Source: Candidatus Jordarchaeales archaeon (GTDB taxonomy: Archaea > Asgardarchaeota > Jordiarchaeia > Jordiarchaeales > Freyrarchaeaceae). From it: a stretch of DNA of 17,537 bases. Made by a program: the position numbers and the translations under genes. This document shows positions 1-17,537 of the stretch, one piece after another. The stretch covers positions 1 through 17,537 of the forward strand of contig JAWCFL010000033.1 of assembly GCA_038858525.1 (NCBI GenBank), written 5' to 3'. The stretch's first letter is position 1. Every line of letters begins with the position of its first letter. The notes under the pieces were generated by a model that saw only the letters and a program-made list of their open reading frames with translations, made no database searches and was not told where the DNA came from.

Positions 1-204
1 CCATAACCTCCTCCTTCACTACCTCCCTCATTTTCTCTCAACATTCTCCCTCCTTCGCATTTCCCCAACCAGGATCAATCATGATAATGAAGGGTCGTCG
101 CTTAAACCTTCCCGCCGAATAGGTGTGGAACAAAAACACACCAAACTAATGTAGCAGATACTACAACCGTAGCCACCACAACCACAACTAAAAACAGAAC
201 CACT

Positions 205-885
205 TTACTCATAATACTTACTTATTCTTTTAAACCCCGCCTTGGCGTATCTTCCCTCCCTCGTATCCTGGTCCGCTTTGTATGGTATCTTCCACGTTAC
301 ACCGAGCTTCCTGAGCTCCTCGCGGATCCTCATAACGTCATCCCTGTCGGTCCAGTCGTAAGTATAGACGCATATTACCCTGCTTCGGTCAGTGGCGCTT
401 GGTCTCGGCTTTGCCGTTGAAACCTTCGCAACATCGCCCAGCCTCCCCTCCTCCACGGCGCGCCGAACCCTCTCCCATAACTCGTCAACCTTCTCGGGAG
501 GAACAAATATAAGCCACTTACCGCTTCTCTTTGTCGCCTCAGGATACTTCCCCTTCTTCCTGCACGCGTAAAGCCAGTAGACCTCTGTAACCTCTGAGGG
601 CTTCGCGTCGCTCAAGGACTTCACGTATGCTTCCCCGCGATAATTATAAACCACGTAGTCATCCTCGTCACTCATCACCACCTTGTAGTCCCCCTCAGCG
701 ATTCGAAGCACCTCGACCACGCCGTCAAACTCAGGCGCCCTCCGCGCCCCCTCTGGAACCCGCCATCCCCCTCCACCCCCCCTTCCTTCTTCCTCTTCTT
801 CTTCCTCTTCTTCTTCCTCTTCTTCTTCCTCGCCCCTCGCTCTCAACTTCCACTTGCCCTTCCGCTTCATAGTTTCACCATTCAC
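205..885 (-). CDS. DUF1917 family (MTH1000/Bles03-like, eIF4E-like fold) protein with low-complexity N-terminal extension
   Basis: The C-terminal ~150 aa carry recognisable DUF1917 motifs: PSEVT..YW.YA, SGKWLIFV...VDELW, GRLGDVAKVST, VICVYTYD..D..DV..IRE.LRKLG, YKADQDT. Start uncertain: GTG 885 / ATG 870 (includes K/R-rich + E15 + G-rich tract) or ATG 675 (GGTGGTG just upstream; 156 aa core). Confidence 0.8.
   Translation of the reverse strand: MNGETMKRKGKWKLRARGEEEEEEEEEEEEEEEGRGGGGGWRVPEGARRAPEFDGVVEVLRIAEGDYKVVMSDEDDYVVYNYRGEAYVKSLSDAKPSEVTEVYWLYACRKKGKYPEATKRSGKWLIFVPPEKVDELWERVRRAVEEGRLGDVAKVSTAKPRPSATDRSRVICVYTYDWTDRDDVMRIREELRKLGVTWKIPYKADQDTREGRYAKAGFKRISKYYE
787..831. repeat. Perfect 12-bp tandem repeat (TTCTTCCTCTTC x3.75) encoding 15 consecutive Glu on the minus strand
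   Basis: Read directly: units at 787-798, 799-810, 811-822 and a partial unit at 823-831. Confidence 0.9.
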
Positions 886-910
886 ACTTCGCTCTCACCA
901 CATGTACGTC

Positions 911-924
911 TTTCTATATTTTCG
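911..924 (-). promoter_or_regulatory. Candidate BRE-TATA for the DUF1917 gene
   Basis: The minus strand reads CGAAAA-TATAGAAA, about 28 nt upstream of GTG 885; this spacing fits a near-leaderless transcript. Confidence 0.35.
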
Positions 925-1025
925 CCTTCTTCTTCCTCTACCTGTTCTTTCGAAGCGCATCAATCCCTACATTTCGGAGGGTAGTGATGAAAGTAGTGGT
1001 GAAACCATGAATAACGAGCTGACCA

Positions 1026-1515
1026 GTTTCAAGCCCTTATAGGTATTCTTGCAACGAACAGTGAGAAAGATGAAAGGTGTGTCGTTAAGCGGTTTCAAGC
1101 CCTTATAGGTATTCTTGCAACTCACTGAGGTGACAGGGGTTTCTAAAGAAAACTGGAGTTTCAAGCCCTTATAGGTATTCTTGCAACCTCCCATCATGGG
1201 AGGAAGTGATACGAATATATGAAGTTTCAAGCCCTTATAGGTATTCTTGCAACAAAGCTAGGCTCATCGCTCCAAAAAAACACTTACCTGTTTCAAGCCC
1301 TTATAGGTATTCTTGCAACATGAAGGATACCGCCGCCTTCTTCCTTTCGTTTCGCGTTTCAAGCCCTTATAGGTATTCTTGCAACCGGCGGGCGAGAAGC
1401 GAAGACGCATCAAACCCATATGTTTCAAGCCCCTATAGGTATTCTTGCAACTCCCCAAAAACCCCTCCCCCCGACGCCCAAGAAGGTTTCAAACCATTAT
1501 AGGTATTCTTGCAAC
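1026..1515 (-). CRISPR. CRISPR array A: 8 repeats of 30 bp, 7 spacers (36,36,36,36,36,36,34 bp)
   Basis: Repeat GTTTCAAGCCCTTATAGGTATTCTTGCAAC starts at 1026, 1092, 1158, 1224, 1290, 1356, 1422 (T12C) and 1486 (G8A, C11A). The reverse complement GTTGCAAGAATACCTATAAGGGCTTGAAAC ends in the canonical ...TTGAAAC 3' handle, hence the minus-strand call (inferred). Confidence 0.98.
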
Positions 1516-1542
1516 ACAAGCCAACTATTCCAAGTAGCCTCC

Positions 1543-1802
1543 CTTTCAATCCCCATGTTTGGGGACTATTTTTGCTTGTCCTTTTTGGGGGTTGTTGACG
1601 TGGGGAGGGGTGTGTTGTCTTTCAATCCCCATGTTTGGGGACTATTTTTGCTTGGTAACTCAACGACGTCAGCAAGTCTCATAAGATCGTACTTTCAATC
1701 CCCATGTTTGGGGACTATTTTTGTTAGCGTTTAACCGCGCAGCTGATGCCCATGCTGGGCGGCATCCTTTCAATCCCCATGCTTGGGGACTTTTTTTGTT
1801 AG
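1543..1802 (-). CRISPR. CRISPR array B: 4 repeats of 36 bp, 3 spacers (40,37,39 bp)
   Basis: Core CTTTCAATCCCCATGTTTGGGGACTATTTTTG + CTTG/CTTG/TTAG/TTAG starts at 1543, 1619, 1692 and 1767 (last has T16C, A26T). Internal stem TCCCCA-TGTT-TGGGGA. The reverse complement ends ...GGGG-ATTGAAAG, with the canonical 8-nt handle at the base of the hairpin. Confidence 0.93.
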
Positions 1803-2190
1803 GGTTTGTGTTTTTGTTTGTTTTTGTTTGTTTTTAAGTTTTTTTGTTTGTGTTTTGTGTGTTTTGCGGAGCGTTGTGTTTTTGGTGTTGGGTTTATATG
1901 GGTGTTCCGTTTTTGTTTGGGATGTTTTTTGTTTTTATTTTGTTTTTTGATGAGTTTTGTGGTTTTTCTTGGTGTTTTCAGTGTTGGGTAGATTGTTTTT
2001 TTGTTTTTACGTTAATTTTTATGTTGTTTTTTCATTTTTTCATTTTTTCTTTATTTTTTTGTTATTTTTGTTTGTTTTTTGCCTGTTTCTTCTTTTTTCT
2101 TTGTTTTTTCGTTTTCTTGTTTTTTTGGTTTCGCCGTTTCTTGCTTCGAGGGAGGGTGATGTTTCGTCTGGATATTTATGTTTTTCTGTT
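1803..2190. other. T/G low-complexity non-coding tract; probable leader/promoter region of the arrays (minus strand)
   Basis: About 390 bp of almost only T and G between the last B repeat and the promoter of the cas1 operon, on the side predicted to be leader from repeat polarity. ORFs across it are F/V/L/C compositional artefacts. Confidence 0.5.
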
Positions 2191-2205
2191 TTTGAAGTAT
2201 ATTTC

Positions 2206-2220
2206 CGAAAAGTATATATA
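2206..2220 (+). promoter_or_regulatory. BRE-TATA promoter of the DUF2797-cas1-cas2-cas4 operon
   Basis: CGAAAAG-TATATATA at 2206-2220; GAGGGG RBS at 2250-2255 and ATG at 2264 follow. Direct repeat AAGTATAT at 2195-2202 and 2210-2217. Confidence 0.6.
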
Positions 2221-2263
2221 TTGCGGATTTGATCTTTCTCGTGGTGGTTGAGGGGTGTTTGTT

Positions 2264-3163
2264 ATGATTAGGCGTGGTAGTTTGGTTGGGTCTGTTGGTG
2301 TTTGTGGTTTTGGGGATGTTGGTGATTGTTTTGTTGTGGTTGGGGGTTTTAGTTGGCGTCCTTTTCTTGATTTCTGGTTGCCTTTTGTTGATACTGTTTC
2401 GCTTGTTGATGGTGGGGTTGAGTGGGGTGGTTTTCCCGTTTTTGGTGAGCATTTTTTTGTTTTTGGTGGGGGGAGGCGTTGTGTGGGTTGTTTGGGTTCT
2501 GGTGTTGTTGATGGTGTTGGTCTTTGTGGGGGTTGTGCTTCTTCGGTTTGGGGGGCTAGGTGGATGTGTAGTGTTAGGGGTGCTGGTGTTCCTTTTGGTT
2601 CTTCGTCTTGTAGTTTGGATGATCCTGCGTGTGGGTTGAGGGGTGCTGCTGCTAGGTGTGGGGGTGAGCATTATGTTTACCTTGCGGGGTTTGGTTGGGT
2701 TTTGAAGGTTGGTGTTGTTGCCGCTGATAGGCGGGATGGTTTTGTTGCTCGCTTGTTGGAGCAGGGGGCTGATTGGGCTGCGGTTTTTTCTGGTGGGTTT
2801 ACGCTTCCTGAGGCTCAGCTTGTTGAGGGGGAGGTTTCTAGGGTTTTTGGTGTTGCCGACAGGGTTGGGCTTGATGAGAAGGTGGAGGTTTTCCGTTCGG
2901 GTGTTGTGTGTGACTGGGGTGGGGTTGCGGGGGAGGTTGCGGATTATTTTGGGCTTAGGCTTGTTGGTCGTTACGATTTTTCTGGTGTTTATGGTGCTTG
3001 TCCGGGGTTTGAGGTTGCTGGTGTTGTGCGTGGGCCGAGGGTGTTTGGGGGGAGGCTTGTCTACGCTAGGGGTAACGTTGCCTTCTTTGATGTGGGTGAG
3101 TGTGGTGTTTATGTTTTGGATTTATCGTCGCTTCGGGGTTTGCCGTTGCTGTGTGAGGTCTAG
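2264..3163 (+). CDS. DUF2797-like protein: Cys-rich putative Zn-binding region plus a GIY-YIG-like motif block
   Basis: RRCVGC...LCGGC...C...C...C followed by HYVYLA-x6-KVG...RLLEQGA, matching the pattern I recall for DUF2797 (PHxVYLA...KVG...RWIDQGA). ATG 2264 preferred over GTG 2255 on RBS spacing. The stop at 3163 is 3 bp from the cas1 start. Confidence 0.7.
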   Translation: MIRRGSLVGSVGVCGFGDVGDCFVVVGGFSWRPFLDFWLPFVDTVSLVDGGVEWGGFPVFGEHFFVFGGGRRCVGCLGSGVVDGVGLCGGCASSVWGARWMCSVRGAGVPFGSSSCSLDDPACGLRGAAARCGGEHYVYLAGFGWVLKVGVVAADRRDGFVARLLEQGADWAAVFSGGFTLPEAQLVEGEVSRVFGVADRVGLDEKVEVFRSGVVCDWGGVAGEVADYFGLRLVGRYDFSGVYGACPGFEVAGVVRGPRVFGGRLVYARGNVAFFDVGECGVYVLDLSSLRGLPLLCEV

Positions 3164-3166
3164 GGG

Positions 3167-4201
3167 GTGCCGGGTTTGATTCTTGAGGTTTCGACTCATG
3201 GGTGTAGGGTTGGGCGTAGGGGTAGGCTGGTTAGGGTTACGCTTAATGGTGAGGTTTTGAGTGAGGTCCCCGTCTCTAAGCTTAGTGAGGTTATTGTTTC
3301 GGGTAGAGTTTCGTTTTCGAGCGAGGCTGTTCAGCTTTTGGCTGAGAATGGTGTTCCTGTCCTTTTCATGTGTGGTTGGAGGCCTGTTGCTTTGCTTCAC
3401 GGGTTCTTTATGCATGGGACTGTTTTGACTAGGAGGGAGCAGATGGCTGCTTACGACGATGAAAGGGGTGTTCATTTGGCTAAGGGGTTTGTTAGGGGTG
3501 GGCTTGTGAATAAGGCTCAGCTTCTCCGCTACTTTGCGGCTAGTAGGGGTAGGAGTGATGGGGAGCTTGCTGGTGCTCTTGAGGCTGCCGCCTCAGAGAT
3601 TTTCGGGGTTGCTTGTGAGGTTGAGAGGGTTGAGGGTGGGAGTGTTGACGATGTGAGGTTTGAGGTTATGGGTTTGGAGGCTGAGGGGACTAGGGTTTAC
3701 TATGAGGCTTTGCGCCTGCTGCTCCCGGAGGGGGTTGGGTTTGAGAGGCGTGAGAGGAGGCCTCCTAGGGACCCTGTGAATGCCGCTTTGAGTTATGGCT
3801 ACACTATGCTTAACGGGAGGTGCCTGTCGGCTATCGCTGCCTGTGGCCTTGAGCCTTACGCCGGCTTTCTTCACGCTGACAGGTCTGGTAAGCCATCATT
3901 GATGCTTGACCTTTCGGAGGAGTTTAGGCAGCCCGCCGTTGATAGGGCTGTGGTTTCACTTTTCTCTAAGGGAGCTCTTGGAAGGGAGGATTTCGGCTTT
4001 GAGGAGGGCAGGGTTGTCCTTGGGGGGAAAGGTAAGGAGGTGCTGCTGAGGGCTTTGAACGAGAGGTTTAGGGGGGAGGTGAGGGTTGACGGGGGCTCTG
4101 CTCCCCTGGAGAACGTTATTTTCAGGCAGGCTAGGATGATAGCGCGCTACCTTCTGGGTAAGGCTCCGAAGTATGAGCCCTACGTTTTCACTTGGCATTA
4201 G
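3167..4201 (+). CDS. cas1: CRISPR-associated integrase Cas1
   Basis: GLEAEG...YY, RRERRPPRDPVNAALSYGY, GFLHADRSGKPSLMLDLSEEFRQ (catalytic E/H/E); 344 aa. Confidence 0.97.
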   Translation: MPGLILEVSTHGCRVGRRGRLVRVTLNGEVLSEVPVSKLSEVIVSGRVSFSSEAVQLLAENGVPVLFMCGWRPVALLHGFFMHGTVLTRREQMAAYDDERGVHLAKGFVRGGLVNKAQLLRYFAASRGRSDGELAGALEAAASEIFGVACEVERVEGGSVDDVRFEVMGLEAEGTRVYYEALRLLLPEGVGFERRERRPPRDPVNAALSYGYTMLNGRCLSAIAACGLEPYAGFLHADRSGKPSLMLDLSEEFRQPAVDRAVVSLFSKGALGREDFGFEEGRVVLGGKGKEVLLRALNERFRGEVRVDGGSAPLENVIFRQARMIARYLLGKAPKYEPYVFTWH

Positions 4202-4209
4202 GGGGGTTT

Positions 4210-4491
4210 GTGGTGTTCGTGGTTGTCTATGATATTACGGATGACAGGTTGAGGGAGCGTGTGGCTTTGACCTTGATGGAGTACGGGTTCATCAGGATGC
4301 AGAAGAGCGTCTTCGTTGGTGATGTTAGTAGGAATGTGGCTGAGATGCTGGCTATAGAGCTCAGGAGGCTGGTTGAGGGGAACCCTTGCGATGTGAGGAT
4401 TATCCCTGTTTGCATGAGGTGCTATGAGGACGTTATCATCGTTGCGAGGCTGGTGGAGGCGGCTGAGGCCGAGGAGGTGGTGGTGACTTGA
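4210..4491 (+). CDS. cas2: CRISPR-associated protein Cas2
   Basis: VVYDITDDRLRERVA...YGF.RMQKSVF.G; about 93 aa. GTG 4210 after a G-rich RBS is preferred to the track's TTG 4192. Confidence 0.95.
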   Translation: MVFVVVYDITDDRLRERVALTLMEYGFIRMQKSVFVGDVSRNVAEMLAIELRRLVEGNPCDVRIIPVCMRCYEDVIIVARLVEAAEAEEVVVT

Positions 4492-5039
4492 GCGTGTTCT
4501 TCACCGCTGAGGACGTGAGGCAGTACGCTTACTGCAAAAGGAAGGTCTATTTCAGGTATGTTTTGAGGGCTAGGGTTAAGCCGACGGTTAAGATGGAGCG
4601 TGGGAGGGAGGAGCACTTGAAGCTTGAGTCCAGAAGGAAGAGGAGTGGCGGGGCGTACTTCAGCATGTATCTCTTCTCAGAGAGGCTTGGGCTTGCGGGC
4701 GTAGTGGACTATCTCAAGTATGAGGGGGGTGAGGTTATCCCTGTCGAGGTTAAGTTTGGGAGGTGGGAGAGGGTATATTCAGGGCACTACCTTCAGCTTG
4801 CGGCGCACGCCCTCCTGTTGGAGGAGCACTTCGGATTGGATGTGGTGCGGGGGGTTATAGAGTATCCTGACGGAGAAGTGGTGAGGGAAGTGAAGATAAC
4901 TGAGAAAGTTAAGCTTAAGGTTATTGAGGTGTTGTCGAGGATCAGGAGAATTGTCCTTGAGGAGGAGGTGCCGCCGCCATCGCTGAACGCTTCGAAGTGT
5001 GAGGGGTGTGAAGCGTATAGGGTCTGTAGGGGGTGCTAG
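4488..5039 (+). CDS. cas4: CRISPR-associated nuclease Cas4
   Basis: QYAYCKRK, GREEH, GVVD...PVEVK (PD-(D/E)xK), QLAAHALLLE and C-terminal CxxCxxxxxC Fe-S ligands; TTGA overlap with the cas2 stop. Confidence 0.95.
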   Translation: MSVFFTAEDVRQYAYCKRKVYFRYVLRARVKPTVKMERGREEHLKLESRRKRSGGAYFSMYLFSERLGLAGVVDYLKYEGGEVIPVEVKFGRWERVYSGHYLQLAAHALLLEEHFGLDVVRGVIEYPDGEVVREVKITEKVKLKVIEVLSRIRRIVLEEEVPPPSLNASKCEGCEAYRVCRGC

Positions 5040-5090
5040 TTGAATTTGGGGTTTGATGTTCATTACAATGTTTTTGAGCAAAATTTCTTC

Positions 5091-5106
5091 AAAAAAATTT
5101 TTAAGG
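5091..5106 (+). promoter_or_regulatory. Candidate BRE-TATA of the interference operon
   Basis: A7-TTTTTAAG in the AT-rich gap after cas4; RBS GAGGTGGGG precedes ATG 5147. Confidence 0.5.
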
Positions 5107-5146
5107 ATAAAATCTGGAAATTTGATGTGTGGTGAGGTGGGGTTTT

Positions 5147-5500
5147 ATGGGTTCGCATGTCTCTCAGGAGCTTATTAAGGCTGTTAAGGACGACGCTGTG
5201 AAGCGTGTAGCTGAGTTATTCCATTATTTGGTTGTTCATTGTGAGGTTAAGCAGTATTATTACGAGTTGAAGTTTGTGCGTAGTGGGTCAAGGCTTCTTG
5301 AACTTATCGGGAAAGCTCTCAAGGACCTGGGTGTGATTGGAAGAGATGAGGAGCGTAGGAGGGAGATCGAGGAACTGCGTCTTCCTAGTAAGGAGGATGA
5401 GTCTATGGTTTTGGAGTATTACAGTTCGTTGGGGCTGGATTTTATCAGGGCTCTATCGGGGATGGTTGTTGCTAGTTGTCGGCTTTGCTATAAAGCATAG
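5147..5500 (+). CDS. csa5: Type I-A Cascade small subunit Csa5 (Cas11)
   Basis: About 117 aa helical protein directly upstream of cas7, with a Csa5-like LPSKED motif; the position matches the csa5-cas7-cas5-cas3'-cas3''-cas8a2 order of archaeal I-A loci. Confidence 0.75.
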   Translation: MGSHVSQELIKAVKDDAVKRVAELFHYLVVHCEVKQYYYELKFVRSGSRLLELIGKALKDLGVIGRDEERRREIEELRLPSKEDESMVLEYYSSLGLDFIRALSGMVVASCRLCYKA

Positions 5501-5513
5501 TGAGGTGAGATAG

Positions 5514-6506
5514 ATGTATGTTGGTGTGGCGGTTAAGGTTCTCTTGAATATGCATGACCTTAACAACGAGAGGGCTGAGGAGATAAGGAGGGTTCCAGTT
5601 ATTTATCGTGGAAAGGATGGTGGATGGACGGTTTTTGAGGAGGCTGTTGCGGTTAGCGGGCTCATGATCAAGCGGTGGCACTTTGCGAACATGGTTGAAC
5701 TGGGAGGTGAAGTGTGTTTCTGTGATTTGTGCAAGAACTTAGAGGCTATTCGTATACCTAGTGAGAAAAGCGGGAAGGCTCGTAGCGAGTTTGAAATAAT
5801 TAAGGATTGTGCCGGAGAGGACGTTCACGGTTTCCTGAGGGCGAACCCTGTTTTAAGAAGGGAGTCAATGGTGAAGTTTTCATGGATGCTGCCATTGTTT
5901 AACGATGAAGTTGTCGAGGCTTTTGGTCTACCTACACCATTCAGAGTCGTGCAGCATACCAGAAATATCCGTGAAATAACTGAGAACGCTGCTAAAAGGA
6001 TGAATGTAGATTTGGATGAGTTAAGAAGGTGGCAGATGCCTTATCCGAGATCTTATGCCGCAGGAGTTTACGGTTTTGTTTCACTACTTGACCTTAAGCA
6101 TATAGGCTACTCTTTCACTGATAAGAAGGAGATTAACGAGAAAGAGAGGAGGGAGCGCCGGAAGGTGGCTCTTCAGGCGTATATTCCATTGGTGACTGGT
6201 TCTTGCGGTGCGTCCTTGGCGAGGGCGTTGCCTGTGGCGGACGTTTTGGAGGTGGTAACCGTGCTGAGCGATAAGGTGATACCTGCCCCAATACATCCAA
6301 TTTACTCGGAGTACGTTGAGGAGAATGCTAGGCTTTATCATAGTGTGTCGAAGGCTATGAGGAGCAATGTGACGATGTATGTGTGGTCTAAGGAAAAAAG
6401 GTATAGTGAGGGGAAAAGTGACTCATTTGAGTTGAAAATGGTGGAGAAGGCCGCCGATGGGTTTAGCGAGATCATTGGGCTTCTAGAGAGGGTAGGAGAG
6501 GTATAA
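5514..6506 (+). CDS. cas7: Type I-A Cascade backbone Cas7 (Csa2/DevR family)
   Basis: LNMHDLNNE, IRRVPV, AVSGLMIKRWHF, CxxC, EDVHGFL, RRESMVKFSW; RBS GAGGTGA upstream. Confidence 0.93.
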   Translation: MYVGVAVKVLLNMHDLNNERAEEIRRVPVIYRGKDGGWTVFEEAVAVSGLMIKRWHFANMVELGGEVCFCDLCKNLEAIRIPSEKSGKARSEFEIIKDCAGEDVHGFLRANPVLRRESMVKFSWMLPLFNDEVVEAFGLPTPFRVVQHTRNIREITENAAKRMNVDLDELRRWQMPYPRSYAAGVYGFVSLLDLKHIGYSFTDKKEINEKERRERRKVALQAYIPLVTGSCGASLARALPVADVLEVVTVLSDKVIPAPIHPIYSEYVEENARLYHSVSKAMRSNVTMYVWSKEKRYSEGKSDSFELKMVEKAADGFSEIIGLLERVGEV

Positions 6507-6507
6507 G

Positions 6508-7416
6508 ATGGAAGTATTCAGTGTTAGGGTTTTCCTCCCTCTTTTTCACGTTAGATACGAGGATGCTTGGGGGATTAGGTTGTCTCCGAGGTTGCCTCCT
6601 CCACGCACGATTCTTGGAGCGTTGGCTAAGGGTGTGGGGGTAGTACTGGGAGTGGAGGGGGGTGAGGTGCCAATTGGAGAGAAGCGGGCGCGTGAACTTC
6701 TCATGGATGCGGTGGAGTCTTGCTCTTACGGGTTTGTGAGGCCCTTATCCCCGCTGGTTAAGACGTCGCAGATTCTGCGTGTTGTGCCGGCGATCGAGCA
6801 AAAAAGGGTGACGTCTGACATTTTTAAGCTTAAAGGTGGAGGACTCGTTAATCAAGCCGCTAAGTTTCATGACGCCTTTAAGCATGACGTAGTGGTTTCC
6901 GGCGAGATGGAGTTTGTTTATGCTTTAAGCCTTGAGGAACTTAACGATGACATCGCTGGTAGCTTTGGCGGGGTTGGTCGGGAGGAGGTTCTTTCGGCTT
7001 TAAGGATGATTGACAGGGTTGGCTCGACAGAGTCACTGTGTGGGGTGTTGTCTGTTAAGCACGTAGGTTTGAAGGAGGTTGGTCCGAGGGCTACCGTCAA
7101 CACGTATGTTCCGGTAGAGGACCCTGCTAAGTGGGTGGAGCCGGTGCATGCTGCAACTCGGGGGTACCTTATTGAGCCACTATACCCTAACTTGCGCGTT
7201 GTAGGCATGAAAAGAGTTGAAGACGTGAAGTCTATGAAGATTAATTTTTTGCTTCCAATATACTGTAGCGAGGTGCGCAGGGGTAGGGAGGTGTTTGAGC
7301 CGACAGAGGTTTTAGTGGATTGCGTTAATGGTTATAGTGTGTATTCGTTGCATGGGACTGGTGATGGCGAGACTAGGATAGTTCTTCCTAGGGGGGAGCT
7401 TGATGGACTGGTATGA
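6508..7416 (+). CDS. cas5: Type I-A Cas5 (Cas5a)
   Basis: N-terminal RAMP motif LPPPRTILGALA, glycine loop DRVGSTES; 1 bp after cas7. Confidence 0.88.
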   Translation: MEVFSVRVFLPLFHVRYEDAWGIRLSPRLPPPRTILGALAKGVGVVLGVEGGEVPIGEKRARELLMDAVESCSYGFVRPLSPLVKTSQILRVVPAIEQKRVTSDIFKLKGGGLVNQAAKFHDAFKHDVVVSGEMEFVYALSLEELNDDIAGSFGGVGREEVLSALRMIDRVGSTESLCGVLSVKHVGLKEVGPRATVNTYVPVEDPAKWVEPVHAATRGYLIEPLYPNLRVVGMKRVEDVKSMKINFLLPIYCSEVRRGREVFEPTEVLVDCVNGYSVYSLHGTGDGETRIVLPRGELDGLV

Positions 7417-9343
7417 TGTTCTAAAGGAGGTTGCGAGGCATCAGGGGCGTAGGTTTGAGGAGAGGCCTCTGCAAAGGGAATTAGTTAATATTCTTCAGAG
7501 GCGCTTCGAGGAGGACGAGTTAACTGTTCCTCTTCTTATACGGCTCCCATGCGGCTACGGTAAGACTCAGGTGGGGGAGGCGCCCTTCTTGGGTGAAGCC
7601 TTTACAGGTGAGTGGATCACTAGAGGTATGGTTTACACGTTGCCGACCCGCTCGCTCACAGAGCAACAGGCGGAAAGAATCCGTGCGGACGTTGAGGCCC
7701 TGTGTAGGCTTAAGTCTCTCCCGAAGTTGTCCGTAAGCGAGCTTCACGGAGAGACTGGAACTTATTTTTTCTACGACGACGTGATCGTGTCAACCTTTGA
7801 TACGTTCATTTATGCGTATGCACGAAAGGTTCGCACGGGACATCACTTGGAGTTTCCCGCGGGAACAATATCCACGTCCTATGTTGTTTTCGATGAGGCG
7901 CACATGATTCAAGACGATTACCTGTATTCTCACTTAGTAATGAATAAAGTTCTCCGCGTGCTGTCGAAGGCCGGTGTCCCCACGATAGTAATGACAGCCA
8001 CTATGCCGGATCAGATCAAGAACGTTGTGTTTGATGGTGTGAGTTACGAGGAGTATCCTCCTATTAGCCATGTTTGCTCCTCACGGCTTGGGTCATATAG
8101 GGGGGAAGTAAGGGAGGTTCATCTGCACAGGGAAGATATCAAAGATTACATATGCAGAACCCTTTCCCCTGATGCTGCTGCTAATAAGCGTATTCTCGTC
8201 GTCTGTAACACCGTGAGTAAGGCTCAAGGTGTTTACCACGAGTTGGCCGGCAGGTTTTCAGGCGGCAGTGTTAGCGGGAGAGTCATCCTGCTACATTCTC
8301 GCTATGCAAAGATTGACAGGCAACGTTGGTCTAGCACCGCCATTAAGTTAATGAAAGGCATATGTGAAAGTTGTGAAGGGAAAATGGGGTTTCCAGTTTA
8401 TCTGTCGGAGGAAGAAGGAAGGGTTTACTGCGACCGCTGCGCTACTCCAAGCGCGGAACGGGTTGATTTCGTAATTCTTGTGGCTACTCAAGTCGTCGAG
8501 GCTGGACTCGACATATCTGCAGATTGGCTATTAACGGACATGGCCCCCCTAGATGCTCTCGTTCAGAGGGCTGGGAGATGCTCGCGTTTTCCAGGTGAAA
8601 GTAATGGTAGAATTGACGTTTTCTATTATGACAAAGTGCACTTGCCCTACCAGCAGAAGCTTGTTGAAAAGGCATACGAGATACTAGAAAATGAGGACGA
8701 CAAGGGTCGAATTCGCTCTTTGACTGATTTCACGTATTCATCAGCTATGATCAACAAGAACTACGATGTTTTTAGAAGGGAAGTTTTGGGCGAACACCGC
8801 CATTTAAGGTTATATTTAGGTTACCTTGAAGGGAACGGTTTTTCAACGTTTAGCGTTGACTGGGAGCTTCTAAGGCAAATCTCGGCGCGCCCGAACGCTT
8901 TTGTCACCCTGGTTGCTTTTTCAGAGGACGAAGATATTCCGGTATGCTTTCTGAAAGAAGAAGAGGCGGATTTACGTGTCCAAGGTAGGTATAGGAGTTA
9001 CCGCTGTGTTGCGCATAAATCCGTAAAGTATCACGAGCTGCTATCTCAAATGAGAGACGAAACCATCTGTATTAATAGGGACTTTGTGTTGTCTCACTCC
9101 TTCTCGCTGGAGCGTAATTATGCGATAAGTGACAATAAACCCAAACCATTCCTTCAACATGATCTCGACGGAAAAACCGTAATGGTGGAGTTGAAACCCG
9201 TAATAGTGGATGTGGAGGGGGGGCAGCGTAAACGCGAGTGCTACTACCTTGTCAGGGAAGCCTTTTCCGGGAGAGTCGACGAGAGCAACTACCTTGTTAA
9301 CACCAAGTTTTATGATGAGAAAAAGGGTCTCGAGGCGGGTTGA
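7403..9343 (+). CDS. cas3: Cas3' SF2 helicase (split Cas3)
   Basis: LPCGYGKT (Walker A), DEAH, MTAT, LLHSRY, VATQVVEAGLDIS, LVQRAGRCSR; no HD domain. Overlaps the cas5 stop; ATG 7403 or TTG 7400. Confidence 0.96.
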   Translation: MDWYDVLKEVARHQGRRFEERPLQRELVNILQRRFEEDELTVPLLIRLPCGYGKTQVGEAPFLGEAFTGEWITRGMVYTLPTRSLTEQQAERIRADVEALCRLKSLPKLSVSELHGETGTYFFYDDVIVSTFDTFIYAYARKVRTGHHLEFPAGTISTSYVVFDEAHMIQDDYLYSHLVMNKVLRVLSKAGVPTIVMTATMPDQIKNVVFDGVSYEEYPPISHVCSSRLGSYRGEVREVHLHREDIKDYICRTLSPDAAANKRILVVCNTVSKAQGVYHELAGRFSGGSVSGRVILLHSRYAKIDRQRWSSTAIKLMKGICESCEGKMGFPVYLSEEEGRVYCDRCATPSAERVDFVILVATQVVEAGLDISADWLLTDMAPLDALVQRAGRCSRFPGESNGRIDVFYYDKVHLPYQQKLVEKAYEILENEDDKGRIRSLTDFTYSSAMINKNYDVFRREVLGEHRHLRLYLGYLEGNGFSTFSVDWELLRQISARPNAFVTLVAFSEDEDIPVCFLKEEEADLRVQGRYRSYRCVAHKSVKYHELLSQMRDETICINRDFVLSHSFSLERNYAISDNKPKPFLQHDLDGKTVMVELKPVIVDVEGGQRKRECYYLVREAFSGRVDESNYLVNTKFYDEKKGLEAG

Positions 9344-9347
9344 ACAA

Positions 9348-10169
9348 ATGACAAGATGGAGATGCGAGATGGAAAATTGCCCGTTAAGGGGGGTTAGTAA
9401 AGTTTGCGGCGACGGAAAGGATGGACCAGTAGTAGTGTCCTATCATCCCAGCAATGGAAACAAAGAATGCTACGTTAGGCATTCGGTTCTATGCTGGGAA
9501 GAGTGGAAACGTGTGTTTGACAGATATATACGCTCCATTCACCGGGTTTTCAGGAAAACATTATTTATAAATGTGGACTTGAAAGTTATAGAAAATATTT
9601 GTGGAGTTGCGGTTCTCCATCATGACGTTGGAAAGTTGTGCGCAGATTACCAGTCTGCCAGATTTTATAGGCACGAGATGATAAGCTCGTTCCTAATTCA
9701 TGATTACGTTGTTGGGATGCTGAAAAATAGCTCCCTAGACGAGGAAAAGGCGGAGCTCCTTTCTTCAATAGTCTCGGCGGCGGTATACCTTCACCATGAA
9801 GGGCTCCAGATAAGTCATGAGTACTATGAGATGAGGGCGCCTACATATGGCTATCTGCTAAACCTGTTGGCGGGGAGAGAGTTCCGCATGGTCGAGTCTT
9901 GGATGCTGATATCTTCGGAGCTTGAAAAGTACGCCTTCGGCAGGACGCTTGGTTACTTCGCGAATGTAAGCTCGGTCAGCGGTTATGAGGTAACTAACGT
10001 GTTGGGCTCCGTCATAACGCTTGTGGATGGAGCCCCGGACCCGCTCCCGCTCCGCCTCGCCGTGGCTTCCATCCTTCACCCGATAACGATAACAGATAAC
10101 CTTGCATCGCAGAAGAGGGGAGGAAAACCAAGCTTGTTAAGCTCGTTTTTGGGGGTTACGGAGAGATGA
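9348..10169 (+). CDS. cas3'': Cas3'' HD nuclease (split Cas3)
   Basis: RHS...LHHDVGK...RHEMIS...LHHEGL HD-domain motifs. Start likely ATG 9348 or 9369 rather than the track's 9210, which overlaps cas3' by 134 bp. Confidence 0.9.
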   Translation: MTRWRCEMENCPLRGVSKVCGDGKDGPVVVSYHPSNGNKECYVRHSVLCWEEWKRVFDRYIRSIHRVFRKTLFINVDLKVIENICGVAVLHHDVGKLCADYQSARFYRHEMISSFLIHDYVVGMLKNSSLDEEKAELLSSIVSAAVYLHHEGLQISHEYYEMRAPTYGYLLNLLAGREFRMVESWMLISSELEKYAFGRTLGYFANVSSVSGYEVTNVLGSVITLVDGAPDPLPLRLAVASILHPITITDNLASQKRGGKPSLLSSFLGVTER

Positions 10170-11344
10170 GTAACGTTGTGAGTATTCCATCAACGAGAGA
10201 CCGAGTTCTTGATACGCTGCTCGTGTACGCGATCATGGACATTGGGTTAGAAGTGGACCCAGACATAAGGTTCAGGGTGACACTGGGACAAGAAAACTTC
10301 ATTACCGTGAATTATAGTAATTCGAACTTAGAAAGGGATATGCTTTCCAAACTGAAAGATAAGTCGAAAAGGTTCTCTATAGCTGACAGGATGAATTTCT
10401 TTTTGAACATGGGAAACACCTCTTGGAAAGTTGACAAGTGGGTGTGCACTTACTGCACCGGGAAAAATGATTGTAACCGTAATGGGGATTGCGGGAAAAC
10501 AAATATTTTGGCTTATGCCGTGCTTCACGGTTACATCAAATCTATGGGAAGTTTTTCTCTTCCGTGGAGTCCCAAATCCATAACGAAAGCAGGATCAAGG
10601 GGGAGGAGGTGTGCTACGCTGAGTGTTGGTGTTTCGCCGTACTGGTCGAAGGGGATAAGAAGGTGGGACATGGGGGAATGGAGGGAGGACTCGACCACCG
10701 TTGAGCATTCAGTTCTGCCATTTGCACTTTACGGATTAGGCAATTACACCATAAATGTGGTGACTGGGAACATGTTGATTCGGTTGATGTTTTCCCCACC
10801 TGTCGGTAGGGAGCTTTCTCATTTAGAAGCCATAAAGCTTCTAACGCTTGTGAGGCGAGTGGTCAACTCCATTTACATCGAAATGCAGAGATTTTTCCGA
10901 TTAGAGTTTCCTTCAATGGTCCTTCCGCTTTCCATGCTGTGCTTTCTAGATGTTCCAGCTATTTACATGTTGCATCAATTTTCTCCATCGATCCTCCTAA
11001 TTAGTTATGACTTATATAGGAATTCTCCGAAGAATCCACGCGGCTATGAAGAGTTGAGTTTGGCAGACGCATTGGAGTTTTACAGGCAGATAGGCGAATC
11101 ATTCTGGGACTTTAAAAAGATGATAATTGACCTGGTCAGCTTGGCGGAGAGGGAGGAATATAGGTCTCGGGTTTTTGATATACTTATAAAGTTGGCTTTA
11201 GGAATTAAGAACAAGGAGCCATCTTACTTTAACGATGCGCTTCTTAACATTCAATCGTTAAGGAAAGAAGTTAATGTTAAGTTTTTCGTTATAGGAAGAG
11301 AGGAGATGCTAGCTGCTCATAGGGCCCTAAGGACCTCTCATTGA
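10166..11344 (+). CDS. cas8a2: Type I-A large subunit Cas8a2 (Csa4-like)
   Basis: 392 aa, ATGA-coupled to cas3''; N-terminal P..D..LDTLLVY and SPYWSKG resemble Csa4-type motifs. The call rests mainly on operon position and size. Confidence 0.72.
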   Translation: MSNVVSIPSTRDRVLDTLLVYAIMDIGLEVDPDIRFRVTLGQENFITVNYSNSNLERDMLSKLKDKSKRFSIADRMNFFLNMGNTSWKVDKWVCTYCTGKNDCNRNGDCGKTNILAYAVLHGYIKSMGSFSLPWSPKSITKAGSRGRRCATLSVGVSPYWSKGIRRWDMGEWREDSTTVEHSVLPFALYGLGNYTINVVTGNMLIRLMFSPPVGRELSHLEAIKLLTLVRRVVNSIYIEMQRFFRLEFPSMVLPLSMLCFLDVPAIYMLHQFSPSILLISYDLYRNSPKNPRGYEELSLADALEFYRQIGESFWDFKKMIIDLVSLAEREEYRSRVFDILIKLALGIKNKEPSYFNDALLNIQSLRKEVNVKFFVIGREEMLAAHRALRTSH

Positions 11345-11453
11345 ACTTTCTACTTGGAGTTTTCGTTCAACACTGAACGTTCACATTAGGTAGTTGAATA
11401 GCTAGGAAAATTGTTTAATTGATGGTTTTTGCTTTTTACTTGAGGGATGAAGC

Positions 11454-12386
11454 GTGGGGATTATAAGTTCATTTACTCTAAATTTGGCGGTTGATGGCCC
11501 CATTACGTTTCAGGGGTTTTCAGGTTTTTCTGCTTTTAACTTATTTTACGAGTTAGTTCGCTCTATTGATCCGGGATTAGTTGAGGGGCTTCGTTCCTTT
11601 AGGGGGCCTGCACCGTGGGCTGCAACTCCTTTCATATCCGGGGAAAGCTCAAGAGTTATTTATCGGAAGCTTAATGTTCCATCAACTGTTAGCGTAACAT
11701 TCACTATGATGGATGAAGCGGTTTTGGATGCTTTTAGGAAAGCTATTCTATCTTCAAGACTTAAGCTGGAATTAGCTGGCGTTAAATTTAAGCTCCTCAG
11801 CATTACATTTAGTGTTTTAAGGTTTTCTGAGATAGCCTCTAGCGTGGACCCTCTTCCAACGAAGTTTGCCGTAGGTTTCATAACGCCGACAGCGTTTAGG
11901 CGCTCGGTCCACGACTGCTGCCCAACTTGCCCTCACTATGAAGCGTACTTGAGGAACCAGGAAAAGAAATTGACTGATAAACCATGCGAACACGTGATGC
12001 CTCATGGAAATACGCTAGTTCCTTTACCGCTTCCCTCACTAATGTTTCGGAACCTTGCAAGGATCTGGTCGTCTTTCTCGGACACGATGAAGGATGTTTG
12101 GAGCGCAGTTAAGTGGGCTGAAGAAGCTATTATCGTCACTGGTTTCCCTAGAGGAATAAGAACACGTAGGCTCTGCGAGGATGCCGCAACAAATAGGTGG
12201 ATAACAGGCTTCACGGGAAAAGTAAATTTTGCTGTTAAAGAAAATGCATACGACGAGAGGCATGCGAAAACGGTGGCAGCACTCTTAAGGATGGCGGAAC
12301 GTACTAATACAGGAGTGAGAAGAACTGCGGGATTAGGCATGATAAAATACTTTGAGCCTCTTGCCTCAGCAGAACATATTAAGTGA
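11454..12386 (+). CDS. cas6: Cas6 crRNA-processing endoribonuclease with a Cys/His-rich insertion
   Basis: F.TPTAFR, GF.GKV.F and the C-terminal Gly-rich loop TGVRRTAGLGMI; RBS GAGGGA 6 nt upstream of GTG. Confidence 0.92.
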   Translation: MGIISSFTLNLAVDGPITFQGFSGFSAFNLFYELVRSIDPGLVEGLRSFRGPAPWAATPFISGESSRVIYRKLNVPSTVSVTFTMMDEAVLDAFRKAILSSRLKLELAGVKFKLLSITFSVLRFSEIASSVDPLPTKFAVGFITPTAFRRSVHDCCPTCPHYEAYLRNQEKKLTDKPCEHVMPHGNTLVPLPLPSLMFRNLARIWSSFSDTMKDVWSAVKWAEEAIIVTGFPRGIRTRRLCEDAATNRWITGFTGKVNFAVKENAYDERHAKTVAALLRMAERTNTGVRRTAGLGMIKYFEPLASAEHIK

Positions 12387-12480
12387 GGAGTCTAAACAAT
12401 CGCGAATGTTTTATTACTACTGGTTAACTCCGAGCCGCCAAACAAATTTAAAGATCATCTTTTTTATGCTTTCCATTTGT

Positions 12481-12996
12481 TTATGCGTTCAGAGGAAAGA
12501 CTGGCCGGATTTTTTCGAGGACAAAGAGGTGGACCATTTCTTCCGGCTTGTCTTTCTCGACTAGGACCACTAGTTTTCCTTGGAGCGCTTTGGATGGTGT
12601 CCTGGGGGATGCTTTTTCATATTTAGTTAGTGCGAATTTGTGGCGTATTTCGTGGGGCACATTGTTTGGGTCGCTGGGTCTGAAGAGGCGTAGCTGGCCT
12701 TTCTCTATGTAGGATATTCCTAGTGGGTGGTAGTATTTTTGCGTGTCTTTGGATTCTTGGAAAACGTCGGTTTTTCTTTTTATTTGGTCGTGGAGCCAAG
12801 TGGTTTTTTCCGTTGATATAGGCTTAACGCTTGCTTTTCCCGTTTTCTCGGAGTATTGAACGTTAAACAGCCATTTTCCGCTAGTTTCATCTTCAACTTT
12901 GTAGGCATAGATGATCCCTTGTAGTAATTTTCGTAGTCCTAAGTCGTACCATTCGCCTTCTTGGCTTTTTAAGAGGATTATGTTTAACTTTTTCAT
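12481..12996 (-). CDS. Hypothetical protein, 171 aa, no family recognised
   Basis: ATG-started ORF with globular-looking composition, no competing long ORF, and a good BRE-TATA upstream. Confidence 0.65.
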   Translation of the reverse strand: MKKLNIILLKSQEGEWYDLGLRKLLQGIIYAYKVEDETSGKWLFNVQYSEKTGKASVKPISTEKTTWLHDQIKRKTDVFQESKDTQKYYHPLGISYIEKGQLRLFRPSDPNNVPHEIRHKFALTKYEKASPRTPSKALQGKLVVLVEKDKPEEMVHLFVLEKIRPVFPLNA

Positions 12997-13031
12997 AGAA
13001 TCACATCCAATAAGAATTGGATGCCGTATTT

Positions 13032-13047
13032 TATATAAAACTTTTAT
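13032..13047 (-). promoter_or_regulatory. BRE-TATA for the 171-aa gene
   Basis: The minus strand reads ATAAAAG-TTTTATATA, about 36 nt upstream of ATG 12996. Confidence 0.55.
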
Positions 13048-13586
13048 TTTAATAAATTTCCCATGATACTATTGTTGGGATGATAGATCATGTGAGAGGT
13101 GACGGGAAGCTGGTTAAAGGGTCGCTTGTTAAATGGGCAGAGATGCTTAAGAGGAAGTAGGGAAAGTTGATGAGTAAAACGATCTATAAGCATGGTTTCG
13201 CTCATTCTTATCAATATTCTGCGAGGATTTGGTGTCGATTTATTAGTTCTCCGATGATTTCTGTTTTTTGGATTTGTTGAAGATAAATTCGGACGCTATA
13301 AAGGGAAAAGTAGAGTTAAAGTGTTCTTAATTACCCTTTTTTAGTTTAGTTGTAGTGGAATGATAAAGGTTTCAAGTCGGAGATGAAAAAGAAAAAGGCG
13401 GCGTGATTTTTGTGGTTGAAATGCTTTTATTGATGAACTTTTATACAGTTAAGATGGTGAAATGTCTATAGTGGTGTTTGATGTTTTATTTCGGAGGGAC
13501 GGCTGCCTTTATGTGGAGTTGTGGTTGTTCTGTGTGGTTTGGGTTTTTGTTGCTGTTGCGAATGTTCTGTTTTGTGGGAGGTGTTT

Positions 13587-15074
13587 GTGTTGGATGTTTG
13601 GGTTGCTTCTGTTAGTGTTTCTTCTCCTGCGGTGTTTAATGGTTTGTGGTTTGTTGCTGAGCGGTATGGTTTTGTTCCTGATCGTGTTTACCTGCTTTGG
13701 AATGAGAGTGTTGTTGGTCAGCTTGAGGCGGTTAGGAGGGCTATAGGGTTTTTGGGGGAGACTTATGGTAGGAGGGTTGAGGTTGTTGCTGATGAGAGTG
13801 TTAGGGTGTATGAGGAGGATATTGATGGCTTCAGGAGGAAGGTTGGCGAGCTTTTGAAGTCTCTTGGTGGTGTGGGGAGGGTTGTGGTTGATATTACTCC
13901 TGGGCGGAAGTTCATGTCTTCTTTGATGCTTGCCGCTGGGATGGAGCATGCTGACCACGTGGTTTACCTTTTTCTTAGGGATTTGGGCTACGCTGACAGT
14001 TACCTGTTTCACATACCGTTTTCGCTTCAGAAGCTGGTTGATTTGAGGGCGCTGTTTAAGGGGGGCGCTCCTCTTTCGGGTGAGCGGGTGAAGGGTGAGC
14101 GGGTGACGGTGAAGGTTTGTAGGAGGGATCTTATGGTTTTTTTGAACTCACTTTATCTTGACGGGCGGCTTGTTCATGATGTTAGGTTAGGGGGGGTCAA
14201 GTTGGGGAGGTTTACCCTTAAGCTTGAGGGGAATGAGGTGTCCTTCAACGTTGAGTGTAATGATTTTTGCGACGAGACTCATGGGGATTTTTCGTTGGTG
14301 AGGGAGGTTATCTTAGCGTCGGGCATGGCTCGCTTCTCAAACGAGGAGGAAGCGTTTGGAGAGGTGCTAAACGAGATTAAGCGCAGCAGTAGGACTGTTT
14401 ACGTTGGCTTCGACACCAACTCCCTTGTTTTTAGGGTGCCATCGAGGTTTCTGGAATACGTGAGAAGGGCGTATGCTGGAATGAGGGAGAGGGAGCCAAG
14501 CATTAACTTTGTTATCTCTGGAGAGGTGATTAACGAGGTTTCACGTAACGTGAACCAGAAGTTGCCCGTCGACCCTAAACTTGGAGACTACTCGAACCAG
14601 CTGACACCCAGGGCTAGGCTTTTCATGGTGGCGCAGGGTGAGAGACGATTGCTGGATGATCGCAACTCGGAGGTTGTTGAGGCAGGAGGCGACGCTAGGG
14701 GAGATGAAAAGATAGCCTTGGAGTACAAGGAGTTCGCCTCCAAGAAGGGAAATGTGGTGGTGTTCACTACGGACAGTGCGGCCTACATGGCCATGGATAG
14801 CTTCAGAAGGCAGGGATTGATACCCGTCAAGCTTAATCTCCCAAGTATGCAGGGCCCATTCAGGGGGAGGTGGGAGGACGCGAGAGACTTGCTATATTAC
14901 CTGTCGGTTGTTCTTGGAGAGATCAATGTTTCTCCTTATAGGTTTAGGGGTGTGTGGAGGGGTAAGAGCCCGGATGACTGGAGGCGTGAGCTGGTGGAGC
15001 TTTCCAACTTCGAGTATTCCCGTATCCTGGAGTTGTCTAGCAAGTTGCTGGCTGAGAAGGGAAGCCGTGGCTGA
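13587..15074 (+). CDS. CARF-PIN fusion protein (putative cyclic-oligoadenylate-responsive ribonuclease)
   Basis: N-terminal CARF: WVASVSVSSPAVFN...PDRVYLL and DITPGRKFMS (13890-13919). C-terminal PIN: VGFDTNSL (D at 14412), NEV, GDEKI, TTDS acidic tetrad. RBS GGAGGTG at 13577-13583 points to a start at GTG 13587 or TTG 13590 (~495 aa). Confidence 0.85.
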   Translation: MLDVWVASVSVSSPAVFNGLWFVAERYGFVPDRVYLLWNESVVGQLEAVRRAIGFLGETYGRRVEVVADESVRVYEEDIDGFRRKVGELLKSLGGVGRVVVDITPGRKFMSSLMLAAGMEHADHVVYLFLRDLGYADSYLFHIPFSLQKLVDLRALFKGGAPLSGERVKGERVTVKVCRRDLMVFLNSLYLDGRLVHDVRLGGVKLGRFTLKLEGNEVSFNVECNDFCDETHGDFSLVREVILASGMARFSNEEEAFGEVLNEIKRSSRTVYVGFDTNSLVFRVPSRFLEYVRRAYAGMREREPSINFVISGEVINEVSRNVNQKLPVDPKLGDYSNQLTPRARLFMVAQGERRLLDDRNSEVVEAGGDARGDEKIALEYKEFASKKGNVVVFTTDSAAYMAMDSFRRQGLIPVKLNLPSMQGPFRGRWEDARDLLYYLSVVLGEINVSPYRFRGVWRGKSPDDWRRELVELSNFEYSRILELSSKLLAEKGSRG

Positions 15075-15089
15075 AGGGATTATTTGAGC

Positions 15090-15337
15090 TGTTCATATTT
15101 TTAAGAGCCCTAATACACGCGCTCACTTTTCCTGCCTGCTTGTCTGTTCCTTCGAGAAGAAAGAGGAGTTCTCCTTCATCTCCTTAATGGAGGAGGATAG
15201 CAAATTAAAATTTATCTATTCTGGAACTGCTGAGGAAAGTAATCGTCATGTCTTTCAATTTCTATGTTTGAGGAGTTTTTGCTTGGCTCCTCTCTGCTCA
15301 GGAGTTCGATTAGGTAGTGTAGTTGTATTCCTCTCAC
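15090..15337 (-). pseudogene. Possible heavily decayed VapC-like (PIN) toxin remnant
   Basis: GTGA overlap with the antitoxin stop at 15337-15334; fragments NTT/YLIELL (like DTxYLIxLL) and DKQAGKVSACIRALK lie in different frames with stops. Weak. Confidence 0.3.
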
Positions 15338-15560
15338 CTGATGTTGAAGCTCTCCCTGAACTTCTTGCTCGAGCGAGAATGCTCTCCAGCTCTTCGTCTG
15401 TGAGGTTTCCGCAAGCCTCCGGAACGCCCCTACCTTAAGCTTCTTCGCATTCTCGTAGAGGCTTAAGAGGAACTCACCCCACCACATGTCCCCTCTTCTC
15501 CTTTTCCATCAGCCTCTTAACCTATTCCGGAACCGAGATAGTTAAGTAATTAACCACCAT
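15334..15560 (-). pseudogene. Archaeal VapB-like antitoxin pseudogene
   Basis: Reconstruction: MVVNYLTISVPE*(TAG 15524-15522)VKRLMEKEK/GDMWWGEFLLSLYENAKKLKVGAFRRLAET/LTDEELESILA/SKKFRESFNIR*. One nonsense codon and three 1-nt frameshifts give ~75 aa with the TISVP...WGEFL...F pattern of archaeal antitoxins. Confidence 0.7.
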
Positions 15561-15857
15561 GAAAACGCCACTTATACATCGACATTACAATAGCGGATAT
15601 CGTTGCGTATTAATTATTTTTTGTGACGGATTGCCTTTTGGGCTGCTCTAGCGCTCTTTCTGCGTGGTGCTTCCATGAACGCCGTCAGCTGTCTCCGTTG
15701 TTCAGCTTGGGCTCGTTTAGAGTCATGCTAAGAGGTGACGGGTTTCTCGCTAGGAGATCGTGACTGAAAAATGGATCTATGCTGATAGCTTCGAGGAAAC
15801 ATTTTTATTGAGGAACATTGCGAAAAAATAGTTTGTTTCCTTTAGGAGGGTTGGGAC

Positions 15858-16799
15858 GTGCTGCAGGTGGATTTGCTTTGGGTGTATGCTATCGGTGCGA
15901 TGTTTGCCACTGCGGCTGCTAAGCAGTTGAGGAGGCTTGAGGCTGAGAAGGAGAAGGTCAGGGAGGTGCTCATGTGGCCGGCGCCCTTCGGGAACGTTTA
16001 CTTCGCCCTTCTTTTGCTATACTTGTCGGTGATCTTTGTTCCTGAGGCGGTTTGGCTTACGTGGAACTTTCCGCAGTGGGAGACCATGCATGTGTGGTCG
16101 AGCCTCGAGGAGATCCCGACTCACCTAGTGACCCTCTTCATTGTGGGGGACGTGGTTATCGCCGTGCTGGGTTACTGGGTTGCCTATAGGCTAATAGCTA
16201 AGGGCAGGGAGTTTTGGGCTCACCTCCAGTGGGTTGCGGGCTACTTCGCCTTCTTCCTCGTGCTGCTCCACGGCTGGGATGGGTTAGCATGGCAGAGGTT
16301 CACCTGGGACTCGACGGTCGTGTTTCCATTGAAGATGCCTGTGAGCACAGTGATGATTCTCTTAGCTGTCGGTGAGGCTGCAGCGGCGCTGCGTCCAGTT
16401 CTCGTGTCATGGTGGCTTTACTCTCTCTGGATTCCAGGGAAAACAATGGCTGTTTCCTTCGCGACGAGCAACGTGGCGGTGACGCTTTACGCCATGGCTG
16501 CTCCAACCATAGCTCCGCTGCTCGTAGGCGGGTACATCGCCCTAAGGGACGGGCACGTGAAGACGGGGATGGGTGAAAGGGAAGCTTCTTCCCTATCGGT
16601 GAGGGGTGTGCTGACTTACCTGCTCGGAGTGCTTGCAGCCTTCATTCTCGCTGGCGTGACGACTGCCGTGTCGAACCTCGTAACTGGGATGACGTGGTAC
16701 TTCTTGTGGGTTAGTGTGGGTGAGGTGGCGACTCTAGCTTCGACAGTCACCACGAAAGTGGCCCCGCTCCCCGTGGGGTTTGCAGCAGTTCCCGAATAG
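15858..16799 (+). CDS. Uncharacterised multi-pass membrane protein
   Basis: Seven or more hydrophobic segments; RBS AGGAGGG upstream of GTG; motifs QVD..W.Y, FPQWETMH and HGWD..WQRF recall a conserved hypothetical membrane family of unknown function. Confidence 0.75.
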   Translation: MLQVDLLWVYAIGAMFATAAAKQLRRLEAEKEKVREVLMWPAPFGNVYFALLLLYLSVIFVPEAVWLTWNFPQWETMHVWSSLEEIPTHLVTLFIVGDVVIAVLGYWVAYRLIAKGREFWAHLQWVAGYFAFFLVLLHGWDGLAWQRFTWDSTVVFPLKMPVSTVMILLAVGEAAAALRPVLVSWWLYSLWIPGKTMAVSFATSNVAVTLYAMAAPTIAPLLVGGYIALRDGHVKTGMGEREASSLSVRGVLTYLLGVLAAFILAGVTTAVSNLVTGMTWYFLWVSVGEVATLASTVTTKVAPLPVGFAAVPE

Positions 16800-16804
16800 A
16801 TAAC

Positions 16805-16812
16805 TTTATATA
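16805..16812 (+). promoter_or_regulatory. TATA box of the IS607 tnpA (leaderless-type spacing)
   Basis: TTTATATA 21-24 nt upstream of ATG 16833/16836. Confidence 0.5.
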
Positions 16813-16832
16813 ACACTTCTTAACATTTTTGT

Positions 16833-17451
16833 ATGATGATTGAGAGGTTGCTGACGCTCAGCGAAGCCTGCGAGAGGTTGAGCATCCACCCAAATACGCT
16901 TAAAAAATGGGATAAACAAGGTAAAATTAGAGTTGCTAGGACCGTTGGTGGTAGGAGGAGGATACCTGAAAGTGAAGTTGAACGTTTGATGGACATCGCT
17001 AAAACAGACACGCCCAAAAAGCCGTGATTTATACCAGAGTTCCCCCCATGACCAGAAACAGAAGGAGGATTTAGAGAGGCAAAAGCAAAGTTTACTGAGT
17101 CACGCCAAATCTAAAATGAAGTTATCGCGATCTTAGAGGACGCGGCAAGCAGACTCAACGAGAACAGAAAGCCCCTGGACAGAGTTTTTGATATAGTTGA
17201 GAAAAGAGAGGTAGGAGCCGTCATAATAGCTTTCAAGGATAGGCTTAAGAGGTTCGGCTTCAAACACCTAGAGCGCTACTTCCCCCCTCACAACGTAAAA
17301 ATCGAAGTCGTTAATGAGGAGCCTAAAAATGCCTATCAAGATAGAGGACCTCATCACTTTGGTTTCTAGCTTTGCAGGAAAGCTCTATGATTTGAGAAGC
17401 CACAAGTACGAGAAGGTGGTTAAGAGTGTCAAACAGCTTATTGCTGAATGA
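16833..17451 (+). pseudogene. tnpA: IS607 TnpA serine recombinase, frameshifted
   Basis: HTH LTLSEACERLSIHPNTLKKWD...GGRRRIPESE, then in shifting frames AVIYTRV-PP (for YARVSS)/[51 protein letters not shown]...LIAE*; about four frameshifts and altered catalytic-motif residues. Confidence 0.9.
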
Positions 17452-17537
17452 GACCTGCAAGTTTAAGCTCCAGCCCAACGATGAACAAGCAATCGTTCTC
17501 GAGGATCTCTTCAAGAGCTATTCCGAAATGGTTAAAG
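17441..17537 (+). CDS. tnpB: TnpB family RNA-guided nuclease, N-terminal fragment (truncated by window)
   Basis: TTG 17441 gives [32 protein letters not shown], the T.KFKL.P..EQ...L..L...Y pattern of TnpB N-termini, overlapping the tnpA stop. Confidence 0.75.

Follow-up and report, generated by a model that had tools for sequence, protein, structure and literature searches.

Two unrelated CRISPR repeat families behind a single leader in a Jordarchaeales archaeon: a probable chimera of a native array and an apparently imported one

Layout of the locus and its repeats

The window, that is, the whole stretch of DNA analysed here, is the complete 17.5-kb contig C33 of a metagenome-assembled genome (MAG), termed G000, which comprises 2.09 Mb in 63 contigs and is 92.7% complete. 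It carries a type I-A cas operon and, on the opposite strand, a leader followed by repeats of two families, termed A and B. The features are listed below in window coordinates unless contig C34 is named. G002 and G004 denote genomes of a sister species and a sister genus, and L040, L055, and L061 are further NCBI assemblies that contain the locus.

1..68, minus strand: start of a 130-aa open reading frame, family not assigned, the rest of which is on contig C34 and extends into the next A repeat
205..885, minus strand: DUF1917 / Bles03-like gene of 226 aa (Pfam PF08939, E 1e-24), between both parts of the A array and in the same direction as array transcription
1026..1515, minus strand: family-A array, part 1; eight weakly structured 30-nt repeats and seven spacers of 34-36 bp, without leader, the two junction-side repeats being variants
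1516..1542, no strand: junction of 27 bp linking the B array to the first A repeat; the same in L040, L055, and L061
1543..1802, minus strand: native family-B array; four hairpin 36-nt repeats with three spacers; the variant currently copied is the one next to the leader (1767-1802)
1803..2254, minus strand: leader of the locus; 452 bp, A/C-rich on the transcribed strand, pointing away from the cas operon, homologous to leaders at G002:C4, G004:C16, and G002:C2
1885..1910, minus strand: conserved leader block with a TATA-like ATATAAA at 1899 to 1893, ~100 nt before the first repeat; putative array promoter
2255..5039, plus strand: adaptation genes; DUF2797-like first gene 2255-3163, cas1 3167-4201, cas2 4192-4491, cas4 4488-5039 (NCBIfam TIGR00287, TIGR01573, TIGR00372)
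5514..12386, plus strand: type I-A interference genes; cas7/csa2 5514-6506, cas5a 6508-7416, cas3 helicase 7400-9343, two open reading frames 9210-11344, cas6 11454-12386
C34:301-531: family-A array, part 2; three perfect repeats and a degenerate terminal repeat at C34:501-531

The eight 30-bp A repeats of the window start at 1026, 1092, 1158, 1224, 1290, 1356, 1422, and 1486, with a period of 66 bp that shortens to 64 bp for the last copy. Six of the eight are identical, and the copies at 1422 and 1486 contain one and two mismatches, respectively; variant repeats next to the junction are odd for the upstream end of an array and are perhaps old interior repeats. The four 36-bp B repeats (1543-1578, 1619-1654, 1692-1727, and 1767-1802) recur with a period of 73-76 bp and enclose spacers of 40, 37, and 39 bp. 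The minus-strand sequences of 1026-1055 and 1543-1578 were taken as the reference copies of A and B, respectively. Both families display the regular, near-identical repeats and unique spacers of CRISPR arrays, every spacer being unique in the genome, and a control with the reversed patterns of both repeats gave zero matches in the genome. Overall, B spacers measure 35-48 bp (median 39) and A spacers 34-37 bp.

An earlier sequence-only reading of this DNA described A as weakly structured and B as hairpin-forming, with nothing but the type of tag in common, and the repeat copies and folding energies agree with that description. The RNA of the B repeat folds into a stable hairpin (-11.9 kcal/mol, z -4.3, with 0 of 200 shuffles as good), and that of the A repeat is weakly structured (-3.7 kcal/mol, z -0.6). 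Only the type of 3' tag is common to the two families, CTTGAAAC in A and ATTGAAAG in B. These 3' ends are of the type expected for Cas6 cleavage 8 nt before the end of the repeat; the predicted crRNA 5' tags are CUUGAAAC for A and AUUGAAAG for B, which differ at only two of eight positions.

The two contigs are connected by the assembly L040 (GCA_038846665.1), in which C33, reverse-complemented, is joined to C34 through a 2-bp overlap at 100% identity. In the order of transcription, the full locus consists of the leader, four B repeats, the 27-bp junction, eight A repeats, a 1.32-kb insert, four A repeats of which the last is degenerate, a trailer of ~540 bp, and an AAA ATPase gene on the opposite strand. 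The insert contains the DUF1917/Bles03-like gene, homologues of which with 60-75% identity are widespread among bacteria and archaea, and the 130-aa reading frame, for which a Pfam search returned no significant family. No decayed A or B repeat was found in either the insert or the trailer. The two A blocks exhibited no similarity in their flanks when taken for separate arrays, and were subsequently recognised as portions of a single interrupted array. It is confirmed that two unrelated repeat families with the same reading direction occupy one locus with a single leader.

The operon is identified as type I-A by matches to TIGR02583, TIGR01874, TIGR00287, TIGR01573, and TIGR00372, by the Cas3 helicase domains, and by PF10040. 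The two reading frames at 9210-11344 match no family, and the candidates for cas3'' HD and cas8a (and Csa5) are labelled by position only. A search for a second cas6, suggested by the sequence-only reading, was successful: two further Cas6 genes are located at C34:7340-8197 and C7:61503-62534, which gives three Cas6 paralogues in all. Two type III-B Cmr modules are present on C45 and C50, the latter contig also with two cas1 and one cas4, and a type III-D module on C49 adjoins a third repeat family. A solitary 28-nt A-like repeat is situated just after the native Cmr operon of C45 (C45:10933-10960); a corresponding A-like repeat after cmr1 was not found in G004.

The native array, its strains and the junction

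Comparison with orthologous loci shows that the B array and its leader are native to the lineage. The first cas gene (2255-3163) is 84-88% identical in G002, G003, and G004, and its orthologues at G002:C4 and G004:C16 adjoin, in the opposite direction, an A/C-rich leader of ~480 bp and a B array. The presence of an orthologous leader and B array beside the same first cas gene indicates that B and its leader are the ancestral partner of the I-A operon. B copies number 77 in G002 and 211 in G004. In both genomes, the B arrays possess a degenerate repeat at the end that matches the low-coordinate side of the window and are flanked at the other end by a homologue of 1803-1910; these positions of the leader and the degenerate end indicate minus-strand reading of B, with 1803-2254 as its leader. 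The block 1885-1910, with its TATA-like element, is kept in G002 and G004 and constitutes the best-conserved part of an alignment of four leaders from three species. The G002 and G004 loci further resemble the one described here in the hairpin repeat family and in the downstream AAA ATPase, HerA-like, Cas6, and HdrABC genes. The all-B array of G002 ends 113 bp from the AAA ATPase orthologue, from which synteny with C34 runs through the HerA-like gene, Cas6, and HdrABC. In contrast to the present locus, the arrays of G002 and G004 are long and contain only B repeats wherever they can be read between contig breaks, and no A repeat or DUF1917 gene was found there.

Two strains related to that of L040 provide a record of change at the locus. 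L055 (GCA_038866325.1), which is 99.8% identical to L040 over 5.6 kb, has the same junction and the same A spacers, and shares the three oldest B spacers, in front of which at least 21 extra leader-proximal B units have been added. Among its extra B repeats, 21 are identical to window 1767-1802 and one has a single base changed. L061 (GCA_038884015.1, JAVZKZ010000006.1), a contig of 148 kb with ~98% identity to L040, contains at least 16 B repeats, all of the older type represented by window 1543-1578, and shares none of the 15 spacers between them; the junction and the two variant A repeats are the same. Its A array is composed of spacers 1, 2, 3, and 5, one extra internal spacer, and spacers 6 and 7, and the distal part is down to one spacer. 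A polarised gain of spacers at the leader end is observed between strains for B but not for A, where the differences are internal losses only. The strain comparison shows B to be an active array, still gaining spacers, and A to be static, changing only by internal loss.

Since the junction and A are conserved in L061 and none of its B spacers is shared, an earlier form of the locus probably comprised only about one B repeat between the leader and the 27 bp that precede A, with B regrown since. We infer that this was probably its state when the strains split, and that B then regrew independently. Less simply, the L061 B spacers may have turned over by recombination between this and other B arrays. 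The JGI contig L053 points to a history of A more complex than a single event in this species: it is 98% identical to C34:3809-5517, and an A array with two other spacers abuts that point, which places A in a further population with a different distal boundary.

The junction is present unchanged in L040 (100% identical to the window), L055 (99.8%), and L061 (~98%). Because L055 and L061 are distinct strains with differing B arrays and the same junction, it is not a misassembly. A join of two organisms from one hot spring during assembly might be suspected, as the genome is a MAG, identical A repeats are known in other archaea, other contexts of the A repeat occur in the same sequencing runs, and Logan contigs of four DNA runs from hot springs are interrupted at the repeats, with 1411-1614 left uncovered. 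Such an artefact is nevertheless extremely improbable in view of the recurrence in three more assemblies, including strains with different B arrays and the 148-kb contig, of the location of the join in unique sequence between two variant A repeats, and of the native synteny that carries on both sides. Parts of the window stretch are present in hot-spring metagenomes, and no RNA run is listed among the runs that contain it. In one X2 contig, 21 other letters separate ~22 nt of an A repeat from a B repeat, with a flank too short for a reading. When JGI metagenome contigs were scanned for the start of an A repeat 15-45 nt behind the end of any B repeat, there was no match.

The gap between the arrays had been judged too short for a leader or promoter, and indeed neither a leader nor a TATA-like element was found in the 27 bp, which have no second copy in the genome and resemble neither of the two A leaders known from elsewhere (L041 and L052, described below). 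With neither a leader nor a TATA-like element in the gap, any transcription of A must either start at the B leader and read through or start at cryptic promoters within spacers. From the arrangement of the locus, such read-through into A is plausible.

Provenance of family A and rival readings

In a scan of ~185,000 species genomes, the A repeat turned up in two further records, the MAGs 'Nitrososphaerota archaeon' (L041) and 'Candidatus Methanomethylicaceae archaeon' (L042), and a scan of metagenomes added the ENA contig L052 and the JGI contig L053. With up to three mismatches allowed, the repeat was found in none of 40 relatives and, among 400 genomes of the phylum, in G000 only. Family A is thereby shown to be one otherwise seen only outside the sampled genomes of this phylum; it looks imported, and its source in another phylum is read from the titles of the MAG records.

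In L041, the gene order cas6-cas8-cas7-cas5-cas3-cas4-cas1-cas2 is followed by an AT-rich leader of ~115 bp and then by the array; cas6, cas1, and cas2 were identified in this record, and the other genes are labelled from position and length only. L052 presents cas1, cas2, a similar leader, and then an A array. The repeats of L041, L042, and L052 are 100% identical to A of the window, and in L041 and L052 their reading direction is that of the window's minus strand. Repeat identity, the common orientation, and spacer length (34-37 bp here and 36-37 bp there) place A in this type I-B repeat family. Unlike the arrays of L041 and L052, A does not follow cas1-cas2 and a leader, and no A spacer is shared with the donor-type arrays. 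A search for protospacers gave no match in a phage collection and no self-target in the genome.

Cognate machinery for A, that is, its cas1-cas2, leader, and cas6, was not found in the same genome. The 92.7%-complete G000 assembly contains no type I-B module, the Cas1 proteins of G000 are 25-27% identical to the L041 Cas1, and BLASTP of the G000 Cas6 proteins against the donor-type Cas6 gave no match. Transfer of a cognate Cas6 or Cas1 along with A was rejected on these grounds. A past acquisition of A in this lineage, with the module since lost or lying in the unassembled part of the genome, is also conceivable.

The co-orientation of the two families, also claimed from the sequence alone, follows from the direction of A relative to cas1-cas2 and the leader in L041 and L052 and from the direction of B in the sister loci. 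In agreement with this, A ends in its degenerate terminal repeat at C34:501-531, downstream in the minus-strand orientation. Two convergent arrays, with A read on the plus strand from 886-1025, B on the minus strand, and a leader for each, might be imagined from the two variant A repeats on the junction side, where a plus-strand terminal repeat would fall, and from a TATA-like run at ~913-922. The orientation of the repeat behind cas1-cas2 and leader in L041 and L052 and the true terminal repeat on C34 contradict this arrangement, and the TATA-like run fits a promoter of the DUF1917 gene, so that convergence is scarcely credible.

The locus is best explained, with good though not complete confidence, as a single chimera in which a native, active B array stands before a frozen, foreign A array as a result of fusion and subsequent regrowth. 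The type I-A operon, the 452-bp leader, and the B repeat would be native to the lineage. An ancestor of the species would have lost the B units distal to the leader, probably all beyond about one repeat, in exchange for a foreign segment of ~2.6 kb, a size suggested by the absence of any G002 counterpart to the G000 sequence between the junction and the AAA ATPase gene and of any DUF1917 homologue found in G001-G004. The segment would have comprised a leaderless A array, split already or later by the 1.3-kb DUF1917 insert, and the ~540-bp trailer; we infer a recombination mechanism for the fusion, with the 27 bp as the putative scar of an illegitimate join.

New spacers are inserted by Cas1-Cas2 between the leader and the first repeat, which is copied at the same time. 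Given this mode of insertion, a native leader with one native repeat and a foreign array behind it must grow native units in front, as is observed at this locus. New B units would have piled up ahead of A separately in each strain, and A would have been able only to lose units. Transcription from the leader promoter may continue through B and the 27 bp into A and give a composite pre-crRNA. Integration of the A segment as an oversized, or giant, spacer was considered as well; the counter-evidence is that no remnant of a second B repeat lies beyond the segment.

The opposite order of events, in which A is the older resident and was invaded by a leader and repeat of family B, corresponds to the replacement of one repeat family by another with capture of a leader that the sequence-only reading had offered. 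The B units are indeed younger than the A units within the locus, and this part of the proposal stands. The capture of a leader is contradicted by the orthology of leader and B, syntenic with the I-A operon, in both the sister species G002 and the sister genus G004, by the absence here of a leader of A's own, by the all-B array of G002 that extends up to the AAA gene, and by the occurrence of A in no other genome searched in the phylum. An older resident A is, as a consequence, very improbable. Less remote, yet still unlikely, is a selected functional design, in which one pre-crRNA is processed by different Cas6 paralogues, with B feeding the I-A system and A a type III system. The three Cas6 paralogues, the two Cmr modules and the III-D module of the genome, the solitary A-like repeat behind the C45 Cmr operon, the retention of A in strains in which all B spacers have turned over, and the similarity of the two tags are in favour of such a design. 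It is opposed by the fact that A only loses spacers and is interrupted by a 1.3-kb gene insert, and by the lack of a cognate Cas1 or Cas6 for A in the assembly. Orthologues of the C45 Cmr module are present in G002 (68% identical) and G004 (52%), neither of which has A repeats; the module is native and did not arrive with A, and it was rejected as an imported partner of A. The retention of A needs no selection, since A and B repeats cannot recombine to delete the A block. A pre-crRNA designed to serve two pathways finds no positive evidence, and the behaviour of A is that of a static passenger in slow decay.

Fusion followed by regrowth is compatible with a further proposal that concerns the vehicle of transfer, namely that the 2.6-kb A segment derives from a plasmid or virus with orphan A arrays that served in conflicts among mobile elements, a fragment of which integrated in the host array. 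The DUF1917 gene and the 130-aa reading frame, absent from the sister genomes and located between the two array pieces, are consistent with such an origin, and plasmids and viruses of Sulfolobales are known to carry small arrays (PMC4390879, PMC6858448). The segment, which may be a fragment only, displays no integrase, transposase, terminal repeats, or viral or plasmid genes, the phage collection gave no match, and at least 11 spacers are many for a virus-borne mini-array. A mobile element is rather unlikely as the vehicle.

Relation to known systems

CRISPR arrays are expected to match their own leader, Cas6, and Cas1-Cas2. The locus represents a natural, strain-resolved breach of this rule, with an active native array growing before a frozen array of another family. 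CRISPR loci are structurally very regular, and irregularities and insertions in them are very rare (PMC4390879). The literature yielded no direct precedent for a natural chimeric, hybrid, or composite array with two families under one leader, which is no proof of absence.

Two known arrays offer partial parallels. Locus F of Saccharolobus solfataricus, described by Garrett et al. in 2015 (PMC4390879), is similar to A in that it is leaderless, takes up no new spacers, and is constant between strains while neighbouring arrays change. Locus F differs in standing alone with the repeat family of its own host; A belongs to a family not seen in relatives of its host and lies head-to-tail, 27 bp behind an active native array, so that it may be able to borrow the promoter of the latter. 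The CRISPR3 array of Pseudomonas aeruginosa, reported by Malaluan and Dy in 2026 (PMC13142298), is likewise an array without cas genes that moves between genomes and brings ready-made spacers. This is in contrast to A in that CRISPR3 is transferred within a species, has the I-F repeat type of its host and a matching leader, and is of demonstrated activity. A is non-cognate to its host in repeat family, in spacer lengths, and in the lack of a leader.

The locus poses the question of compatibility across families, that is, of host Cas6 and effectors with crRNAs of a non-cognate repeat. It is possible, although we consider it rather unlikely, that the imported A array is transcribed from the B leader of the host and cut by a host Cas6, and that the CUUGAAAC-tagged crRNAs are loaded into I-A or type III effectors. 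If so, spacers from another archaeal phylum would constitute a horizontally inherited immune memory that is accessed through a native leader and a single native repeat, and arrays could, by themselves, carry immunity from one archaeon to a distant one in the same spring. If the A crRNAs are not usable, the array would be a neutral scar and would call for caution with tools that assign spacers to hosts through the context of an array. The three strains moreover form a time series, in which the reset of an array to about one repeat, its regrowth, and the decay of a leaderless array can be followed.

As a minor observation, runs of T occur on the transcribed strand of A, with five T in the first A spacer (~1457-1461) and seven T in the fourth (1274-1280). 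The T runs in these two spacers could cause an early stop of the archaeal polymerase and hence less read-through.

Genes within the split A array and the array of another population

In the assembly that joins the reverse complement of the window contig to contig C34 (L040), the A array, composed of the 30-bp weakly structured repeats, is split by an insert, and two genes lie inside the split array.

Genes inside the split A array
Window 205-885, in the direction of array transcription: DUF1917 gene, annotated as "putative phosphothreonine lyase"
L040:4818-5210, in the direction of array transcription: 130-aa ORF, the 3' end of which extends into a CRISPR repeat

The DUF1917 gene bears a long poly-Glu tract and has homologues across bacteria and archaea, with 60-75% identity, and no homologue of it was found in the sister genomes.

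An A array was also observed in a different population of the same species, represented by a JGI contig that is 98% identical (L053, Ga0105163_1016775:1-170). This array carries two different spacers and adjoins the equivalent of C34:3806, which indicates that, on the way from the array to the HerA-like operon, this population lacks ~3.3 kb of our genome assembly (G000). The missing segment contains the AAA ATPase gene next to the CRISPR locus. We also note isolated direct-repeat pairs, 50-95 bp apart, within genes of G000 (C34:1919-2031, C34:8293-8385 and on other contigs), one of which is located at the start of this AAA ATPase gene.

Repeats and array ends elsewhere in the genome

A single 28-nt A-like repeat, shorter than the A repeat by 2 nt, is present at C45:10933-10960 (L057), ~60 bp 3' of cmr1 in a complete, native Cmr operon of type III-B. 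This solitary repeat may be what is left of a third A array; its counterpart was not found downstream of cmr1 in the sister genus (G004). A third repeat family, of 37 nt and with a degenerate terminal repeat at the contig start, occupies C49:21-300 (L039), adjoining a split Argonaute-like gene and a type III-D operon. The 5' half of this repeat is related to B, the 36-bp hairpin family, and its 3' tag differs.

Contig C50 closes with an A-rich, leader-like sequence (C50:10992-11246; L037) that directly follows cas4 and a pair of cas1 genes, with a Cmr module alongside, and therefore an unassembled array probably lies beyond its end. In the hot-spring sequencing run X1, the contig of the 36-nt B repeat reached a depth of 5000, as compared with 37 for a neighbouring single-copy contig, which suggests that the metagenome holds many more B repeats than were assembled in G000.

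The region between leader and first cas gene

On the way from the leader to the first cas gene, a near-palindromic block at window 2195-2226 is kept in G000, the sister species (G002) and G004, and may serve as a binding site for a regulator or as the promoter of the cas genes. A similar motif is found near the 3' end of C50. The coding strand is strongly G+T-rich at window 1800-3500 and at other gene starts (e.g., 13460-14000), where GC skew reaches +0.57 and AT skew falls to -0.72. The ORF at 2255-3163 is a real gene despite this skewed composition, since it is 84-88% identical in the relatives.

What the first reader, a model, noticed from the sequence alone, without database searches (positions are those of the whole stretch)
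2264..3163. DUF2797-like Zn/GIY-YIG-like protein heads the adaptation operon, in the slot where csa1 normally precedes cas1
Seen: first gene after the BRE-TATA, 3 bp from cas1, in a tightly coupled DUF2797-cas1-cas2-cas4 run. It has paired CxxC motifs and HYVYLA-x6-KVG...R..EQG. Established: Sulfolobales I-A adaptation cassettes read csa1-cas1-cas2-cas4, with Csa1 a Cas4-like nuclease; GIY-YIG nucleases use a Y-x-Y...K-x-G...R...E core. I know of no described CRISPR role for DUF2797. Inference: a candidate new adaptation accessory nuclease supplying or trimming prespacers in place of Csa1.
Basis: partly seen in the sequence, partly recalled or inferred. Interest (0 to 1): 0.75.

Follow-up and report, generated by a model that had tools for sequence, protein, structure and literature searches.

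The report
Cas1-linked DUF2797 gene in Asgard archaea
The first gene of this hot-spring Asgard archaeon's CRISPR spacer-uptake operon belongs to a separate branch of the uncharacterised DUF2797 family (zinc ribbon plus a GIY-YIG-like nuclease core) that sits directly in front of cas1-cas2-cas4 in dozens of Asgard genomes, in the slot that the nuclease Csa1 holds in other loci, so it is a strong candidate for an unrecognised CRISPR adaptation protein.

Summary
Window 2264-3163 encodes a 299-aa protein, 3 nt before cas1, that heads a tightly packed X-cas1-cas2-cas4 run. A type I-A effector set lies downstream, and two CRISPR arrays and a leader lie upstream.

The protein is a divergent DUF2797. 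It scores 22.6 bits on Pfam, under the 25-bit cut-off, but 56 of 65 homologues match the family, and its confident model fits DUF2797 models (TM 0.70/0.72).

The central domain's best solved-structure matches are GIY-YIG nucleases. The scores are weak (Z 3.6-4.9) but consistent. The second catalytic Tyr is a Lys.

In 400 Asgard genomes, about 40 of about 135 full cas1 genes have this gene directly upstream. On a tree, every cas-linked copy lies on one side of a supported branch. The other side holds a non-CRISPR clade that sits after a radical SAM gene. Five unlabelled sequences placed on the cas side all proved cas1-linked.

Eight other Asgard cassettes carry true Csa1 in the same slot. None carries both.

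The link to adaptation is well supported. Nuclease activity and the exact role are inferred. A Loki-like sub-branch keeps the linkage but has lost the putative catalytic residues.

I found no description in the literature I could reach. This scan has already noted the family on other genomes.

The parts
1026..1515 (-). CRISPR array A: 8 repeats of 30 nt, period 66
   Evidence: On the minus strand the repeat ends ...CTTGAAAC, so the array is read leftwards.
1543..1807 (-). CRISPR array B: 4 hairpin repeats, period about 75, next to the leader
   Evidence: On the minus strand the repeat ends ...ATTGAAAG.
1808..2205 (.). T-rich intergenic region. Probable leader of the arrays and divergent promoter region of the cas operon.
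   Evidence: This assignment is an inference.
2206..2222 (+). BRE/TATA-like element (CGAAAAG TATATATATT), 42 nt before the ATG
   Evidence: Read directly. Not tested.
2264..3163 (+). Cas1-linked DUF2797-clade gene (P0001, 299 aa)
2333..2464 (+). N-terminal beta strands (res 24-67). With res 251-298 they form a small beta-barrel.
   Evidence: AF2 model. Weak SH3/Tudor/KOW/BAH-like matches (Z about 3-4).
2480..2536 (+). Zn ribbon C73-x2-C76 ... C88-x2-C91. All four Cys are invariant in the family.
2567..2659 (+). Second Cys cluster C102, C116, C123, C132 (probable second metal site)
2663..2983 (+). GIY-YIG-like core (res 134-240) with Y139, K148-x-G150, R163, Q167, E188, K206 invariant in the short cas-linked clade
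3014..3157 (+). C-terminal beta strands (res 251-298) with conserved G263, G270, G292
3167..4201 (+). cas1
   Evidence: Pfam PF01867, 257.6 bits
4192..4491 (+). cas2
   Evidence: Pfam PF09827
4488..5039 (+). cas4
   Evidence: Pfam PF01930
5129..12386 (+). Type I-A-like effector and processing genes: small ORF (csa5 position), cas7/csa2, cas5a, cas3', cas3'' HD, 392-aa ORF (cas8a position), cas6

Best explanation
P0001 belongs to a separate, cas1-linked clade of the DUF2797 family, here called DUF2797c. It is the first cistron of a four-gene adaptation cassette, DUF2797c-cas1-cas2-cas4. The cassette is transcribed from a promoter that diverges from the CRISPR leader.

The protein has four parts: a small beta-barrel made of its N- and C-terminal strands, a C4 zinc ribbon, a second Cys cluster, and a central beta-beta-alpha-beta-alpha domain of GIY-YIG type with invariant Y139, K148, G150, R163, Q167, E188 and K206.

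Most likely mechanism (inferred). It works with Cas1-Cas2 and Cas4 during spacer acquisition as a metal-dependent, structure-specific DNA endonuclease. It would cut or trim prespacer DNA, most plausibly the end that Cas4 does not process. This is the job that a second Cas4-family nuclease (Csa1, or Cas4-2) does in other archaeal systems.

Shown here: family, fold class, conserved residues, purifying selection, strict conserved operon position, co-inheritance with Cas1, and mutual exclusion with Csa1 in the same slot.

Inferred: metal binding, DNA cleavage, which substrate, and physical contact with Cas1-Cas2-Cas4.
For: Linkage. In the 30 best Asgard loci, cas1(-cas2-cas4) follows on the same strand at -12 to +135 nt in 29 (28 at -12 to +65 nt, and L025/G324 at +135 behind an in-frame TAG). 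In L014 an over-extended cas1 ORF call reads -172, while HMM coordinates give about +35. The 30th, L027, runs off its contig. About 40 of about 135 full-length cas1 genes in 400 Asgard genomes have the gene upstream. 35 homologues in other contexts have no cas gene within 5 kb.

Tree. 36 non-cas copies plus 14 distant DUF2797 representatives form one branch (SH-aLRT 95), and all 44 cas-linked copies lie outside it. Five representatives of unknown context fell on the cas side, and all were then found next to cas1-cas2.

Co-inheritance. The rank correlation of DUF2797c and Cas1 pairwise distances is 0.745, reached by 0 of 2000 permutations. The two trees share the same major groups.

Slot. Eight Asgard cassettes read csa1-cas1-cas2-cas4 with PF06023 at 243-260 bits. 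None has both genes. One genome of the window's own genus carries one cassette of each kind.

Cassette, not effector. The four-gene unit is constant while the neighbouring effector genes vary in content and orientation.

Fold. The AF2 model has pLDDT 91.8 and the domain model 94.4. VIA-align against 48,161 chains puts HIGLE, Slx1 (twice), I-TevI and UvrC GIY-YIG domains in ranks 1-5 for the domain (Z 4.8-3.6), and 6 of the top 8 for the whole model. Foldseek's best rows for the domain are UvrC GIY-YIG (E 0.43). hhalign puts E188 on the invariant GIY-YIG Glu, at probability 17.7 % only. A preprint reports the same cryptic fold in DUF2797.

Selection. dN/dS is 0.15-0.21. Y139, K148, G150, R163, Q167, E188 and K206 are kept in 33-34 of 34 short cas-linked copies.
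Against: No biochemical data exist for any DUF2797.

The structural similarity to GIY-YIG is weak in absolute terms (Z under 5, Foldseek E above 0.1). No sequence method links the two families.

The canonical second Tyr is a Lys, and no counterpart of the GIY-YIG Asn was identified.

The same invariant residues occur in the non-CRISPR clade that sits after a radical SAM gene. The chemistry may therefore not be DNA cleavage at all.

In 11 genomes of one Asgard family (f20), a longer form (430-566 aa; one of the 11 is cut to 223 aa by the contig end) keeps the position before cas1-cas2-cas4. It has lost the Tyr, Gly, Arg, Gln and mostly the Glu. At least there, the CRISPR role cannot depend on that site.

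Cas4 is still present in every cassette, so no nuclease is obviously missing.
Confidence: 0.5

Rival explanations
1. Non-catalytic adaptation factor. DUF2797c binds DNA (prespacer, leader or repeat) or the Cas1-Cas2-Cas4 complex through its Zn ribbon and beta-barrel. It acts as an assembly, positioning or ruler subunit. The GIY-YIG-like core serves only as a binding module.
For: The f20 branch keeps the Zn ribbon, the Cys cluster, the C-terminal strands and the cas1 linkage, but loses the putative catalytic residues. The gene lies next to the leader in the window and in at least four other lineages. Cas4 is always present as a nuclease.
Against: In the short clade, which includes this protein, Y139, K148, R163, Q167, E188 and K206 are invariant over sequences that are otherwise about 27 % identical. 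That is the pattern of an active site. The f20 form may be a secondary loss.
Confidence: 0.22
2. An enzyme with a different chemistry. The DUF2797 core carries out the family's unknown housekeeping reaction, for example on RNA, a nucleotide or a modified base, as the radical SAM neighbour of the non-cas clade suggests. The cas-linked clade applies that reaction to CRISPR adaptation or its control.
For: The cas and non-cas clades share an identical conserved residue set. The non-cas clade follows a radical SAM gene in 23 of 36 loci. One relative is fused to an AAA_33 P-loop kinase. The GIY-YIG match is weak.
Against: The only coherent structural signal is to DNA endonucleases. The strict cistron order with an integrase and a DNA nuclease points to a DNA substrate.
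Confidence: 0.15
3. A regulator of cas expression, or a passenger with no role in CRISPR, such as a selfish GIY-YIG homing-type gene lodged upstream of cas1.
For: It is the first gene after the promoter. GIY-YIG domains occur in mobile homing endonucleases (established knowledge).
Against: There is no HTH or other regulator domain. The gene is co-inherited with Cas1 over deep divergence, always in the same position and orientation. It is under purifying selection. No intein, intron or insertion signature was seen, and the genome holds a single copy.
Confidence: 0.06

Closest known systems
Csa1 (PF06023), the Cas4-family PD-(D/E)XK nuclease that heads csa1-cas1-cas2-cas4 cassettes
   Same: Same position, orientation and size class (about 300 aa) as the first gene of a cas1-cas2-cas4 cassette. 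In Asgard genomes the two are alternatives in that slot. Both are predicted metal/Cys-containing nucleases.
   Different: There is no sequence or fold relationship. P0001 has no PF06023 or PD-(D/E)XK match, while Asgard Csa1 scores about 250 bits. DUF2797c has a Zn ribbon plus a GIY-YIG-like core. Cas1 proteins linked to Csa1 form a separate clade from those linked to DUF2797c.
DUF2797 (PF10977), an uncharacterised family of bacteria and archaea
   Same: Homologous over the full length. 56 of 65 relatives match the Pfam model. Whole-model TM is 0.70/0.72 to a DUF2797 cluster. The Zn ribbon and the Y...K-x-G...R...Q-G...E...K residues are the same.
   Different: This protein scores under Pfam's cut-off (22.6 against 25 bits). 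It belongs to a clade found only next to cas1, while the other members sit in non-CRISPR contexts.
GIY-YIG nuclease superfamily (UvrC N-domain, Slx1, I-TevI, HIGLE)
   Same: The central domain has the beta-beta-alpha-beta-alpha order. Its best solved-structure matches are these enzymes. A Tyr on strand 1, a Gly on strand 2, an Arg on helix 1 and a Glu on helix 2 are invariant. E188 aligns to the invariant Glu.
   Different: Scores are weak (Z 3.6-4.9). There is no sequence-level match. The second Tyr is replaced by Lys148, and no Asn counterpart was found. The domain is embedded between a Zn ribbon and a split beta-barrel.
Second Cas4 paralogue of two-Cas4 systems (Cas4-2 of Pyrococcus furiosus; from my own knowledge of the literature, not checked here)
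   Same: A second nuclease encoded in addition to Cas4 that helps define prespacer ends. This is the functional model proposed here.
   Different: It is a PD-(D/E)XK enzyme, often encoded away from cas1. DUF2797c is unrelated to it and always adjacent to cas1.

Membership tests
DUF2797 (PF10977) | Match to the Pfam model at or above its gathering score (25 bits) | tested here: not met
   22.6 bits, E 1.1e-4, residues 128-203 only. However, 56 of 65 homologues match at E <= 1e-3, best 1.4e-20.
DUF2797 (PF10977) | Full-length homology and fold shared with family members | tested here: met
   A profile of its relatives reaches 293 clusters, which include Pfam-positive DUF2797. The ESM Atlas shape search returns only DUF2797 clusters, TM 0.70/0.72 over 250 residues.
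DUF2797 (PF10977) | Zn ribbon (two CxxC) and the conserved Y, K-x-G, R, Q-G, E, K residues | tested here: met
   C73, C76, C88, C91, Y139, K148, G150, R163, Q167, G168, E188 and K206 are conserved in the cas-linked, non-cas and distant members.
GIY-YIG nuclease superfamily | Three-stranded sheet with flanking helices (beta-beta-alpha-beta-alpha core) | tested here: inconclusive
   GIY-YIG domains fill ranks 1-5 of 48,161 chains for the domain model, but at Z 3.6-4.8. Foldseek's top rows are UvrC at E 0.43.
GIY-YIG nuclease superfamily | Tyr of the GIY motif on strand 1 | tested here: inconclusive
   Y139 is invariant and lies on strand 136-143. No residue-level superposition was available.
GIY-YIG nuclease superfamily | Tyr of the YIG motif on strand 2 | tested here: not met
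   The position is K148 (K-V-G) in nearly all family members. From memory, T5orf172-type members carry K-I-G; this was not tested. The T5orf172 model finds nothing in these genomes.
GIY-YIG nuclease superfamily | Catalytic Arg on helix 1 and metal-binding Glu on helix 2 | tested here: inconclusive
   R163 (helix 159-166) and E188 (helix 181-195) are invariant. hhalign places E188 on the invariant Glu, but at probability 17.7 %.
GIY-YIG nuclease superfamily | Metal-dependent nuclease activity | not testable with these tools
   Needs an enzyme assay.
Csa1 / Cas4 family (PF06023, PF01930) | PD-(D/E)XK core with a C-terminal Cys cluster; match to the family models | tested here: not met
   P0001 has no match. 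Asgard Csa1 proteins in the same slot score 243-260 bits.
Recognised Cas or defence protein families | Match to any NCBIfam or PADLOC model | tested here: not met
   No hit in NCBIfam or PADLOC-DB.

The most novel reading that the evidence does not exclude
DUF2797c is a true new Cas protein family: a GIY-YIG-type endonuclease subunit of the Asgard Cas1-Cas2-Cas4 adaptation machinery. It took over the role of Csa1 by processing the non-PAM end of prespacers or by generating prespacers. It would be the first GIY-YIG nuclease with a dedicated role in CRISPR adaptation, and would give DUF2797 its first function.
Probability: 0.35. Interest if true: 0.8.

Novelty: new variant of a known kind. Interest (0 to 1): 0.7.

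Why it matters
How prespacers are made and trimmed is one of the less settled steps of CRISPR immunity, and the known helpers (Cas4, Csa1, RecBCD, DnaQ-type exonucleases) differ between lineages. A conserved, cas1-coupled gene of an uncharacterised family, present in roughly a third of Asgard adaptation cassettes as an alternative to Csa1, points to a further solution built on a different nuclease fold.

It would also give DUF2797 its first functional handle, and the hypothesis is directly testable. This window is a good exemplar: arrays, leader, an intact gene, the full adaptation cassette and a type I-A effector set all lie on one contig.

Tried and rejected
(1) Complex prediction of Cas1 with P0001, each given as an alignment. 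No verdict (score 0.01, controls not run). This is no evidence either way.

(2) Foldseek against the PDB with the whole model found nothing at E <= 0.001.

(3) Sequence-level links to GIY-YIG. Pfam at E up to 10 and a profile search against PDB sequences showed none. hhalign against an Asgard GIY-YIG alignment gave only a 32-column match at 17.7 % probability.

(4) T5orf172 comparison. Only one match in 301 Asgard genomes, so no alignment could be built.

(5) The search for related loci with alignments A2 and A3 failed because no stretch was conserved enough. The distribution outside Asgard therefore rests on the names of a few clusters only.

(6) Fused forms. None were found among longer proteins, which is weak evidence because the candidate list was saturated.

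(7) The ESM Atlas feature search gave no usable hit.

(8) No RNA holder was listed among public runs, so expression could not be examined.

(9) The 2020 CRISPR Journal survey of Asgard CRISPR-Cas systems (PMC7307682) is not held in the library. I could not check whether it mentions this gene.

(10) A chance ORF on a G+T-rich strand was considered and rejected, on conservation, dN/dS and model confidence.

(11) Score alone as the separator of cas and non-cas copies was rejected. Some cas-linked copies score as low as the non-cas ones. The tree separates them.

Full report
THE OBSERVATION

Window 2264-3163 (+) is an intact ORF of 299 codons. It ends 3 nt before the GTG of cas1 (3167-4201). cas1 overlaps cas2 (4192-4491), and cas2 overlaps cas4 (4488-5039). 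All three are confirmed by Pfam.

Downstream lie cas7/csa2, cas5a, cas3', an HD cas3'', two unassigned ORFs in the csa5 and cas8a positions, and cas6. This is a type I-A-like locus.

Upstream lie two CRISPR arrays with different repeats, at 1026-1515 and 1543-1807. On the minus strand their repeats end in ...CTTGAAAC and ...ATTGAAAG. The arrays are therefore read leftwards, and the T-rich stretch 1808-2200 is the probable leader, diverging from the cas promoter. A CGAAAAG-TATATATATT element lies 42 nt before the ATG. It was read by eye, not tested.

The CxxC pairs are C73/C76 and C88/C91.

The window is a whole 17.5-kb contig of a 2.09-Mb, 92.7 % complete genome. The nearest protein is named Candidatus Jordarchaeales. 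The DNA occurs in hot-spring metagenomes. The organism is therefore an Asgard archaeon, not a member of the Sulfolobales.

IS THE GENE REAL?

Yes. Relatives at 82-88 % identity give dN/dS of 0.15-0.21. An exhaustive profile search finds 293 clusters at E <= 1e-3 and 67 at E <= 1e-10. AlphaFold2 with 65 homologues gives pLDDT 91.8 and pTM 0.87. The odd G/V/F-rich composition follows the strong G+T bias of this strand.

WHAT FAMILY?

Pfam gives DUF2797 at 22.6 bits, under the 25-bit cut-off. However, 56 of 65 homologues match the model. A shape search of the ESM Atlas returns only DUF2797 clusters, with TM 0.70/0.72 over 250 residues. The protein is a divergent DUF2797. NCBIfam and PADLOC have no model for it.

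STRUCTURE

Strands 24-67 and 251-298 pack into a small barrel. Next come a C4 Zn ribbon and a second cluster of four Cys. Residues 134-240 form a beta-beta-alpha-beta-alpha domain.

Foldseek finds nothing significant. An exhaustive alignment against 48,161 PDB representatives puts six GIY-YIG nucleases among the top eight: HIGLE Z 4.9, Slx1 4.7 and 4.4, I-TevI 4.0, UvrC 3.9, PD-T4-3 3.6. All align to residues 127-240.

The domain folded alone (pLDDT 94.4) gives the same five families in ranks 1-5. Foldseek's best rows for it are UvrC GIY-YIG domains (E 0.43).

These scores are weak taken singly. The agreement of two aligners on one small superfamily is the evidence.

Sequence methods do not link the families. 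hhalign against an Asgard GIY-YIG alignment gives only 17.7 % probability, although it places E188 on the invariant Glu. An October 2026 preprint independently reports a cryptic GIY-YIG-like fold in DUF2797.

I read this as a GIY-YIG-like core, probably homologous, with Lys in place of the second Tyr. Membership is not proven.

IS THE CAS1 LINKAGE GENERAL?

A profile search of 400 Asgard genomes finds the family in 161, and Cas1 in 96.

In the 30 best loci, cas1 follows on the same strand in 29. In 28 of them the called gap is -12 to +65 nt. L025/G324, whose copy carries an in-frame TAG, reads +135. In L014 an over-extended cas1 ORF call reads -172, while HMM coordinates give about +35. cas2 and cas4 lie behind cas1. 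The 30th locus runs off its contig.

Comparing coordinates, about 40 of about 135 full-length cas1 genes have the gene directly upstream. By contrast, 35 copies fetched with 5-kb flanks, plus one contig-limited copy (L070), have no cas gene nearby.

These non-cas copies occur in nearly every genome of some Asgard families. In 23 of 36 loci they sit immediately after a radical SAM gene.

A maximum-likelihood tree puts the 36 non-cas copies, with 14 distant DUF2797 representatives, on one side of a branch with SH-aLRT 95. All 44 cas-linked copies lie on the other side.

Five representatives of unknown context fell on the cas side (P0113, P0134, P0091, P0046, P0069). I then looked them up. Every one lies before cas1-cas2.

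In a larger FastTree, 61 of 130 representative clusters fall on the cas side. The named ones are Jord/Freyarchaeia, Njord-, Odin-, Thor- and Heimdallarchaeia. One MAG is labelled Methanobacteriota.

The window's own genome has only the cas-linked copy.

MODULE BEHAVIOUR

DUF2797c and its Cas1 have been inherited together. Their pairwise distances correlate (rho 0.745, reached by 0 of 2000 permutations), and the two trees share their major groups. Related genomes share history, so this shows co-inheritance, not contact.

The four-gene cassette is constant, while the adjacent effector genes differ in content and orientation. An array lies directly upstream in 5 of 19 loci examined.

THE CSA1 SLOT

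Asgard adaptation modules come in three layouts:
- cas4-cas1-cas2. Its Cas1 proteins form a supported clade.
- csa1-cas1-cas2-cas4, in 8 loci, with PF06023 at 243-260 bits.
- DUF2797c-cas1-cas2-cas4.

No locus has both Csa1 and DUF2797c. A genome of the window's own genus carries one cassette of each kind.

MECHANISM

The link to adaptation rests on position, orientation, translational coupling, clade structure and co-inheritance. I consider it well supported, at roughly 0.8.

The residues Y139, K148, G150, R163, Q167, E188 and K206 are kept in 33-34 of 34 short cas-linked sequences, which otherwise share about 27 % identity. That is the signature of an active site.

Together with the fold, this makes a metal-dependent endonuclease acting on prespacer DNA the best single reading. 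By analogy with two-Cas4 systems (my own knowledge, not checked here), the substrate would most plausibly be the end that Cas4 does not trim.

Three observations temper this:
- The same residues are conserved in the non-CRISPR clade. The chemistry predates the recruitment and need not be DNA cleavage.
- In 11 genomes of family f20, a longer form (430-566 aa; one of the 11 is cut to 223 aa by the contig end) keeps the place before cas1-cas2-cas4, the Zn ribbon, the Cys cluster and the C-terminal motif. It has Gly for Y139 and Ile for G150, and variable residues at R163, Q167 and E188. There the role cannot depend on that site.
- Cas4 is always present.

I therefore put about 0.5 on the nuclease-in-prespacer-processing reading. 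About 0.2 goes to a non-catalytic adaptor. The rest goes to other chemistry, regulation or a passenger gene.

NOVELTY

Searches of the held literature for DUF2797, PF10977, GIY-YIG with cas1 or adaptation, and the CRISPR-linked gene survey gave no description of a CRISPR role. The 2020 survey of Asgard CRISPR-Cas systems could not be read, so prior mention there cannot be excluded.

This scan has already noted the same family on at least eight other genomes, with follow-up reports that reached similar conclusions. I re-derived the linkage, the clade and the fold independently here.

I also add four points:
- the blind tree-placement test (5 of 5);
- the Csa1 alternation within one genus;
- the radical-SAM context of the non-cas clade;
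- the loss of the putative catalytic residues in the f20 branch.

I rate it a new variant of a known kind: a known adaptation cassette with a new, unrecognised component.

Noticed in passing
L092, L095, L103, L105, L106, L111, L119-L122, L124 (Asgard family f20): A longer DUF2797-like gene stands directly before cas1-cas2-cas4 (430-566 aa; the L121 copy is cut to 223 aa by the contig end). It keeps the Zn ribbon, the Cys cluster and the C-terminal motif. It has lost the equivalents of Y139, G150 and R163; the Q167 and E188 positions are variable. It looks like a catalytically degenerate sub-branch that keeps the cas linkage.
   Followed up: partly
window 1026-1515 and 1543-1807: Two adjacent CRISPR arrays with different repeats (30-nt unstructured and about 36-nt hairpin), 27 nt apart. 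Both are read on the minus strand away from the T-rich region 1808-2200. Only one cas6 is in the window.
   Followed up: partly
window 13521-15074: A CARF-PIN protein (PADLOC CARF_PIN model, 473 bits) lies beside a type I-A locus with no cas10 on this contig.
   Followed up: partly
L116 (G000:C50:5351-11246), same genome: A second adaptation locus has two tandem Cas1-like ORFs (one scoring much lower) followed by cas2, and a divergent cas4.
   Followed up: no
L072, L073, L134/L135 (Asgard family f10 and a metagenome contig): Variant cassette: a divergent Cas1 on the opposite strand upstream of the DUF2797c gene, and downstream a Cas1-sized ORF that in L134 has no Pfam hit, then cas2 and cas4.
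   Followed up: partly
L114 (G114:C2) and L014/L143 (G114:C4), same genus as the window: One genome carries both a csa1-cas1-cas2-cas4 cassette and a DUF2797c-cas1-cas2-cas4 cassette.
   Followed up: yes
L034-L068 (non-cas DUF2797 loci): The non-CRISPR DUF2797 clade lies immediately after a radical SAM gene on the same strand (median gap -5 nt) in 23 of 36 loci. A second radical SAM gene, a Roadblock/LC7 gene and a transglutaminase-like gene lie nearby.
   Followed up: partly
P0107 (448 aa, representative library): An AAA_33 P-loop kinase domain is fused N-terminally to a DUF2797 domain.
   Followed up: no
L153/L154 (cluster P0091, MAG labelled Methanobacteriota/Euryarchaeota): A DUF2797c-cas1-cas2 cassette lies next to a Cas5d-type effector gene in a MAG not labelled Asgard. 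Either the clade reaches beyond Asgard or the label is coarse.
   Followed up: no
G324:C113:3874-4707 (L025): The cas-linked DUF2797 copy of this genome contains one in-frame TAG.
   Followed up: no
window 5129-5500 and 10166-11344: ORFs of 123 and 392 aa in the csa5 and cas8a positions have no match in Pfam, NCBIfam or PADLOC. Homologues occur in the sister genome's locus.
   Followed up: partly
window 2001-3000: Extreme strand composition (GC skew +0.55, AT skew -0.68) gives a protein that is 19 % Gly and 17 % Val.
   Followed up: no

Follow-up and report, generated by a model that had tools for sequence, protein, structure and literature searches.

The CARF-PIN Locus

The window analyzed here, an entire contig of 17.5 kb (C33), carries a type I-A CRISPR-Cas cassette followed by a gene for a CARF-PIN protein, and its 3′ end lies inside a multi-copy IS element, 2.4 kb past that gene. 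The cassette (positions 3167–12386, plus strand; Pfam and NCBIfam matches) comprises cas1, cas2, cas4, a putative csa5, cas7/csa2, cas5a, cas3′, cas3″, a putative cas8a and cas6, and was typed as I-A by Cas5a, Csa2 and the split Cas3′/Cas3″. The CARF-PIN gene (13587–15074, plus strand) is an intact open reading frame (ORF) of 495 codons plus a stop codon, with zero internal stops according to the ORF list and its translation. Its start codon is the GTG at 13587. A Shine-Dalgarno-like GGAGGTG (13577–13583, plus strand), read from the sequence 3 nt 5′ of this codon, favors it over an in-frame GTG upstream (13521), and the identical start has been called for a 99% identical database entry of 495 amino acids. 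Between the gene and cas6 lie ~1.2 kb, which contain a divergent ORF of 171 amino acids (12481–12996, minus strand) and an AT-rich spacer of 590 nt; the CARF-PIN gene is a transcription unit apart from the type I-A cassette.

On the other side, 178 nt 3′ of the stop codon, a solitary and decayed copy of the array-B repeat is found (15252–15280, plus strand), which is identical to the consensus at 23 of 29 positions, compared to 21 in the best of 60 block shuffles, and in which the CCCC/GGGG stem is absent. It is followed by an ORF (15858–16799, plus strand) that, like the divergent ORF upstream of the gene, has no Pfam, NCBIfam or usable ESM-Atlas match, and by the start of an IS607-like element (16800–17537, plus strand) with a disrupted serine-recombinase frame and the N-terminus of TnpB, within which the contig ends. 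Copies of the last 55–99 nt are present in contigs C6, C43 and C55, and C18 contains shorter pieces.

No type III gene and no Cas10 is encoded on the 17.5-kb contig, i.e., the CARF-PIN gene is neither in nor next to a type III cassette here. When joins between this contig and those with type III loci were sought, the 5′ end gave no overlap, and the 3′ end matched only the multi-copy IS element. That no Cas10 is in view is an effect of a short contig ending in an IS copy. Moreover, the rest of the genome yielded no copy of the array-B repeat, and the array-A repeat recurs on C34 only, so that neither array can be linked to a particular type III locus.

Domain Architecture and Conserved Residues

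From N- to C-terminus, the protein comprises CARF, middle and PIN domains, followed by a small fourth domain (AF2 model, pLDDT 90.4). A reading of the sequence alone had described a CARF domain with a DITPGRK motif, a middle region of ~100 amino acids and a PIN domain with an intact acidic tetrad in one ORF, and both the folds and the conservation across 65 sequences bear this description out.

The CARF domain (13587–14066, plus strand; approximately residues 1–160) is delimited by Pfam families, VIA matches and a dimer model. Searched alone against Pfam and NCBIfam, the protein gives only a sub-threshold match to Cas_APE2256 (E 0.021); among 22 family members, Cas_APE2256 is matched by 19, Cas_NE0113 by 18 and Csa3_N by 11. 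The model matches solved CARF domains (Card1, Can2, Sis0811, Sis0455, Sso2081, Csm6, Cad1, Csa3) with VIA Z-scores of 13–16, and it has the traits of the superfamily: a Rossmann-like fold, a motif after β1, and D-x-T-x-G-x-[RK] after β4. By profile, the ring nucleases Sis0455 and Sso2081 come nearest among solved CARF sequences (E 6e-4 to 6e-3). In Crn1/Sso2081, the ring-nuclease motifs are G9-T10-S11 (motif I, Ser11 being critical) and G104-R105-K106 (motif II) (PMC10018336), which supports the association of GRK motifs with ring nucleases made in the sequence-only reading. Placed in the family alignment, motif I of the CARF-PIN protein is S10-V11-S12 (13614–13622, plus strand), which corresponds to Sso2081 G9-T10-S11 and to a family consensus of G-T-S: the critical Ser is kept, and Gly and Thr are replaced. 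Motif II, D102-I-T-P-G106-R107-K108 (residues 102–108; 13890–13910, plus strand), contains the equivalent of G104-R105-K106 in intact form, and D102, T104, P105, G106, R107 and K108 are invariant in the alignment.

A CARF homodimer with the ligand pocket on its two-fold axis, as is typical of CARF domains, is predicted by modeling. The ipSAE value of the predicted dimer is 0.65, compared to 0.00 for the best control, although this result may reflect memory of structures, as similar CARF dimers have already been solved. Of 30 proteins solved as same-chain pairs, 20 attain the mark applied, vs. one of 23 solved as single chains. Agreement between the dimer runs is at least 92% of contacts, with a partner pLDDT of at least 88; the predicted interface is formed by CARF residues 76–158, and places K108 opposite K108′.

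The middle, or transducer, domain (14067–14357, plus strand; approximately residues 161–257, with the start at 160–161) is of mixed β/α type according to the secondary structure of the model. It is folded and common to SiRe_0806, as judged from the full-length alignment to 9jxw described below, and lies within the PIN-encoding gene in relatives with split genes. The PIN domain (14358–14846, plus strand; approximately residues 258–420) is delimited by Foldseek and VIA-wide matches and by conservation. Neither Pfam nor NCBIfam detected it in the CARF-PIN protein, and the PIN fold was therefore established from structure; one relative matched PIN_12 (E 0.01). When folded separately, the C-terminal part (pLDDT 85) matches PIN structures in Foldseek (3i8o, 1o4w, SMG6, Utp23/24; E 3e-5 to 1e-2) as well as in the VIA-wide comparison (3ix7, 3i8o, 5f4h, 1o4w; Z ~9–10), with VIA Z-scores of 6–7.5 to VapC structures. 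These matches confirm the predicted PIN fold independently of SiRe_0806. Four acidic residues, D276 (14412–14414), E317 (14535–14537), D373 (14703–14705) and D396 (14772–14774; all plus strand), probably constitute the PIN-type metal-binding tetrad. All four are 100% conserved in the 65 sequences compared, as is R344, which is located in a conserved PIN insert. The protein ends with a β/α domain (14847–15071, plus strand; approximately residues 421–495), recognized from the model and from conservation, with the invariant residues W457, K460 and W465.

Similarity to SiRe_0806

The closest structural counterpart considered here is SiRe_0806 of S. islandicus, a “PIN domain-containing protein” solved in apo form (PDB 9JXW) and in complex with cA4 (9JXX). 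The VIA match to 9jxw is full-length (Z 25.4, rmsd 3.8, 388 aligned of ~410 residues) and spans residues 2–494 of the model and 1–418 of the chain, including the C-terminus. Foldseek matches to the apo and cA4-bound structures have an E-value of 1.7e-17 and TM scores of 0.59–0.73. A profile-to-PDB sequence match to 9jxw (E 6.8e-5) shares the motif DITPGRK[FY]M, which reads DITPGRKYM in SiRe_0806. A recent study is cited as reporting that a CRISPR-associated PIN nuclease is activated through cA4-dependent dimerization of dimers (Wang et al., NAR 2025, gkaf744; cited and paraphrased in PMC13577387 and bioRxiv 10.64898/2025.12.27.695470). From title, date and PDB release we infer that the protein in question is SiRe_0806. 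By analogy to the 9JXX complex and to the activation named in that title, the CARF-PIN protein would bind cA4 and be activated by it; ligand and mode of activation are extrapolated here, since identity to SiRe_0806 is just ~18%. The claim that no biochemical study of CARF-PIN proteins exists is superseded by the two structures, by the study of Wang et al., and by a test of ST0035 in 2018 (PMC6546367).

Relatives and Their Genomic Context

Genes for Cas10 or RAMP proteins are located 1.5–9 kb from homologs in a metagenome-assembled genome (MAG) of the same family, three Thermococcus species and Methanocaldococcus, and also in Methanoperedens, Freyarchaeota and Promethearchaeia. In the Thermococcales (99 genomes), Cas10 is present in 17 of 18 genomes with a full-length homolog vs. 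22 of 81 without (Fisher p 1.2e-7, for genomes that are related and not independent), and in 15 of the 18, cas10 lies at most 16 kb from the homolog. Type I and type III cassettes form composite loci in this order, with cas10 within ~14–16 kb where it is not nearer; in loci of the P. horikoshii type, the homolog follows a type I cas3 at a distance of 10 nt. Stand-alone CARF relatives of 160 amino acids are common in the Thermococcales, and one homolog is annotated as “CRISPR-associated ring nuclease.” In a quick version of the phylogenetic tree, of which only the starred clades are used, the CARF-PIN protein falls into a clade with high support (SH-aLRT 99), in which the members are Cas10-positive and, for the most part, adjacent to cas10. 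The gene is absent from three genomes of the same genus.

CARF and X-PIN are encoded by two coupled genes in 58 of 65 loci of relatives, which answers the question of whether the two halves are split elsewhere. A programmed frameshift as the origin of these split homologs was rejected, as dozens of genomes have ordinary start/stop overlaps of 1–4 nt with varying junctions. The nearest copies to the fused gene are found in the same-family MAG and in Thermococcales, whereas in relatives at the level of the order the two parts are split; this pattern suggests horizontal exchange of defense genes.

Within the wider family, the largest branch is haloarchaeal; its members have non-cas neighbors and come from genomes in which no Cas10 is detectable. 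A Cas10 palm-2 match was obtained in none of the 33 haloarchaeal genomes with a split homolog that were tested. The CARF and X-PIN module is located directly downstream of an ADP-ribosylglycohydrolase gene, and further conserved neighbors encode HEAT, vWA and AAA_14/DUF4143 proteins and UvrD/AddB-like nucleases. Because of this branch, it is possible that cOA made by Cas10 is not the sole ligand for the wider family.

A Probable Role in Type III Signaling

A search for cas10 in the same genome revealed type III loci on three other contigs: C45 carries a complete III-B cassette together with a CARF gene, C49 a III-D-like cassette with an HD-Cas10, and C50 a second III-B cassette. The GGDD motif is present in all three Cas10 proteins, i.e., the CARF-PIN gene co-occurs with cyclase-competent Cas10. 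Further CARF effectors are dispersed in the genome (Csx1 on C29, CARF genes on C45 and C7). The description of a type I-A locus without Cas10 thus holds for the contig, but not for the genome.

We consider it likely that the CARF-PIN protein is a cOA-sensing ribonuclease, a fused member of the SiRe_0806-type family, which serves the three type III systems in trans. Since SiRe_0806 has been solved with cA4 and three type III systems are encoded on other contigs, the gene would be an ordinary helper gene. Between cross-talk with a remote type III system and a PIN RNase gated by another signal as an abortive back-up to type I-A, the two options offered by the sequence-only reading, the former is favored by the three GGDD Cas10 loci and by the position of clade relatives beside type III cassettes; against the latter stand the separate transcription unit and the distance from cas6 with the divergent ORF in between. 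The outcome that this reading had named as speaking against it, an ordinary ancillary gene of a type III system, is essentially the situation at the level of the genome, if not at that of the contig. Arguing against the favored explanation are the location of Cas10 off the contig, the type I-A cassette next door and the homologs close to a type I cas3 in P. horikoshii-type loci, the low identity to SiRe_0806, the earlier test of ST0035 (see below), the S-V-S version of motif I, and the Cas10-less haloarchaea.

The proposed mechanism is as follows. Two copies of the protein would pair through their CARF domains. Once a type III complex encounters target RNA, Cas10 with its GGDD motif would make cOA, most likely cA4, which would bind on the CARF two-fold axis and contact motif I (S12) and motif II (G106-R107-K108). 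Binding might be relayed through the middle domain and cause dimers to pair, as is reported for the Sulfolobus enzyme, and this pairing would switch on the metal-dependent PIN active site (D276/E317/D373/D396). The active PIN domain would then degrade RNA and thereby arrest the infected cell. As the CARF domain retains the G-R-K and the critical Ser of Crn1-type ring nucleases, it may possibly cleave cA4 and switch the response off again, which makes the protein a candidate self-limiting PIN effector.

The same residues could be taken to mean that the protein is mainly a ring nuclease, which resets type III signaling by degrading cA4 in its CARF domain, and that its PIN domain is auxiliary or regulatory. 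Crn1/Sso2081 has the same GRK in motif II and the same critical Ser in motif I, the nearest solved CARF sequences belong to Sis0455 and Sso2081, and both the annotation of one homolog and the stand-alone CARF relatives in Thermococcales point the same way. However, complete conservation across 65 sequences, not only of the PIN tetrad but also of several further positions in the PIN and C-terminal domains, speaks for a nuclease function under selection, and the Sulfolobus relative is described as a cA4-activated PIN nuclease. We therefore regard this explanation as improbable, with the qualification that ring-nuclease and PIN effector roles are not mutually exclusive.

Alternatively, the CARF domain could sense a nucleotide that is not made by Cas10, e.g., a molecule derived from ADP-ribose or made by another cyclase, as part of a CRISPR-independent abortive-infection module in a defense island. 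All 33 of the haloarchaeal genomes tested and the neighborhood of the haloarchaeal module are consistent with this idea, as is the description of Crf6, a CARF+PIN family, as typically lacking CRISPR association (PMC12669027). However, the clade of the CARF-PIN protein is Cas10-positive and mostly cas10-adjacent, and three loci for GGDD Cas10 are present in the genome that encodes it. It is thus hardly to be expected that the non-Cas10 signal applies here, and as little that the copy beside type I-A answers the same signal as the haloarchaeal module; if true, a type I locus would be linked to an abortive RNase response.

A role as a dedicated accessory of the adjoining type I-A system, triggered by type I-A rather than type III activity, appears very unlikely. 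The gene does adjoin the cassette, and in P. horikoshii-type loci the homolog is nearly operonic with a type I cas3, but the divergent ORF and the spacer separate it from cas6, cas10 is still within reach in the composite loci of Thermococcales, and the three same-genus genomes do without the gene. Moreover, type I systems are not known to have a cyclase. Least likely of all is that the gene is an inactive or decaying passenger of a defense island undergoing rearrangement. This idea is suggested by the flanking decayed repeat and IS607-like element and by the deviating motif I, but is at odds with an intact frame of 495 codons, retention of all invariant family residues and high model confidence.

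As a probable type III-serving ribonuclease in a genome with the expected signal generators, the gene in itself matters little. Of wider interest are its possible self-limitation, the comparison of relatives, by which most of the family consists of translationally coupled gene pairs, and the haloarchaeal branch without Cas10, which is a better place than this locus to seek a non-CRISPR CARF signal.

Comparison With Known Effectors

Like the CARF-PIN protein, SiRe_0806 combines a CARF domain, a middle domain, a PIN domain and a C-terminal part in this order in one polypeptide. Besides their low identity, the two differ in length, the CARF-PIN protein being ~65 residues longer (495 vs. 429 amino acids), in phylum, and in motif I, which reads S-V-S in the CARF-PIN protein. 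ST0035 of S. tokodaii and Msed_1167-type “CARF+PIN” proteins share the named architecture and occur with type III-A/B/D cassettes (PMC6546367). ST0035 showed weak binding of cA4 and no induced RNase activity in the 2018 test (Shah et al., 2018; PMC6546367).

The Crn1 enzymes (Sso2081, Sis0811) and Sis0455, whose CARF domains are the nearest solved ones by profile, resemble the CARF-PIN protein in the Ser of motif I and the G-R-K of motif II. However, in these proteins the CARF domain stands alone, with a helical insert or a wHTH domain and no nuclease effector domain, and no counterpart of insert residues of the Tyr133 and Lys168 type was identified in the CARF-PIN protein. VapBC toxin-antitoxin systems share the PIN fold and the acidic tetrad, and the arrangement in 58 of 65 relatives' loci, with a small upstream gene overlapping the PIN gene by 1–4 nt, is reminiscent of them. 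In contrast to VapBC, the upstream partner is a CARF protein and not a DNA-binding antitoxin (no antitoxin-like DNA-binding domain was found), the PIN gene has additional middle and C-terminal domains, and the CARF-PIN gene is a fusion.

In Csx1/Csm6 (CARF-HEPN) and in Can1/Can2/Card1 (CARF-PD-(D/E)xK), a dimeric, cOA-sensing CARF domain allosterically activates a fused nuclease, and their CARF folds superpose on that of the CARF-PIN protein (Z 13–16). Here, however, the effector would be a metal-dependent PIN domain instead of a HEPN or restriction-endonuclease fold, and the activation reported for the PIN nuclease (Wang et al.) proceeds via assembly of a dimer of dimers. As mentioned in the sequence-only reading, CARF-PIN architectures are known from computational surveys: the 2025 CRISPR classification lists the CARF+PIN families Crf6 (CARF_m1) and Crf10/Crf11 (CARF_m3) (PMC12669027, supplementary table 2). 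By their description, these families are likewise archaeal and have a CARF sensor fused to a predicted PIN RNase. Crf6 in particular agrees with the wider family of the CARF-PIN protein in having many members unlinked to CRISPR, and its label “s,e,r” fits the ring-nuclease-like motifs seen here. The CARF-PIN architecture has thus been described before, and the gene adds one more, divergent member to a known effector family.

Domain Architecture of the CARF-PIN Protein

The CARF-PIN gene (13587-15074, + strand) is an intact ORF of 495 codons with a GTG start, preceded three bases 5' by GGAGGTG and shared with a 99% identical database entry. Searched alone against profile libraries, its product gave a marginal Cas_APE2256 match (E 0.021) and neither a PIN nor an NCBIfam match. 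When aligned with 21 full-length relatives (33-63% identity), Cas_APE2256 was found in 19 of the 22 family members, Cas_NE0113 in 18 and Csa3_N in 11, and through these relatives the CARF assignment is firm. The AlphaFold2 model calculated from this alignment (pLDDT 90.4, pTM 0.89) comprises a CARF domain (residues ~1-160), a middle domain of mixed beta/alpha structure (~161-257), a PIN domain with an alpha/beta/alpha fold (~258-420) and a further small domain at the C-terminus. When the C-terminal half was folded separately (pLDDT 85), it matched PIN structures in Foldseek (3i8o, 1o4w, SMG6, Utp23/24), and VIA-align against about 48,000 representative chains gave Z-scores of ~9-10 to 3ix7, 3i8o, 5f4h and 1o4w, and of 6-7.5 to VapC toxins. 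The predicted PIN fold is thus supported independently of any CARF protein. In an alignment of 65 members of the family, drawn from many archaeal phyla, D276, E317, D373 and D396 are invariant, as are R344, W457, K460 and W465. The arrangement proposed by the sequence-only reading, i.e., CARF, middle region and PIN with an acidic tetrad, is borne out by the CARF profiles, the PIN structure matches and the invariance of the four acidic residues.

Probable Link to Remote Type III Systems

The earlier remark that no Cas10 is in view holds for the contig, C33 (17,537 nt), which is identical to the window, but not for the genome (2.09 Mb, 63 contigs, 92.7% complete): a whole-genome search revealed three Cas10 genes, all on other contigs and all encoding GGDD (3/3). 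C45 carries a complete III-B cassette (cmr2, 3, 4, 5, a second cmr4-like gene, 6, 1) adjoining a 320-aa CARF gene, C49 a III-D-like locus (HD-Cas10, several Csx7, Csx10), and C50 another III-B cassette, accompanied by cas1 and cas4. Further CARF genes are scattered as well (Csx1 on C29, CARF genes on C45 and C7); producers and receivers of cyclic oligoadenylates (cOA) are therefore dispersed in this genome, or at least assembled apart. The CARF gene on C7, which is of the Cas_APE2256 type and lies close to the contig end (C7:65267-65652, - strand), is broken by a TAA stop; it is possibly a pseudogene, or else a split gene.

Cross-talk with a remote type III system, one of two explanations put forward from the sequence, is the one favoured by the three GGDD Cas10 loci and by the relatives of the clade, which lie near type III genes. 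For comparison, 69 loci were fetched from representative genomes. In a quick-search maximum-likelihood tree built from the PIN-encoding part, the protein groups with that of a MAG of the same family (59-63% identity), then with Thermococcus, then with Methanocaldococcus (clades with SH-aLRT 99). The gene lies ~9 kb from cas10 in the same-family MAG, 1.9 kb from a Cmr cassette in Thermococcus indicus, 4.7 kb from a Csm cassette in T. waiotapuensis, 1.5 kb from Cmr and Csx3 in Thermococcus sp. MAR1, and 0-8 kb from RAMP genes or cas10 in Methanocaldococcus, Methanoperedens, Freyarchaeota and Promethearchaeia. At the locus of the closest relative, an RNA-ligase-like gene (L021:11578-12612, - strand) converges on the CARF-PIN gene, which may represent a pairing of RNase and RNA repair.

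A full-length homologue is present in 18 of 99 Thermococcales genomes; Cas10 occurs in 17 of these 18, compared to 22 of the 81 without a homologue (Fisher p 1.2e-7, a descriptive value, as relatives are not independent), and cas10 is on the same contig within 16 kb in 15 of the 18. In the P. horikoshii type, the homologue lies 10 nt downstream of a type I cas3. Siting beside a type I cassette is thus recurrent, but within composite type I and type III loci, since cas10 is still ~14-16 kb away in five of the six homologue-bearing Thermococcales genomes that lack a close cas10. About 60 of the 99 Thermococcales genomes encode a stand-alone CARF protein of 155-175 aa (E 1e-11 to 1e-28 to the CARF part of the family), often in the absence of Cas10; they could represent proteins like the ring nucleases, or else orphan sensors.

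The CARF-PIN gene was not found in three genomes of the same genus (73-95% complete), and order-level relatives carry it as split genes, a patchy distribution as expected for a mobile defence gene. When 1.84 billion representative proteins were searched with the profile, 516 cluster representatives were obtained at E <=1e-3 (273 at E <=1e-10), a mix of fused, CARF-only and PIN-only proteins.

Position Beside the Type I-A Locus

The second explanation, an abortive back-up to type I-A, is not supported: the gene follows the I-A cassette (cas1, cas2, cas4, a Csa5-sized ORF, csa2/cas7, cas5a, split cas3'/cas3'', a Cas8a-sized ORF, cas6) but is separated from cas6 by a divergent ORF and a 590-nt AT-rich spacer, and is thus outside the I-A operon. 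The divergent ORF (12481-12996, - strand) encodes a hydrophilic 171-aa protein with no family match and no relatives in the searches run. Downstream, a 313-aa ORF (15858-16799, + strand), also without a family match, probably encodes a multi-pass membrane protein, as its product shows five or more hydrophobic segments. Overall, the sequence-only reading is partly supported, with its observation confirmed.

Two adjacent CRISPR arrays with differing repeats, A (1019-1515; 30-nt repeat, period 66) and B (1540-1795; ~29-nt repeat, period 73-76), are present on the contig. The repeat of array A is found again on C34 of this genome and, with <=6 mismatches, 300 nt upstream of a split CARF gene on a Freyarchaeota chromosome (L057:9630-9725). 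Within the genome, the array-B repeat was found on C33 only; a solitary decayed copy at 15252-15280, 178 nt past the CARF-PIN stop (23/29 identical, shuffles <=21), may be the relic of a lost array. The contig terminates in the start of an IS607-like element (16800-17537), in which an HTH/serine-recombinase frame broken by stops is followed by a TnpB N-terminus. The assembly break is explained by the recurrence of this sequence on four other contigs (C6, C18, C43, C55).

Split Genes and the Haloarchaeal Branch

The family takes a two-gene form in 58 of 65 loci: a CARF gene of 155-170 aa and a gene of ~346 aa for the middle, PIN and C-terminal domains, overlapping by 1-4 nt (e.g., L044:10001-10474 and 10474-11517). 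In this layout, which resembles that of a VapBC operon, CARF takes the place of the antitoxin. The fused form is restricted to the window's clade and two haloarchaeal cases.

The strongly supported haloarchaeal clade (44 rows, SH-aLRT 100) carries the coupled pair of CARF and X-PIN genes, and no Cas10 palm-2 match was obtained in any of its 33 genomes tested, whereas 8 of 10 non-halophile genomes gave one. Its conserved neighbours are not cas genes: immediately next to the CARF gene lies that for an ADP-ribosylglycohydrolase (L041-L093, e.g., L044:8148-11517), and HEAT-repeat, vWA, AAA_14/DUF4143, UvrD-PD-(D/E)xK and AddB-like genes recur. Possibly, the pair is a module for CARF signalling that is independent of CRISPR, in agreement with the classification of one CARF+PIN family as typically not CRISPR-associated, and it is in this branch that a ligand not made by Cas10 is worth seeking. 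This context is not that of the window's clade; what novelty remains concerns such family-level observations and not the window locus.

Putative Mechanism and Known CARF-PIN Effectors

A homodimer model passed its controls with an ipSAE of 0.65 (best control 0.00); of 30 proteins solved as one-chain pairs, 20 reached the mark, as did 1 of 23 solved as single chains. Contacts agreed by at least 92% between runs (partner pLDDT >=88), and the predicted interface consists of CARF residues 76-158, with K108 opposite K108' on the axis. As there are solved CARF dimers of a similar kind, the result may reflect memory of those structures rather than independent evidence. In the ring nuclease Crn1/Sso2081, motif I (G9-T10-S11) positions the scissile phosphate, while motif II (G104-R105-K106) supplies an Arg for cA4 binding and a Lys for stabilisation of the cleavage intermediate (PMC10018336). 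The same G-T-S and G-R-K appear in the family consensus; the window protein keeps S12, G106, R107 and K108, whereas S10 and V11 replace Gly and Thr. Based on the dimer model and this motif match, the CARF paradigm is the best-supported reading: cA4 would bind at the dimer axis, the signal would be relayed via the middle domain, pairing of dimers would activate the PIN site, and the latter would degrade RNA in a metal-dependent manner. Possibly, the CARF domain also cleaves cA4, which would make the response self-limited.

By far the closest structure is that of SiRe_0806, a CARF-PIN protein from Sulfolobus islandicus, available both without ligand (9JXW) and in complex with cA4 (9JXX). The likeness extends over the full length (Foldseek E 1.7e-17, TM 0.59-0.73; VIA Z 25.4, rmsd 3.8 Å, 388 residues aligned between model residues 2-494 and chain residues 1-418). 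A sequence search with the family profile likewise picks up this chain (E 6.8e-5), via a common DITPGRK[FY]M block; next among the CARF sequence matches come two ring nucleases, Sis0455 and Crn1/Sso2081. According to PMC13577387 and bioRxiv 10.64898/2025.12.27.695470, which cite the study, Wang et al. (NAR 2025, gkaf744) report a CRISPR-associated PIN nuclease that is switched on when its dimers pair in a cA4-dependent manner. Judging from dates and titles, we take the nuclease of Wang et al. to be SiRe_0806.

Whichever protein that study concerns, the CARF-PIN architecture is neither new nor unstudied. CARF+PIN accessory genes were catalogued with type III cassettes by Shah et al. (2018), who found weak cA4 binding by ST0035 and no induction of RNase activity (PMC6546367). 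Three CARF+PIN families appear in the 2025 CRISPR-Cas classification (PMC12669027 supplement). Crf6 (CARF_m1) is labelled there as a sensor, effector and ring nuclease that is typically not CRISPR-associated; Crf10 and Crf11 (CARF_m3) are archaea-specific. The previous suggestion that the architecture lacked biochemical study is contradicted by the ST0035 test, Wang et al. and the two SiRe_0806 structures, and the CARF-PIN gene is a divergent further member of a known effector type.
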